Made by a program: the position numbers and the translations under genes | Shown: positions 1-64,000 of the stretch, in pieces | How the letters are laid out: the number at the start of each line of letters is the position of its first letter | How positions within the stretch are numbered: the first letter of the stretch is position 1 | The notes under the pieces: model-generated | What the model was told of the DNA's origin: nothing | Database searches by the model: none | Seen by the model: the letters and a program-made list of their open reading frames with translations, nothing else | Source: Thainema sp. | GTDB lineage: Bacteria; Cyanobacteriota; Cyanobacteriia; Phormidesmidales; Phormidesmidaceae | Direction of reading: 5' to 3' | Length of the DNA stretch: 64,000 nt | NCBI GenBank assembly: GCA_052168235.1 | Contig: JBQLZK010000002.1 | Span: forward strand, 96,001-160,000

Positions 1-944
1 TATGTTCAGTCCCATAGGCATCGTTTAACTCGAACTCGTTTAAAGATCGAAGCCAATTATTCTATTCACAGTGTCATGTTCTCCTGATGCTAATCTTGAA
101 TTTTGTAGTCGATAAGAATAAAAACTTTAAAGTGCAACTCTGATTCAGTTGAACGCGCGAAAATCATATATTTTCATGAAAAACGAAATAAGCTTTGCTA
201 AGCCAATTTGAAACTGAAAATAAAAATCTATTGCTTTGCAATTCATTCAAACTAAATATCAATAATTCAATACATAAAACATTGAGAACACAATAAAGAG
301 CAAGAAGAAAGCAAGACAGAACTAGTTAGAGGTGCAGGATATTTCAGACTTCATACCAATTGTGTTTGGCTTCAACACAGCGACAGAACGACTATAGCGA
401 TTTGAGCTATGGCCACTAACTCCCCAAATGACTTGAAACGAAGATCAGGTGGGCGATTACGTAAATAGCTGAGAATACTGAGATAAGCGTTTTGTGCTAT
501 TTTCCTTTGCTGCGGTTTAGCTTTAACAAAAGCTTGCTCATTATCAAGTACACAGCAAGCACCATCTTGTTTGGCGTGATCTTAGTCCAACCGAGGAACA
601 AATCATCCCTGATTTAGGTCAATCTTCTTGATGTTGGTCAAAGTTTCCTGCCTGACATTACTTAATTGACGGTATGGGGCTGTCTGCGTAGTTCGATTCT
701 GCCGACTCTATCGGCAATTCGACAACATAACTGCTACATTCATTAAGATTGAGCAATGTTCTGTAATAGTTGCCAAATAGTCGCCGCGCGATTGTAGAAA
801 CATCTAAGTCTCTGCATTCGTCTGATTCTAGGGTCAATCTGACCGTTGTTTGTGCTGCATCGGCAGTTTGAGTTGTCCATCAGACAAAGTGTAGTTTGAC
901 ACAAATTCATGCTTAGCTAGTTTGTGAGGAGCTGAATTCGCTTT

Positions 945-1475
945 ATGAATATTCGTCATTTATCTAAAACCGGGCTTATTGCAGGACTTGCGATCGCAAC
1001 CTGTTTAGCCAGCAGCCTTCCCCTTGTTGCCGTTGCCCAAAGCGGACTGCCTGGCCTCACCATCTTTGGAGGCCCGGAAGAGGAGCTAGGTTATCGCTTT
1101 GACTTTGGGGGCACAAGAGCGACGACCGATCGGCTCCGCTTGCGTTTTCCGGGAGATAAGCTGGAACTGGGTGTCAACGAAATTTTGATTACTTATCCAG
1201 AAACCTACAGAGGTGATTTCGAAACCGATGAAATTGATGTTCGGGTTGACGGCGATAACCAGCCAATCGATGAAGTGGTATGGGACGAAGATCGGCGCGA
1301 AATCCGAATCTATCTAGTAGAGCCAATTCCAGCCCAAACCAGTATTGAGGTCGTAATGTCTGATCTCTATCTGCCACGTCGCTCGGGAATGCACTTCTTT
1401 GAAGGATATATTTATGCGCCTGGCGATGTCAGCATCAGCCGCAAGATCGGAACATGGGTTGTCACTGTCAACTAG
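945..1475 (+). CDS. DUF2808-like secreted protein
   Basis: Signal peptide, 'GLPGLTIFGG' motif and beta-rich body; usual position upstream of rpmH in cyanobacteria. Confidence 0.75.
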   Translation: MNIRHLSKTGLIAGLAIATCLASSLPLVAVAQSGLPGLTIFGGPEEELGYRFDFGGTRATTDRLRLRFPGDKLELGVNEILITYPETYRGDFETDEIDVRVDGDNQPIDEVVWDEDRREIRIYLVEPIPAQTSIEVVMSDLYLPRRSGMHFFEGYIYAPGDVSISRKIGTWVVTVN

Positions 1476-1604
1476 TCATTATCAACTAAATTGATTGTCG
1501 TGATGATCAATTCTTGGATTGATTCTTACAGAGATGGCAATTTTTAGTGCTAACATAGTAGACTGCGTCTTCATGGTAGTCACAGAGCAAGCAGGAGGAT
1601 AGAG

Positions 1605-1742
1605 ATGACTAAGCGCACGCTAGGAGGTACCGTCCGCAAGCGGAAAAGAACCTCCGGATTTCGCGCACGGATGCGCACCAAGACCGGACAGCGTGTCATT
1701 AAGGCTCGTCGTCGTAAGGGGCGGCAGCGACTTAGCGTCTAA
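1605..1742 (+). CDS. rpmH: 50S ribosomal protein L34
   Basis: Not in ORF track; translates to [54 protein letters not shown] upstream; precedes rnpA. Confidence 0.98.
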
Positions 1743-1876
1743 TCTGTCCACCAGATTGGGTTCGCTTTCTAAATTCAAAAAGAGCTTGATTAAGAGTTAG
1801 GTAGTTGGTTCTCGTTGCCTTCGCAATTTGTTGTTTGCGTTGATCAGAACCCAGTCTTAGTCGGTATGGTTTATTT

Positions 1877-1915
1877 CAAAAGATCGCAGAACTTTAGTAG
1901 ATCTGCGATCTTTTG
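1877..1915 (+). terminator. Hairpin, probable intrinsic terminator after rpmH
   Basis: caaaagatcgcaga...tctgcgatcttttg 14-bp stem followed by T-rich tract. Confidence 0.55.
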
Positions 1916-2091
1916 TTGCTTGGGTTAAACCAGCAAGCTGGATATGGCACTACGCCCGTAGGTTAGAACATAGTATTTTGGGGTGAAAGCATTTTCTGGG
2001 AAGCCACGTTTCACGCGGCTTCCCAGAAGAATTAGTTTTAAGTTTTAATTGAGCGCGTAGCGCCATAAAGCAGTTTGGAGGAGAGACTTAG

Positions 2092-2499
2092 GTGGGACTG
2101 CCGAGAGCAAATCGGTTGACGCATCGGCGAGATTTTTCAGCAGTCTATCGCCACGGGACTCGCTTTAGTTCCCCACACCTCATGCTAAGAACCTTGCCGA
2201 TCTCAGCCTCACCGCTGCAGGCCAAGCTTGATAATGTGCAGGATGTAAATTCTGGATCTCAACAACCTCATACTCGTATTGGCATTGTTGTCAGCCAAAA
2301 AGTCGATAAACGAGCTGTTGTGCGTAACCGAATTAAGCGTCGGCTCCAGGCCGCCTTCATGACATTGCGATCGCAGATTCAACCCGGTTGGTTACTCGTG
2401 GTTGGCGTCCGTCCTCAAGCAGTTCAATGCGAATACGAACAATTTCTGCAAGAATTAGAGCAGTTATTGGCCGATGCGGAGGTATTCAATGGCAATTAA
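2092..2499 (+). CDS. rnpA: Ribonuclease P protein component
   Basis: 'LPRANRL..RRDFSAVY' and 'IGIVVSQKVDKRAVVRNRIKRRL' RNR motif; GTG start. Confidence 0.97.
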   Translation: MGLPRANRLTHRRDFSAVYRHGTRFSSPHLMLRTLPISASPLQAKLDNVQDVNSGSQQPHTRIGIVVSQKVDKRAVVRNRIKRRLQAAFMTLRSQIQPGWLLVVGVRPQAVQCEYEQFLQELEQLLADAEVFNGN

Positions 2500-2881
2500 A
2501 GAGGAAGTCTATTTCGAGGGAGGCCCGCACATTGGCGATCTGATCATTAACCTGCTTTTGGCCTTCACCGTCATTTGTATCCCCTTAACCATTGGGGCCA
2601 TCGTACGTGCCCTGTGGCTACGCTATCGGATCACGAATCGACGGATTTCCATCAACGGAGGCTGGCTTGGTCGCGATCGCACCGATGTTATCTACAAAGA
2701 AATTTCCAAAGTTGTCACCGTTCCCCGTGGTTTAGGATTTTGGGGCGATATGGTTCTGACCCTCAAAGACGGCAGCCGCATAGAAATGAAAGCTGTCCCC
2801 AATTTCCGCGATGTTTATGACTACATCAACGAAAAACTTTTGCCTGGCGCAAAAGCCGCCAGCGGCGCAATTGGCAGCTAG
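2489..2881 (+). CDS. PH domain-containing membrane protein (bPH_2-like)
   Basis: MAIKEEVYFEGGPHIGDL...RYRITNRRI; conserved between rnpA and yidC in cyanobacteria; start placed at ATG 2489. Confidence 0.85.
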   Translation: MAIKEEVYFEGGPHIGDLIINLLLAFTVICIPLTIGAIVRALWLRYRITNRRISINGGWLGRDRTDVIYKEISKVVTVPRGLGFWGDMVLTLKDGSRIEMKAVPNFRDVYDYINEKLLPGAKAASGAIGS

Positions 2882-3223
2882 CATTAGTTGATGGCAACGA
2901 TAATAAGCACGGATAGCAAATAAGCAAATACTGATTTGAATTGTGTGGCCCCAAAGCCCGTGATGATTTGTGTAAAAGGTTTGCAGTGTCACCCCTCTAC
3001 ACAAAATGGTGGGAGTCTTACACATGAGCTTGATATCAGACGTAAGATATTTCTAGATATAGAGCTGATCAAGCTGCTCTCGAAGTACTCCAAAGAGACT
3101 AGAAGAGGAACAAGGGTGGTTTTCCGACCCTATTCACAATTCGCAATCTGATCCGGATTCGGATAGATTAGAGTTCAGGCGATTTAGCCGTCGATCAACA
3201 CAGCAGATTAAACAACAAGACGC

Positions 3224-4414
3224 ATGGATTTCGGTATCGGATTTCTTTCCAACAATGTCATGCTGCCAATCCTGGATTTCTTCTACGGGATTGTGCCCAG
3301 CTATGGCCTCGCAATTGTCGCATTGACGCTGGTGATCCGCTTCGCGCTGTATCCGCTCAGCGCTGGATCTATCCGAAATATGCGTCGGATGAAAGTGACG
3401 CAGCCTATGATGCAAAAGCGAGTGAAGGAAATCCAAGCTCGCTACAAGGATGATCCAACTAAGCAGCAAGAAGAAATGAGCAAAGTCTACAAGGAGTTTG
3501 GTAACCCCTTGGCAGGCTGTTTTCCAGTCTTACTGCAAATGCCCATCCTGTTTGCTCTGTTCGCAACGTTAAGAGGATCGCCGTTCTCGGATGTTGCCTA
3601 TACCTTTAATCTGCAGGTCTTGCCCCAGACGCAAATCGAACAGATTCAGCCCCAAACATTCTCAACCAAGCCACAAAATATTTATGTAACAGACGGAATC
3701 CACGAGAAGGTAGCGGCGATTCTGCCAGGTGGCAACAAGCTGGCTGTTGGTGAGAAAACAAACCTAGAATTTCAAACGCCAGATGGGAAACCCCTAAGCA
3801 CTCTTGTTAACGAGTATGGGCAAACGTCTGATTTAACTCCTCACCTTGAAGTAACCAAAGGACAGGAGCGGGTTCAAATTGATGAAAATGGCAACATTCA
3901 GGCGCTGCAGCCAGGTGATGTCACGATTCAAGCCAAGATTCCAGGTTTAGCATCGAATAAGGGTTTCTTGTTTATTGAAGCTCTAGGTCGGGTGGGTGCC
4001 GTTGGTGAAAACGGAGACATCCACTGGGATATTGCTGGCATGATTCTCTTTTTCGGCATTAGCCTGTACGTTAATCAGCTACTGTCCGGTCAGGGAGCCA
4101 GCGATAACCCCCAGCAGGCGACTGTCAATAAGCTGACCCCAGTGCTGTTTTCGGGTATGTTTTTCTTCTTCCCTTTGCCCGCTGGTGTGCTGATGTACAT
4201 GGTGATTGCTAACATCTTCCAAACGGCTCAGACATTTATCCTGTCGAGGGAACCCCTGCCAGAAAATTTACAGAAGCTGGCGGAAGCTGGCGCTAGTGCA
4301 TCGGGTGGTAGCGGAAACGCAGATAGCAATGGAGACTCAGGCCGAGAAGCACTGCCATTTGAACCCGGTCAAGGTAAGAGCCAAAGCAAGAAGAAAAAGA
4401 AGGAAAAAGCGTAG
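3224..4414 (+). CDS. yidC: Membrane protein insertase YidC
   Basis: '[20 protein letters not shown]', '[16 protein letters not shown]', '[15 protein letters not shown]'. Confidence 0.97.
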
Positions 4415-4426
4415 GATATTAAACCC

Positions 4427-4939
4427 ATGAATGAGAGCCAACAGCGCGGCATTGAATGGATGGAATCATTCCTAAATCTTGCTAATTTGCCTGCTCAGGT
4501 TAAGGCGCATGAGGATGAGCATGTGGGCGAAGAAAACAGCTGTTGGCTCACTATTGATGAATCGCAAATGACCCCGGCGCAAATTGAAGGTTTGACTGGA
4601 TCTGATGGTGCGGTACTGGATGCTATTCAGTATTTGGTAAACACGGTACTCAACATTGGTCGAGACAAGAATGAACAGCAGCCTTATACCGTTGAACTAG
4701 CTGGGTATCGTGTACGGCGGCAGGCTGAGCTGACCCAGATGGCTGAGCAAGCAGCGCAAGAGGTACGTGAAACTCATCGGGAAGTGGAGTTATCTTCTCT
4801 ATCTGCTGCGGAACGCCGACAAATTCATACCCTATTCAAAGAGTATGAAGAACTAGAAACTTACAGCCGCGGCAAAGAGCCTAACCGTCTACTGGTTGTG
4901 CGTTTAGCCTCAAATGCTGATTCAGATGAGGAACAGTGA
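4427..4939 (+). CDS. jag: Jag/KhpB-like R3H RNA-binding protein
   Basis: KH-like 'GAVLDAIQYL' and R3H 'ERRQIH...ETYSRGKEPNRLLVV'; follows yidC. Confidence 0.88.
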   Translation: MNESQQRGIEWMESFLNLANLPAQVKAHEDEHVGEENSCWLTIDESQMTPAQIEGLTGSDGAVLDAIQYLVNTVLNIGRDKNEQQPYTVELAGYRVRRQAELTQMAEQAAQEVRETHREVELSSLSAAERRQIHTLFKEYEELETYSRGKEPNRLLVVRLASNADSDEEQ

Positions 4940-5132
4940 TTAATTGTTCGATTGCCTAGTTTCTGTTTTTAGTTGCTGTAAGCCGATCGGGATGTTTGGA
5001 TGGTAGGCAGAACAGTCTCGAATGTCGGCAAGCTTTAGCCTTAAGCTAGGAATCAGGATTGGTCTCAATACAAAATTTTAGGTCAGGTTAAAACCGGATG
5101 CTCCATTAGCAGGCAGCAGGAGGATGATTAAG

Positions 5133-5642
5133 ATGATGCGTGCAATTTACATTCCCGAACTGCGTCAGGCACCGGATCAAACCCGCGTTTTAGACGTTAA
5201 AGAGTATTTGCCTGATCTTGAAAGCCTTACTCCTGTGCAGGGGACAATGAAAGTGAGTCACTGCGGTAACTACATAGAAGTGGAAGCACAGGTTGAAACG
5301 ATTGTGACGCTGACCTGTAACCGCTGTTTACAGCAGTACAATCATCGGCTCAAGGCAGATACAAAGGAACTGATTTGGCTCCAGGATGAGCTGCCCGAAG
5401 TTGATCAGCCTGGCGTGGAGATTGAAGTTCCTCTAGAAGATCTGGTTGAAACGCTACCGCCAAAAGGATATTTTCAGCCGGCTGACTGGCTATATCAGCA
5501 GCTTTGTTTAGCTTTGCCAGCACGGCAGCTGTGCGATCGCAACTGTCCTGGCATTGACACATCGAACGCGGAAGCGCAATCCTTAGTGGATTCTCGCTGG
5601 TCAGCACTGGAAATCTTGAAACAGCAACTGTCCAATAACTAG
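5133..5642 (+). CDS. YceD/DUF177 family protein
   Basis: CxRC (LTCNRCL) and 'LCLALP..LCDRNCPG', 'DSRWSAL'; AGGAGG RBS favours ATG 5133. Confidence 0.88.
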   Translation: MMRAIYIPELRQAPDQTRVLDVKEYLPDLESLTPVQGTMKVSHCGNYIEVEAQVETIVTLTCNRCLQQYNHRLKADTKELIWLQDELPEVDQPGVEIEVPLEDLVETLPPKGYFQPADWLYQQLCLALPARQLCDRNCPGIDTSNAEAQSLVDSRWSALEILKQQLSNN

Positions 5643-5669
5643 TGGCTTCATATCTTAGCCTCAAGAATC

Positions 5670-7193
5670 ATGAGCTTTAGCCAAGAGCTAGAACTGCTGC
5701 TGAGAGCGCGATACTCTGTGCTGTATCTGCCGACCCGCGAAGAAGAGCGGGTCGAAGGCGAGATCGCTGCTCTCGCTCAGCGTCAGGGCAATCGCGCCGT
5801 ATATACTTGGGACTTCGTTGACGGCTATCAGGGCAATCCCAACGATGCTGGATTTGGGCGGCGCAATCCTCTGCAAGCTCTAGAACTGGTTGAAAAATTA
5901 CCGTCCTCAGCCGCCGCTATTTTTGTACTGCGCGATTTTCATCGGTTTTTAGACGATGTTGCGATCGCACGTAAGCTGCGCAACCTCGCCCGCATTCTCA
6001 AATCGCAGCCCAAAAATCTAATTATCATTGCGCCAACGGTCACCATTCCAGATGATCTGGGTGAAGTGATTACGGTTCTGGAGTTTCCGCTACCGACCCT
6101 GGACGAAATCAGTACTGAAGTGCGATCGCTGCTATCTGCTACCAATAGTCACTTGGATAGCCGCACAGAGGACGAGCTAATTCGTTCCTGCCAAGGACTT
6201 TCAATTGAGCGGATTCGTCGAGTCATTGCCCGTTCCGTTGCCACTCACGGTCAATTTCAAGCCGATGATATTGACCTGATTTTGCAGGAAAAGCGTCAGA
6301 CAATCCGTCAGACTCAGATTCTAGACTTTTATCCGGCCAGCGAAAAAATTTCTGATATTGGCGGTTTAGAAAACCTCAAGGATTGGCTGCTGAAGCGCGG
6401 CGGTGCTTTTTCTGAACGGGCACGACAGTACGGATTGCCCCATCCTCGGGGATTGCTGCTGGTTGGTATTCAAGGTACAGGTAAGTCTCTCACAGCTAAA
6501 GCAATCGCTCATCACTGGCATTTGCCCCTGCTGCGGCTGGATGTCGGTCGGCTCTTTGCGGGGCTGGTGGGTGAGTCGGAGTCACGTACTCGGCAAATGA
6601 TTCAAATTGCCGAAGCGCTGGCTCCCTGCGTCCTGTGGATTGATGAAATTGACAAAGCATTTGCTGGCTTTGATAGTCGAGGAGATTCCGGCACCACCAG
6701 CCGCGTGTTTGGCACCTTTATTACCTGGTTAGCCGAAAAAACATCGCCTGTCTTTGTGGTGGCGACTGCCAATAATATCCAAACTCTACCGCCAGAAATG
6801 CTGAGGCGCGGCAGATTTGACGAAATTTTCTTTGTTGGTTTGCCGAGTCAGGAAGAGCGTAAAGCCATCTTTGAGGTTCATCTTTCTCGTTTACGACCTC
6901 ACAATGTCAGTCAGTATGACTGCGATCGCTTAGCCTACGAGACTCCCGACTTCTCTGGAGCAGAGATTGAACAGACGATCATTGAAGCCATGCACATTGG
7001 TTTTAGCCAGAATCGCGACTTCAATAACGATGACATTTTAGAAGCAGCTAGCCAAGTGATCCCGCTAGCCCGTACCGCCCGCGATCAAATCCAGCGGCTA
7101 CAGGAATGGGCCAATTCTGGTCGAGCCAGACTGGCTTCTCGACACAGTAGCCTTAGCGATCGCATTCAGCGACAAATGGAATCTACTGATTGA
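5670..7193 (+). CDS. ycf46: Ycf46-family AAA+ ATPase
   Basis: Walker A GIQGTGKS, Walker B LWIDEIDK, 'GRFDEIFFVGLP'. Confidence 0.9.
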   Translation: MSFSQELELLLRARYSVLYLPTREEERVEGEIAALAQRQGNRAVYTWDFVDGYQGNPNDAGFGRRNPLQALELVEKLPSSAAAIFVLRDFHRFLDDVAIARKLRNLARILKSQPKNLIIIAPTVTIPDDLGEVITVLEFPLPTLDEISTEVRSLLSATNSHLDSRTEDELIRSCQGLSIERIRRVIARSVATHGQFQADDIDLILQEKRQTIRQTQILDFYPASEKISDIGGLENLKDWLLKRGGAFSERARQYGLPHPRGLLLVGIQGTGKSLTAKAIAHHWHLPLLRLDVGRLFAGLVGESESRTRQMIQIAEALAPCVLWIDEIDKAFAGFDSRGDSGTTSRVFGTFITWLAEKTSPVFVVATANNIQTLPPEMLRRGRFDEIFFVGLPSQEERKAIFEVHLSRLRPHNVSQYDCDRLAYETPDFSGAEIEQTIIEAMHIGFSQNRDFNNDDILEAASQVIPLARTARDQIQRLQEWANSGRARLASRHSSLSDRIQRQMESTD

Positions 7194-7214
7194 ATCGTTT
7201 AATTGGTTTTGCAT

Positions 7215-7246
7215 AAGTATGGACACGGCATCTCGTGTCCATACTT
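7215..7246. repeat. REP-like hairpin / possible terminator
   Basis: aagtatggacacg-gcatct-cgtgtccatactt inverted repeat just after ycf46. Confidence 0.5.
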
Positions 7247-7395
7247 TCAGTCCCAAATTATTAAAAATCATCCCGATCTAAGCGATGGGTATTACACTTG
7301 TGTTCTAGCAGAGCCTCAAGACTGCTCACACTAGAATTTTGGCGGTTAATTTTGCCCAAATCTGTCGTGGTAAGCAGGTTGGCATAAATCAACGC

Positions 7396-7446
7396 ATCTA
7401 AAAACCGGGGGAGCGCCCCTCCGGGGCGCTCCCCCGGTTTTTAGAT
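7396..7446. repeat. Perfect 24-bp inverted repeat with 3-nt loop (TCC/GGA)
   Basis: atctaaaaaccgggggagcgcccc-tcc-ggggcgctcccccggtttttagat read directly. Confidence 0.95.
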
Positions 7447-7507
7447 AATGCTTTTATTTATATACGGCTACTTACATGTTGCTACTCTTATCGGGAATCA
7501 AACGGTC

Positions 7508-8032
7508 ATGAAACTACTGACTGGACTGGTCAAACTTACGTTAGGCATCTTTTTCGCACTCGTGCTGATGTCTCTAGTGGGCGTTGCGGCGACTCGATAC
7601 TTTATTGCCCGCCTCACTGCGGTGCCGCCAAAACCGGCATTTGCGAATGATACCGAAGAGACCTATGGTGCTCCCATCAATCAACCTGAGGAGCAGGAGC
7701 AACCGGCTACGGAACTCAAACCGCTAGGTGAAGGTACTCCACCACCAGAGGCTCCCCAGCCAGAAGCAGCACCTGCTGAGCAGCAAACGGAGGCTACACC
7801 TGAAGCCCCAGCCGAAGAAGCAGAGGGTTATGCGGCTCGCGTAACTCAACCGATTGGCTTGATTTTGCGGCAAGACCCATCACAGGATGCTGAGCATATT
7901 GGTGGAGTGGAGTATGAATCTGAACTGGTTGTTTTGAGTGAAAGCGACAACGGCGAATGGCAAAAGGTCAAATTGAGCAATGATCAAGTTGGCTGGGTGA
8001 AGGGCGGTAATACGGAGCCTGTAGGCGAGTAG
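7508..8032 (+). CDS. SH3 domain-containing membrane-anchored protein
   Basis: N-terminal TM, Pro/Glu linker, C-terminal bacterial SH3 ('GLILRQDPS...EWQKV...GWVKGGN'); start set at ATG 7508. Confidence 0.85.
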   Translation: MKLLTGLVKLTLGIFFALVLMSLVGVAATRYFIARLTAVPPKPAFANDTEETYGAPINQPEEQEQPATELKPLGEGTPPPEAPQPEAAPAEQQTEATPEAPAEEAEGYAARVTQPIGLILRQDPSQDAEHIGGVEYESELVVLSESDNGEWQKVKLSNDQVGWVKGGNTEPVGE

Positions 8033-8321
8033 TGATACCGCCGTTGCTATTGTGGTTGCGGCATTTGAAAAATTTAACGCTGGAACGTTCTAAAGTTAAA
8101 GCGTTTTAACGTCTCCAGAGTTCTTTAATCTTCTAGCTAATGCGTATTGCCATCAACTTTCAAAAGCGTTAGAGCCTTCAAGTATCTGTGTTAAGAAATA
8201 TGTGTAAAAGTCAACCTTGATTGCGTAGACTGCGGTTTCGGTTTTCTTCCTCAAAAGCCGATGATACCTTGATCAACAGCTTGATAAGCATTATTCGATC
8301 TAGGGATTATTCGGCGTTCTG

Positions 8322-8489
8322 ATGTATAAAAATTCAAAGAAAGATTGGGTTAGCTCTGTCGTAACGGCTGGTCTGGGTGCTGGAGTCGTTACATCCTTCG
8401 CAATCAGCCAGGGGCAGCATCCGCTCTTGGCGTTTGGAATTACCGTTTTTGCCATTCTGCTGGCGCTTTTGATTGATCATTACACCTAA
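8322..8489 (+). CDS. Small (55 aa) two-helix membrane protein
   Basis: Not in track; MYKNSKKDWVSSVVTAGLGAGVVTSFAISQGQHPLLAFGITVFAILLALLIDHYT*; two hydrophobic segments, followed by hairpin. Confidence 0.6.
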   Translation: MYKNSKKDWVSSVVTAGLGAGVVTSFAISQGQHPLLAFGITVFAILLALLIDHYT

Positions 8490-8583
8490 CTGATACAGTG
8501 CTGAGAACTGAGTGCAGTAGAGAATGCGGCAGAAGGTAACGTTGCTTGTCTTCTGCCGCATTTGCTATCAGCCATAACAGCCG

Positions 8584-11346
8584 TTAAACCTGTCGTTCGA
8601 CGAAGATGACGTTTTCTGTCACCTTTTCAAAGGTGTCATCGTGACTGATGACAAAGATTTGACGGAAGGTTTTAATTCGAGCGATCGCTTCGGCGAGACT
8701 GTCGCGGCGGGGGCGATCCATGTTGGTAGTTGGTTCGTCGAAAAAGGCAATATCGAGATCAGCCAGTACTTTCAGCAGCGCCAGCCGAACAGCCAGAGCG
8801 GCACACATTTGTTCTCCACCTGAGAGGTTGGTAAAGCGACGGGTATTGGCACCCTCTTGCACTACAATCTCGTAATCCTGCGTCCAGTCCAGTGAAACAT
8901 TGGGGCGATTGAGTAACTCTCGAAATAGGCGATCCGCCTCCCGGGAGATGGTATGGAGATAAAGCTGAGTAATCCTTGGCCCTGCTTCTTTGTAGGTTTT
9001 ACGTGCAAAATTGATAAATCGCTTGGTGCGATCGCGTTTTTGGCGCTCCTGTTCAGCTTGATCTCGCTTAGCTGCAGTTTCTTTGAGAGCTGCGACTTGC
9101 TGATTAAGTTCGTGCAGTAGCTTTTGCTGTTGCGGCAGGCTACCCGTAATCTGGTCAGCCTGACTGCGAGTAGCGCTATAGGTTTGTTCGAGCTGAGCTA
9201 AGGTTTCGGCATCAAAGTCAGCCATCTGCTGATCGTATTGGGTATGAAGTTCAACCTGCTGTGCCTTCAATGCCGTGGTTCGCACGGTAATCTGCTCAAT
9301 TTCCTGGATGACAGACGGTAGTGCTTGCGCCGCTTTTTCATGCTGTAAGTAGCGTAGATAGCCGTCATGTTGCTGCTGCTGGCACTGTTTTTCGGCCTCG
9401 ACTAGGGCATCGAGTTCTGCAAATTCAGCAATTTGCTGCTCGACCTGATTGAGCTGAGTTTGGATATCTTTGAGTGCCGTTTGCAGTGCGGCATACTGCT
9501 GCTGAATAGGCTTGAGCTGCTGAAGTTGCTGCTGGAGGAGCTGACTGCGGCCTTTGGGATTGCCTAACTGTTGGATCTGCTGAGTGTAAGCCTGCTGCTG
9601 AAGTTGCTGCTCTGCTTCGGTTTGTAGCTGCTGCTGGTGCTGGGCTAACTGCTGCTGTAAACGCAGACCTTCCTGCTGGAGTGCGGCCTGCTGCTCCAGT
9701 TTTTGGGGCAAGCCAGCAGCTTGAGCTTTGGACTGATAGGCAGTGGCTAAATTCGACTGGTGCGATCTCAACTGCTGCTGCAACTGAGGTACGGATACCT
9801 GAGCCGATAGATCAGTCAAAATGCCATAGAGCGATCGCAGCATCTCTTGAGTGACCTCCACGCCGGACTCAATGGCCGCTGCAATCGATTCGACAGGGCT
9901 GGCAGCCAACAGCGGCATACTGCTTTGCAGCTCCTTTAGGGTTGCTAGTGCTGCTGCCGCTTCGGTTTGGTAGCGATCATGGCGTTCCTGTCCGCTGCTG
10001 ACCAACTGGTGCAGTTCTGCCTCAAACTGTTTGGCGGCTTCGACGCGGCTCAACTGCTCTTGGATGCGATCGCGTTTTTTCTCCAGATCAGGAATCTGCT
10101 GAATCTGCGCATCGAGACGCTGAATCTGTTCGATTTCAGACTGCACAGACTGGAGCTGGCGGCTGACCTGCTGGATTTGCTGCTGTACAGCTTGAGCTTG
10201 CACAGCAATCGACTGAAGCTGTTGCAGGGCTTTGCTAATTTCAGCAAGCTGTTGTTCAAGCTGTTCTTGCTGCTCAATCAGCGGTTTCAACTGAGTCAGA
10301 TCCTGCTCAGCCGTTGCTAGCTGCTCTAGCCGCAACTTCAGCCGAGTCAAATCCGTATCGCGATCGCGCATTTGCTGACGATACTGCTCTCGCTGATTCC
10401 AGAGTATTTGCCGCTGTCGGATCTGCTGCTCAAGCTGCTTCAGCTTATCGGTTGCTGCCTGATAGCTTTCGTAAGCAACTCGATTCACCTCGCAAATCTG
10501 CACCGCTTCTTTCGCCTGCTGCAGTGCCTGATCCAGCCGAATTGTCTGCTGTTCCTGCCCCTGAATTTGGGCGGTCAGAGTTGAAAGCTGAACCTTGAGG
10601 GTTTGGATTTGCTGCTGCTGGGCGAGTCGTTTTTGGCGTTCGGCTTCTAGCTGCTCTAGTTGAGTTTTTAGAGTCTTCAACGTGGCCTCATTTTGCTCCA
10701 GCTCCTGCTGCGCCTGGGCTTGCCGCTGCTGAAGCTCATCCCACTGCTCTAAGGTTTCATTGTATTGAAGAATCCGATCTGCGATCGCAGCCGATTGCCC
10801 CTCGGCATACTTCCGCAGTCCGTTCAACTCCTTGAACACTTTTTCGTATTCTTCAACTTTGAGAATTGCATCAAATACCCTTTTCCGATCAGACACTGAC
10901 TTGAGAAAATCGGCAGTGAAGGTTCCTTGCGGCACGCCAATCGTGTTGGCAAAGAGCTGGCCCAAATCCACGTTGGGCGCGACGCCCATATGTTCTCGCA
11001 GCCAAGGAAGAATTTCATCCTCAATCCGGCTGTAGGATAATCGCTGATCAAGCTGGGGATCATAAATGGCATAACCTTTGTTCGTGGAGCGGAGCACCTG
11101 ATATGTCCGACCGTCACGGCTAGACACAAATTCCACCATTACTTGAGCGCTACCTGTGCCATTTCGAATCAAATCTGCCGTGACGTAGTCACCCCTGTAA
11201 TTAAACAGCACCCAGGCAATCGCTTCTAAAATACTGGTTTTGCCTGCTCCATTTTCACCACAAATCGCATTGGTGCCGGGCTGAAACTTAAAGTGGCGAT
11301 CCTGATGGGTCTTGAAATTCGTTAGCGTTACGGACAGAATCTGCAT
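8584..11346 (-). CDS. sbcC: SbcC/Rad50-type SMC ATPase
   Basis: Walker A GENGAGKT, long coiled coil, signature LSGGE, Walker B FFDEPT, 'VISHD'. Confidence 0.9.
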   Translation of the reverse strand: MQILSVTLTNFKTHQDRHFKFQPGTNAICGENGAGKTSILEAIAWVLFNYRGDYVTADLIRNGTGSAQVMVEFVSSRDGRTYQVLRSTNKGYAIYDPQLDQRLSYSRIEDEILPWLREHMGVAPNVDLGQLFANTIGVPQGTFTADFLKSVSDRKRVFDAILKVEEYEKVFKELNGLRKYAEGQSAAIADRILQYNETLEQWDELQQRQAQAQQELEQNEATLKTLKTQLEQLEAERQKRLAQQQQIQTLKVQLSTLTAQIQGQEQQTIRLDQALQQAKEAVQICEVNRVAYESYQAATDKLKQLEQQIRQRQILWNQREQYRQQMRDRDTDLTRLKLRLEQLATAEQDLTQLKPLIEQQEQLEQQLAEISKALQQLQSIAVQAQAVQQQIQQVSRQLQSVQSEIEQIQRLDAQIQQIPDLEKKRDRIQEQLSRVEAAKQFEAELHQLVSSGQERHDRYQTEAAAALATLKELQSSMPLLAASPVESIAAAIESGVEVTQEMLRSLYGILTDLSAQVSVPQLQQQLRSHQSNLATAYQSKAQAAGLPQKLEQQAALQQEGLRLQQQLAQHQQQLQTEAEQQLQQQAYTQQIQQLGNPKGRSQLLQQQLQQLKPIQQQYAALQTALKDIQTQLNQVEQQIAEFAELDALVEAEKQCQQQQHDGYLRYLQHEKAAQALPSVIQEIEQITVRTTALKAQQVELHTQYDQQMADFDAETLAQLEQTYSATRSQADQITGSLPQQQKLLHELNQQVAALKETAAKRDQAEQERQKRDRTKRFINFARKTYKEAGPRITQLYLHTISREADRLFRELLNRPNVSLDWTQDYEIVVQEGANTRRFTNLSGGEQMCAALAVRLALLKVLADLDIAFFDEPTTNMDRPRRDSLAEAIARIKTFRQIFVISHDDTFEKVTENVIFVERQV

Positions 11347-11665
11347 GATTCTCGTTCGAATTCTCGTTCAAAAATGGTACAGAGGATCTGATTTTAGCTT
11401 GTCTCATCTTAGCGTTCTGTTGGCAAATGGGAAAACATCACGAATGTTTTAGCGATCGCACCCATTTACTGCTCTTGTAACTGATATGACTTGGTAGTGA
11501 TAAGCTCGCATCTTGCCCAGAATACTTCTATTTTTTCCAATCTGAATAAAAGTTTGGCTTAGGTGAAAATCTCTCAGAATTGCTATTCCTAGTGTTTTAG
11601 ACGGGGTCGAAGTGGGAATACTGGAACTGATTTATTTTTACAGCAAGAATATTTAGGGCAGCCCT

Positions 11666-14182
11666 ATGCAACTTTCCCGATTCACAACCTGGCATAAGTT
11701 TTTGCATTGGCAGCACCACCAGCATTTCAAGGGACTGTCTTCTAACTTACTCACACGGTTGATTATTGGTGGTACCACCTTAGTTGTGAGTGCTTCTGCT
11801 TACTGGAGTTATCAAGTGGTCAGAAACTTGACGCTTGACAACCTTAAACAAAATGCTTTCTTAGAGGTTCAGCAAGGAGTCAATGAGATTGACAAATGGC
11901 TAGCCACTCACAAGGCAGAAGTGGTAACGCTAGCCAACACTGAGACAGCTTTGTCAATGGATTGGTCTGTTGCTCAATCCTATCTAGAGGCAGAAGCAAA
12001 ACGCCTTGAGGGGTTCCATCATCTAATTTATGCCAATCCAGATGGTTCCTACTACGTTACAGGGCAAGGTTTAGCTCAAGGTAACAATATTAGCGATCGC
12101 TTATATTTCCAAGAAGCGATCGCAGGACGAGTTAATGTTTCTGATCCGTTCATCAGCCGCTCGTTGGGCATTCCTAAAATTGGGGTCAACGCCCCCATTG
12201 GGCCTGCTGAACGACCCGTTGGCGTATTGAGTGGTGGCATCCGCGTGGATCACATTGTTCAAGTTACCCATCAGTTGCAGTATGGCTCCGGCAGCTATGC
12301 CTTCGCCCTAAATTCGCAAGGACAAGCCATCGTCCATCCTAATCCATCATTGATGTCAACAATTGAAAGGCCAGCTCCTACTCTAACTGAAGCATCAGAT
12401 CCAGGCTTAGCTGCGATCGCGCACAAAATGGTTAATCAGCAGCAAGGGATTGAGCTGGTTAACCTCGATAATGTGGGCCAATATATTGCCTACATTCCAC
12501 TCGAAGAAGCCAATTGGTCAATTGCCTTAGTCATTCCACGAAAGAATATTGAAGCTCAGCTACTGCCTTTGGATGTCATTGCCGTCGTCGTCGTCGGACT
12601 AGCGGGCACGATGATTACAGTGCTATGGAAAGTGCAGTCGTTTGAGCAGGCACAACTCAAAAGATCTAAAGCGGCGGCGGAAGCGGCTAAACAAGCGGCT
12701 GACGCTGCCAACCAAGCCAAGAGCCAGTTTCTGGCCAATATGAGTCATGAACTGCGGACGCCCCTCAATGGAATTTTGGGTTATGCCCAAATTTTTCAAC
12801 GTGACAAAACACTGACTTCCAAGCAGCGAGATGGACTCAATGTCATCTATCAGTGTGGCTCTCATCTGCTCAATCTAATTAATGATGTCTTAGATATTTC
12901 TAAGATCGAGGCTAAAAAGCTAGAGCTATATTCTACTGATTTTGCCTTGCCCCATTGCTTACAAAACATCAAAGAAATTTGCCGCATTAGAGCTGAACAG
13001 AAAGAACTAGAATTTGACTATCAAGTTGTTAATTCTCTACCCCGTGCTGTTCATGCCGATGAAAAACGTCTCCGTCAAGTTTTAATTAATCTACTCGGTA
13101 ATGCTATCAAGTTTACAGATCAAGGGAAAGTCACCTTCAAAGTTGAGGTTTTGGGAAGGAGCAGTAAACCTATTCATCAACAAAGCAATCGTAATACAGA
13201 GCTGTCATCTGCTGCAGAATATACAATAATTCGCTTTCAAGTAGAAGATACTGGTGTGGGCATGAGTCCAGATCAAATGGCAAGAATATTTCTCCCCTTT
13301 GAGCAGGTAGGAGATGATTTGCGTAAGGTTGAAGGTACAGGATTGGGATTAGCAATTAGCCGCCAAATTGTTGAAATGATGGGGAGCGAAATCCAAGTTG
13401 AGAGTACTCTAGGCATTGGCAGCAGGTTTTGGTTTGATCTCGAATTTCCAGAAGCAGCCGAAGTAATTGAGCGAGAATGTGCTGCAGCACAAACTGCGAT
13501 TACGGGATATCAAGGGGAACGACGTACTATTCTACTAGTGGATGATCGCTGGGAAAATCGTGCTGTCATTTCCCATTTGCTGCAACCGATTGGTCTCGAA
13601 GTGATTGAAGCAACGAATGGCCAAGAGGGAATAATTCAGGCTCAACGGCACCAACCCGACTTAATCATCACAGATTTAGCAATGCCTATAATGGATGGCT
13701 ATCAAATGACCCAAGAATTACGGTCACGAACAGAATTTATCAATATCCCTATCATCGCATCTTCAGCATCTGTATTTAGTTTTAATCGCCAACAAAGTCA
13801 AGAAGCAGGCTGTAATGATTTTCTCGCTAAACCTGTGCAAGCAGAAGAACTCTTTGAACAACTTCAGCGCTATCTCAATCTAATTTGGGTTCAAGAAATC
13901 GCGGAGCTAAATCCTCGCTGTTCAATTGCTACAACACAAGACCAAGCAGATAGTAATGTGCAGGAAGGCTCAGCTCAAGACATGGTTGTGCCACCCGTAA
14001 AAGAATTGTTGACGCTTTATCAAGCTGCTCAAGCTGGCTATATTGCTGTGATTGAACAGGAAGCAAGACGAATCAAACAGCAGAACCGAGATTATCGAGC
14101 TTTTGCGGGCAAAATCTTAGATTTAGTCGATACGTTTGATGATGAATTAATTGTTGATCTTATTCGTCCCTATCTCGCGTAA
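11666..14182 (+). CDS. Hybrid sensor histidine kinase (Cache-HisKA-HATPase-REC)
   Basis: Two TMs around dCache-like region, 'FLANMSHELRTPLNGILG', N/G boxes, receiver 'LLVDD...DLAMP...KP'. Confidence 0.93.
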   Translation: MQLSRFTTWHKFLHWQHHQHFKGLSSNLLTRLIIGGTTLVVSASAYWSYQVVRNLTLDNLKQNAFLEVQQGVNEIDKWLATHKAEVVTLANTETALSMDWSVAQSYLEAEAKRLEGFHHLIYANPDGSYYVTGQGLAQGNNISDRLYFQEAIAGRVNVSDPFISRSLGIPKIGVNAPIGPAERPVGVLSGGIRVDHIVQVTHQLQYGSGSYAFALNSQGQAIVHPNPSLMSTIERPAPTLTEASDPGLAAIAHKMVNQQQGIELVNLDNVGQYIAYIPLEEANWSIALVIPRKNIEAQLLPLDVIAVVVVGLAGTMITVLWKVQSFEQAQLKRSKAAAEAAKQAADAANQAKSQFLANMSHELRTPLNGILGYAQIFQRDKTLTSKQRDGLNVIYQCGSHLLNLINDVLDISKIEAKKLELYSTDFALPHCLQNIKEICRIRAEQKELEFDYQVVNSLPRAVHADEKRLRQVLINLLGNAIKFTDQGKVTFKVEVLGRSSKPIHQQSNRNTELSSAAEYTIIRFQVEDTGVGMSPDQMARIFLPFEQVGDDLRKVEGTGLGLAISRQIVEMMGSEIQVESTLGIGSRFWFDLEFPEAAEVIERECAAAQTAITGYQGERRTILLVDDRWENRAVISHLLQPIGLEVIEATNGQEGIIQAQRHQPDLIITDLAMPIMDGYQMTQELRSRTEFINIPIIASSASVFSFNRQQSQEAGCNDFLAKPVQAEELFEQLQRYLNLIWVQEIAELNPRCSIATTQDQADSNVQEGSAQDMVVPPVKELLTLYQAAQAGYIAVIEQEARRIKQQNRDYRAFAGKILDLVDTFDDELIVDLIRPYLA

Positions 14183-14188
14183 TTCAAG

Positions 14189-15430
14189 ATGCACAAGTTA
14201 TCTGGTGATTCTATTCTTGTTGTTGATGATATTCCAACTAACATAAAAGTTTTATTCGATCTGCTGTATGACTCTGGTTTCAAAATCTATGTTGCGAAGA
14301 GTGGAGAAAGTGCATTAAGCAAATTGCAACAAGTGCGACCAGATTTGATTTTACTTGATGTGATGATGCCAGGAATCGATGGATTTGAAACCTGTCGTCG
14401 TTTAAAAGCTGAACCTACCACCAAAGAAATTCCGGTTATCTTTATGACTGCCCTATCTGATGTAGTAGATAAGGTTAAGGGGTTACAGCTAGGGGCAGTA
14501 GACTATATCACTAAACCGATTCAACACGAAGAAGTACTCGCTCGTATCAACGTTCACTTAGAACTTCGGCAAGCCCAACTTAAGCTTATTCAGGAAGAAA
14601 AAATGTCTTCTCTGGGTCAATTGGTGGCGGGCATCGCTCATGAAATTAACAATCCAGTTAATTTTATTTGTGGTAATCTAGCTCACGCTCATCAATATAT
14701 TCAAGAATTATTTGGCCTATTTCAACTCTATGAAAGTCATTTAGCTGAGCCCAACATAGAAATTCAAGCTTATTCAGAAACGATCGATCTTGAATTCATT
14801 AAACAAGATCTACCCCAATTATTATCTTCGATGAAGGTAGGAACTACCCGCATTCAGGAAATTATACGAGCATTACATTCATTCTCTAGGCTAGATCAAG
14901 CTGAATATAAGTCGGTGAATTTGCACGACGGTATTGACAGTACGCTCATGCTCTTAAATAACCGCCTTAAAGTCAAACCGTCGCGTCCAGCAATTGCGAT
15001 CGCAAAAGAGTATGGTGATTTACCAGAAGTGGAATGCTATCCTGGGCCACTCAATCAGGTCTTTATGCATCTTCTAATGAATGCGATTGATGCGATTGAC
15101 GAAAAAATAGACCGTAAAGATATCTCTCAAGCATACTTTGAGCCTCAGATTAGGATTCGTACGAACTGGGTAGCTGAACATCAAGAAGTTGTTGTTCACA
15201 TTGTGGATAACGGTGTGGGTATGTTCCCACAAGTACAGCAGCAGATATTCAATCAGTTTTTTACGACCAAGCCGATCGGTCAGGGAACTGGATTAGGGTT
15301 ATCAATTAGCTATCAAATTGTCGTAGAGCGCCATCAGGGCCAGCTGTGGTGTAGCTCAGAATTTGGTCAGGGCACCGAATTTATGGTTAAGATTCCTTTA
15401 GGCAGTAAATATCAGACACATGAAAGCTGA
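14189..15430 (+). CDS. Receiver domain-histidine kinase
   Basis: N-terminal REC 'ILVVDD..LLDVMMPGIDG', 'AGIAHEINNPVNFI', 'FFTTKPIGQGTGLGL'. Confidence 0.93.
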   Translation: MHKLSGDSILVVDDIPTNIKVLFDLLYDSGFKIYVAKSGESALSKLQQVRPDLILLDVMMPGIDGFETCRRLKAEPTTKEIPVIFMTALSDVVDKVKGLQLGAVDYITKPIQHEEVLARINVHLELRQAQLKLIQEEKMSSLGQLVAGIAHEINNPVNFICGNLAHAHQYIQELFGLFQLYESHLAEPNIEIQAYSETIDLEFIKQDLPQLLSSMKVGTTRIQEIIRALHSFSRLDQAEYKSVNLHDGIDSTLMLLNNRLKVKPSRPAIAIAKEYGDLPEVECYPGPLNQVFMHLLMNAIDAIDEKIDRKDISQAYFEPQIRIRTNWVAEHQEVVVHIVDNGVGMFPQVQQQIFNQFFTTKPIGQGTGLGLSISYQIVVERHQGQLWCSSEFGQGTEFMVKIPLGSKYQTHES

Positions 15431-15498
15431 TTCGGAAACTAGAGATAGACCTACAGAGCATTAGCTATTTTCATAGCATTACGCACAAGAACGAAATT

Positions 15499-15879
15499 AT
15501 GGCTAAATTTTTTCTTGCGATCGCACCCATCCTAGCTGGCATCGCTGTCGCTGCCGGAGCCTTCGCGGCTCATGCGCTCAAGTCTAAGCTATCGGAAAAT
15601 GCGTTAGAAATTTTTGAAACCGGCGCACGCTATCAGATGTATCACGCGTTGGGATTGCTATTGATTGGCATTCTGCTGCTGCTCGTTCCAACTGGCCAAA
15701 CCTGGATAACGGTGGCAGGATTTGCCTTTTTAGCCGGAATTGTCCTGTTCTCAGGTAGCCTGTATGGTCTGAGCCTGACGGGGATGAAGTGGCTGGGGCC
15801 AATCACTCCGCTCGGCGGCGTTGCTTTTATGGTGGGCTGGGGCTGTCTTGCGATCGCAGCACTTGGCTTCAAAGGATAA
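15499..15879 (+). CDS. DUF423 (YgdD/TMEM256) membrane protein
   Basis: 'GAFAAH', 'YQMYHAL', 'FSGSLY', 'GPITPLGG'. Confidence 0.92.
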   Translation: MAKFFLAIAPILAGIAVAAGAFAAHALKSKLSENALEIFETGARYQMYHALGLLLIGILLLLVPTGQTWITVAGFAFLAGIVLFSGSLYGLSLTGMKWLGPITPLGGVAFMVGWGCLAIAALGFKG

Positions 15880-15893
15880 ACTAAACTCATACT

Positions 15894-15923
15894 GAAAAGG
15901 GAGGCTAAACAGCCTCCCTTTTC
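15894..15923. terminator. Bidirectional terminator between DUF423 and amt
   Basis: gaaaagggaggct-aaac-agcctcccttttc between convergent genes. Confidence 0.75.
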
Positions 15924-15966
15924 GTGTTTTCACTTGTCTCTAGAAATTGGCTAATTGCCTAAATTT

Positions 15967-17484
15967 CTAGCGGTCTATAGTGGAGCTAACTGAAGCAGCA
16001 CCAATGGCGCTCGACTCTTTCAGGAAACCACTGTAAGCTTCCATGCCGTGTTCGCTGATGTCTAGACCAACCAGCTCTTCCTCTTCGGTTACGCGGATAC
16101 CCAACGTAGACTTGAGCGCTAACCAAAAGATTGAGCTTGCGATAACGGTAAACAAACCAATGGACAGAATACCAACGATTTGTGCAATGAGCTGCGTAAT
16201 GCCGCCGCCATAGAACAGACCGACGATTGCATCTTCTGAGCCAGCCTGGTAGAAGTTGTTGGGATTCGCGAATAGACCGACCGCTAGCGTTCCCCACACA
16301 CCGCAAACCAAGTGAACGGAGGTTGCACCTACTGGATCATCAATTTTGATGCTGTCAAAGAAGAGAACTGAGAAAACAACCAGTACACCCGCAATCAAAC
16401 CGATGATGACTGCGCCAAGATAGCCAACAACAGCAGTTCCAGCGGTGATGCCAACTAAACCAGCCAAAATGCCGTTGATGATCATGGACAGGTCAGGCTT
16501 GCCAGAGGTGATCCAGGAGGTGATCGTTGCAGCTACACCACCTGCTGCTGCTGCCAAATTGGTTGTTACAGCAATAAAGGGAACATTTGCTGTTGCACCG
16601 AGCTCGGAACCTGGATTAAATCCAAACCAGCCAATCCATAGAATTAAACAGCCCAACATCGCCAAACTCATGTTGTGACCAGGGATCGCATTGGTTTGGC
16701 CACCGGAATATTTACCGATCCGGGGGCCAAGGAATGCTGCGCCCATCAGAGCTGCCCAACCACCAACAGAGTGAACTACGGTTGAGCCAGCAAAGTCATG
16801 GAAACCAAATTCAGCCAGCCAACCACCAGCCCATACCCAGTGACCTGTAATTGGATAAGAGATACCGGTTAGCAGGATGCTGAAGATGAGGAAGTCTACG
16901 AATTTAACCCGTTCAGCCACCGCACCAGAAACGATGGTTGCTGCCGTAGCGGCAAATGCGACTTGGAATAGGAAGGACACTGGAACGGTCAAACCTGCAG
17001 TTGGATCATTGCCATAGGTTTCAGGACCACCCGACAAGAACCAACCGCCACCTCCAATAAAACCATTGCCACCAGTTCCATACATTAAAGAGAAACCAAT
17101 AGCCCAATAGGCAAGAGTGGCTAATGCAAAAACGATTAGGTTCTTAGACAGAATGTTGACTGCGTTCTTCTGACGGCAGAATCCGGTTTCTAACATACCG
17201 AATCCAGCGTTCATGAAGATAACCAGTACGGCTGCGATAGTAATCCAAATGTTGTCCAAAACGGACTGGATATCGGAATATGGTGCATCCTGAGCATGAG
17301 CTGCAGTTCCCCATACAACTGCGATCGCAATTGCCAGTGGGAGGCAAGCAACCCACGTCCAGGACTTCATGCTACGAGGCAGTGCAATCTGGTTAAAGAT
17401 TGAAACTGGTGAATAAAAATTAATCCCAGAGGACGCCCGTTTTGCTCGCCCCCTAGATCTCTGTGTCATTTCTCTAGACATCAT
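15967..17484 (-). CDS. amt: Ammonium transporter (Amt family)
   Basis: '[12 protein letters not shown]', '[13 protein letters not shown]', '[12 protein letters not shown]', '[15 protein letters not shown]'; exact start uncertain. Confidence 0.96.
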
Positions 17485-17768
17485 TACTGGAGATTCCTTC
17501 TCTTAGGGTCAACACATCTACTCTCCACTGGATAAGTTTGCCTCACCCAGGTTTGAACTAAAGGAGAATCGGTAGTACACGTCAGCGGGAGGCACCGCTC
17601 CCAACGGATTCCCGTTACGCTTTGGTTTGGAAAACTTGACCTCAACCAGATAAACCCAATGGATCTTTCACGATTCAGATCAAATCTGACAGTGTTAATG
17701 CACTCAAATGCAAAATTTGTGTAAAAAAAGAGTCAAGATGATTGCACCAATTCCACTGAGTTAATTCT

Positions 17769-17782
17769 GTATTTCCTGATAC
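17769..17782. promoter_or_regulatory. NtcA binding site upstream of amt
   Basis: tGTA-TTTCCTGA-TACa matches GTA-N8-TAC about 285 bp upstream of amt, a classic NtcA target. Confidence 0.75.
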
Positions 17783-17960
17783 ACTTTCGAGGCAGAGATC
17801 GCTGGAATACGTGACGGAGAAGGCTTTAGAGAAATCTGAATAATCCAAAAAATCAACATAGTCTACGTGTATTTTAAGTATCAAATAGCACGCCGTTTTT
17901 ATTCTTGACTTTTACTGTAAGGTTTGCTGACTCGGTTCAAGCTGGTGACAAGCTGCCGGG

Positions 17961-18008
17961 CTTAATCGTCTACAAGCCTTGAGGAATCAAAGCTTGTAGA
18001 CGATTAAG
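17961..18008. repeat. 22-bp inverted repeat (1 mismatch), GGAA loop
   Basis: cttaatcgtctacaagccttga-ggaa-tcaaagcttgtagacgattaag downstream of purE. Confidence 0.8.
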
Positions 18009-18099
18009 GGTATTAGGAATTTCAATACTGATTCTGGGTTGTCAAACCATAATGCGATCGCACTCCGGATTACACTGGAAATATCGTCGGCTACATTTG

Positions 18100-18618
18100 C
18101 TACATTTGCGCTAGGTAGGCTTGATACCCCAGCTTGTCTAAGTCTGTTTGCTTTTGCATCACCATTTCTAATAGCGATTGCCGATAGGCCAGAATTCGAT
18201 TCAATAATTCAGGTTGCTGACTACCTAAAATTTGAACGGCCAACAGCCCAGCATTTTTTGCGTTCCCAATTGCTACCGTCGCCACTGGAATGCCTCCTGG
18301 CATTTGCACAATTGAGTACAGCGAGTCTACGCCGCTGAGGGTGCTCGTTTTGACGGGTACACCAATCACGGGCAACGGCGTCAAGGCCGCCACCATGCCC
18401 GGTAAATGAGCGGCACCACCAGCTCCGGCAATAATCACTTTTAGCCCCCGCTCATGCGCCGTTTTGGCGTATTCCACCATTCGCTCGGGGGTCCGATGCG
18501 CGGAGACAATCGCGACTTCGTGAGCAACGTCAAACTGCTCACAAATTTCAATAGCCGCTTGCATGGTTGGCAGATCCGAATCGCTGCCCATGATGATGCC
18601 AATTTGAGGTTGAGACAT
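18100..18618 (-). CDS. purE: N5-carboxyaminoimidazole ribonucleotide mutase
   Basis: 'IIMGSDSD', 'SAHRTP', '[12 protein letters not shown]', '[15 protein letters not shown]'. Confidence 0.98.
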
Positions 18619-18685
18619 AGATTGTTATTCGTTTGAAAAGCACTCAATTCAAGTATTCTAGTGGCTGGTTGTTCTGTAAATCGCC

Positions 18686-19855
18686 ATGCTGGATCAACAG
18701 ACTACTCGCGTCACTGATTTGATTAATGCTCGGGTTGTAGGCTACGACGGCCTACAGCGTGTCCAAATTTGCGATCGCATCATCCAGTCCATTCAGCCGA
18801 TGCAGCTATTCTCAGCGGCGGAATCGAGCACGTCGGTGTTGGACATGGCTGGAGACTGGCTCTCCTTGGGCGGCATTGACCTGCAAATTAATGGCGCGTT
18901 GGGCTTGGCATTTCCTGATCTAAATGCACAGAATGCAACGAAACTGGTTGAAATTGGCCAGTTTTTGTGGAATCAGGGCGTAGACGGCTATCTGCCGACT
19001 CTAGTTACAACCTCTATTGACAAGATTCAGACCGCTCTCGCTGCGATCGCACCTTTTGTCCGCCAGCCCCAACCCGATGCAACGACCGCTCAGATCCTCG
19101 GTGTTCACCTGGAAGGCCCCTGTTTGAACGCTGAAAAACGCGGTGCTCATCCGGCAGAACACCTACAGCCGCTGTCTCTGGACAGTCTGCGGCAGATTCT
19201 GGGTGAGTATACCGACGTGGTCAAGGTGATTACCCTCGCACCCGAACTCGACCCGACTGGAGAAGTGATTCCCTATCTGCGATCGCACGGAATCACCGTT
19301 AGCCTTGGCCACTCCCAAGCCACAGCCGCTCAAGCTCAAGCAGCCTTTGATCAGGGTGCAACAATGGTGACGCACGCCTTTAACGCCATGCCGGGGCTGC
19401 ATCACCGCGAGCCGGGATTACTAGGAGCGGCGATTGTCGATCCGCGTGTTCAGTGTGGCCTAATTGCTGATGGTCAGCATGTGTGTTCCACAATGATGGA
19501 CATTCTGTTGCGCGCCTCACGTTACGAACAGGGCCTTTTCCTGGTCAGTGATGCCCTGGCTCCGTTGGGACTGTCTGATGGTCGCTATCCCTGGGATGAG
19601 CGCGAAATCGAAGTGGTTCAGGGGACGGCACGACTGCTGAATGGGACTCTTTCTGGCACGACGCGCCCACTGCTGGATGGAGTGAAAAACCTGGTGGATT
19701 GGGGCTTATGCGATTTGAAAACTGCGATCGCACTCGCAACCCTCGCTCCTCGTCGCGCAATTGGTTTGGTGGATAGTTACATCGGCCAACCTGCCCATTT
19801 GCTGCGCTGGCAGGGTACGACTTGGTCACGGCTGTTTGAGCCGAACACCCATTAA
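18686..19855 (+). CDS. nagA: N-acetylglucosamine-6-phosphate deacetylase
   Basis: 'DLQINGA', 'GVHLEGP', 'RGAHP', 'TLAPE', 'GHS', 'THAFNAM', 'LVSDA'. Confidence 0.93.
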   Translation: MLDQQTTRVTDLINARVVGYDGLQRVQICDRIIQSIQPMQLFSAAESSTSVLDMAGDWLSLGGIDLQINGALGLAFPDLNAQNATKLVEIGQFLWNQGVDGYLPTLVTTSIDKIQTALAAIAPFVRQPQPDATTAQILGVHLEGPCLNAEKRGAHPAEHLQPLSLDSLRQILGEYTDVVKVITLAPELDPTGEVIPYLRSHGITVSLGHSQATAAQAQAAFDQGATMVTHAFNAMPGLHHREPGLLGAAIVDPRVQCGLIADGQHVCSTMMDILLRASRYEQGLFLVSDALAPLGLSDGRYPWDEREIEVVQGTARLLNGTLSGTTRPLLDGVKNLVDWGLCDLKTAIALATLAPRRAIGLVDSYIGQPAHLLRWQGTTWSRLFEPNTH

Positions 19856-19976
19856 CAAAACGTAATCAACAAACACCCCCGCATCTTGGCATGCTTGTAA
19901 ACGCATGCTAATTTCGGTAACGCTTTAATACACGTTTTCATTCCGTACTCAACTCATCCCGCACTTTATTAATACT

Positions 19977-20660
19977 ATGCCGACCACCACTACTGACGAT
20001 AAAACTGTTGTTCGCGAATATTTCAACTCTACAGGCTTCGACCGTTGGCGGCGCATCTACGGCGAGGGCGAAGTAAATAAAGTGCAGTTGGATATTCGCA
20101 AAGGTCATCAGCAAACCATTGACACCGTTTTGGCTTGGCTGCGCGACGATGGCGATACCGCAGGTCGCAGTATTTGTGACGCTGGCTGTGGCACCGGTAG
20201 CCTCAGCATTCCGCTGGCCGAAATGGGTGCAAACGTTTATGCGACCGATATTTCAGAAAAGATGGTCGGAGAGGCGAAAGAGCGGGCCGCCGGACTGAAT
20301 GGTCAAGCACCAACGTTCGAAGTGAAAGACTTAGAAAGCCTGTCCGGCAGCTATCACACTGTCATTTGCCTGGATGTGCTGATCCACTATCCTCAGGACA
20401 AGGCAGCCGACATGATTCAGCACCTCAGCTCATTGGCTGAATCGCGCCTAATCCTCAGCTTTGCGCCTAAAACCTTTGCCTACAGCCTGCTGAAGAAAAT
20501 TGGTGAGTTTTTTCCTGGCCCCAGCAAAACCACGCGAGCTTACTTACACAAAGAGTCTGATGTGGTTACCATCCTGGAGCGCAATGGCTGGCAAATTAAG
20601 CGCAACGGCATGACCAAGACCCAGTTTTATTTCTCCCGAATCCTGGAAGCAACCAAATAA
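19977..20660 (+). CDS. chlM: Magnesium-protoporphyrin IX methyltransferase
   Basis: 'YFNSTGFDRWRRIYG', SAM motif 'CDAGCGTG', 'CLDVLIHYP'. Confidence 0.97.
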   Translation: MPTTTTDDKTVVREYFNSTGFDRWRRIYGEGEVNKVQLDIRKGHQQTIDTVLAWLRDDGDTAGRSICDAGCGTGSLSIPLAEMGANVYATDISEKMVGEAKERAAGLNGQAPTFEVKDLESLSGSYHTVICLDVLIHYPQDKAADMIQHLSSLAESRLILSFAPKTFAYSLLKKIGEFFPGPSKTTRAYLHKESDVVTILERNGWQIKRNGMTKTQFYFSRILEATK

Positions 20661-20750
20661 GTTCTGTCTGGATTTTAAGTATGAGTATAGTGGTTCCGTC
20701 GCCATGCTCATGCTCATGTCTAGATATAGCAATGGCTAGGTGTGTCAGGT

Positions 20751-20795
20751 AGGGACATTTTGTGGAGCGGTTCAACCGCCCCACAAAATGTCCCT
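20751..20795. repeat. Long palindrome, GTAG-preceded (REP-like)
   Basis: (gt)agggacattttgtggagcggtt-c-aaccgccccacaaaatgtccct, 22-bp arms, one mismatch. Confidence 0.7.
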
Positions 20796-20939
20796 GTCCT
20801 AACTTAGCTGGCTACAGCGATATTTCTAGATTTTGAGTTTATGGCGGTCAATTGATTTGAGCAGGCTAAGATTGCGGATATTTGAGATCCGGACTTGGAT
20901 CTTGACTTAAACATTTGCGATCGCAGTTGAACAACGGCT

Positions 20940-21461
20940 ATGAAATTACTGAAGTGGATATTTGGAGGATGCTTTGCCACCGCTGGTCTACTTTGGTTGC
21001 TGCTGTGTATTGCGATCGCAGCGGTTGAAAAGTTCGAAGATCCTTCTGAGCGAGTTAACATCTTGGCCGCAGGCTTCGTAATGGGTTTGCCGCCCAGCCT
21101 GCTCGGCGGCGTGTTGCTGTGGAGCGCTTACCAGCAAGGGCAACGCGAGTATCACGATCGGCTGTGGAACGCCTTTTACGAGTTAATTCAAACTGACGGT
21201 GGTCATATTTCAGCCCTGAGCTACGCAATGAAAGCGAAGGTAACTGGGGAAGTTGCGCGGCAGTTTTTAGATGCGCGTTCGAGAGAATTCAATGGTCATT
21301 TTCGCGTCAGCGCTGAAGGCGATATTTCCTACTGGTTCAGTCCTCAGCTTGGGCAAGGTAAACCGTCATATCAGCTCGACCAGGTCTTAGATCCGTTACC
21401 TCTGGATACTTTGCCGCTAGAATCTTCACCGGAATCGACTTATCCGGAGCAAGAACTATGA
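20940..21461 (+). CDS. Hypothetical membrane protein (paralog 1 of tandem pair)
   Basis: Two TMs then 'FYELIQ..GGHISALSYAM...LDARSREFNGHFRVSAEG.ISYWF'. Confidence 0.8.
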   Translation: MKLLKWIFGGCFATAGLLWLLLCIAIAAVEKFEDPSERVNILAAGFVMGLPPSLLGGVLLWSAYQQGQREYHDRLWNAFYELIQTDGGHISALSYAMKAKVTGEVARQFLDARSREFNGHFRVSAEGDISYWFSPQLGQGKPSYQLDQVLDPLPLDTLPLESSPESTYPEQEL

Positions 21462-22126
21462 AACTGGTTAAGCGAATTGCGGCTGGAGTACTTCTAGCAT
21501 GGGGCTTTATCTGTGCAGTCCGAGTCGTTGATGTATCGCTGGCGCGACAAATTGATCCACCTGATCGACGCAATATTATTGTGGCCTGTTTAATGCTTGG
21601 CACTCCGGCTTTGGCAGGTGGTGGCTGGCTCGTATGGCAAGAACAGCAGCGACGAGAGCAACAGATTGACAAGCGACTGCAAGCCGTCTTCTTTCAACTG
21701 CTGCGTCAAGGGGAAGGTTATATCTCGGTCTTACCCTTCGCTATGCAAACCGAGCTGAATGCCGCCGAGGCTAAAGCTTATCTCGATCAGCGAGCTAGAG
21801 ACTTCCAAGCTGATTTTCAGGTCAGCGAGACGGGGCAAGTCTTCTACTATTTCGATATCAATGGCATAAGCTCCAAGCAACTCGGTGGTGCGGTCGCGTT
21901 AGAGCGGTTTGACGTCGTCTTAGAGTCGTTCCCGTCCCATGAGCGACGATTGGTCATTCGAGCCATCAAGCAAATCCGCGATTGCTCTTGGAAGGAGGCG
22001 AAAGCGCTCGTAGACTATGTTCCTTTCCCAGTGCAGCAAAACATTGACCGCCCATTAGCAGAAGCGGCTCAACGCAAACTCGCTGCAACGGGTGCAAACG
22101 TGATTTTGATCCTAAAGAATGCGTAG
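21458..22126 (+). CDS. Hypothetical membrane protein (paralog 2) with C-terminal ribosomal L7/L12-CTD-like domain
   Basis: Same domain as upstream gene plus 'FDVVLE...VIRAIKQIR..SWKEAKALVD..P..V...AEAAQRKLAATGANV'; ATGA overlap. Confidence 0.75.
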   Translation: MKLVKRIAAGVLLAWGFICAVRVVDVSLARQIDPPDRRNIIVACLMLGTPALAGGGWLVWQEQQRREQQIDKRLQAVFFQLLRQGEGYISVLPFAMQTELNAAEAKAYLDQRARDFQADFQVSETGQVFYYFDINGISSKQLGGAVALERFDVVLESFPSHERRLVIRAIKQIRDCSWKEAKALVDYVPFPVQQNIDRPLAEAAQRKLAATGANVILILKNA

Positions 22127-22257
22127 CAACCAGATGGATACCAACATGAAATCCGCTTGAAAACCAAAGCGGATTTCAAGCGGATTGATGGGGTATATGT
22201 TTTGTTTTCTATGTTTTTATCGAAAAAGCCTTTGTCAGAAAGCTCTGTGCAGACAAG

Positions 22258-23037
22258 TTACTCTACATGAGTCGAGGTCATTGACTGCTGCAATGATTTC
22301 AGTCCTTTCTTAATCCGGCGCGAAACCGTAACGGCACTGATGCCTAAGCGCTCTGCGGTTTCTTTTTGCGTTAAGTCCTGCAAGAAAACGAACTCTAGAA
22401 CTTCTCGGGTGCGATTTTCGAGTTGGGACAGACACTGCTGAAGTCGAATTTGGTCTTCCTGAGCCAGTTGGAAACTCCGATAACGAGCATCGGGAATTAA
22501 ATCTCCCAAAGATGCAGTATTTTCGTCGTCTTCCCGCATGGGAGCATCTAAACTGAGCGGCTCTTTGTTGCGACCTGCTAGCTTAATCTCCTGCCATTCG
22601 CTGACCTCAACTTCCAAGTAGGTAGCCACTTCTAGGTCTGAGGGATAGCGACCCGTTTCAGATTGGAACTGTCGAGTAAACCGAATGGCTTGTCGCTGCA
22701 AACGCTGCCAGCGTCTGGGAATGCGTAGCGAACTAGCTTTATCTCTCAAATAGTGCTGAATTTCACCACGAATATAGGGAATTGCAAACGAACTAAACGC
22801 ATGCCCTTTGGATAGGTCAAATCGTTCAATTGCACGGATTAGACCGAGACTGCCGATCTGAACGAGATCATCATAGAGTTCAGTACACTGATTCACCCAA
22901 TGGTGAGCCTCTTTGCGTGCTAGCCCGATATTGAGCTGCACCAGCCGATTTCGGAGTTCGGGAGAGGGCGATTGCTGATATTGACGCAACAGCTCAAGGG
23001 TTTCGCTTTTCAGTTCGTGGTGACAAGTGGTAGGCAT
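22258..23037 (-). CDS. sigF: RNA polymerase sigma factor SigF
   Basis: 'LRNRLVQLNIGL', 'GHAFSSFAIPYIRGEIQHYLRD', 'YRSFQLAQEDQIRL'. Confidence 0.93.
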   Translation of the reverse strand: MPTTCHHELKSETLELLRQYQQSPSPELRNRLVQLNIGLARKEAHHWVNQCTELYDDLVQIGSLGLIRAIERFDLSKGHAFSSFAIPYIRGEIQHYLRDKASSLRIPRRWQRLQRQAIRFTRQFQSETGRYPSDLEVATYLEVEVSEWQEIKLAGRNKEPLSLDAPMREDDENTASLGDLIPDARYRSFQLAQEDQIRLQQCLSQLENRTREVLEFVFLQDLTQKETAERLGISAVTVSRRIKKGLKSLQQSMTSTHVE

Positions 23038-23425
23038 GACGACATCAGGAGGTAGATTGCAGGACTGGTATCAGAGGAAGAACAACTGTCATTCATTTGG
23101 TGCTTCCTTAGGATGGCGATGTGCCAAACAGTGCGCAAAGACAATTCAAACTTAGTACCAACATTATTCAGTTAGGGACAGGTTTATCAACCTCATTTCT
23201 ACTGAATCCTGCATAAACAAGTAAGTTCCGGTAGTTTATAAAAAGCTGTCTCTTATGGTCGAAAAACTATGCAATCTGGTCAGGATCGATAGTTGAGATA
23301 GATGCAACAAAATGTAACTCTTATGCATAATTCTACGGAGCAGATGCGTAAACCTTATTTAAGGAATACTACATCACAGGCCAAAAATATCAATTACTGC
23401 TGTGTGTTCAAGCAAGATTTACATA

Positions 23426-24547
23426 CTATGCATCCCAGACTTGATACTGAGCAATTTTGCTGAAATTCCCAGTGGCGTAGCACAACATTCTCAGCTTGTT
23501 AAGCGCCTGTTGTTCTAAACGAGAATCTTTCATTTGCTGTACGATGGTTAATCGCTGTTCGCAACAGTCAAGCGCCTTGTTTTGTTGTCCTAATGCACTG
23601 TAGGCGGTACTAAGGCTTTCTAACGTTTGTTCTTCACTCCGGTAGTCTCCGTGCTGCTGAGCCAGTTCTAGCCGCTGTTGTAGGTAATGAATCGCTTTTT
23701 GGTAGTCGCCGATGGTACTGCAAGCATTGGCTAAATTGCGCAGAATTTGATTAATACTACGCGGATCTTGCTGCTGTTGTGCGATGCTCAAAACTCGCTC
23801 ATAGTAGTTAACGGTATCGGCATAGTTCCCCATCGCGTGGGCTGCGTTGCCGAGGTTCCGTAGGATTTGTTTTTCAATGGCATGTTCTTGTAGATTTTGT
23901 GCGATCGCAAGACTTGCTTTGTAATAGCTGATGGCCGAATCGTAGTCGCCGCGCGCCCGGTAAACCATGCCTAAGTTGTTCAGCGCAGCCATTTCTTTCA
24001 TTGGATCATTTAAACGTTGAGCCAGTTCCAAAGCCTGCTGTTTATATTGAATGGCCTTGCCATAATCTTGCAAATGTCGATACGCATTCCCTAAATTAGC
24101 CAATGCCTGATGCTCAAGTTCAATATCTCCAAGATTTTGAGCAACCATTAAGCTTTGGCGTCCACACGTAATGGACGCCCCGTACTCAGCTAGCGAATAG
24201 TAGGTCAGCGCTAACCAGCTTAAAATTTTTCCTTCTAATGGCAGTCCATCCTCATTGAGCTGGCGACACTGTTCTAAAGCTTCTTCTAACAATGCACAAG
24301 CCGACTGAAAATGGCCCGTACGATATTGCTGGATCCCCCTTTGGCATCGAGCTTCTGCGGTACTGCCAGATTCCCTCGCTTCAGCAATCAGCGAAGCATC
24401 GTTTGCTGAAGCGAGGGAATCTACTTTGCTTCGAGATAAAGCTGGAATTGTGCCACGAGACAGTCGGGTGACGCGGTTTTGGGCATCACTAGAGTAATCA
24501 TTAACTGGAAATGGTTTTGCATTCATCGCAAGCAAAGCATCCTTCAC
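23426..24547 (-). CDS. Tetratricopeptide repeat protein
   Basis: Repeated 'ALNNLG..Y...GDY..AI.YY..SL.IAQ' units; start uncertain. Confidence 0.88.
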   Translation of the reverse strand: MKDALLAMNAKPFPVNDYSSDAQNRVTRLSRGTIPALSRSKVDSLASANDASLIAEARESGSTAEARCQRGIQQYRTGHFQSACALLEEALEQCRQLNEDGLPLEGKILSWLALTYYSLAEYGASITCGRQSLMVAQNLGDIELEHQALANLGNAYRHLQDYGKAIQYKQQALELAQRLNDPMKEMAALNNLGMVYRARGDYDSAISYYKASLAIAQNLQEHAIEKQILRNLGNAAHAMGNYADTVNYYERVLSIAQQQQDPRSINQILRNLANACSTIGDYQKAIHYLQQRLELAQQHGDYRSEEQTLESLSTAYSALGQQNKALDCCEQRLTIVQQMKDSRLEQQALNKLRMLCYATGNFSKIAQYQVWDA

Positions 24548-25012
24548 AATTCAGTGCAATTAAAGCATCATGCGAAGAGGCACTGAGGCAAGAAAATAGG
24601 AGTGTGCAATAGTCTTCCAGTTGGAATACGCTTGCGAACCACTCCTCCACTTCACATTCTTCGATTTGTTCTTTAACTTTAGATAAATCAATGGCTAGCC
24701 CCCACCGTGATATTCCGCATTTCTGAAAATGCCTACTGAGTAAAGACGTCCTAGAAAATACGGTACTTTGCGGACATCAACCGTTAGATGCCGTCATATT
24801 TAACCTATCCCTCAAATGGTCACTCAGTACTGTGACGGAGATCACGTCGTAAGTTGATTGAGATCGTATTTCTCTAATGGTGAATCGCGCATACTCTATA
24901 TAGACTCAACTCTAGCCGAGTCATCAACAGGGAACACACAACTGCCGACAGCTTTCTTCGTGAGAGATGTCGGTTTTTTATTGGATAGTTTTTGATTGAT
25001 TTTTCTTGGACA

Positions 25013-25060
25013 AAAAAGAGGAGTGATGGTTGTCCTCGAAACAAACATCACTCCTCTTTT
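25013..25060 (-). terminator. Hairpin terminator downstream of FKBP PPIase
   Basis: aaaagaggagtgatg...catcactcctctttt inverted repeat. Confidence 0.6.
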
Positions 25061-25079
25061 CGGGATGGCTAGGCGAAAC

Positions 25080-25508
25080 TTACACAATTTCGACTAGCTC
25101 AATATCAAATATGAGATTTTCGCCTGCTAGCGGATGATTTGCATCCAGCGTTACCTTACTCTCGGATACATCAGTGACAAGCACTGGAATTGCTTGGCCA
25201 TTGGGTTGGCCGATCTGAAGTTGCTGACCAACTGCCAGTGGGATATCCGCTGGAATTTGCTGGCGCTCAACCACAACCACCCGTTCCGGATTGTGGGAAC
25301 CATAGGCTTGATCAGGAGGAATACTAGCCGTTTTGGATTCGCCCGGACTCATTCCCATCACAGCAGACTCAAATCCAGGGATGATGCCGCCTGATCCAAC
25401 GGAAAATTCTAGCGGTTCACGGTTTGCAGAGGAATCAAAGACCGTTCCGTCTTCGAGCTTCCCGGTGTAGTGTACTTTGACTGTATCGCCGGTTTTGACT
25501 TGTGACAT
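25080..25508 (-). CDS. FKBP-type peptidyl-prolyl isomerase (SlyD/SlpA-like)
   Basis: 'VKVHYTGKLEDGTVFDSS', 'IIPGFE', 'DANHPLAGENLIF'. Confidence 0.95.
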   Translation of the reverse strand: MSQVKTGDTVKVHYTGKLEDGTVFDSSANREPLEFSVGSGGIIPGFESAVMGMSPGESKTASIPPDQAYGSHNPERVVVVERQQIPADIPLAVGQQLQIGQPNGQAIPVLVTDVSESKVTLDANHPLAGENLIFDIELVEIV

Positions 25509-25593
25509 AAGAAGTTGCCTCGTTATCTAGTGCCACCTTAACAACTACTTGGCAATTACCCCTCAGGCCTTAGGCATTTCTAGAGATTTCCAA

Positions 25594-26889
25594 TTAATCA
25601 AAAATATTAAAAATGCCAAAGACGGTAGATAGAATGCGGCCAATGGGACTTGTAATCTGACCAGCTGAGTCAGAAAAACGGGTTAACCCAGAGCGTCCGA
25701 CAACGATGACATCATTTTCGAGCAGTGCAGGATTATTCTCTTCACTCAACTCATTCCCTAAGTCAATTTCAATCTCTCGTTCGACGACAGTGCCATCTGG
25801 ATTGAGCCGCACTAGATTGACTTCATCCTTTTCAGCTCGCACCGGATCAAATCCACCGGCTGAGAGGAGAGCCTGATTGAGTGGCGTATTGGGGGCAACT
25901 TGAATGGGGCCAGGGGATTCAACTTCACCAATTACAAATACCGTAATCGTTTCGGGTGAAATGCTGGTCGAACCGATTTGAATCGCTTCCGCTGCCGTGA
26001 GCGCTTCTGCTGTGGGAATAAAAATAGAATCACCACTTTGCAGCGTAATGTCTTTACTCAGATTTGCATTAGTGACGAGCTCCCACAGGTTAACCGTCAT
26101 CGACTGATCAGGACTACCAGAAGAGGCTCGCTGGACTTCTACTTCTCGAAGATTGGCACGTGGTGTAATACCGCCAGCAAGCTGAATCGCTTCGGTCAGC
26201 GTGGGAAATCCGCCTTCTTGTCGCTGCTCTAGTGAAATCGTGTAGGAACCTGGACGTTTGACGGCACCTGCGATCGCAACTCGTACCGGACGCAGAGCTA
26301 GGGGAGAAACCGTCACAACGGCTCGCCGTAAATAGGGACGATAGGCCACTGAGATCGCATCTGCCGCTTCTGTAAAGGTCAAACCTTGAACCGCAACACT
26401 GCCAGCAGTTGGTAAGTTCACCGTGCCATCGGTTAGAATCAGCGCTTCACCACTGTATTGCTCTGCCCCAAAAATGCTGATAGCAACGCGATCTCCAGGT
26501 CCTAAGGTATAGCGATCGCTAATCGTGGGTATAGTGGGTGCAGCCTGTGGTGGCACATAAGAATCTTGATTATTTTCGTTGAAAATGTCGTAGCGAGTAG
26601 ATGGACTAGCGGAATTGCCTCCAGGCGAGAGTTCCGGTAGGGGAGTGGTCTGTACCGGATAGTCGGCAATATAGTGTTGGGACTCCAGATTATCTAAACT
26701 ATCTGCTTGAGGGCTAGAATGCTGATGCTGATTGGGCTGAACGGTCAGAGCAAGATTGCTATTGCTGATTGCAAGAGGTTCATCAACTAGCTGAAGCGAT
26801 TGTGCGATCGCACAATCTGACAACATCCAGAGCGAGACCAAAGCCGCGCTACCGCATAAAAATCGTGGAGATTTAGGAAACCAAGCCAT
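25594..26889 (-). CDS. Polysaccharide export protein (Wza/OPX, SLBB domains)
   Basis: 'YTLGPGD', 'DGTVNLP..G', SLBB repeats 'GAVKRPG', 'GEVESPG'. Confidence 0.9.
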   Translation of the reverse strand: MAWFPKSPRFLCGSAALVSLWMLSDCAIAQSLQLVDEPLAISNSNLALTVQPNQHQHSSPQADSLDNLESQHYIADYPVQTTPLPELSPGGNSASPSTRYDIFNENNQDSYVPPQAAPTIPTISDRYTLGPGDRVAISIFGAEQYSGEALILTDGTVNLPTAGSVAVQGLTFTEAADAISVAYRPYLRRAVVTVSPLALRPVRVAIAGAVKRPGSYTISLEQRQEGGFPTLTEAIQLAGGITPRANLREVEVQRASSGSPDQSMTVNLWELVTNANLSKDITLQSGDSIFIPTAEALTAAEAIQIGSTSISPETITVFVIGEVESPGPIQVAPNTPLNQALLSAGGFDPVRAEKDEVNLVRLNPDGTVVEREIEIDLGNELSEENNPALLENDVIVVGRSGLTRFSDSAGQITSPIGRILSTVFGIFNIFD

Positions 26890-27094
26890 AATCAACTCGC
26901 TTGTTTTTGCTTCAAGACGGGCAAAGATGATGCTTGTTTCCTTTTTCTCAAACTCGATGGCTGATCCGGATGGTGATCGTGGTGTTGTGGTAAAGACGCC
27001 GACCTACTGATGGGTCTAGTGCTGAGCTACAATTTGCTTCACTCCCCACGTCTCTCGCCTCACGTCGCCGAGAACCGGAAATACCCGAAACGTA

Positions 27095-28081
27095 TTAAAC
27101 GCAGTTGGGACAGGCGCGATCGGCTTCGAAATCCGCCAGATTAGAAAGCGTTGTATGTGCGATCGCATCCAATGCATTTTGCGTAAAAAAGGCTTGGTGA
27201 GCTGTGATCACCACATTGGTGAATGATTGCAGAAGTTGAAATGTCTCGTCCTGAATCACAACGTCAGACAAATCCTCAAAAAACAAATCGGCTTCTTCTT
27301 CATAGACATCAATGCCCAGATAGCCGATTGTGCCGTCTTTGATGGCATCAATGGCAGCACGGGTATCAATCAGTCCACCCCGACTGGTATTAATTAGCAT
27401 TGCGCCTCGCTTCAAGTGCTGAAGAGAATCCCCATTGATCAAGTGATAGGTATCTGGCAGCAGCGGACAGTGGAGTGACACAATATCGGAGCGCGATAGT
27501 AGCTCAGGCATATCGACGTATTGTACCCCCAGTTCTAAACAGGCTGAATTTTGCTGTACGTCATGAGCCAGCAGCTTACAGCCAAAGCCATGCATAATCC
27601 GGGTAAAGCATTCGCCGATTTTACCTGTGCCAACAACGCCTACTGTAGAGCCGTGCAGGTCAAACCCCAATAGGCCACTGAGGGCAAAGTTGTCCTCACG
27701 GGTGCGGTTATAAGCCCGATGCAGTTTGCGATTGAGGGTGAGAATGAGGCCCACCGCATGTTCTGCCACCGCATAAGGTGAGTAAGCAGGCACCCGCGCC
27801 ACTGTAATACCGTGTTGCTTGGCGGCATCTAAATCTACGTTGTTGTAGCCAGCCGATCGCAAAACTACAAAGTGCGTCCCCTGATCCGCTAAGGTCTTCA
27901 ACGTCTCATGGTCAAGCTGGTCGTTGATGAAGACACAAACCGCTGGAAATCCCTCTGCTAGTTTGACTGTACTTGGAGTAAGCCGGGGCTCAAAAAAAGT
28001 GAGGTCATGCCCATAGGACTCATTGGTTGAGCGAAGCGAAGAGCGATCGTAGGGTTTTGTACTAAAAACAGCAACTTTCAT
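27095..28081 (-). CDS. ldhA: D-lactate dehydrogenase / 2-hydroxyacid dehydrogenase
   Basis: 'MKVAVFSTKPYD', 'RVPAYSPYAVAEH', 'GVVGTGKIG', 'INTSRG', 'TAHQAFFT'. Confidence 0.92.
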   Translation of the reverse strand: MKVAVFSTKPYDRSSLRSTNESYGHDLTFFEPRLTPSTVKLAEGFPAVCVFINDQLDHETLKTLADQGTHFVVLRSAGYNNVDLDAAKQHGITVARVPAYSPYAVAEHAVGLILTLNRKLHRAYNRTREDNFALSGLLGFDLHGSTVGVVGTGKIGECFTRIMHGFGCKLLAHDVQQNSACLELGVQYVDMPELLSRSDIVSLHCPLLPDTYHLINGDSLQHLKRGAMLINTSRGGLIDTRAAIDAIKDGTIGYLGIDVYEEEADLFFEDLSDVVIQDETFQLLQSFTNVVITAHQAFFTQNALDAIAHTTLSNLADFEADRACPNCV

Positions 28082-28250
28082 AAATCTTGCAGCACCACGG
28101 GCGGATTAGGTCTTCGCCAGTGATGGTATCGTCAACAGCGCTTCGAATGTATCAAACGATAGTCAGAAATCGCTGTTGCGATCGCAACCAGCAGCCCTAA
28201 ACAATGGTTCCAGATCTACAATTGCTCGATTAAATTGCACTATGACTGGG

Positions 28251-29105
28251 TTAATTCATGGAAGTGGCATCACGGGTTGCGCTGTCGCTGGATTGCGATC
28301 TCGTTGCGAGGACTTCTACCGTTTCGCCAACTTGTACGGTACCTAGCTCGTTTTGGATCAGGTTCTGACCAAACCAGATTTGGCCATCCCACAGCCGATA
28401 TTTGGCCAATGTCCGTAGCGGTTCACTGCTCCGTACGGCAGTCGATTGCTCCACCGTGGTCATAATACAGCGCGAACAGGGCTTTACCACCTGAAACGAC
28501 ACAGGGCCAATCTGAATTTGGCTCCAGGTATCTTCCTCGTGAGCCTGCACGCCATCTACGACAAAATTAGGCCGAAATCGATCCATCGGCACAGGATGAG
28601 CTAACTGCTGATTGAGGTTATCCAGCGATGCCTGAGAAATCAGCAAAAACGGATAGCCATCGGCAAAACTCACGAGCTGATTCGACAGGAGCGGATGATT
28701 CACCAGCCGACGCGATGAGTCTGGCATGTAGACCAACTGGCAGCGCACGTTGAGAAATCGACTAAACCACTCATTAATTTCATCATTTAGTGGAATCGCG
28801 CCACAGATATCCCGCCAAACCTGAACCGAAAGCTGGCCTTTGCGGTTTGGTTGTAAGGGAACCGAGAGCGGCGGCATTTGGGGGGCTGCGATCGCCAATC
28901 GTCCCTCCTCGGCTGCGATCGCAACTTGAATCAAAGCCATGCGCGGATGCTGACGCTGAGTCATAAACTGACCCGCTTGATCCACCAACATCCAGCGCCG
29001 ATCGTACTGTAGCCCCCGTGTTTCAACCTGCCCCGTTGACAGGGAAATACCAGCGGCAGATTTAATCGGATAAATATACAGACCGCTTAGGGTGATGGGG
29101 GGCAT
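28251..29105 (-). CDS. MOSC domain protein (YcbX/mARC-like)
   Basis: 'LYIYPIKS', 'DRRWMLVD', 'FADGYP', 'RFRPN', 'CSRC'; alternative start at 29126. Confidence 0.92.
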   Translation of the reverse strand: MPPITLSGLYIYPIKSAAGISLSTGQVETRGLQYDRRWMLVDQAGQFMTQRQHPRMALIQVAIAAEEGRLAIAAPQMPPLSVPLQPNRKGQLSVQVWRDICGAIPLNDEINEWFSRFLNVRCQLVYMPDSSRRLVNHPLLSNQLVSFADGYPFLLISQASLDNLNQQLAHPVPMDRFRPNFVVDGVQAHEEDTWSQIQIGPVSFQVVKPCSRCIMTTVEQSTAVRSSEPLRTLAKYRLWDGQIWFGQNLIQNELGTVQVGETVEVLATRSQSSDSATRDATSMN

Positions 29106-29273
29106 GCATCCAACTCCAGCAATCATAAATGGACTGATTGAACACCCGAATTCAAAATAGAATTCAGACTAAAGAGTCCATTATCACCCTTCACTGTCAT
29201 TCATGGTGGACTGAGCCCTTAATGACAATAGCAGTCTGTTGTTGCCAATTGTTTTTGACAGTTATGTAACATA

Positions 29274-29355
29274 TGCGGATGGCGAGACTCGAACTCGCAA
29301 GGCTTGCGCCACACGCCCCTCAAGCGTGCGTGTCTACCAATTCCACCACATCCGC
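29274..29355 (-). tRNA. trnL: tRNA-Leu (GAG)
   Basis: GCGGATGTGGTGGAATTGGTAGACACGCACGC-TTGAGGG-GCGTG...GTTCGAGTC...CATCCGCA; long variable arm. Confidence 0.97.
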
Positions 29356-29696
29356 GTGGGATATACGCTTTCTAGAATCTGAGCTGATCTGTAACCTGAA
29401 CGGTTACTTTTATCCTGTTGACAGATCAATAAACAGAACCAACTGCGATTTATCAGCATAGACCATTATGCTACCTTTGCAACCCTCTGACAAGTAAAAT
29501 CATTGCTAATCCTCAAAAGAGACTGATTGTGTGTGTTGTGCGTGGCGTGGGCTCTGTTTACCCGCCCGAAATCATCATCAACCGCCGCTACTCAATCATC
29601 AATTGATTGACGAGCAAGGCTCAACCACATGGTAGGATTAACTACCGTCAAGATACAGTCAGATAATCGTTTCTAAAAGACAGCATCGGCTACCAG

Positions 29697-31055
29697 ATGA
29701 GCTTTTCCAAGATTTTAATTGCGAACCGAGGGGAAATTGCGCTACGCATCATTCGAACATGCGAGGAACTTGGGATTGCCACGGTTGCCGTCCATTCGAC
29801 AGTGGACAAGCATGCGCTCCATGTTCAGCTCGCGGATGAAGCCGTTTGCATTGGCGAAGCTCCCAGCAGCAAAAGCTACCTGAATATCCCTAACATTATC
29901 GCTGCGGCTTTGACGCGCAACGCCTCTGCGATTCATCCCGGCTACGGTTTCTTGGCCGAAAACGCCAAATTTGCTGAAATCTGTGCTGATCACCAAATTA
30001 CTTTCATTGGCCCTACTCCAGAAGCCATGCTGTCGATGGGCGATAAGTCCACGGCCAAGGCAACCATGCAGCGAGTGGGTGTACCCACTGTACCGGGTAG
30101 TGATGGTTTAGTACTGGAAGACCAGGATGCACTTGCGATCGCAGATCGGATCGGCTACCCAGTCATGATCAAAGCCACGGCTGGCGGCGGTGGCCGTGGT
30201 ATGCGCCTAGTACGCGATCCAGGCGATTTATTGAAGCTATTTTCGGCAGCACAAGGTGAAGCCGAAGCAGCCTTTGGCAATCCTGGGCTTTATCTGGAAA
30301 AATTTATCGAACGTCCTCGCCACATTGAGTTTCAAATTTTAGCCGACAGCTATGGTAACGTTGTTCACCTGGGTGAACGAGACTGTTCAATTCAGCGTCG
30401 CCACCAGAAATTACTGGAAGAAGCTCCCAGTCCGGCTCTTGATCCAGTTCTGCGCGAAAAAATGGGTCAGGCTGCAGTACGAGCCGCTCAGTCCATTAAC
30501 TACGTTGGAGCCGGAACGGTAGAATTTTTGCTCGATGCCCACGGCAACTTCTACTTCATGGAGATGAATACCCGCATCCAGGTTGAGCATCCCGTCACTG
30601 AAGTTATCACGGGGTTAGACCTGATTGCAGAGCAAATCCGAGTGGCTCAAGGCGAACGGCTCTCGTTTACCCAAGATGAGATCTGTTTACGAGGTCACGC
30701 CATCGAATGCCGCATTAATGCTGAAGATCCAGCACATAATTTCCGGCCTCATCCGGGGCGAATCAACGGTTACTTACCTCCCGGCGGCAATGGTGTACGC
30801 ATGGATTCCCATGTCTATACAGACTATGAAATTCCGCCTTACTACGATTCACTAATTGGCAAACTCATTGTCTGGGGGCCAGATCGACCTACAGCAATTC
30901 GCCGTATGCGGCGGGCACTGCGTGAGTGCGCCATCACCGGACTGCCCACTACCATCAGTTTTCATCAGAAGGTGCTAGAAACGCCCCAGTTTTTGGCTGG
31001 CGATGTCTTTACTGACTTTGTAGACAAGGTTATGATGCCGTCTACACAAACCTGA
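29697..31055 (+). CDS. accC: Acetyl-CoA carboxylase biotin carboxylase subunit
   Basis: '[11 protein letters not shown]', '[10 protein letters not shown]', 'GGGGRGMR', '[10 protein letters not shown]', 'YYDSLIGKL'. Confidence 0.98.
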
Positions 31056-31068
31056 TTACTAGGTAGGC

Positions 31069-31101
31069 ACCAAAAAAGACGGCAGCGCCGTCTTTTTTGG
31101 T
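31069..31101. terminator. Bidirectional terminator accC/yggT
   Basis: accaaaaaagacggc-agc-gccgtcttttttggt between convergent genes. Confidence 0.75.
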
Positions 31102-31133
31102 CGTGGAAAACAATCAAAGTGCCTACCAGCTAG

Positions 31134-31415
31134 TTACATCATGTGAACTAAACCTTGCTGGCCGAGTAGGATTTCGCGTACCAGGCTCAAAATCCCGACC
31201 CAGATGATGGGGGAGATGTCAACACCACCCAACGGTGGGATCAGCTTCCGGACGGGAATGAGAAATGGTTCTGTTGGCCAAGCGACTAAATTAAAGGGCA
31301 GACGGTTCAGGTCAGCTTGAGGATACCAGGTCAGCACGATCCGGAAAATAAACAGCAGGATCATGAGTCCGAGTAGAGGCCCAAGAACCCAAGTTGCAGC
31401 AGTTTCAAGCGTCAT
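31134..31415 (-). CDS. YggT family membrane protein
   Basis: 'FIFRIVLTWYP', 'PTEPFL.PVRKLIPPLGGVDISPII'; start set at MTLETAA. Confidence 0.9.
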   Translation of the reverse strand: MTLETAATWVLGPLLGLMILLFIFRIVLTWYPQADLNRLPFNLVAWPTEPFLIPVRKLIPPLGGVDISPIIWVGILSLVREILLGQQGLVHMM

Positions 31416-31695
31416 GTCGTTCAACCCATCCAGTTGCATCATCTTGTTGTCGTTATCATCGACCAAAGCGGCTACCCGTGGCGCATCTTTAGCGATATCT
31501 GTTGGTTTTGTTTGTGTTGTGGAGATATCTAAGCAAATTATAACCTTTTGTAAAGACAAGCGGCCTAGCGGCAACTTGCTGTTTTAAGTACGGTTCAGCA
31601 AATTTAGTTACAATCAAGCTTCTCAAGACTGTAACAGCCCTATAAAATTAAGTTAATAAAGTCAACGTTTCAACCTTTCGGAAAGGTAAGCCATT

Positions 31696-31815
31696 ATGAC
31701 TCCATCTTTGATGAATTTCATTTTAAGCCTGGTAGCGGGTGCAGCAATCGTTGTTATTCCTGCCACTGTTGCCTTGATCTTTATTAGCCAACGCGACAAA
31801 ATTCAACGCAGCTAG
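31696..31815 (+). CDS. psbX: Photosystem II protein PsbX
   Basis: Not in track; MTPSLMNFILSLVAGAAIVVIPATVALIFISQRDKIQRS*; yggT-psbX-ycf66 synteny. Confidence 0.96.
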   Translation: MTPSLMNFILSLVAGAAIVVIPATVALIFISQRDKIQRS

Positions 31816-32218
31816 AACCTTTTAGGGCTAGTAAGCTGCATCTGACTTCCAAGGGACGTACGACGAATGTACGTCCCTATTGTTTAGGTTTAACGGAGAA
31901 TGTGAGCGGTTTACAGTCTGTAGCGATTTGCCCAGTCGGTTTACTACTGACGGTATGCATACAGTATTCGTTAAGAGTTTAGCTTCCATAAACGAACTTG
32001 ATACTATATAAGCTATGTGAAGCTGCTTGAGGCTCGCTAGAATGGGCATGATGATTTAATCATCAGTGTTGCAAAAAACAACTGATTTTGCGTTTAAGTG
32101 CTTGGCTAATACTTAAACCTGTAGTGGCCGAACAAGACTGCACGTTTGGTGTACGTCGATGTTGATATAGGCTGTCTGCGGCTTTGGTGCTGAGTTGTCA
32201 CCTTGAGAGGAATTTACT

Positions 32219-33148
32219 GTGGGTTTTGGTACTCCCGTTCCCCTGCTGTTGGGAATCATCATGATTGTTGGCGCTGTGGCGCTGTTTTTTCTGAATCGGC
32301 TAAAGCCTGGTTATGAGCGCGATATCGATAAGATCTATGCGTTCGCATTCTTGATAGCAGGGATCATCCTGTTGACGGAATGGGATATGTCGTTTCCGGC
32401 AGCAATGCAGCAACTCATCGTGGTGCTATCGCTGATCAGTCTCACGATCCAAAATATCTACTCCCGTACACCGCTGGATCCCCGCGTGGCTCCACCTGTG
32501 GGAGGGTACGATGGCGGACGCGATGACTATCGACCTCCCAGCCGTCCGGACTATCGGCCTGGCCCTCGAACCAATGTGCGAGCAGAGTTGGATCGCAGAG
32601 ACTACATGCCTGACGACCGCTATTATGCGAATCGGCCCATGATCGGGGGACGGGAAGAGCCTTACTACGATGATTATCGGGGTGCTCCTCCCGATGCTTA
32701 CAGCAGCTATCGGCCAGGAACCCCACCGAATAATGGCGTCATCGGTCGTTTACCAGGTAATATGCCAGACCGCTCTGAGCGGGGGATGCGCCCATCTCGC
32801 TCGGATAGTCGCGATCGCACTCCTGATCGTCCCTACAATCAGCCACCCAGTTCATACACTCAGCAGCCACCTGCCGATCCGTACAGTAGCCGTCCACCTG
32901 CTAATAACGAACGTTGGAATGATTGGAACGATCGGCCAGCGCGTCCGTCTTCCCGTCCACTCGGCAACCGTCCCTCTTCGCTAGATGATGCGCGACGCTC
33001 TCCAGCTCCAACCCGGACAGCAGCTCGGTTTGATGCCCATGATCCGGCGGCAACTAACCAGGATGAGCCAATGGCTCCCAGCAACTATGTCGATTACAGT
33101 GCCGTTAACCCAGATGATCGTCCCGATCAGCCACTCAACTTGAGTTAA
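32219..33148 (+). CDS. ycf66: Ycf66 family protein
   Basis: Three N-terminal TMs followed by R/D/P-rich low-complexity tail; downstream of psbX. Confidence 0.75.
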   Translation: MGFGTPVPLLLGIIMIVGAVALFFLNRLKPGYERDIDKIYAFAFLIAGIILLTEWDMSFPAAMQQLIVVLSLISLTIQNIYSRTPLDPRVAPPVGGYDGGRDDYRPPSRPDYRPGPRTNVRAELDRRDYMPDDRYYANRPMIGGREEPYYDDYRGAPPDAYSSYRPGTPPNNGVIGRLPGNMPDRSERGMRPSRSDSRDRTPDRPYNQPPSSYTQQPPADPYSSRPPANNERWNDWNDRPARPSSRPLGNRPSSLDDARRSPAPTRTAARFDAHDPAATNQDEPMAPSNYVDYSAVNPDDRPDQPLNLS

Positions 33149-33167
33149 CGCAGTTTGGATTTAATGC

Positions 33168-33210
33168 AAAAGAGGGCTGGTAGCGTGCTGCGCTGCCAGC
33201 CCTCTTTTTT
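33168..33210. terminator. Bidirectional terminator ycf66/mnmG
   Basis: aaaagagggctggtagcg...cgctgccagccctctttt. Confidence 0.7.
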
Positions 33211-33217
33211 GATTCGA

Positions 33218-35143
33218 TTAGATAGCAGCTTCCTGTTTTGCGGCTGCTTTTTGGCGCGATCGCAGTTCCAGGTACACAATCAGAGCGTTCACATCGGCGG
33301 GATTGACTCCACCAATGCGAGAGGCTTGACCGATCGTGAGCGGCTGCACCTGAGCCAGCTTTTCCCGTGCTTCTTTCGATAACGTTTCAATTTGGTGATA
33401 ATCCAAATCGGACGGCAGCTTGCGATTGGCCTGTTTGAGCACTTGGTCAATCTGATTTTGCTGGCGCTGAATGTAGCCAGAGTACTTGATGTCAATTTCT
33501 GCGCCTTCTTTCTCAGTGCGCTCTAGCGCGGGTTGCCCCAAGCCGTAGTGCTCCAAATTGGCGTAGTGAAATCCGGGCCGCCGCAGCAAATCTGCCAGTG
33601 TAATCGAGCCTTTGATCCGCTGCTGCGTATCCTGCATGATCGCCTGACCAATTTCATCATGCTCTTTAACCCGCGTTTCGTAGAGGCGCTCTTTCTCTGC
33701 CGCAATGTTTTCCTGCTTGTGCTGAAACAACTGCCAGCGGCGGTCATCAATCAAACCAATCTCGCGCCCCAGCGGCGTCAACCGCTGATCGGCATTATCC
33801 GATCGCAGCAGCAGTCGATACTCAGAGCGCGAGGTCAACATGCGATACGGTTCCCGCAGATCCTTGGTGCAGAGATCGTCAATCAGCGTACCGATATAGC
33901 TGCCTTCGCGGGGCAGAATTACCTCATCTTGACCGCGTACAAACCGCGCGGCATTAATGCCTGCGACAATGCCTTGGGCCGCTGCTTCTTCATAACCCGT
34001 AGTGCCGTTGATTTGACCCGCGCAGTACAGACCTTCGATCTTTTTCGTCATCAGGGTCGGGAAACACTGCGTAGCAGGCAGGTAGTCATACTCCACCGCA
34101 TAGGCAGGCCGCAGCATGGCGCAATGTTCCAATCCAGGTAGCGATCGCAGCATGGCGAGCTGAAGCATTTCCGGCAGCCCGGTGGAAAATCCCTGGATAT
34201 ACAGCTCTGGGCTGTCGCGGCCTTCTGGCTCGATAAAGATTTGATGGCTATCTTTGTCGGCAAATCGAACAATTTTATCCTCAATGCTCGGACAATAGCG
34301 TGGCCCTTTAGCATCGACCCAGCCGCCATAGACGGGTGAAAGGTGCAGATTATCCCGAATAATTTGATGCGTTTCTGCCGTCGTCCGCGTCAAGTAACAG
34401 GGCATCTGCTCCCGCTCGATCCAGACCGCCGGATCAAAGCTAAACCAGCGAATATCCTCATCACCGGGTTGGGCTTCCATTTTGGAGTAGTCTACGGAGC
34501 GCCGATCCACACGGGCAGGCGTTCCCGTCTTCAACCGTCCCGTTTCAAAACCGAGCTGGTTCAGCGTCTCCGTTAAGCCAACCGCCGCAAACTCCCCGGC
34601 TCGTCCAGCAGGCATCGATTTATTACCAATCCAGATGCAGCCGCCCAGAAACGTTCCGGTCGTCAGAATGACGGCTTTGCACTTAAACGCCACGCCGAAA
34701 TAGGTCTGTACGCCAACCACTTCATCGTTATGACCCATAACCAAATCTGTTGCCATGCCCTCGCGGATCACCAGGTTGTCCTGATTTTCCACAATGGTTT
34801 TCATGATGGCGGCATATTCGCGCTTATCGGTTTGCGCCCGCAGTGCCCAAACCGCTGGCCCACGGGAGCTATTGAGAATTCGCTTTTGCAGATAGGCACG
34901 ATCGGCCATTTTGCCAATCTCGCCGCCCAGCGCATCGACTTCATGGGTCAATTGCGATTTAGCAGGCCCACCGACAGCAGGATTGCAGGGCTGCCAGGCA
35001 ATTTTGTCGAGGTTGAGCGTCAGCAGCAGCGTCCGACAGCCCAATCGCGCCGTCGCTAAGGCCGCTTCACAACCCGAATGTCCGGCTCCGACGACGACGA
35101 CATCAAATTCATCTAAAAACTCTACATTTGCGAGCCTGACCAT
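33218..35143 (-). CDS. mnmG: tRNA uridine 5-carboxymethylaminomethyl modification enzyme MnmG (GidA)
   Basis: '[12 protein letters not shown]', '[10 protein letters not shown]', 'GRLKTGTP', '[11 protein letters not shown]', '[12 protein letters not shown]'. Confidence 0.98.
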
Positions 35144-35247
35144 ACCTCAACCCGTTGAAGGACACAGTCTCAATTTTAGCGGTTGCGATCGAGGCTTGGA
35201 GTTGCAGATCGATTCTGATCGGCTATGAGGAACCTGAATTAGGGAGC

Positions 35248-35886
35248 TTAGTACTGCTGTTGAGAATAGGCTGGTGGATAGGCATAACTAGACGTGTTAG
35301 GGACAAAGGGTGGTACGCCGGATGACGTGGATCTAGGCTGCTGTACAGGTTGGTTATGTGCTGCCGGTGCCGAATGGGATGCCGTATCTGTGCTGCCTGC
35401 ACGATTAATGTGGACAAAGCTGGGTGTGAAGAGAAAGATGGTTTCACCGAGACGTTCTTGGTCACCATCAATGGCAAACGTGCCGCCAGCGACATAGTCA
35501 ACGGCGCGCTGAGCCTGATCCGGATCCATCCGATCGAGGTTGAGGATAACGGCCTTACGTTCGCGTAGAGCTGCGATCGCACGTGGCATATCTTCAAATG
35601 AATCGGGTTCCAGTACCATAAACTCAACATGCTTTAGCCCCAAACCCGGCATCGCCACAATATTGTTATTGGCGGGATTACCAGCGGGCATTGGATTTAC
35701 AGTGGGCGGCAGGGAAGCACCTGGAACCGCCTGTGGCGATGGAGGAGTCGGATAGGCGGATGCGGTTGGCGCATCATAGCCGTTGTCATAATCGGCATCC
35801 TGGTTGGCATCGTAGACATAGTCGTATTGACTCGCCTCGCTCCAGCCCAAAGAATCTTGTATGCGCTGAAATAAACCCATAGCCAT
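35248..35886 (-). CDS. sepF: Cell division protein SepF homolog
   Basis: '[25 protein letters not shown]...[31 protein letters not shown]'; start uncertain (35880/35886/35904). Confidence 0.85.
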
Positions 35887-36120
35887 GCCACCTTTAGTTC
35901 GCATGTTCTGTTTTTTTATATCATTTTTAGATTGTTATTGCCAGAGTAAAGATGCGGATTCTTGAGCATCAAGCTGAGTTTTATTCAGTGATTTAGATCG
36001 CTTAAATTCAGATCTTTGATCACTTTTTAGCTGATAAACCAGTGCATCACCTGTTAAATCCAGATGCTTTTGGGCATTCTGAGGCAAAATGCCATATTTC
36101 TCTTGCCAAAGGATGGAGTC

Positions 36121-38164
36121 ATGCTGTATTTAGCATCTCGTTTAATCCGTCGAAGTTCTTTTCTGAGTGGCTTATTTGCGATCGCGCTCAGTCTAACGGT
36201 GCTGACCGGGATTTCTGCACGGGCACATCTGAACTAAACGTGAAGCCGTTGTGGGTGGGTCTGAATAGCTGGCCGGGATTTGATGTGGCGCTGTATGGCT
36301 CCGACGCAGGCATTTTTGAGCAACGGGGACTAGAGGTCGAATTTGTGCGATTCGATGTTGCTCAAGATACGGTACGAGCGCTGCTGCGCGGGTCGCTTGA
36401 TGCGTGTTTGTCTCGCTGTGGGATATTATGCAGGCCGATCCGGGAGAGCATAATCCGGCTTTCATTATGGCAACCAACGTATCGCATGGTTCCGATGGCA
36501 TTGTGGCCCAAGCCGGCATTACTTTGGTGGCTGAGCTGAAAGGAAAAGTTGTCGGCTTGTGCAGAATTACGCGACTCTGCCAGGTGTGGTCGAAATCGCG
36601 ATTTTATCGCCCAATCGGGAAACATTGGCGCGCAGTCCATTTGCGGTCGGGGACGAGTCGTTTGTGCGAGATTATCCCAATTTGATTCCTGTTTTAGAAA
36701 CAGCCGCTTGTACCGGAGTAGCCACCAATTTTCAGACAACTGTCGGTGGTACCCCCGTGCTAGTGGATATTTTGCCGTTTAGCAGCATCCTATTCGGTGC
36801 GGGTCAACGCGGACTTGCGATCGCAATTGTCGATCTGCATCAAATGCAGCAAGAGGCACAATCAACCTTTCTCGCCTCTACCGTTACCATGTTGGGGGGG
36901 CAGCCGTCATTTTGGGGCTCATGGCGCTGTTGGTGCAGCACAACGTTTTGGAACCCATGCGCCAGCTCACCCAAACCGTGAGGCAGAGCCAGAAAACCGG
37001 CAGTTTTCAGCCGCCGTCTCATCTGCCTAATAACGAAATCCAATTCTTGGCCGAGACCTTTAGCACCGTCTTCAAAGAGCTGGAATCCTATCTCCAACTT
37101 CAGCTTGAAATTACGCGTCGGAAAGAAATTGAGACCGAACTGCGGGACAGCGAAGCCAATGAGCGGCGTAAGTCAGAACAGCTTGAAAAAACGCTGGCCG
37201 AATTGCGGCAGGCGCAAGCTCAACTGGTGCAAAGTGACAGGCGCAAGCTCAACTGGTGCAGGCCGAGAAAATGTCCAGTCTGGGTCAACTGGTCGCCGGG
37301 GTAGCCCATGAAATTAATAATCCCGTGAGCTTTATTTACGGCAATCTTGTGCATGCGGAAACGAGCATTGACGATTTGTTGGGGCTGATTGCCCTTTACC
37401 AGCAGCACTATCCTGATCCAAATGCTGAGATTCAAGATGAGATTGAAGCGATTGATCTAGAGTTCTTGATGACTGATCTGCCCAAAATGTTGCACTCAAT
37501 GAGATTAGGGGCTGATCGGATTAGAGATATTGTGATGTCCCTGCACGTGTTTTCGCGTATGGATGAGGCTGAGGTTAAATCGGTGGATTTGCACGAGGGA
37601 CTGGATAGTACCCTAATGATTTTGCAGAGTCGGCTGAGGGAGAAACCTGAGCATCCTGAAATTCAGGTGATTAAGCAATATGGAGATTTGCCTCGGGTTG
37701 AATGCTATGCCGGACAGGTCAATCAGGTGTTTATGAACATCTTGGTCAATGCTATTGATGTGCTGGAAGAGTGCGATCGCAACCGGACTTGGCCGGAAAT
37801 TCAGGCTAACCCCAGCACCATCACAATTTAAACAGAAGCCGTCATCAATCCAACCGATCCCACCGCTGAACCCGAGCGAGTTCGCATCCGCATTCGTAAC
37901 AACGGCTCCGGAATTCCGACAGAAATTCAGGAACGGCTGTTTGACCCTTTTTTCACCACTAAATCCGTTGGCAAAGGTATGGGTTTAGGTCTATCGATTA
38001 GCCACCAAATTATTATGGGTAAACACAATGGCCAGCTGACATGCTACTCCACCGTAGGCGAAGGCGCTGAGTTTGTGATTGAACTGCCGTGCTACGTGCC
38101 AATCACAGAACGCCTATCCTTTCGCCAGAAACAAGGTCTGAAACCGACAGTGACGAAGAACTAG
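36121..38164 (+). pseudogene. Decayed ABC substrate-binding (SsuA/NMT1-like) / HAMP-histidine kinase locus
   Basis: Pieces in different frames: signal peptide at 36121, 'LNSWPGFD...GIFEQRGLEVEFVRF', 'NVSHGSDGIVA', HAMP-like, 'AGVAHEINNP'; in-frame TAA at 37829-37831 before the G boxes; several frameshifts. Confidence 0.85.
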
Positions 38165-38324
38165 ACCCCACCATCATGCTGGTGCCACCGGATACTCAGT
38201 GATTAATGGTTATTGCTTGTGACCTAATGTCAATCCAAACGCCAATCTAATGGTGTGAAATGCCTGCACAGCCAAAGTTTCACATCATCAGGCACGGGTT
38301 TTCTAACCAGGCTTCAAATCAACC

Positions 38325-39380
38325 CTATGGGTAGAAGCTCATTTGGGGGAGTCCTAACGTTTCCTCCCAGCCCATCATGATATTCAGACACTGTACGGCT
38401 TGACCCGCCTGCCCCTTCATCAAATTGTCGATCGCCGACATGACGATAACTCGATCGGTGCGGGGATCAACCTCAATGCCGATGTAGCAATTGTTGGTGC
38501 CGTAGGCCCATTTGGTTTGAGGATAGACGCCGTTGGGCAGCATCTTTACCCAGGGACAGTTGCGATAGAAGGCACTGTAGATCGTTAATAAATCATCACG
38601 TACCAGACCTGGATCGCGCAGCGTGGCATAAACCGTTGCCAAAATTCCCCGCACCATTGGGATCAGGTGAGGCGTAAACTGCACGAGCACTTCATGTCCG
38701 GCTAGGCGGCTGCAGATTTGCTCAATTTCTGGTGTGTGGCGATGACGGGCCACGCCGTAGGCCGCTAAGGAATTATCAGCTTCAGCCAGCAACAAGTGCG
38801 TTTTAGCCTGCCGTCCGCCGCCGGATGTGCCGGATTTGGCATCGACAATGGCAGTTTCGGTCAAAATCAAGCCTTGCTTCATCAACGGCGACAGAGCCAG
38901 CAAGCTCGCGGTGGGGTAGCAGCCTGGACAGCCGATTAGTTGGGCTTCGGCAATGCGATCGCGATATAGCTCCGGCAGACCATACACTGCTGTTTCCGCG
39001 ACGGCTTTGTCCTGCCGTTCTTTGCCATACCATATTTCATAGGTGCCCAAATCAGAGAAGCGGTAGTCGGCTGACAGATCCAGCACCTTGCAGCCCTTCT
39101 CTAGTAGGGGCGGAGCCATCTCACAGGCTAAGCCATTCGGCAGGGATAGAAACACAACATCACAGCGGCGGGCGATTTCGTCTAGGTCAATTGCTTCTAC
39201 TTTCAAGTCAAACTGGCGCGTCAGATGAGGATAAATATCGGAAAAAGCTTGCCCGGCGCTGCTATCACCACCGAGATACACAATCTCTGTTTTGGGGTGT
39301 TCGCTGAGGAGCCTAACCAGTTGAATGCCGCCGTAACCCGATGCACCAATAATTCCGATGGATAGCTCAGAATCGCCCAT
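38325..39380 (-). CDS. argC: N-acetyl-gamma-glutamyl-phosphate reductase
   Basis: 'IIGASGYGG', 'DLSADYR', 'PGCYPT', 'SGTSGGG', '[14 protein letters not shown]'. Confidence 0.97.
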
Positions 39381-39789
39381 AATCGATCGCCTACACAAAC
39401 GTAATGTCAACAGTAGTATTGGTTATCTCGGTCTGTCAAAAAACTGTCAACGTCTTGCCAAAACCAGTTGACGCTGCCGCATCAACTTTGCAGAGTCATG
39501 ATATGTGGAGCAGGGAAATGGTGTCTCCCTCCGCAGTTGGGCGTTGAGTTTTAGCTGTGAGCAAATCTTGACAGTCGAATTTGACAGCTTTCCCTAACAG
39601 TCGTGATTGGATTGTAGTACCAAATATTCAGATTGATCCGCTGATCCCCAGAGATGTTGTTGGCGATACATGACGCAGGCAGCATCCGGGCTTTGGCGTT
39701 ACAGATCAAAATACAACCAGCGGTGTATTTGTATTTTTTGTTAAGTTAAGTTACAGTGGGTCTAATAAGAAATGTATTGAGGATTTCAC

Positions 39790-39960
39790 ATGCCATATAC
39801 GAGTGAAGAGGGTGGTCGCTTAAACAACTTTGCAGTTGAACCAAAGATGTATGAAGCAGAACCCCCTTCTAAAGGGCAAATGATTAACTACGTCATTTTA
39901 GGCGCTGGTGCGATCGCACTTATTGGTGGTCTATTTTTCGTAGCTGCTTCTGTTTCATAA
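39790..39960 (+). CDS. psb34: Photosystem II assembly factor Psb34 (ssl1498 family)
   Basis: Not in track; MPYTSEEGGRLNNFAVEPKMYEAEPPSKGQMINYVILGAGAIALIGGLFFVAASVS*; 'LNNFA.EPKMY.A' motif plus one TM. Confidence 0.88.
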   Translation: MPYTSEEGGRLNNFAVEPKMYEAEPPSKGQMINYVILGAGAIALIGGLFFVAASVS

Positions 39961-40152
39961 GATATTAATTCTTAAATAAAACGATTTTGATCCAAATCAG
40001 AATTTAACGCACCTGCTGTTTCTAGATGAAGTGGCGGGTGTTTTGGCTTTAAGCACTCAGAGCGCTCACGTTTTTGCGATCTCACGATCGCCACGTCGCC
40101 TCTCCTTCCGTCATTCACTGTCGCCGTTGAGTCGTTGATTGATCACTGACAG

Positions 40153-40710
40153 ATGCCTATACTTACCTCCACCAACTTTGAGGGACTTGTCAATCGCCGA
40201 TTTCTGAAAAACTTGTTGCCTCAGCCCGCTCGCCCTGTTTTGTCGCTGGGCAATTCAACGCCTGATTTTGAACTCTTTTGCATTCAGCAGCAGCAGATCA
40301 TTCGGCTGTCCCAACTGATTCAGGCAAAACGACCAATTCTCCTGGCTTTTACGCGCATTTTTACTGAAAATCAGTACTGTCCGCTCTGCTTTCCCCATAT
40401 TCAAGCACTGAATCGTCAGTATCAGCAATTTCAGCAACTTGGCGTAGACGTATTCATGATTACGAGTACGGACTATGACCAAAGCACAATCGTCGTACGC
40501 GATCTGGGGCTAAAAATTCCGCTACTCAGCGATCCGACCTGTGAAGTCTTTCGCCGCTATGGGCTGGGGCAAGCGCTGGGTGCGCCACTGCCGGCGCAGT
40601 TTTTGCTCGATCAAACGGGACGCTTGCAGTATGCCCATCTCTTTTCGTTTTTATCTCACAATGCGGATGTAGACGGGTTGCTGTCCGTCGCACAGGCTTG
40701 TTGTGTATGA
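40153..40710 (+). CDS. Peroxiredoxin-like (AhpC/TSA, redoxin) protein
   Basis: 'PDFEL', 'LAFTRIFTENQYCPLCFPH', 'LLSDP', thioredoxin-fold pattern. Confidence 0.85.
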   Translation: MPILTSTNFEGLVNRRFLKNLLPQPARPVLSLGNSTPDFELFCIQQQQIIRLSQLIQAKRPILLAFTRIFTENQYCPLCFPHIQALNRQYQQFQQLGVDVFMITSTDYDQSTIVVRDLGLKIPLLSDPTCEVFRRYGLGQALGAPLPAQFLLDQTGRLQYAHLFSFLSHNADVDGLLSVAQACCV

Positions 40711-40777
40711 GTTGCAAAAACAAAAGAGAGCGGTCAGCTTAGCTGATCGCCCTCTTTTGGTTATTGGTCTTTATCAA

Positions 40778-40866
40778 CGGAGAGAGAGGGATTCGAACCC
40801 TCGATGGAGTTTAACCCCCATAACTCCTTAGCAGGGAGCCGCTTTCAACCACTCAGCCATCTCTCC
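40778..40866 (-). tRNA. trnS: tRNA-Ser (GCT)
   Basis: GGAGAGATGGCTGAGTGGTTGAAAGCGGCTCC-CTGCTAA-GGAG...GGTTCGAATCCCTCTCTCTCCG; long variable arm. Confidence 0.97.
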
Positions 40867-41534
40867 AAGCGGAACTGGATAATTATCATAACAGATGAGG
40901 CTGCCAAAGTTGAGTGCGATCGCACAGATTTTCGACAAAAATTAGTGCCTTAAGTTACTGAACAATAGGCCAGTCAAGGATTACAGATGATTTATTGACG
41001 AATTATCAACACAGCAGTTTGCTCTTTCTGAATAAAACGCTTTCTATATTGATGCGCTTCCGTCTACGGCCAAATGCCTTTTCTAGGTTTGATGAAGAGA
41101 TTAATCGTCAAATGTGATCGATAAAGCACACTTTTTTATGGATTTGCAATCAAAATTAACGTATGCCCATAGAGTAGCTTCATACAATATGAATGCACTT
41201 TTAGACTGATGAAGTTCCCTGACGCTACGTTTTAGAACAAAAACAGGCAATACGGTTAGTTTTGGCAGTATTGCTACCAATCGGTCATTAGTTTTTGGCT
41301 ATCCAATCACCTGCGCAGACTGGCAGCGTTTAGATACAACACTTACAACTAATCCAGCTTTCATTTGCAGATACAGGTGCGGCACTCGAGTTCTCGTGAT
41401 TTTTAGTTTTTAGTTTTTTTGTGCTCGTAGTTTTTTGAGTTTACCGTTACGTGGCTGCTCCTGACTTGATTCAGTGAGTTGGAGTACCAGAAAGAGCTGT
41501 GAATTCAATTCTTTGAAGAATTTTTAGAAACATT

Positions 41535-42812
41535 ATGTTATCCCAAAATTTAAACCACATTGCCTTGATCTCTGTTCATGGCGATCCTGCCGTTGAAATT
41601 GGTAAAGAAGAAGCGGGCGGCCAAAATGTCTATGTCCGCTGTGTCGGGGAAGCACTGGCTCGTCAAGGCTGGCAGGTGGACTTATTCACTCGCCGTACCA
41701 GCCCTGAGCAAGAGCCGATTGTTCAACATGCCGATAACTGCCGCACCATTCGCTTAACGGCTGGCGAGGCAGACTTTATTCCCCGCGATGAAATTTTTAA
41801 TAGCTTGCCGATTTTTGTCGAGCAATTCCTAGACACCCAGCGAGAACTGGGAATTCGTTATCCCCTCATCCACACAAATTATTGGCTGTCGGGCTGGGTT
41901 GGACTAGAGCTGAAAACGCGGCAAAACATTCAGCTGGTGCATACCTATCATTCGCTGGGGGCTGTGAAATATCAAAACACGTCGATGGTGCCGCTGATTG
42001 CTAAAACTCGGCTGGCTGTCGAAAAAGCCTGTTTAGAGCAGGCTAATCGGGTAGTGGCGACGAGTCCACAAGAAGAACAGCATCTGCGATCGCTGGTTTC
42101 TCGCCAAGGGTACACCGAGGTGATTCCCTGCGCGACGGATGTTGAGCGCTTCGGATCAATCAGCCGCATTCAGGCGCGGCAGCATTTGGGGATCGATTTG
42201 GACATCCAAATGATTTTCTATGTGGGTCGTTTCGATCCGCGAAAGGGCATTGAAACTCTGGTGCGAGCCGTCAATCAGATTCAGTCAACGAATTGCGATC
42301 GCAACTTGCGTCTTGTAATTGGAGGCGGCAGTCGTCCCGGTCGCAGCGATGGTCAAGAACGCGATCGCATCGAAGGCATTGTGAACAGTTTAGGTCTGGA
42401 ATCATTTACCGAGTTCCCAGGCCGGATCAGTGATGAAAACTTGCCGATTTACTATGCTGCCGCTGATGTGGTGGTGGTGCCCAGTCACTATGAACCCTTT
42501 GGATTGGTTGCAATTGAAGCAATGGCCAGCGGTACACCTGTGGTTGCCAGCGATGTCGGTGGACTGCAATTTACCGTGATTCCAGAACAAACGGGGTTGC
42601 GAGTGCCACCGAAAGATGTGGCTGGGTTTGCTCAAGCGATTCAGCGAATTCTGGATAATCCTGATTGGCAGCACCAACTCGGCCAAAATGCCCGTCAGCG
42701 AGTTGAACAGCAATTTAGCTGGGACGGCATTGCCGCAGAATTGAGCCATCTTTATTGCAAACTGTTGGCAGAGGGCGATCAGAATTTGACGCTAACCTCT
42801 GCAACCGCATAA
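41535..42812 (+). CDS. GT4 glycosyltransferase (SpsB/MshA-like)
   Basis: 'ISVHGDP...EAGGQNVYV', 'HTNYWLS', 'HTYHSLG', 'VGRFDPRKG', 'EPFGLVAIEAMA'. Confidence 0.9.
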   Translation: MLSQNLNHIALISVHGDPAVEIGKEEAGGQNVYVRCVGEALARQGWQVDLFTRRTSPEQEPIVQHADNCRTIRLTAGEADFIPRDEIFNSLPIFVEQFLDTQRELGIRYPLIHTNYWLSGWVGLELKTRQNIQLVHTYHSLGAVKYQNTSMVPLIAKTRLAVEKACLEQANRVVATSPQEEQHLRSLVSRQGYTEVIPCATDVERFGSISRIQARQHLGIDLDIQMIFYVGRFDPRKGIETLVRAVNQIQSTNCDRNLRLVIGGGSRPGRSDGQERDRIEGIVNSLGLESFTEFPGRISDENLPIYYAAADVVVVPSHYEPFGLVAIEAMASGTPVVASDVGGLQFTVIPEQTGLRVPPKDVAGFAQAIQRILDNPDWQHQLGQNARQRVEQQFSWDGIAAELSHLYCKLLAEGDQNLTLTSATA

Positions 42813-42924
42813 AGAACAGCAGGAATCTCTTATGTTTGCGAAATTAATCTGAATCTGTGGAGGGGAAAAGCATCAGCCTATGCTGAATCCGCCCGTCGCA
42901 ACTCATGCAGGAACCGCAGACTGT

Positions 42925-42962
42925 TAAATCTATTTATTTCCGATAAATCTATTTATTTCCGA
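42925..42962. repeat. Perfect 19-bp tandem duplication
   Basis: taaatctatttatttccga x2. Confidence 0.9.
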
Positions 42963-43108
42963 GAGAGTAAGGCTCTACTTCGCTCTGCTGTGGATCAAGG
43001 TGCATTGAGCTCAGCTGAACAGGCAGTAAAACGGCTCAATGCACCAGCAAATAAGGCTTGACGAATGTTAATCTGTGTTGCTTTATCAGCAAATCCTGAC
43101 AGGATTGT

Positions 43109-43122
43109 GTATTTTTTGATAC
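43109..43122. promoter_or_regulatory. Putative NtcA site upstream of pckA
   Basis: tGTA-TTTTTTGA-TAC matches GTA-N8-TAC, about 120 bp upstream of the ATG. Confidence 0.5.
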
Positions 43123-43244
43123 GAAATGACGCGGATTGAAACAGATCAGGGAATATTGGATTATAAGGCCAGCAAAGGAAAACAACTCTACCCGATAAGC
43201 TTTTCCTTCTGACCCCGCAGCGCTACAAGCGGAGATAGAGTCCT

Positions 43245-44873
43245 ATGTTTAATCCTTTAGATGCTCTGGGAGCTCTCGGTTTAAAAAACGTTGGTCAAGT
43301 TTACTACAACCTCTCGGTGCCACAACTAGTGGAACATGCGATCGCACATAAAGAAGCCAAACTGGCTGCCAATGGTGCCTTGTGTGTCAAAACCGGACAT
43401 TACACCGGGCGATCACCCCGCGATCGCTTTATTGTGGATGAACCCAGCATTCACGACCAAGTTGATTGGAATGCGGTAAACGTGCCCATTTCCAAAGCAG
43501 CTTTTAATCAGCTCTATCAGCAGATTCGCGCCTATGTTCAAGGGCGCGATTTGTATATGTTTGATGGTTTTGCCGGAGCTGATCCAGAATATCGGGTGGG
43601 AGTGCGGGTGATCAATGAGCTGGCGAGCCAAAATCTGTTTGTACATCAGATGTTCCTGCGCCCGACGCCCGAAGAGCTGAAGCTGCACCAGCCCGAAATT
43701 ACCGTGATTGCGATGCCTGGATTGCATGGTGATCCAGAGCTGACACCGGGAATCCGCAGCGAAGCGTTCATTGTGATGGACATCGAGCAGCGACTGGTGA
43801 TTATCGGTGGCTCCAAATACGCGGGAGAAATCAAGAAGTCCGTCTTTTCAATGATGAACTTCTTCTTGACCGAGCGGGGCGTCTTGCCGATGCACAGTTC
43901 CGCCAATGTGGATGACGAGGGCCATACGGCGCTATTTTTTGGTCTGTCGGGTACTGGGAAAACTACGCTTTCGGCTGACCCCAATCGGCGGCTGATTGGC
44001 GATGACGAACATGGTTGGTCGCCTAACGGCATCTTCAACTTTGAAGGGGGCTGCTACGCCAAAACGATTCGGCTCTCACCGGAAACCGAGCCGCAAATTT
44101 GGGATGCGATTCGGTTTGGGGCACTGATGGAAAATGTGGTGCTTGACCCACACACGCGCCAGCCGGATTACAACGACGGCAGCCTGACGGAAAATACCCG
44201 CGCAGCCTATCCGCTACACTACATTCCCAATGCGGTGATTCCCAGCGTCGGTCGCCATCCGAAGGTGATTATTTTCCTGACCGCAGATGCCTTTGGCGTG
44301 TTGCCACCGATTGCCAAACTGACCAAGCGGCAAGCCATGTATCATTTCATTTCCGGCTACACCAGCAAGCTGGCCGGAACGGAGCGGGGCATCACCGAGC
44401 CGCAAGCCGTCTTTTCGGCCTGCTTCGGCAAGCCGTTCATGCCGAGATCCCCGGCTGTCTATGCGCGGATGCTGGGCGATCGCATTTCAGAGCATAATGC
44501 CACGGTGTATTTAATTAATACGGGCTGGTCAGGTGGCGCTTACGGTGTGGGTCATCGGATTCCCCTGGCCTATACGCGGGCAATGGTGACAGCGGCGCTG
44601 ACGGGCGCACTGGATCACGTTCCCTGCCATCCTCATCCGATCTTTAGGGTGCTGATTCCAGAGCAGGTGCCAGGAGTGCCGACGCGATTGCTGAATCCGC
44701 ATCAAACTTGGGTAAGCGCCACCGCCTATGAGCAGCAAGCCCATGCGCTAGCGGAACAGTTTATCGACAACTTCAAGCAGTTTGAGGCAGACGCACCGGA
44801 GCTGATCGCCGCCCAGCCCGATCCAACGGGTCTATCGATGCTGGAACCTGCGATCGCAGTTCCCTTAACGTAA
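43245..44873 (+). CDS. pckA: Phosphoenolpyruvate carboxykinase (ATP)
   Basis: 'TGRSPRDRF', 'YAGEIKKS', 'FGLSGTGKTTLS', 'LIGDDEHGW', 'NFEGGCYAK', 'TENTRAAYP'. Confidence 0.97.
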   Translation: MFNPLDALGALGLKNVGQVYYNLSVPQLVEHAIAHKEAKLAANGALCVKTGHYTGRSPRDRFIVDEPSIHDQVDWNAVNVPISKAAFNQLYQQIRAYVQGRDLYMFDGFAGADPEYRVGVRVINELASQNLFVHQMFLRPTPEELKLHQPEITVIAMPGLHGDPELTPGIRSEAFIVMDIEQRLVIIGGSKYAGEIKKSVFSMMNFFLTERGVLPMHSSANVDDEGHTALFFGLSGTGKTTLSADPNRRLIGDDEHGWSPNGIFNFEGGCYAKTIRLSPETEPQIWDAIRFGALMENVVLDPHTRQPDYNDGSLTENTRAAYPLHYIPNAVIPSVGRHPKVIIFLTADAFGVLPPIAKLTKRQAMYHFISGYTSKLAGTERGITEPQAVFSACFGKPFMPRSPAVYARMLGDRISEHNATVYLINTGWSGGAYGVGHRIPLAYTRAMVTAALTGALDHVPCHPHPIFRVLIPEQVPGVPTRLLNPHQTWVSATAYEQQAHALAEQFIDNFKQFEADAPELIAAQPDPTGLSMLEPAIAVPLT

Positions 44874-44982
44874 GCACAATTGCTTATCGTTTTGTTGCGA
44901 TCGCGAACCCTATAGTCTAGTGGAGGTTCTAGCATAAAGATAGAAAGACTTAGCTCTACTCTCTACGAAGGAGGGCTGCATT

Positions 44983-45519
44983 ATGTCTATCAAATTCTTC
45001 CAAGTCGCGTTTGTGGCTTTGGCTGGTGCAAGTCTCGCTACACTTGCGTTTGCCATGACACCGCTGCGGGCCGAACCGCAGTGGGGCGGGATGCCAATGG
45101 GCAGACCGATGCACTCAGCCCAATCGCAAGGACATCACCGTGGCGGTGGCCCCGGATGGGGTGGTGGGCCTTGCTGTGATGACGCGGTGTTTGACTCAGC
45201 CGAACTGGAAACCTTGGAGGGCACAGCCCTTGAGGTTAACCAGTACAACGGTCATCAAGGCGTTTTTGTGCGGATGCAAACGGGACAAGGCCCGGTTGAG
45301 GTTCACTTGGGGCCAGCGTGGTATCTGGAGGATCAGGGGATTGAAGTCACGCCTGGCAGTGCGCTAACAGTAACGGGTTTCCGCAACCAGTTCAATAATC
45401 AGCCGATGGTGATGGCTACCGAACTCCAATCCGGCGATCAGGTTGTGCAACTGCGCGATGCCGATGGCTTCCCGGTCTGGATGGGACGGGGCTTTCGGCA
45501 TCACCCAAGGAGTTGGTAA
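44983..45519 (+). CDS. Hypothetical secreted protein (OB-fold-like)
   Basis: Signal peptide, Gly/His-rich linker, 'VHLGPAWYL', 'LRDADGFPVW'; GAGGAGG RBS. Confidence 0.75.
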   Translation: MSIKFFQVAFVALAGASLATLAFAMTPLRAEPQWGGMPMGRPMHSAQSQGHHRGGGPGWGGGPCCDDAVFDSAELETLEGTALEVNQYNGHQGVFVRMQTGQGPVEVHLGPAWYLEDQGIEVTPGSALTVTGFRNQFNNQPMVMATELQSGDQVVQLRDADGFPVWMGRGFRHHPRSW

Positions 45520-45631
45520 TCCTAACCCTGTAAACCGAGCTTCTGTGGTGGGCGCGAATACCCGAAACCAGAAACCCAGTTGCTGGCTCAGACGATCGCA
45601 CTAGAATAGGGTCAGATTCGCTCAAGACTTC

Positions 45632-46381
45632 ATGCTTCAGGTTCAGTTTCGCTTTTATGGCAGCCTCAATGACTTTCTCACGCCAGAGCGGCGGCAAGTG
45701 GAATTTGCCCACAGTCTGAACGAGCCGGGAGCCGTCAAAGACACCATTGAAGCTTTAGGTGTACCTCATCCGGAAGTGAATCTGATTTTAGTCAATCAGG
45801 TATCGGTTGGCTTTGGCTATAGTTTGCAGAACTGCGATCGCATTAGTGTTTATCCAGCGTTTCGGTCGTTAAACGTGTTGGAACTATCCCAGGTACAGCC
45901 ACCGCCACTGTATCCACTGCGGTTTGTGCTGGATGTGCATTTGGGCAAACTGGCGACCTATTTGCGACTGCTGGGGTTTGATACGCTCTATTGGAACGAT
46001 ATAGATGACAGCGAACTGGCGCAGATTTCTCAGCAGCATTCGCGCCTGTTACTCACGCAAGATCGCGGTTTACTGAAGCGCAGCATCGTTACCTATGGCT
46101 ATGCCGTGCGAGCCGAGCAGCCGGAGGCTCAGCTGATCGAAGTAATTGAGCGGTTTCAACTACAGTCTGCGGTGGCTCCCCTACAGCGGTGTCCGCGCTG
46201 CAACGGCGAGTTGAAGCCCGTCCCCAAAGCGGAGATTTACGACCAGTTGCCTGAGCGGACGCGGCAGCACTACGATGAGTTTGCCCAATGCCAGAACTGC
46301 CAGCAGGTGTACTGGAAAGGGAGTCACTACGCGCGCATTCAAGCGCTAATTGAGCGGGTGATAGGTAACAACGTCTGGTAG
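45632..46381 (+). CDS. Mut7-C ubiquitin-like / PIN RNase domain protein
   Basis: 'FRFYGSLNDFL', 'VKDTIEALGVPHPEV', 'FVLDVHLGKLA..LRLLGFDT', Zn ribbon 'RCPRCN...CQNCQQVYWKGSH'. Confidence 0.92.
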   Translation: MLQVQFRFYGSLNDFLTPERRQVEFAHSLNEPGAVKDTIEALGVPHPEVNLILVNQVSVGFGYSLQNCDRISVYPAFRSLNVLELSQVQPPPLYPLRFVLDVHLGKLATYLRLLGFDTLYWNDIDDSELAQISQQHSRLLLTQDRGLLKRSIVTYGYAVRAEQPEAQLIEVIERFQLQSAVAPLQRCPRCNGELKPVPKAEIYDQLPERTRQHYDEFAQCQNCQQVYWKGSHYARIQALIERVIGNNVW

Positions 46382-46391
46382 GGATTAGTCA

Positions 46392-46479
46392 TGTAGGTTG
46401 GGTTGAGCTTGCGAAACCCAACAATTGCAGTGAACAGACACGAGGGATCGTTGGGTTTCGTTCCTCAACCCAACCTACG
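46392..46479. repeat. REPIN-like inverted doublet of GTAG-type REP
   Basis: tgtaggttgggttgagcttgcgaaacccaaca...gttgggtttcgttcctcaacccaacctacg; related copy at 62770-63165. Confidence 0.85.
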
Positions 46480-46497
46480 AACTACAGCCCTTTACTG

Positions 46498-46524
46498 GTA
46501 AGGGCGAATGGCCATTCGCCCCTA
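46498..46524. repeat. Second REP-like hairpin
   Basis: gtaagggcgaatggccattcgccccta. Confidence 0.65.
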
Positions 46525-46531
46525 TATAATC

Positions 46532-47914
46532 TCATCTAATCTGGAGGCTGGGTTCTGCTGCATGAGACGGATCGCGCTTCATTAGCAACAGGTAGGTGGT
46601 CATTTCGCCTTTTCCCTTCACCGCGATCGCACCTCGTTTTTCCAGAAAGTACTTGTCTTTCAAACATTCGTAGGTTGCTTCGGTGACTTGAATGCGGTTG
46701 GCGATGCCGTGGGATTCCATGCGGCTGGCCAGATTGACCGTATCGCCCCACAGGTCGTAAATAAATTTCTTGATGCCGATCACGCCAGCTACGACTGGCC
46801 CGGTGGCGATGCCGATGCGGATGTGGAAATCCTGCCCGGTGCGCTGGTTGAACTCGTGCAGGGTGCGCTGCATGTCGAGTGCCATATCTGCGATCGCATC
46901 AGCATAGTCGTCGCGGGGAATGGGCAGTCCCGCCACCACCATGTAGGAGTCGCCAATGGTTTTAATTTTCTCCAGTCCGTGCAGGTCGGCTAGGCGGTCG
47001 AATTCCGAAAAGATTTGGTTGAGTAACTCCACCAGCTCAGGCGGCTCGATCCGCGAAGAGAGTTCGGTGAAGCCGACGATGTCGCCAAACAAAACGGCCA
47101 CGTCGCTAAAGCTGTCGGCGATGGTGCTGTTTTGTTGCTTCAGCCGTTCGGCAATCGGTCCGGGCAAAATGTTGAGCAGCAGGCGTTCGGAGCGTTCCTG
47201 CTCGACAGATAGCTGCTCGTAGGCGCTTTCGAGGGCGCGGCGCGAGTTAAAGTCTGAGCGCTGCAAGCGATCGTAGAGATATACCGATAAGTCGCAGGTG
47301 CCGCACAGCCAGAAGAAATAGAGAAACGTGACGGGTGCAGTCATCCATTCGGTCGGCATGATGACATCGAGCTTAAAAACAACGGTCAATACTGCACACA
47401 GCCCAAACAGTCCCAGTTGCGATGCCATGTGTAGTCGCCAGCGGACGGGGATGAGCGTGGCCTGACCGAGAAACATCAGCGGCCAGATCAGCAGAGACGG
47501 TTCCATGTTGCCTTCGACGATGCCAGCAGCTTGGGCATTGAGGTTAATCGACCAGGAGGTCAGCAGGAAAATCACTTCTGGATAGCGATAGCCAAATGGC
47601 GATCGCAGTAAGACATACCAGATGAGCAGGCACAATTCGCCGACGAGTTGGGTAATAAACCAACTGCCTAGAAATTCCTCTGGTTGAAACAGCCACTCGT
47701 AGAGTTCCAGCCCCATGAACGTGAGGAAGGAAAGAAAGGCGAGGACAAGTCCCAGGCGCAATCGCTTGTGCATGAAGTGCTGCCGCCACTCATCGTAGTT
47801 GGCTGCTCGACCAGCGGGGAGACTGCCAAACAGGAGATACTGCACCCGAGCGAAGAGTCTGGCGATTGGCGATCGCTGGGCTGGGGGAGGCTGGGTTGAG
47901 GGTTGTTGGCGCAC
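46532..47914 (-). CDS. Membrane-bound class III adenylate/guanylate cyclase
   Basis: Six TMs, 'SERLLLNILP', 'VLFGDIVGFT', 'EKIKTIGDSYM', 'YDLWGDTVNLASRMES'. Confidence 0.95.
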   Translation of the reverse strand: MRQQPSTQPPPAQRSPIARLFARVQYLLFGSLPAGRAANYDEWRQHFMHKRLRLGLVLAFLSFLTFMGLELYEWLFQPEEFLGSWFITQLVGELCLLIWYVLLRSPFGYRYPEVIFLLTSWSINLNAQAAGIVEGNMEPSLLIWPLMFLGQATLIPVRWRLHMASQLGLFGLCAVLTVVFKLDVIMPTEWMTAPVTFLYFFWLCGTCDLSVYLYDRLQRSDFNSRRALESAYEQLSVEQERSERLLLNILPGPIAERLKQQNSTIADSFSDVAVLFGDIVGFTELSSRIEPPELVELLNQIFSEFDRLADLHGLEKIKTIGDSYMVVAGLPIPRDDYADAIADMALDMQRTLHEFNQRTGQDFHIRIGIATGPVVAGVIGIKKFIYDLWGDTVNLASRMESHGIANRIQVTEATYECLKDKYFLEKRGAIAVKGKGEMTTYLLLMKRDPSHAAEPSLQIR

Positions 47915-48079
47915 GGCGTTAAAGAGTCTGGGAACTTTTAACTTAGTTGTACCCTTTCGGGATTGAGTTGTACCCCGAATTTGGTCGAAAAAGTAGTTCG
48001 CTGGCCTGTAGTCATACCATACGCACTTTGAGATCTGAGATCAGTTTGCGATCGCTGTTTGATAGCTACACCCAAACAG

Positions 48080-48835
48080 ATGATTGACCCTGATCAACCA
48101 ACACTCGATCCAACGTGCATTACCCAAACTGTTCTTACGCAACACCTTTGCAACACGTTACTGCAACACATTACTATGGCTAGCATTAGACGCTTCATCC
48201 AAGCCGTTCATCGCTATTACACAACTGGCGAGGTCGGCGATGTGGCTTTTCTCAAAATCAATCTGTTCAAAGCAGGAGTGAATCCGGCGATTCAAGACCA
48301 GCTTCAGAAGTTGGCCGGATACTATCCCAAAATCGACCTGGATCAGCTCAGCCAGCTACCGCCGGGAACGCTTGGCTACGAATACGCTCAGCATATGCGG
48401 AAAAATGGCATTCAGCCGTTGAACATTAGCCCCGACCTGCATGAAGCAGCCAACCGCAACCCGTTTGCGCTGCGCTATGTGGTGACGCACGATATGTTTC
48501 ACGTTCTGCTGGGATTTGACACGAGCTATGCCGGAGAAATTGGGGTCTATTCGTTTGTGGTGGCGCAGAACTACAGCAAATTGTTGAACCTGTTTCATCC
48601 CGTGGCCCAGGTACTTTATCCGGTAATTGAACCCCGGCGCATCAAGGAAACGCGCTCGTTTTTCCGGCTGGGAAAGGCGTTAGGTGAGCAGGCGCAGTGT
48701 CTATTAACCTATCGGTTTGAAGATAATTGGGAACGACCGATTGCGGATGTGCGATCTCAACTGGGTTTGGTCTTGACGACTCAACAGCCACCATCTGATG
48801 ACGCTTATCCAGCGACTCCAGCCGTCATCCACTGA
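48080..48835 (+). CDS. Coq4 family protein
   Basis: 'LPPGTLGYEYA', metal motif 'HDMFHVLLGFDTSYAGE'; start 48059 or 48080. Confidence 0.85.
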   Translation: MIDPDQPTLDPTCITQTVLTQHLCNTLLQHITMASIRRFIQAVHRYYTTGEVGDVAFLKINLFKAGVNPAIQDQLQKLAGYYPKIDLDQLSQLPPGTLGYEYAQHMRKNGIQPLNISPDLHEAANRNPFALRYVVTHDMFHVLLGFDTSYAGEIGVYSFVVAQNYSKLLNLFHPVAQVLYPVIEPRRIKETRSFFRLGKALGEQAQCLLTYRFEDNWERPIADVRSQLGLVLTTQQPPSDDAYPATPAVIH

Positions 48836-48892
48836 TGATTGCAGAAACGGCTGAAGCTTAAGTCTGCTCAAAATTCCTGCTCCCGCTCTGGG

Positions 48893-49056
48893 CTGCTACT
48901 TATACACATCTGAATGGTTCGTCTAAATCCTGGACTGATCCCCCTAAATCCCCCTTAAAAAGGGGGAACTTTGAGCCAATTCCCCCCTTTTTAAGGGGGG
49001 CTAGGGGGGATCTCAACGTCGAAACGAAGTCTAGAAGACTTATGTATAAACAGTAG
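48893..49056. mobile_element. MITE (about 164 bp), same family as the element at 62826-63118
   Basis: Imperfect TIRs ctgctacttataca/tgtataaacagtag; internal palindrome tccccctaaatccccctt...aaggggggctaggggggat; near-identical to the second copy. Confidence 0.85.
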
Positions 49057-49093
49057 CCCGCAGGAGAAGGGGAGCCGGAAAGTTAATTTTTCA

Positions 49094-49132
49094 AAGTCCC
49101 TCTCCTGTGGGAGAGGGATTTAGGGTGAGGGC
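49094..49132. repeat. Cyanobacterial short dispersed repeat (ccctctcc...ggagagggatttagggtgagggc type)
   Basis: aagtccctctcctgtgggagagggatttagggtgagggc directly after the stop of the 93-aa ORF. Confidence 0.6.
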
Positions 49133-49134
49133 AA

Positions 49135-49416
49135 TTAGTTCAAGTACTGCGTCAGAATGCTCATTTGATCATCGGGTTGCCTGGGTAAGAGTCGCGCTAC
49201 GTCTCCGGCACCGGGACAGGGAATCGGCTGGCTCCAGTCGTTGGCTTCGGCAAAGCCGCGTCGATGCAGGTTTTTGATCGTGATGATGATGTCGGAACGG
49301 GTGCCGAGCAGAATAATTCGCAGGGGATGGCGACCGTCGGGCTGGAAGCTGCTGGGGTTGGGCGCACTGGACTGTAGCGCTGCATCGGAGGCAGCACCGA
49401 GAATGAAATATGTCAT
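49135..49416 (-). CDS. Small hypothetical protein (93 aa), candidate antisense-controlled effector
   Basis: AGGAGAA RBS; 'PLRIILLG...TIKNLHRRGFAEANDWSQPIP...MSIL' resembles a recurring cyanobacterial hypothetical family (from memory, not searched). Confidence 0.8.
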   Translation of the reverse strand: MTYFILGAASDAALQSSAPNPSSFQPDGRHPLRIILLGTRSDIIITIKNLHRRGFAEANDWSQPIPCPGAGDVARLLPRQPDDQMSILTQYLN

Positions 49417-49522
49417 TGTGGTTCTCCTGTTTTTGACTTTTTGAGGAAAGCCAAAAACCTAGCCACCCCGCAAACGTGCAGCGCAATGCAGGGTGGCTTT
49501 GGAGAAGGTTATAATCCTCCAC

Positions 49523-49593
49523 AGCCTCCGCGTTGCCGAGTACAACCGGGGGTTAGCTATCCAGGGTTGGTCGCAACAACTCTGGGTAGCGTT
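49523..49593 (+). ncRNA. Predicted SymR-like cis-antisense RNA
   Basis: TATAAT at 49510-49515 then two hairpins (49523-49554, 49556-49590) whose G-U pairs form only on the + strand. Confidence 0.5.
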
Positions 49594-49652
49594 GACTAGA
49601 TTTTTGGTAGCAGTCGCCGCACGTGTTTAGGGCTACGACAACTTAACGTTTC

Positions 49653-49681
49653 ACAGTACGGTATCTGGCCTGTGGAGTCAA
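49653..49681 (-). promoter_or_regulatory. Sigma70-type promoter for the 93-aa ORF leader
   Basis: Minus strand TTGACT-N17-TACTGT. Confidence 0.55.
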
Positions 49682-49793
49682 TACAGGTTCACTGACAGAA
49701 TATAGAAATAGATGGGATTGTTGGGTTGAAGAATGAAGCTCATTTTAGAAGATTTGCGATTTATTTAGCATTCTAAAGCAAGAGTTTTAGGTT

Positions 49794-51509
49794 TCAATTC
49801 GCCGAAAGCTCTATATTGTCTAAAGCTACTTTATAAATCCTTTTTGCCCTCAAGGCATTCAAATCATTTTCTTTAGAAAGGTTGATAATGGCTTCGCGCA
49901 AAAAGCCAGAGAACTCTTCTCCTGCTTTAAGACCATGATTGATTATGAGATCCTTGTCAGGACCCTCTTCCATAAGCCACTGTTTCCATTGATCTAAAGT
50001 GCGAGTATTTAGATAATTTAAATCGTTTTCAGACCAGCTCTCATTTCTGATCATGCTGACTAGAATTTCATTAATACTCATATTCTGCTCAAAAGTAGCT
50101 ATCTTTTCTTCAAGATCAGGTACTAGACCAGCTAATTCGAAAATACCATTTTTTTCAACAATCAATCTTAAACTATATAAATCTTCTAGCTTGGAATAGC
50201 TTTCAATCCTATATCTTGCCCATTTCTCTGCATAGGAACTAATATCTAGATCGATTGTATCTGAAATATCTTTTAGATCTGTTATTTCTCGGAAATCGAG
50301 TAGAGAATAATAACTATCTAAGAATGCCTTTATATTGTCCTGGAGTTCTTTCTCGGCAGGTTTAAATGATTCTAGAAATGGTTTACAAGCCTCATGAAAT
50401 TTTTCTTGCATTTCATATCTATTTTCTCTATCATTTAACCTGACACCTTCCTCATGAAACTTTTTATAATCGCAAAACGATGTTTCAACTAAACGAATAA
50501 TTTCATTGCTAATGTGTGAGTCTGTGTATCCAAGAGAACAAGCCAACATGTAGAAATCTCTCTTCTTGTTATTATTTTCAGATAGAATTTCTGAGAAGTC
50601 TCCCAATGAAACCAAATAATCCAAGTTTATGACGAAATTGCTGTCCAACTTGGATAATGTTATGAAAATAATCTCATTAATTATTTTTTCTCTAACTCTG
50701 GGTAAGAAATCGGCAATGTGTGGCCTCAATTTTTCAAGATTCCATCTTAGCTTCTTAAAAATTCTAATATTCTTAACTTGAACAGTTTCTTGACTGAGGT
50801 AATTAAAAACGATCTCTTTATCCGGATCATTTTCGCCAAAGCCAATATTGAAGTTCTCTACCAGATTGGGATCTAGTTTAATCTCATAGTCAATCACTTT
50901 TTCTCTATAGTCTTTCAGAATGCTGGTAGATTCTGAATCCAAGGCGATTTTGCTTTCGTTGTAAATAAGAATAACCTTACATTCTTTTTCCTCTGATAGA
51001 TTTTCAATAAATCCTAATAGTTCCTCTAAAGGTAATTTTCTAGATCTTCTTTCAAGATCATCAATACAGATCAATTTCCTTTTAAGAAAATTACTAAGAA
51101 ACACATTGCTTGCCAATGAAATAGCTGCTGGCGCAAGTCCAACTCCGTGATCTCCAATTGGAAGTTCTTTAATCAGGCTTCCTATATCTTGCGAGTTATC
51201 TCTGATAGGTTTGAACCATTTCCGAAAGCGTAACTTATTGCTTTCACTGTCATTTGATTGTCCGACCGATCTGTAGTTGCTCCATAGTTGGATACGCAGT
51301 TCCTCAATAGTTGAGACTCCAAAAACAGAGGCGTAGTAGTACTGTTGATTATTGCTTGATAAGATACTTGTTATCAAATGTGTTTTGCCAATTCCCCAAT
51401 CTCCTTTGATGGCAAATACTTTAGCCTCGTTACCTTGCTCCAGAAATGCTTTAATAGCTTCTTCTGATTCTTTACGTTCTAGCCCAAAAGTATATTCGTT
51501 ATTTTTCAT
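49794..51509 (-). CDS. KAP-family P-loop NTPase
   Basis: Walker A 'AIKGDWGIGKT', Walker B 'ICIDDLER', 'YREKVID', 'KNIR..KK'; markedly AT-rich; no HIP1 seen. Confidence 0.82.
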   Translation of the reverse strand: MKNNEYTFGLERKESEEAIKAFLEQGNEAKVFAIKGDWGIGKTHLITSILSSNNQQYYYASVFGVSTIEELRIQLWSNYRSVGQSNDSESNKLRFRKWFKPIRDNSQDIGSLIKELPIGDHGVGLAPAAISLASNVFLSNFLKRKLICIDDLERRSRKLPLEELLGFIENLSEEKECKVILIYNESKIALDSESTSILKDYREKVIDYEIKLDPNLVENFNIGFGENDPDKEIVFNYLSQETVQVKNIRIFKKLRWNLEKLRPHIADFLPRVREKIINEIIFITLSKLDSNFVINLDYLVSLGDFSEILSENNNKKRDFYMLACSLGYTDSHISNEIIRLVETSFCDYKKFHEEGVRLNDRENRYEMQEKFHEACKPFLESFKPAEKELQDNIKAFLDSYYSLLDFREITDLKDISDTIDLDISSYAEKWARYRIESYSKLEDLYSLRLIVEKNGIFELAGLVPDLEEKIATFEQNMSINEILVSMIRNESWSENDLNYLNTRTLDQWKQWLMEEGPDKDLIINHGLKAGEEFSGFLREAIINLSKENDLNALRAKRIYKVALDNIELSAN

Positions 51510-51556
51510 AAATGTTTAAGCTTTAGCCCAACTTGCTCATCCCATCACTTATTATC

Positions 51557-51588
51557 GGTGCGTTTCGCTTCGCTCTACACACCCTACA
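51557..51588 (-). repeat. GTAG-type REP (copy 1)
   Basis: Minus strand tgtagggtgtgtagagcgaagcgaaacgcacc. Confidence 0.75.
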
Positions 51589-51596
51589 AATTCTGG

Positions 51597-51965
51597 TTAC
51601 AACACCTCGATTCTGACTACTCCACCCTCAACAGCATCTATCTGTAACCTGTATCCATAAAGCATTCCCATCCCAATTAAAGGCTCCGTTTCCGACTCGG
51701 CAACATCAACATCTCGATATTGCCCATCCCAAATAATTGTTGCCGCGTACAAATCAAATAGCGCCTCACTACCATCACCCAAAGTGACAATATCTGAGGC
51801 ATTCCAAGGCAAATTCAATGCTGTAATCATTGCCGATGGCAACGTGAGAAAACCATTGAACCCCGTATCAATCACCGCATTAATAAGCTGCCGTTGTCCA
51901 CTCGCATTACCAACCACCAGCGGCAAAATCGCTTCACAGCGTTGATTAACCGTACCTTGAATCAT
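51597..51965 (-). CDS. Clan AA (retropepsin-like) aspartic protease
   Basis: MIQGTVN...'AVIDTGFNGFLTLP'...'PLIGMGML'; start at ATG 51965 overlapping the upstream stop (ATGA). Confidence 0.88.
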   Translation of the reverse strand: MIQGTVNQRCEAILPLVVGNASGQRQLINAVIDTGFNGFLTLPSAMITALNLPWNASDIVTLGDGSEALFDLYAATIIWDGQYRDVDVAESETEPLIGMGMLYGYRLQIDAVEGGVVRIEVL

Positions 51966-52237
51966 TTTTTCTTTTGCAAAGACCGTGCGCCGAAGTGATA
52001 AACCGCACGATGCCCAATCCGAATCACCCAAGGTTGAGCATCAGGATACTGTTCAAACAAGCGATTCGTCGCAGGCAAAACCTGATCCGCAACCTCAAAC
52101 GCACCCGTCTCAATATCAATCGCAACAATTCTGCCCTCATTGCCAGCCTCAACCTGCTGCCGAATACCCGATTCGTACAGCTCTTGCCCTCGTCGAGCCA
52201 ATTCCTCTTTGCTATGTCGCCGCTGTCGAACTGCCAT
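51962..52237 (-). CDS. Small partner protein (DUF5678-like) of aspartic protease
   Basis: MAVRQRRHSKEELARRGQELYE...'GRIVAIDIETGAFEV'...'WVIRIG'; translationally coupled to the protease. Confidence 0.8.
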   Translation of the reverse strand: MAVRQRRHSKEELARRGQELYESGIRQQVEAGNEGRIVAIDIETGAFEVADQVLPATNRLFEQYPDAQPWVIRIGHRAVYHFGARSLQKKK

Positions 52238-52371
52238 ATTTCGCCCTAGCTCAACGCCCAACACAATTATATCTTGAGCAAAAATCAGCTTTTGCAGTGC
52301 GACTCATGCAACCATTGTCGGTTGTAGCACTGTTATTTCTAGGACGCATCATCGCATCCCATCACCTGTTA

Positions 52372-52794
52372 TCACGGCATTTTGCTTCTAAACTGCGCCT
52401 GGTTGAGCAGTGTGCGTAATTGCTTCCAGGTATAGGCCATTTCCGCTCCTAAGACCCCGATGTAAAAACCCGCCAAGCCATAGATAAACTCAGGGGGATA
52501 ATCACGGGGATACTGTGTCCGATCCATCAGCAGCTCAACAGCAATGCCTCCTAAAAGCAGAATCACCATGAAAATCGCAATGGGATCAGGTTGAACCGAA
52601 TAGCGAACCTTTCCTTCCACCCGATCCGTCACAACCACACGAGCACGCGGTATCAAGAGACGAAAAACACCGCGTTTGGGTAAAAACGTGCGGCGACGCG
52701 TCGCAATCAAACGTTGGTCAGCAACTTTGATATCAAATATAGGGTTTGAGGTAAGCAGCCGTTTGACAGCTTCAAATTCATTCAAAGAATCCAT
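52372..52794 (-). CDS. Hypothetical membrane protein
   Basis: 140-aa ORF, GAGGT RBS, two C-terminal TM segments. Confidence 0.65.
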   Translation of the reverse strand: MDSLNEFEAVKRLLTSNPIFDIKVADQRLIATRRRTFLPKRGVFRLLIPRARVVVTDRVEGKVRYSVQPDPIAIFMVILLLGGIAVELLMDRTQYPRDYPPEFIYGLAGFYIGVLGAEMAYTWKQLRTLLNQAQFRSKMP

Positions 52795-52901
52795 TACCCG
52801 ACCTCTTGCAAAAATAGTTATTCACTGCCCAACATTTAACCGTGCCTTGAATCGTAGCACTGGTTTTTGGGAACACACTATCTCTGCAATCACTTGTTAT
52901 A

Positions 52902-52933
52902 GGCGCGTTTCGCTTCGCTCAACACACCCTACA
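52902..52933 (-). repeat. GTAG-type REP (copy 2)
   Basis: Minus strand tgtagggtgtgttgagcgaagcgaaacgcgcc, nearly identical to 51557-51588. Confidence 0.75.
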
Positions 52934-53071
52934 CAGAAATAGTGATCCTGCTTTCAGTGCCCTTTCTAGCGCCTTTTGGATGACAGTATCGAAATTCTGC
53001 GGGTTGTCAGTGGCGATCGCAACTTGCAAGATGTTTTTCCGGAATAAGCGATCGCAACTCCCGTATTGCAA

Positions 53072-53605
53072 CTACACCAAAAGACTCAACCAGCGATCCG
53101 TTTCCGCAGGCGATCGCAACCGCAAAACAGTCAGATGAGCATACTCCGGCTGCTGTAGCAGAATCGGGTATTACCGCCGTCGCCGATGATAGGTTTGCAG
53201 CGCCCAGAGCAGAATCGACTCGCGACTGAAAAACGACAATCGCCAATTCTCTCGATTGCCATTACACACTAGCTCCTGCGTCATCGCCCGCCGCACCGTA
53301 CGACGCAGCAAACGGCTCATAATCACGGGCAGCGAATAGTCCAACCAAATCAGCGTATCGGCTCGTTGCCAAATGTGCGATCGCACCGGACTGTAATTGC
53401 CATCCACCACCCAGCGATCACCCGACAGCGCCACCTCCACCCGCGCCTGAAACACCTCATTCGGCACTTCGATCCAGCCTGGCTCCCAATGCAGCGCGTC
53501 GAGTTCAACATGGGGCAGTGCCAAACGCTGAGCCAACTGCCGCGCCAGCGTTGTCTTTCCGGCTCCGCTGGTGCCAATCACCACAATTTTCTGAGCGCTA
53601 CTCAT
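53072..53605 (-). pseudogene. Adenylate-kinase-like / FlaR-type P-loop protein with premature stop
   Basis: 'IVVIGTSGAGKTT', 'WVVDGNY', 'ADTLIWLD'; TAA at 53171-53173 followed in frame by YPILLQQPEYAHLTVLRLRSPAETDRWL. Confidence 0.8.
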
Positions 53606-53688
53606 CCAACGCCAACCTGCCATCTACTCAACATTCGGCAAGTTAACTACAACGCTCTCCCAGCCAATTCCGCGTTGATAGCGTCAAT

Positions 53689-53910
53689 TTATTTTGGCAT
53701 CGCTTCAATTAACGCTCTCAAAGCTTTGTTAACTGATTCTGGTGTCTTGAAAACCTGAGCTACATCATCATCTAAAACAACTACCTTTAGCTGATTTTCT
53801 TTACTACGGGCCGCAAACCGATTCGGCCTCGCTTTCTGATAATCGAACTGGTATTCAGCTAAAAGCTCATCATTCGAATTTTGGGGCCGATCAGAGGCCA
53901 TTTTGTTCAT
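53689..53910 (-). CDS. BrnA-like antitoxin
   Basis: 'DELLAEYQFDYQKARPNRFA...VVLDDDVAQVFKTPESVNKALRALI'; overlaps the 3' end of the brnT remnant. Confidence 0.75.
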   Translation of the reverse strand: MNKMASDRPQNSNDELLAEYQFDYQKARPNRFAARSKENQLKVVVLDDDVAQVFKTPESVNKALRALIEAMPK

Positions 53911-54037
53911 AATCCTCACGTTCTTGGCGTTTAGCTAAACGAGCACTAATAATACGAATGCGCCTAGCTTCTTCAAAGCTAACATCGTGCTTCTTCAAAT
54001 TAGCGGCAGCTTTTGCCTGATCCCATTCAAATTTCAT
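53891..54037 (-). pseudogene. brnT: BrnT-family toxin with internal in-frame deletion (48 aa)
   Basis: Not in track; MKFEWDQAKAAANLKKHDVSFEEA joined directly to RRIRIISARLAKRQEREDYEQNGL*. Confidence 0.85.
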
Positions 54038-54135
54038 CCCCAGATCATATCCAACTTAATTCAAAGAGAAAACGCAAATCCCATGATTCACATGGCATGA
54101 TCGCTATATCTAGATATCCAGCTAATCACCTCTTC

Positions 54136-55209
54136 ATGCCTACGCCGACTCTTTCACCCGAACTCCAACAGCGACTCGCGACTCCGCTCCAGATTGGTCA
54201 CGTTACTCTGCACAGTCGGGTGCTGCAATCGCCGCTGTCGGGCGTGACGGATTTGGTGTTTCGCCGCTTGGTGCGCCGCTATGCGCCGACTTCGATGATG
54301 TATACCGAAATGGTGCATGCGTCGGGGATTTGCCATGCCAAAGAGCTGCCCTGCATCATGGATGTCGATCCCAATGAGCGACCCATTAGCATTCAACTCT
54401 TTGACTGTCGGCCTGACTTCATGGCCGAAGCAGCGCAGATGGCGGTAGCCGAAGGGGCTGAAACCATCGATATTAATATGGGTTGCCCGGTGAACAAAAT
54501 CACCAAAAAGGGTGGCGGTTCTTCTCTGCTGCGGCAGCCAGAACTAGCGGCGGAGTTGGTGCAAACCGTGGTGAATGCGGTGGATGTGCCCGTTTCCGTC
54601 AAAACCCGCATTGGCTGGGACGATAACGACATCAATGCCGTCGAGTTTGGCCTACGCATGCAGGAGGCCGGAGCGCAGATGCTTACCCTGCACGGTCGCA
54701 CTCGCGCTCAGGGCTACAATGGCACCGCTCGTTGGGAGTGGATCGCCAAGGTGAAAGCTGCACTGGATATTCCCGTAATCGCTAATGGTGACATTAACTC
54801 GGTGGAATCCGCCATTCGCTGCCTGGAACTGACCGGAGCCGATGGCGTCATGTGCTCGCGCGGGACGCTGGGCTATCCGTTTTTAGTAGGCGAGATCGAT
54901 TATTTCCTCAAAACCGGACAAGAAAAAGCGCCACCGACCGTGATTGAACGCTTACGCTGTGCCCAAGAGCATCTGCAAATGCTGTGGGAGTACAAGGGAA
55001 TGCGCGGTCTGCACCAAGCTCGCAAGCACATGACCTGGTATGTCAAAGGATTTGCCGGAGCGGCAGAACTGCGCGATCTCATGTGCCAAATGCAGTCGGT
55101 TGAAGAAGGAACGCAATTGCTCGAAGCTGCGATCGCAACTTTAACAACTTTAAATTCAGCAAATTTAAATCATTCAGCCGAGCCAAGCGTAGGCTTGGTA
55201 GGGGTTTAA
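54136..55209 (+). CDS. dusB: tRNA dihydrouridine synthase DusB
   Basis: 'QSPLSGVTD', 'IDINMGCPV', 'VSVKTRIGW', 'LHGRT', 'IANGDI'; start set at ATG 54136. Confidence 0.93.
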   Translation: MPTPTLSPELQQRLATPLQIGHVTLHSRVLQSPLSGVTDLVFRRLVRRYAPTSMMYTEMVHASGICHAKELPCIMDVDPNERPISIQLFDCRPDFMAEAAQMAVAEGAETIDINMGCPVNKITKKGGGSSLLRQPELAAELVQTVVNAVDVPVSVKTRIGWDDNDINAVEFGLRMQEAGAQMLTLHGRTRAQGYNGTARWEWIAKVKAALDIPVIANGDINSVESAIRCLELTGADGVMCSRGTLGYPFLVGEIDYFLKTGQEKAPPTVIERLRCAQEHLQMLWEYKGMRGLHQARKHMTWYVKGFAGAAELRDLMCQMQSVEEGTQLLEAAIATLTTLNSANLNHSAEPSVGLVGV

Positions 55210-55429
55210 CGCCAACTGGGTTCGGATTCACTCCCCTCGCCCCTGTCCTAATCGCGCTAGGATGGAAAACAAAGTCTTATCAAAGTGTGTCTTAAAGATT
55301 GACAACGTGCGATCCATTTGCCGTTAAGTTTGTTACATCAGCCCTGTGAGCTTCACCGTAAGATTCATAGGCTTGTAAGATACAACGATAAGATTGAATT
55401 AACCATAGCTGCTTCCATAGGCTGTACAG

Positions 55430-56071
55430 ATGACATCATACGCAACCTCATCGACTCGGGCAGATGTGAGTGAATTGCGCCGTTTGAAGACCTTGCTGCC
55501 GCCAGAGCTGAAAAGCTGGGTCACGGTGGAATCCTCCACGGTCGTCAATCCGCCGCTGATCACCTGCGAAGAAATTGGCAAAGATCAGGTCGAAATTCAA
55601 ATTGACCTGGTGCGCTGGGATCAACTCGCCATCGATCAGCGCAACCTTATGTTCTGGCACGAAGTTGCCAAAATTCAAAACGACACGATTCCCCGTGATG
55701 GTTGGGAGATGGCAGCGTTAGCGATTGGTCTCGGTGGCGCAGTCGGTGAACTTTGGGTACAGGATGGCCTGTTGCTGATCCTTGCCCTTGCCCTCTGTGG
55801 TGTCTCTGGCTTCCGCCTCTACAAGCGCAACAATGGGGAGCGCAAACTGCAAGAATCAATCTCAGCCGACGAAAAAGCGATCGCACTTGCCACTCGTTTT
55901 GGCTACACGCTGCCCAATGCTTACAAGAGCCTCGGTAGTGCGCTGAAAACGCTGATTGAACAATCGCCGAAGAAGCGCCAGCGACAAAAATACGAAAAGC
56001 GCCTAGATGCTCTGAAGCGCAGCGCCGCCCGCGCCAAGGATCGCGCTCGCGGTTCGCGAATGCCGTCCTAA
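55430..56071 (+). CDS. DUF3318-like cyanobacterial protein
   Basis: 'ELRRLKTLLPPEL', 'DQRNLMFWHEVA', 'ADEKAIALATRFGY'. Confidence 0.8.
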   Translation: MTSYATSSTRADVSELRRLKTLLPPELKSWVTVESSTVVNPPLITCEEIGKDQVEIQIDLVRWDQLAIDQRNLMFWHEVAKIQNDTIPRDGWEMAALAIGLGGAVGELWVQDGLLLILALALCGVSGFRLYKRNNGERKLQESISADEKAIALATRFGYTLPNAYKSLGSALKTLIEQSPKKRQRQKYEKRLDALKRSAARAKDRARGSRMPS

Positions 56072-56110
56072 TTCGTCTGAGTACGTCTCAGTACAATCGA
56101 ACATATGTAT

Positions 56111-56144
56111 AAAAGCGCCAGGTCAATGCTGACCTGGCGCTTTT
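56111..56144. terminator. Bidirectional terminator
   Basis: aaaagcgccaggtca-atgc-tgacctggcgctttt between convergent genes. Confidence 0.75.
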
Positions 56145-56187
56145 GTTTTTACAGCTTGGATATGATGTGAAGTAGTTGGCAAGACGT

Positions 56188-57354
56188 TTACGATTCAGAT
56201 TGTGCAATCGGCAGCAGATCAGCATCAAATTTCAAGCTGTCCAGAATAGTCTTAGCTGCAGGCCAGTAAGCATCAGCCATTTCCGGCGGATAAAGCAGCG
56301 TCACCTGTACGGCTTGCCCGTTAGTTTGACCAATCAGAATATGTCCCGACTGTTCCATATCGGTGCTGACATCAAACACCATCTCAAACCAGGAGTAGGG
56401 AAACTCACTCGCCGTATCGGCGCGGCTACCGTCCAGCATCCAGCCATTGCTTTCAATCAAACCATTCGGGCCAGTGATAAATGGCATTAGTTCAGTTGTT
56501 GAGGGAGTACCCGCTGGCAGAAAGACATGCACATAAGCATCATCGAGAGCGTTCCCTTGCGGCCTGAAGGTAAAGAAAATGCCAACGCCCTCTCCGCTAC
56601 CTGCACTCATGACCTCGACCTGATCGGCAGGATACTGGGCCATTACTGGAACGCCAGCGGCTGTTTCGTCAAAGGTTTGTAAATTCGATTGCTGTAAATT
56701 TGACTGTTCAGTGGGAGCGGCTTCTGTGTCCTCAGATATTGTCTCTTCTTCTACGTTATTGTACGTCTCAGCCGGAAGTTGAGGCACTAAAACGGGCTGC
56801 TCGCCTGCCATCTCGACTTCGTAGAACAAACGGCTTTGCCCCGAGGCGCAGCAGAGCGCGTCTTCAGGTGTGTAGCGATTGAATGATGCGTCTAAATAAC
56901 CTTCACGATAGAGATCAAAATCGGCCAAACTGCCATCGGTACGGGAATCCATTGGCATGGGTGACAGCGTACCTGCAAATTCTCCATCGGAAAAGACAAA
57001 CACTTGGTACTGCAACGGGCGACACATGCCATCGGCATCGGCCATGCCCATGATCACCGTTGTGTCATTGAAGATTTCCGCCGATCCGGTGAGCGTCCAG
57101 CCTGCGGCCTCAACTAGAGCATCTTCCGGCAGCGTGGCTTGACGCACACCGATATCGCAGTTGGGTAGATTATTACCACCTTCATACATCGGGGCCTGGG
57201 GAATTTCGGCTCCGGCTGTATTCCAATTTGTTTCCTGATCCAGCCAAGTTCCTGAGGGGTCAGACGGTGCAGATTGTGCGATCGCACTTTGGGTTAACAG
57301 CAGCGAAGTTGTTAATAGTAGAGAGTTCGACAGCCCCAAAATAATTTGTTTCAC
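56188..57354 (-). CDS. LppP/LprE-like secreted protein with additional C-terminal domain
   Basis: Signal peptide, 'ADGMCRP..YQVFVF..GEFAGTLSP..MDSRTDG', 'RY...DALCCAS'; AAGGAGAA RBS before GTG 57354. Confidence 0.75.
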   Translation of the reverse strand: MKQIILGLSNSLLLTTSLLLTQSAIAQSAPSDPSGTWLDQETNWNTAGAEIPQAPMYEGGNNLPNCDIGVRQATLPEDALVEAAGWTLTGSAEIFNDTTVIMGMADADGMCRPLQYQVFVFSDGEFAGTLSPMPMDSRTDGSLADFDLYREGYLDASFNRYTPEDALCCASGQSRLFYEVEMAGEQPVLVPQLPAETYNNVEEETISEDTEAAPTEQSNLQQSNLQTFDETAAGVPVMAQYPADQVEVMSAGSGEGVGIFFTFRPQGNALDDAYVHVFLPAGTPSTTELMPFITGPNGLIESNGWMLDGSRADTASEFPYSWFEMVFDVSTDMEQSGHILIGQTNGQAVQVTLLYPPEMADAYWPAAKTILDSLKFDADLLPIAQSES

Positions 57355-57439
57355 GGCTATATTCTCCTTGCAAAGAAATTCAAGGAATACCATACCAATA
57401 ACTGAGTATCCCAAGATTAGTTCTTTCGCTTCACTTCAG

Positions 57440-58780
57440 CTAAAGTCCGGATACATCGGTAGTGTTTCCGGGCGTAGACGGTTGGGCCTGGAGTTGATCG
57501 AGTTTGTTCTGTGCCTGCAACAGCAGCACTTGTGCATCTCGATAAGCGGTTGTCCCGTTTTCAATTTGCTTGAGCTGATTGATAATGCCTTGAATTTGGC
57601 TAATCAGCCTATTCCGGTCGTAGCGAGCGGAATTTGCCTGGAGTGTTTGAATATTACGCTGCGCTTGCTGAAGAGTCTCCACGGCCTTCGCTTCTTGTTG
57701 GCGACGAACCTGAATTTGGGCCAAGTTATCGCGGTATTCAGCGCGCAAATGTTGCGCCTCTGTATAGCCGACTGAATCTTCAGGAGAAACCTGATCGAGG
57801 TGTTGGATCGCGTCCTGCCACATGTTTTCAACTCTCTGCCATTCTTCAACTGAATGGGGCGGATTCTGTCCTGCTTGAGCCGCTCTGATACCGTAATCCC
57901 GCGCAATCTGGATTTGAGTCGCTGCTTGTTGATTGCTCGCGGCCAGTCCGACGGTATCCTGCCACTCCCGTTGTGCTGCCGTTAATTGTTGCTGAGCTAT
58001 CCGACCCGCTAAGGTTTGCGATGGCACCTGCGCCAGTTGAGCCAGTGCTGATTGCCAAGCTTGGCTAGCCGTGAGCTGAGCGGCAGCCGTATTTGCTTGC
58101 TGATATTGCTGTTTAGCCAGATCGATGGCTTGCTCTGCGTCTGTTAATGCGGTCTGAGCGTTACGCTCCTGGATCGCTTTGGCATCAAGCCGACCAATCT
58201 CGCGGCGAGCTGAATCAAATCCGGCATGGCTCATCCGGCTATACCACCACCAGGAGCGGTATCCCGGTAGTTCATCCCATAGCCAAAGCGGCAGTTTATC
58301 CAGATGTTCTTTTGCTTCTGCGACTTTCTGAGCGCCTAAATCAATGTCAGCTGGAGTCGTTGCATTGTCCACAAGCTGCTTGGCCTGTTCAACGGCGTCA
58401 ATGGCGGCCCGATAGCTGTGATCCATTCTGGTATAGCTGGGCAGTAGGAGAATCGGAGCATTCTCAGCAATGGGGCGACGAATTGGCGGATAAGGCAGAT
58501 TGATCGCCCATAGTGTACCGACGGGTACACCCACGAGTAGAGTCATGCCAATCAGTTTGCCAGTCCATCGGTTTTTGTGCTGGGGGGATGCGGATTTTAG
58601 AGAATGTGGTTTGTACTGCGCTAGGACTTCTTGCTCTAGCTGTTGCAGAGTTTTTTGCGATGATGTCGTTGGCAGCGGCGCACTGGGCAGAGACGCAGGT
58701 GCTTGAGCGGAGGGCGGCGCACTAGGCTGGCTCACCTGATTGGCCCGAAACCAAGAATGAAACTTCGAAAACAGCCCCAT
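57440..58780 (-). CDS. Hypothetical membrane-anchored helical-repeat protein
   Basis: 446-aa ORF, one TM, Ala/Gln-rich helical repeats ('WQ.A...L..V'). Confidence 0.8.
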   Translation of the reverse strand: MGLFSKFHSWFRANQVSQPSAPPSAQAPASLPSAPLPTTSSQKTLQQLEQEVLAQYKPHSLKSASPQHKNRWTGKLIGMTLLVGVPVGTLWAINLPYPPIRRPIAENAPILLLPSYTRMDHSYRAAIDAVEQAKQLVDNATTPADIDLGAQKVAEAKEHLDKLPLWLWDELPGYRSWWWYSRMSHAGFDSARREIGRLDAKAIQERNAQTALTDAEQAIDLAKQQYQQANTAAAQLTASQAWQSALAQLAQVPSQTLAGRIAQQQLTAAQREWQDTVGLAASNQQAATQIQIARDYGIRAAQAGQNPPHSVEEWQRVENMWQDAIQHLDQVSPEDSVGYTEAQHLRAEYRDNLAQIQVRRQQEAKAVETLQQAQRNIQTLQANSARYDRNRLISQIQGIINQLKQIENGTTAYRDAQVLLLQAQNKLDQLQAQPSTPGNTTDVSGL

Positions 58781-58984
58781 GATGTTCTATGGCTACTTTA
58801 GCGTTTGAGATCCAGTCTCCAGTATGCCCATTTATATGGGGCCAAGTCACGAGTATTTATGACGCACAACAAAGTCTGAGACAATGACAATCTTGGGATG
58901 AAGATAGAAATAATTTTTTGTTGTGTGAGCGTTGCCAACACAACAAAGTCATCTTCCAATATCAAGCCTAGTTGAAAACCCATA

Positions 58985-59035
58985 ATTTACTGTTTGTGAA
59001 ACGTATGCGGAGCATACGTTTCACAAACAGTAAAT
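58985..59035. repeat. Perfect 24-bp inverted repeat with GGA loop
   Basis: atttactgtttgtgaaacgtatgc-gga-gcatacgtttcacaaacagtaaat read directly. Confidence 0.95.
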
Positions 59036-59096
59036 CGGGTTCTTATACACAGACTTGATCTAACCAGTAACATAAGGCGATTTCGAGGATAGGTGA

Positions 59097-59561
59097 GTGC
59101 CGCAAGTTGTTTTAGTTGAACCCCAAATTCCACCCAATACAGGCAATATCGCCCGCACCTGTGCGGCTACGAATACCGAACTGCATTTAGTGGGGCCATT
59201 GGGGTTTGAAATTAGCGATCGCTATTTGAAGCGAGCTGGATTGGATTATTGGCCGCATGTCAAACTGCATGTGCATGAGTCAATGGCCGAGTTTGAGCAG
59301 CACGCCCGCAGTCGGGGCGGACGCTGGATTGGATTTACCAAATTGGGCAGCCGCAACTACACTAAGCTGAGCTATCAGCCGGATGACTGGCTGCTGTTTG
59401 GTCGTGAAACAACGGGACTGTCTAAAGAAATCTTGGCGGCCTGTCACGAAACGGCGCGGATTCCGATGGCCAATTGTGGTGTGAGAAGTTTGAATCTGTC
59501 GGTCAGCGTGGCAATTGGTTTGTTTGAGGCGCGGCGGCAGTTGGGGTATTTGGAGGAGTAG
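59097..59561 (+). CDS. trmL: tRNA (cytidine(34)-2'-O)-methyltransferase
   Basis: 'EPQIPPNTGNIARTC', 'KRAGLDYW', 'LLFGRET.GL', 'RSLNLS'. Confidence 0.95.
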   Translation: MPQVVLVEPQIPPNTGNIARTCAATNTELHLVGPLGFEISDRYLKRAGLDYWPHVKLHVHESMAEFEQHARSRGGRWIGFTKLGSRNYTKLSYQPDDWLLFGRETTGLSKEILAACHETARIPMANCGVRSLNLSVSVAIGLFEARRQLGYLEE

Positions 59562-59798
59562 CTGGGGGTGAGGCGAGAGGAGTGATAGGTTAGGAGATTA
59601 GAGGGGCAGGGGAGATGGGGAGTGGGGGAGCTAAGGGTGAAGTAGGAATGAGGTGAATGAGTAGTGTTGGGTGTAGCGGGGGTGACACTACTTTTACTTT
59701 GACGGCTTTTTAATTGGCAGATCAAGCTGATATACCATCGTGGAGGATTGCGATCGCATATCAAACTTTCTCTCTTAAGCCCTGACTCCTAAGTTTAT

Positions 59799-60416
59799 CT
59801 AGGGTACTTCGTCCTGCTCTTCAACTAGCCCTAAGCTACCTAGGGGACGATAGGTGTAGGGATGGCGGGGTGTTTTTTGGATGTCTTCTTTGATGCCATC
59901 GAGATCAATGTATCGATCCGACACATTGATCAGACTATCGCTGGTCATGGAGCGGAGGCTGACAACCTCGACGCGGACGCCTCGGTAGCTGACGGCATCG
60001 ACGGCATAGGCCAAGTCGCCATCGCCACTGACGAGGACAGCGGTATCGTAGGAACCGACCAGCGCCATCATATCGACCGCGATTTCAACGTCTAAATTAG
60101 CTTTCTTGGAGCCGTCCGGCAGTTGAACGAGATCCTTAGCGATGACACGGTAGCCGTTGCGGCGCATCCAGAGCAGAAAGCCCTGCTGCTTTTCATTGGT
60201 GCGATCCACACCCGTGTAGAAAAAGGAGCGGAGCAGCCGAGAACCTGCGGTCAGACGACACAGCAGTTTGGTGTAGTCAATTTCAATACCGAGCTGTAGA
60301 GCGGCATAAAACAGATTAGAGCCATCAATAAAGATGGCTACGCGCCCTCGATTTTCTAAAACCTGTTCGGGTGTTGAAAATACAGAATCGCCCTCTATAT
60401 CGGGACTATGAAACAT
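59799..60416 (-). CDS. NYN domain protein, LabA/DUF88 family
   Basis: 'IFIDGSNL', 'DVEIAVDM', 'LVSGDGDL', 'SDRYIDL'. Confidence 0.92.
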   Translation of the reverse strand: MFHSPDIEGDSVFSTPEQVLENRGRVAIFIDGSNLFYAALQLGIEIDYTKLLCRLTAGSRLLRSFFYTGVDRTNEKQQGFLLWMRRNGYRVIAKDLVQLPDGSKKANLDVEIAVDMMALVGSYDTAVLVSGDGDLAYAVDAVSYRGVRVEVVSLRSMTSDSLINVSDRYIDLDGIKEDIQKTPRHPYTYRPLGSLGLVEEQDEVP

Positions 60417-60514
60417 GTGAAAACCTCTATATTATGTGATCCAATGTTAGGCAAGAGGCATAGATAAATCTGCATACCTCTCAATTTCGTCTAAGTTTGT
60501 AATGAATGTTAGTT

Positions 60515-62098
60515 TTATGACTCGATCCGTTGGAATACGGGCTTGGCTTCACCCAAGGCTTGTCCCGCGGGCAAAAAGCCCCACTGCGCGTGATCCCGAT
60601 GATGTGCGATCGCACCAATTTCGTGGTTACTGAAATCAATTCCGTGAAAACCGAGTTGCGAATATACCTCGGTACTGATATCGGGAATTAGGGGGGACAG
60701 TAAGTAAGCTGCTAATCGCACGCTTTCCAGCACCGCATACAGAATTTCTTCCACAGCAGCTTGTTCACCCTGCTTGAACTTTGTCCAGGGTGCTTCTTCA
60801 TCTAAATACTTGTTACTCGCACGGACGACACCTAGAACCGCTTGAGCGGCGGTGCTAAATGAGAGACTGTCGTAAGCCGCAAAGACTTCTTCGGCTAAGG
60901 TTTGGCTCTTGGACTTGAGCATGTTGTCAACCGAAATCTGGTTAGCGTTAACGTTGGGGACGTTGCGATCGCAGTATTTGTACGCCATCCGCAGCGTGCG
61001 ATTGAGCAAGTTGCCCAAGTCGTTAGCGAGATCGGCATTGAGCACGTTGATAAAGCGCTGCTCATTGAAGTCGCCATCGCGACCGAACTCAATTTCCTTC
61101 ATGAAGTAGTAGCGCACGGCGTCGGCTCCGTACTGATCCACCAGATCAAACGGATTCAGCGTATTGCCCAAGCTCTTGCCCATTTTTTGACCGTCTTTGG
61201 TCAAAAAGCCGTGTCCAAATACGCGCGGCGGCAGCGGCAAGTCCGCCGACATCAGCATGGCGGGCCAGTAAACCGCATGGAAGCGCAGAATGTCCTTACC
61301 AATCAGGTGAATATTAATCGGCCACCAGCGCTTGAGCGCATTCTCTAGCGTTGGCTCATCTTCGGGTTCAAGTAATGCCGTGATGTAGCCCAACAGCGCA
61401 TCAAACCAAACGTACAGTGTATGCTTCTCGTCGGTTGGTACAGGAAAGCCCCAGTCCAGATTGACCCGTGAAATGGAAAAGTCCTGTAAACCACCAGAAA
61501 CGAAACTCAGCACCTCATTGCGACGGCTGACAGGCTGAATAAAATCAGGATTTGCTTGGTAATAGTCTTCAAGCTGCTGCTGATATTGAGAAAGCCGGAA
61601 GAAATAGTTTTCTTCATCGCGCCATTCGGCGGACTGATTGGTGTGAATAGCGCAGCGATGATCGTCTAGTAGCTCACGCTCTTCTTTAAACTCTTCACAG
61701 GAGACACAGTACCAACCCTGCTGGCGGTCTAGATAGATATCCCCTTTCTGCCAGACGCGATCAAAAAATTCATTCACAATCGCGAGATGGCGCTCTGCCG
61801 TCGTGCGGCTGAAGCGGTCATATTGAATATTTAGCCGCTGCCATAGGTCTTTGAAGCCCTCGGCAATTTGGTCACAGTGCTCTTGGGGAGAGCGATTCAG
61901 GCTTTGGGCCTTGCGCTCAATTTTTTGCCCATGTTCATCTGTGCCTGTAATCATCAGTGTGGGACGATGGCGCAGCCGCTGCGATCGCGAAATCACGTCT
62001 GCGGCAATGGTGGTGTAGGCACTCCCAATATGCGGCAGATCGTTAACGTAATAGAGCGGTGTTGTAATAGAAAACGGAGATTCAGGCGCAGAACTCAT
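60515..62098 (-). CDS. metG: Methionine--tRNA ligase
   Basis: 'TTPLYYVN..PHIGSAY', 'TGTDEHG', 'YVWFDAL', 'GKDILRFH', 'KMGKSLGN'. Confidence 0.98.
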   Translation of the reverse strand: MSSAPESPFSITTPLYYVNDLPHIGSAYTTIAADVISRSQRLRHRPTLMITGTDEHGQKIERKAQSLNRSPQEHCDQIAEGFKDLWQRLNIQYDRFSRTTAERHLAIVNEFFDRVWQKGDIYLDRQQGWYCVSCEEFKEERELLDDHRCAIHTNQSAEWRDEENYFFRLSQYQQQLEDYYQANPDFIQPVSRRNEVLSFVSGGLQDFSISRVNLDWGFPVPTDEKHTLYVWFDALLGYITALLEPEDEPTLENALKRWWPINIHLIGKDILRFHAVYWPAMLMSADLPLPPRVFGHGFLTKDGQKMGKSLGNTLNPFDLVDQYGADAVRYYFMKEIEFGRDGDFNEQRFINVLNADLANDLGNLLNRTLRMAYKYCDRNVPNVNANQISVDNMLKSKSQTLAEEVFAAYDSLSFSTAAQAVLGVVRASNKYLDEEAPWTKFKQGEQAAVEEILYAVLESVRLAAYLLSPLIPDISTEVYSQLGFHGIDFSNHEIGAIAHHRDHAQWGFLPAGQALGEAKPVFQRIES

Positions 62099-62572
62099 GA
62101 AGGCTTATTAAAGACAAAACAATTTAAACTATCGGCATCTCAATCCCAGGTCGAACCAAACGTCAGAGCGAAGGTCGGATTTTAAGGGATTGATTCTTTA
62201 TTATTCTTATATAAGGATACAAAACTAAAGGATACAAAATAAATATCACTCTGTTGCCTGCCGTGCTGATGACAGCAAAAATGGTTGAAAAGCAGCTAAT
62301 CCATAGTTGTCTCACAGCAAGATTGACCAGTTTACGTGGTTAGAACCTATTTGTCAGCCATAATCTTTAACGAAGTATTCAGAATTTATGCCAAGTGTGA
62401 TGGGTCGCTGGCCGATAATCTTAATGATTACTTCGGGATTGGAGGGGCGACACGCAGAGCGTACTGGCGGTATACAATCGAAAACACTGACTGAGTTAAA
62501 CCAACTCGTTAAACAAAGCCGTTAAGCGAACTGAGTCAGTTGCTGATTGATATGAAGGATGTCGCTGTACCC

Positions 62573-62755
62573 ATGACCACTCATTTCATTACCGCCGAAA
62601 TTGACTTACAAGCTTCACCTGCCGAAACGCAGAAAGCCATTGAAGCCGAACTCAGCAAGCGAGGAGAACCCTTGCGCTGGGCCGTTGCCAAAGTAGACGA
62701 CGAGCAGAACAAAGTTCAGGTTGAAGCAGTTGTCACAACAGATGCTGCTCAGTAA
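62573..62755 (+). CDS. Small conserved hypothetical protein (60 aa)
   Basis: MTTHFITAEIDLQ...'GEPLRWAV'...'VEAVVT'. Confidence 0.7.
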   Translation: MTTHFITAEIDLQASPAETQKAIEAELSKRGEPLRWAVAKVDDEQNKVQVEAVVTTDAAQ

Positions 62756-62825
62756 GTTTCTAATCCTTCTGTAGGTTGGGTTGACGAAGGAAACCCAACA
62801 TTACACGCAACCTCAGTTCTCCAGA

Positions 62826-63118
62826 CTACTGCTTGTACACATCTGAATAGTCCTTCTAAATCCCGGACTGATCCCCCTAAATCCCCCTCAAAAAGGGGAA
62901 CTTTGAGCAGGTCCCTTTTTAAGGGTAGGGCTGATTCTCTAGCAGAATAATAATTCTGTAACTCCCAATTTATGGTTCTTTGCCAAAACGGGTTGAACGA
63001 GGAAATAGGACTTACGAGCATTTTCTTTTTTTAGAGAATCAGCCCTACCTTTTTAAGGGGGGCTAGGGGGGATCTCAACGTCGAAACGAAGTCTAGGAGA
63101 TTTATGTATAAACAGTAG
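62826..63118. mobile_element. MITE with 10-bp target-site duplication
   Basis: TIRs ctactgcttgtaca/tgtataaacagtag; flanked by gttctccaga at 62816-62825 and 63119-63128; homologous to 48893-49056. Confidence 0.9.
62926..63047. mobile_element. Inner 122-bp MITE with 16-bp TIRs
   Basis: tagggctgattctcta...tagagaatcagcccta flanked by direct repeat cctttttaaggg (62914-62925, 63048-63059); absent from the 48893 copy. Confidence 0.88.
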
Positions 63119-63197
63119 GTTCTCCAGAAGAGATGTTGGGTTTCGCCAGCTCAACCCAACCTGCAAACTATGTCAAAACTTAAGTAGCAAGTTCTTT

Positions 63198-64000
63198 GTG
63201 AATTCTAGTTCTCTGACCAGATCCTATACCGCACTGCTCGTGATTCCGACCGGGATCGGAGCAGCAATTGGTGGCTATGCAGGCGATGCGCTGCCCGTGG
63301 TGCGGGCCATGTCCCAAGTGTGCGATCGCATTATTACCCATCCCAACGTGCTCAATGGGGCGCAGCTCTACTGGCCACTGCCCCAAGCCTGGTACGTCGA
63401 GGGCTACGGATTAGACCAGTTCGCAGCAGGCAACTGGGGATTGCAGCCCGTTCACCGTAACCGGATTGGGTTACTGCTGGATCAGGGCATTGAGCCGGAT
63501 CTACGGCTGCGGCATTTGCAAGCGGCTGATGCGACGCGGGCGACATTGGGACTGGATTTAACTGATTATGTTGTCACTGATGCACCTTTGGGCGTTGAGT
63601 TGCGCACATCCGAATCCGGCGCAACCTGGGGCACGATTCAGCGACCCGATAGTTTGCTCAGAGCGGCAGAGAAATTGATTCAAGAGGCTGGGGCAACTGC
63701 GATCGCAGTTGTGGCTCGCTTTCCAGATGACGAAGGCAGTCCTGCGCTGCAAGCCTACCGCATGGGCCAAGGCGTTGATCCCCTGGCTGGAGCAGAAGCC
63801 GTAATCAGCCATCTGGTCGTGCGTCAGTTCCAGATTCCCTGCGCCCACGCTCCCGCACTCCGTCCCCTAGACCTCGATCCCGATCTCTCTCCTCGTTCCG
63901 CTGCCGAAGAGTTGGGGTATACATTCCTGCCTTGTGTTCTAGCTGGACTTAGCCGCGCCCCGCAGTTCGTCGCGTCTCAGTCAACCTCTACGCCAGCAAC
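63198..64000 (+). CDS. DUF3326 family protein (partial, runs off window)
   Basis: Not in track; 'LVIPTGIGAAIGGYAGDALP', 'ITHPNVLNGA.LYW', 'YVEGYGLD', 'GVDPLAGAEAVISHL'. Confidence 0.88.
   Translation, partial: MNSSSLTRSYTALLVIPTGIGAAIGGYAGDALPVVRAMSQVCDRIITHPNVLNGAQLYWPLPQAWYVEGYGLDQFAAGNWGLQPVHRNRIGLLLDQGIEPDLRLRHLQAADATRATLGLDLTDYVVTDAPLGVELRTSESGATWGTIQRPDSLLRAAEKLIQEAGATAIAVVARFPDDEGSPALQAYRMGQGVDPLAGAEAVISHLVVRQFQIPCAHAPALRPLDLDPDLSPRSAAEELGYTFLPCVLAGLSRAPQFVASQSTSTPA

Follow-up and report, generated by a model that had tools for sequence, protein, structure and literature searches.

The locus described here lies in Thainema sp. (GCA_052168235.1, contig JBQLZK010000002.1), and all coordinates refer to the window, that is, the whole stretch of 64,000 nt that was analysed. 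A cassette of approximately 640 nt (49700-49057) comprises a promoter, a 230-nt leader, a gene for a 93-aa protein and a terminal repeat, all read on the minus strand, and a candidate antisense unit is read on the plus strand within the leader. The features, in the direction of the gene, are as follows.

49676..49681, minus strand: -35 box of the sense promoter, TTGACT, read in the sequence, with a 17-nt spacer to the -10 box
49653..49658, minus strand: -10 box of the sense promoter, TACTGT, whose T, A and final T do not vary in alignment A2
49612..49643, minus strand: P0, the 5' hairpin of the leader, from folding; length varies among copies
49596..49607, minus strand: 5' strand of the closing stem P1, pairing with 49451..49462
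49556..49590, plus strand: H1/H1' hairpin, the stem of 14 bp, the loop (49570-49576) of 7 nt and hypervariable; 93.8% of cells paired on the plus versus 84.4% on the minus strand
49525..49552, plus strand: H2/H2' hairpin with a hypervariable loop of 6-7 nt (49535-49541); 98.1% of cells paired on the plus versus 89.2% on the minus strand
49521..49607, plus strand: candidate antisense RNA of ~85 nt, from folding: a short 5' tail, the two hairpins H2' and H1', then a single-stranded 3' tail able to pair with the 5' strand of P1; 3' end provisional
49510..49515, plus strand: -10 box of the candidate antisense promoter, TATAAT, in the H3 loop and facing H1/H2; TAnnAT in 22/22 copies
49500..49521, minus strand: H3 hairpin, from folding; stem in all aligned copies, of varying length
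49461..49498, minus strand: H4 hairpin, its 16-nt loop conserved in part; 97.5% of cells paired, 3/11 pairs compensatory
49451..49462, minus strand: 3' strand of P1, from folding, RNAalifold and pairing counts
49435..49452, minus strand: putative H5, a small hairpin 3' of P1 that has two G residues in common with P1, from the alignment of 22 copies
49423..49428, minus strand: Shine-Dalgarno sequence AGGAGA; GGAG or AAGG 6-9 nt 5' of the ATG in aligned copies
49135..49416, minus strand: 93-aa ORF (ATG at 49416), in which residues 1-28 form a variable, disordered N-terminus and residues 29-93 a conserved core; 26 close homologs, 210 family representatives
49057..49134, minus strand: 3' flank, a dispersed repeat with a hairpin, possibly a terminator; in the same place in the related loci L001 and L004

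All of the elements listed in an initial annotation of this DNA, made from the letters alone, can be read in the sequence at the positions given there, and comparison with 21 related copies demonstrates that they are not a product of chance. The window by itself constitutes modest evidence, and the comparison among copies is decisive. The cassette is dispersed in many copies through genomes of Leptolyngbyales and Oculatellales, with at least nine loci in one MAG and at least seven in Oculatella sp. LEGE 06141; no second copy was found inside the 64-kb window by tblastn, blastn or covariance model. When homologs of the protein were collected and their upstream regions aligned, a check that had been suggested with the annotation, the leader was found to be conserved across 22 copies and to carry compensatory changes. 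Its core is matched on the gene strand by the covariance model in the window and in 21 of the 26 related loci, and leader and protein occur together in all 22 copies that match. Between the orders, conservation of the leader (~80% identity) exceeds that of the protein (55-57%). More distant relatives of the protein, at four syntenic chromosomal and three plasmid loci searched with filters off, gave no credible match to the leader (best score 13.8 bits).

The 93-aa ORF is, on comparative grounds, a real conserved cyanobacterial gene, with codon positions 1 and 2 conserved above position 3 (0.887 versus 0.588 and 0.888 versus 0.748). Its protein family is found across cyanobacteria (210 representatives at 50% identity) and includes plasmid-borne members, one of which sits between a partition gene and a replication gene; a phage collection held no relatives. 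No toxin, defence-protein or structural match was obtained in Pfam (0 families at E<=0.1), NCBIfam, PADLOC, a PDB sequence-profile search (a single match, E 0.24, taken as chance) or Foldseek against the PDB (none at E<=0.001), and 20 diverse family members likewise had no match in Pfam, in keeping with the uncharacterised, non-SymE protein that had been predicted. Any likeness in fold is weak and points to small dimeric domains of the nucleic-acid-binding or ACT-like kind, led in Foldseek by the HPV E2 DNA-binding domain (E 0.43, TM 0.43). The ESM Atlas returned unnamed cyanobacterial clusters only, and among the 120 rows listed every named entry was a hypothetical protein, bar one with the UniRef label 'Peptide ABC transporter s...'. 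The AF2 model (pLDDT 76) has a small alpha/beta core without a long hydrophobic helix, and a GRAVY of -0.22 together with a maximum Kyte-Doolittle value of 1.04 over 19 residues indicates that there is no hydrophobic segment. The protein does not have the usual form of a type I toxin, a small hydrophobic membrane peptide, a form that is typical of the class and not strictly defining.

Upstream of the gene, the minus-strand promoter, leader of ~230 nt and ribosome-binding site proposed initially are evident in the sequence, and the promoter pattern (TTGAC[TG], a spacer of 17-18 nt, TAnnnT) recurs in 20 of the 22 copies, the other two being cut by contig ends and keeping the -10 box. A promoter scan of 48800-50000 missed both the sense and the antisense promoter, returning one site (49797-49770) against 1.1 expected. 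In the predicted architecture P1 closes a junction around the four hairpins H1-H4, and both the long-range stem (P1) and the hairpin at 49461-49498 (H4), recognised from the single sequence, were recovered by folding. The whole leader folds with -91.3 kcal/mol on the minus strand (z -4.59, 0/200 shuffles as good) and with -89.9 kcal/mol on the plus strand (z -3.26, 1/200 shuffles as good). Compensatory changes were found in 12 of 44 RNAalifold pairs, and 11 of 45 pairs of the sense structure change on both sides, the observed values being reached by 0/500 shuffles. In P0, three of eight pairs are changed on both sides (RNAalifold) and U-G pairs are mostly those of the gene strand; P1, with 98.3% of cells paired on the gene strand, has no double compensatory changes and varies by one-sided G-U changes only. 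The nucleotides of the junction and of the H3 and H4 loops are invariant among copies, with an insertion of ~85 nt in the H4 loop of loci L024-L026. The H5 hairpin is weakly supported, its third pair being C-G or G-C depending on the copy and RNAalifold retaining three pairs. An anti-SD pairing in the single-sequence fold was not clearly retained in the alignment, which H5 fits better.

A conserved, covarying multi-helix structure in the 5' UTR would be expected of a riboswitch or another cis-regulatory leader, and one is present here; Rfam gave no riboswitch match, either across the whole window at gathering thresholds, where two tRNAs were the only matches, or at 48800-49900 with E<=10. In the latter search (cmscan, both strands, 4227 families) the element at 49417-49700 was matched only by three microRNA models (E 8.5-9.8), a chance result, and further matches, microRNA-type and others over a flanking palindromic repeat or the coding region and a sub-threshold whalefall-1 on the 3' repeat, were also judged to be chance. 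No terminator was found in a scan of 48800-50000, and no alternative terminator or antiterminator was identified in the leader.

The most informative property of the leader is a switch in the strand on which its wobble pairs form, and the strand-specific G-U pairs noticed at first in one sequence extend over all 22 copies. In H1 and H2, G-U pairs are antisense-only in 52 cells at 11 positions and sense-only in 1 cell at 1 position; in P1 and H4, they are sense-only in 45 cells at 10 positions and antisense-only in none, with 24 gene-strand cells at 5 positions in P1 and 21 in H4, each against 0 on the other strand. A Fisher test on positions gives p = 3.4e-5; the wobble counts are taken from related sequences and do not represent independent events. 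One H2 pair illustrates the pattern, reading G-C, G-U and A-U across copies on the plus strand and correspondingly G-C, A-C and A-U on the minus strand. Furthermore, H1 has compensatory changes in 8 of 14 pairs, and the antisense structure composed of H2' and H1' has 95.6% of cells paired and 13 of 24 pairs compensatory, which was matched by 0/500 shuffles. From this comparison, the structure of H1 and H2 appears to be selected on the plus (antisense) strand; the A-C oppositions could alternatively be tolerated or protonated mismatches of a sense-only RNA.

The initial observation of a plus-strand TATAAT followed by two hairpins likewise holds among the copies, with the hairpins at 49556-49590 and ~49525-49552. 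A G at -14 is present in 21/22 copies and a full TGn extended -10 in 12/22, and in all 12 the hexamer is one of the weaker ones, TAAGAT or TAAAAT; this promoter lacks a -35 box, and the conservation of TAnnAT could alternatively be that of a sense loop sequence, AUnnUA. The interval 49521..49607 folds with -39.7 kcal/mol (z -4.58) on the plus strand versus -26.3 kcal/mol (z -1.95) on the minus strand, and in all four copies tested (the window and three others) it is 7-18 kcal/mol better on the antisense strand. There is no canonical terminator 3' of H1', where a U-run begins ~10 nt past the stem and is interrupted in L024-L026. On comparative grounds, the copies speak strongly for a small structured antisense RNA that would start beside a -10 box embedded in the leader. 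The unit lies wholly inside the 5' UTR, with the -10 box 94 nt upstream of the ATG, and the candidate RNA runs away from the ORF, covering neither the Shine-Dalgarno sequence nor the start codon; its predicted pairing site is more than 90 nt upstream of the former.

Against this conserved scaffold the two loops are hypervariable. Comparison of the Oculatella paralogs gives an identity of 0.978 for the leader with its loops excluded, of 0.474 for the loops and of 0.748 for third codon positions, the last being 0.82-0.92 among six close Oculatella copies. Within each genome all loop combinations are different (8/8 and 7/7 copies), and the ortholog at L001 retains the loops of the window (14/14 nt). 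A contact between the two hairpins through complementary gttgc and gcaac segments, as originally envisaged, was not borne out: one partner lies in a hypervariable loop, and the cognate H1 and H2 loops are not more complementary than non-cognate ones (-1.22 versus -1.11 kcal/mol, 22 copies).

On these data we consider it probable that the locus is a self-contained cassette in which a cis-antisense RNA of ~85 nt recognises its own mRNA via two private loops, as in Sib/Ibs. Computation shows that the cassette is conserved, that each strand is structured, and that the -10 box and hypervariable loops are present; the transcript itself, which would start from an extended -10 promoter within the H3 loop, we infer. 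Transcription would cross the middle of the leader on both strands, with the sense mRNA folding into P0 and a junction that is closed by P1 and holds H1-H4, and with the antisense RNA presenting H2', H1' and the tail complementary to the 5' strand of P1. The two RNAs would make their first contact loop to loop at H1 and H2, and because the 7-nt loops change from paralog to paralog within a genome, each RNA would recognise only its own mRNA. Pairing would then spread and open P1, the A-C mismatches helping by making the sense hairpins less stable; the putative direction of regulation is negative, with the duplex reducing ORF expression, most likely through cleavage and decay. Comparison among copies supports a resemblance to dispersed type I TA loci, which extends to the multi-copy occurrence and the private, variable recognition patches. 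A more specific proposal, possible although in our view doubtful, is that of a new family of type I TA-like addiction cassettes in filamentous cyanobacteria, in which the toxin would be the 93-aa protein, soluble, of alpha/beta type and from a family that spans the cyanobacteria (its toxicity being presumed), the antisense RNA within the multi-helix leader would be the antitoxin, and two 7-nt kissing-loop barcodes would be kept different in every copy by diversifying selection, so that each copy would have to be retained on its own.

An alternative is a leader that acts on the sense strand only, as a riboswitch-like or protein-binding cis-regulatory 5' UTR without an antisense RNA, the A-C oppositions of H1 and H2 being tolerated mismatches and the loops unconstrained. 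The entire junction is in the 5' UTR behind a conserved sense promoter, the whole-leader z score is better on the minus strand, the nucleotides of the junction and of the H3 and H4 loops are invariant, and the antisense unit has neither a -35 box nor a clear terminator; in addition, tandem A-A and G-A oppositions, which occur in H1 of the Oculatella copies, suit a sense-strand internal loop. We regard this alternative as unlikely, as it leaves unexplained the non-Watson-Crick cells of H1 and H2 (A-C 52 versus G-U 1, with the reverse in P1 and H4), the G-C, G-U, A-U series on the other strand only, the TGn that accompanies weaker hexamers and the divergence of the loops, which is faster than that of third codon positions. 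The switch in wobble strand would also be left unexplained if the protein binds the junction or the H3 and H4 loops of its own mRNA, with or without an antisense RNA. Such autoregulation would fit the basic conserved core (pI 9.3), the weak fold likenesses described above, the joint occurrence of leader and protein in every copy and the strong RNA constraint implied by copy L010, in which the leader outside the loops is 95-99% identical to that of the others despite third codon positions that are 39-43% identical. However, no significant structural or sequence match to RNA-binding families was found and the distant family members searched are without the leader, which makes this explanation decidedly improbable.

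The genomic neighbourhood bears on a further alternative. Of the TA/defence island originally proposed, one part stands, in that the KAP NTPase next to the cassette is matched by a candidate system of PADLOC; the KAP gene is an insert specific to this strain and is lacking at the orthologous locus L001, and other copies adjoin unrelated genes. Several copies do have defence-type neighbours (KAP NTPase, TIR, NACHT, CHAT, ThsA Macro with an integrase, ParE, Uma2), which, with scaffolds that are identical and 7-nt loops that differ completely from copy to copy within a genome, might suggest a guide or sensor RNA whose loops address foreign or cellular RNAs or DNA, for example phage transcripts. 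This we consider very improbable: 7 nt are short for a specific address, the loops are already accounted for by cis-complementarity, the protein has no relatives in the phage collection, and no recombinase, nuclease or other effector gene is common to the loci. There was no conserved neighbouring gene of any kind among the 91 ORFs scanned, a set chosen from 148 candidate ORFs around the 26 loci by omitting those that overlap the cassette gene and those most distant.

The preferred reading, recognition of each mRNA by its own antisense RNA, has partial parallels in several known systems. The antisense RNAs of CopA/CopT and RNAI/RNAII are stable stem-loops that recognise their targets by loop-loop kissing; mismatches or bulges in their stems aid the spread of the duplex, and loop differences define groups that do not cross-react. 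The candidate RNA would share all of these traits, namely the stem-loop form, kissing loops, stem mismatches and loop-defined specificity groups. Those pairs serve in plasmid replication control, however, whereas the cassettes are dispersed on chromosomes and the candidate RNA would act on a small-protein gene through its leader, and no sequence or Rfam relationship to them was found (Rfam at E<=10). The antitoxin RNA IstR-1, which is divergently encoded with only partial complementarity to its target, acts far upstream of the ribosome-binding site, on a structured 5' UTR and not on the Shine-Dalgarno sequence, and the putative antisense site of the cassette is similarly placed. TisB, unlike the 93-aa protein, is a membrane-acting peptide (PMC6690012).

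A closer precedent for the loops is provided by Sib/Ibs, described as having two target-recognition domains in variable regions of otherwise similar paralogs (PMC2943612). Like those loci, the cassette has several near-identical chromosomal copies, a cis-encoded antisense RNA (a candidate one here) and two short recognition patches that are its only highly variable regions, and that in Sib/Ibs restrict each RNA to its own mRNA (PMC2943612). In contrast, the Ibs toxins are short peptides (IbsA has 19 aa; bioRxiv 10.1101/2025.05.26.656083) and the cassette encodes a soluble-looking protein of 93 aa; moreover, Sib overlaps the ORF and translation start (PMC2943612), and the candidate RNA lies wholly in the 5' UTR within a multi-helix junction. 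No Sib match was found in Rfam (window at gathering thresholds; 48800-49900 at E<=10), and what the two have in common is the logic of variable recognition patches only.

The kinship with SymR or C4 suggested in the initial annotation did not survive a check against the Rfam models, which gave no match to either at E<=10. SymR is reported to have its promoter inside the symE coding sequence and to face the 5' end of that gene (PMC1891008). The cassette resembles this pair in its putative cis-antisense RNA opposite the 5' part of the mRNA, its non-membrane protein and an antisense -10 box embedded in the sense transcript (PMC1891008); it departs from the SymR-like layout in that the antisense unit, promoter included, is upstream of the coding sequence and leaves the Shine-Dalgarno sequence and start codon uncovered. 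Furthermore, the lack of any Pfam match means that the 93-aa protein has no SymE or AbrB-type domain, and the cassette is not a member of SymE/SymR.

In cyanobacteria, antisense-regulated toxin-like loci were first proposed in 2025, in a report according to which type I TA systems had not been found there earlier (PMC12390103). Its msoT1/msoA1 candidate from Microcystis aeruginosa, the one of its loci compared here (nine others are also described), likewise has a cis-encoded antisense RNA of two hairpins; MsoT1, with 63 aa and two predicted membrane helices, is unrelated in kind to the 93-aa protein, and the target of MsoA1 is the ORF's 3' end together with the 3' UTR, in contrast to the 5' UTR position here (PMC12390103). 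Rfam, Pfam, NCBIfam and PADLOC contain neither the RNA nor the protein of the cassette. Should the antisense RNA prove real, the cassette would represent a previously undescribed RNA-controlled gene family in cyanobacteria, and a clear natural example both of selection for RNA structure on the two strands of one short stretch and of recognition loops private to each paralog. The strand that bears the wobble pairs would then also offer a genome-only route to hidden antisense RNAs, and the locus gives a first handle on a small protein family that is spread across cyanobacteria.

The repeat that forms the 3' flank is not confined to the cassette, as it recurs at other sites in the related loci L002, L004 and L007. 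It was the only part of the cassette DNA to be matched in a search of a plasmid collection, and the matches are to three Leptolyngbya or Kovacikia plasmid records.

All of the sequence elements that the initial annotation described at this locus (the boxes of the minus-strand promoter, the plus-strand TATAAT, the leader, the ribosome-binding site and the 93-aa ORF) are present in the window, arranged as follows.

Elements of the cassette
49681-49676, minus strand: -35 box of the sense promoter, TTGACT (read in the sequence)
49658-49653, minus strand: -10 box of the sense promoter, TACTGT, after a 17-nt spacer
Between the sense promoter and the ORF, minus strand: leader of about 230 nt (read in the sequence)
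49596-49607 with 49451-49462, minus strand: long-range stem, P1 (from the fold)
49510-49515, plus strand: TATAAT (read in the sequence)
49428-49423, minus strand: AGGAGA, the Shine-Dalgarno (SD) element (read in the sequence)
49416 (ATG) to 49135, minus strand: 93-aa ORF (read in the sequence)

Locus comparison places the unit common to the paralogs at 49700-49057. Its 3' end (49057-49134) is a dispersed repeat with a hairpin, which is found again at related loci (L002, 5427-5495; L004, 7710-7783; L007, 7780-7848) and in three Leptolyngbya or Kovacikia plasmid records, and which gives a sub-threshold match to Rfam whalefall-1 (28.5 bits versus a threshold of 37). At Rfam gathering thresholds the whole window yields two tRNAs and nothing at the cassette, and at E ≤ 10 the cassette region gives chance matches only. 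A consensus scan of the region flagged neither the sense nor the candidate antisense promoter, nor any terminator, so that on the window alone the promoters are no better than chance. The single promoter-like site that it reported (TTGAAA, 16-nt spacer, TAGAAT; 49770-49797, minus strand) lies at the 3' end of a KAP NTPase gene, oriented towards the cassette and outside the block common with L001, the ortholog of the window locus.

Homologs of the ORF at 68-92% identity number 26, out of 28 candidates, many of them from a single Thainema metagenome-assembled genome (MAG). A scan of species-representative genomes with two peptide patterns, which reach close relatives only, gave 26 loci. Nine are in one MAG and seven in Oculatella sp. 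LEGE 06141, all others lying in Leptolyngbyaceae-type genomes; these copy numbers and this range are lower bounds. Thainema and Oculatella belong to different orders. At the level of sequence, the leader is conserved better than the protein, with identities of 73-97% where those of the protein are 44-89%, and the block conserved in the Oculatella copies corresponds to the junction enclosed by P1 (about 80% versus 55-57% for the protein). A covariance model of this junction matches the gene (minus) strand in the window and at 21 of the 26 loci. The loci that it misses are L009, which is truncated where its contig stops, and L018, L019, L020 and L023, single-copy syntenic relatives beside amidase, DUF4090 and GST genes, at which no credible leader match is seen even with filters off. 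Furthermore, the sense promoter (TTGAC[TG], a 17-18 nt spacer, TAnnnT) recurs in 20 of 22 copies, the remaining two being truncated with the -10 box kept.

On the minus strand, the leader folds into a 5' hairpin (P0) and a junction in which P1 encloses four hairpins (H1-H4), with an energy of -91.3 kcal/mol (z -4.59) that 0 of 200 shuffles equal; folded as the plus strand, this stretch has an energy of -89.9 kcal/mol (z -3.26), equalled by 1 of 200. RNAalifold predicted 44 pairs from 18 copies, 12 of them with compensatory changes. When the four-helix structure is scored on a MAFFT alignment, pairing holds in 91.8% of cells, and both sides have changed in 11 of 45 pairs. None of 500 shuffles reaches these values, and slid controls fall to 27-45% paired. 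The paired fractions on the gene strand are 98.3% for P1, in which double compensation is absent and changes are one-sided only, 97.5% for H4, 84.4% for H1 and 89.2% for H2. The H4 loop carries an insertion of about 85 nt in L024, L025 and L026 (4677-4925).

The helices that are weak on the gene strand, H1 and H2, are strong on the antisense strand. Read on the latter as H2' and H1', they are paired in 95.6% of cells across the reverse-strand alignment of 22 copies (98.1% and 93.8%, respectively), and 13 of their 24 pairs are compensatory (0 of 500 shuffles reach the observed values). Within H1/H2, 52 cells at 11 positions hold a wobble pair on the antisense strand only, versus one cell at one position on the gene strand only; for P1/H4 the corresponding counts are zero cells and 45 cells at 10 positions (Fisher test on wobble positions, p = 3.4e-5, which is a guide rather than a true probability because the sequences are related). 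Single positions pass through G-C, G-U and A-U on the antisense strand, which on the gene strand read G-C, A-C and A-U. The wobble pairs of P0 and H3 fall on the gene strand. In addition, in all four copies tested, one and the same stretch of about 87 nt has a much more stable fold when read on the antisense strand than on the gene strand (-39.7 versus -26.3 kcal/mol in the window, -41.0 versus -34.3 in L014, -43.9 versus -25.5 in L025 and -41.2 versus -23.8 in L004). The wobble counts, the antisense covariation and the fold energies thus bear out the central observation of the initial annotation, that the G-U pairs are strand-specific, and extend it as a conserved property.

On the antisense strand, the H3 loop contains TAnnAT, a candidate -10 box, in 22 of 22 copies (TAAGAT in 8, TATAAT in 6, TAAAAT in 5, TATGAT in 2 and TACAAT in 1), with a G at -14 in 21. 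Twelve of the 22 have the full TGn extended -10, always with TAAGAT or TAAAAT, and none of the 22 has a -35 box. An antisense RNA would start at about 49521, just before H2', and would be made up of the hairpins H2' and H1' followed by a single-stranded tail with complementarity to the P1 5' strand. On the strand that would form this tail, a U-run begins about 10 nt past H1' and is broken in L024-L026, which leaves the 3' end of the RNA undefined.

The seven Oculatella leaders are near-identical over a stretch that begins 25 nt before the -35 box and runs through the ATG; they differ in the loops of H1 and H2, in 2-3 nt separating P1 from H1, and in 3 nt separating the SD from the ATG. Outside the loops their mean pairwise identity is 0.978, within the loops it is 0.474, and at third codon positions 0.748; at the latter, six close copies share 0.82-0.92, and L010 only 0.39-0.43 with a leader still at 0.95-0.97. 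The eight MAG copies show the same three values at 0.788, 0.435 and 0.588. Within each genome the loop pair is private to each copy (8/8 in the MAG and 7/7 in Oculatella), and in the ortholog L001 all 14 loop nucleotides are those of the window. Judged by eye, most H1 loops read N-U-N-N-N-A-N, a pattern that is its own reverse complement, so that similar H1 loops would be presented by both strands. Within a copy, the H1 loop has no complementarity to the H2 loop, which argues against the contact between these hairpins that had been proposed.

The most economical reading of these patterns is that the leader forms part of a sense/antisense RNA pair. Two stable antisense hairpins would lie opposite two weakened sense hairpins, recognition would occur via loops that differ in every paralog, and pairing would then spread into the antisense tail, opening P1. 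For the ORF, the consequence would most likely be cleavage and decay, or possibly a structural effect on the leader. Experiments have demonstrated this recognition logic for Sib/Ibs, in which swapping two target-recognition domains located in variable regions switches specificity (PMC2943612). The suggested resemblance to SymE/SymR, as that system is summarised in PMC1891008, was not upheld, since position, protein (no Pfam match) and RNA family (no Rfam match) all differ. Also unlike the cassette is msoT1/msoA1, introduced as the first cyanobacterial candidate, with a 63-aa membrane protein and a 3' antisense RNA (PMC12390103), and the cassette protein does not resemble the type I toxins usually seen. 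Among the papers listed on type I toxin-antitoxin systems and antisense RNA in cyanobacteria, no title or abstract opening contains a description of the cassette family, and the protein is nameless.

The 93-aa ORF is a real gene, with a highly conserved core (residues 29-93, pI 9.3) and a variable N-terminus (about residues 10-28). A profile search of 1.84 billion representatives returned 210 family members at E ≤ 0.001, and a second gave 262 at E ≤ 1e-5 among 1292 candidates; of the 120 matches listed, every named one is a hypothetical protein except for one UniRef label that begins 'Peptide ABC transporter s'. The protein has no match in Pfam, NCBIfam or PADLOC, nor do 20 diverse relatives in Pfam, and it contains no hydrophobic segment. 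The AF2 model (80 sequences; pLDDT 76) predicts a disordered N-terminus and a core of strand, helix, short elements and strand; Foldseek found nothing at E ≤ 0.001 (best, the papillomavirus E2 DNA-binding domain, E 0.43). No relative was found in phages. Distant relatives occur on seven cyanobacterial plasmid records, a location that may offer a lead to the function of the family; on Trichormus variabilis plasmid D (L028, 1619-1918) the member has a ParG partition gene on one side and a replication-related gene on the other. The leader was not found at the plasmid-borne L027, L028 and L029 (covariance model, filters off). One member, P0040 (163 aa, Leptolyngbya sp. FACHB-261), has two tandem domain copies (two matched stretches), and others are much extended at the N-terminus, reaching total lengths of up to 210 aa.

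No recurring partner gene was seen among 91 neighbouring ORFs scanned (of 148 candidates at the 26 loci). The flanks of L001 match those of the window, and L001 is without two segments, one (about 49700-51989) holding the KAP NTPase and the aspartic protease, the other (about 47961-49057) the Coq4-like gene. The site upstream of the cassette looks like a variable slot: in the window it holds a 571-aa KAP-family P-loop NTPase (49794-51509, minus strand; Pfam KAP_NTPase; PADLOC candidate PDC-S49, E 3.7e-21), replaced at L001:2371-4718 by a gene for a DUF5131 protein and an unknown ORF of 447 aa. The Coq4-like gene (48059-48835, plus strand) and a long imperfect palindrome (about 48930-49015), which attracts spurious microRNA-model matches, are both missing in L001, where the flanks are only 114 nt apart. 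Beyond the KAP NTPase, further upstream of the cassette, the window has a small ORF and, after it, a clan AA aspartic protease (51597-52264, minus strand), and a similar pair is immediately upstream at L004:3916-4699; this association, at two of the 27 places examined (the window and 26 loci), may be coincidence. Finally, two small ORFs overlap within 53689-54037 (minus strand). The first, of 48 aa, aligns with the BrnT toxin profile (77 positions) over the first 22 positions only and looks like the remnant of a truncated type II toxin; its end is overlapped by the second, of 76 aa, for which Pfam gives no match.
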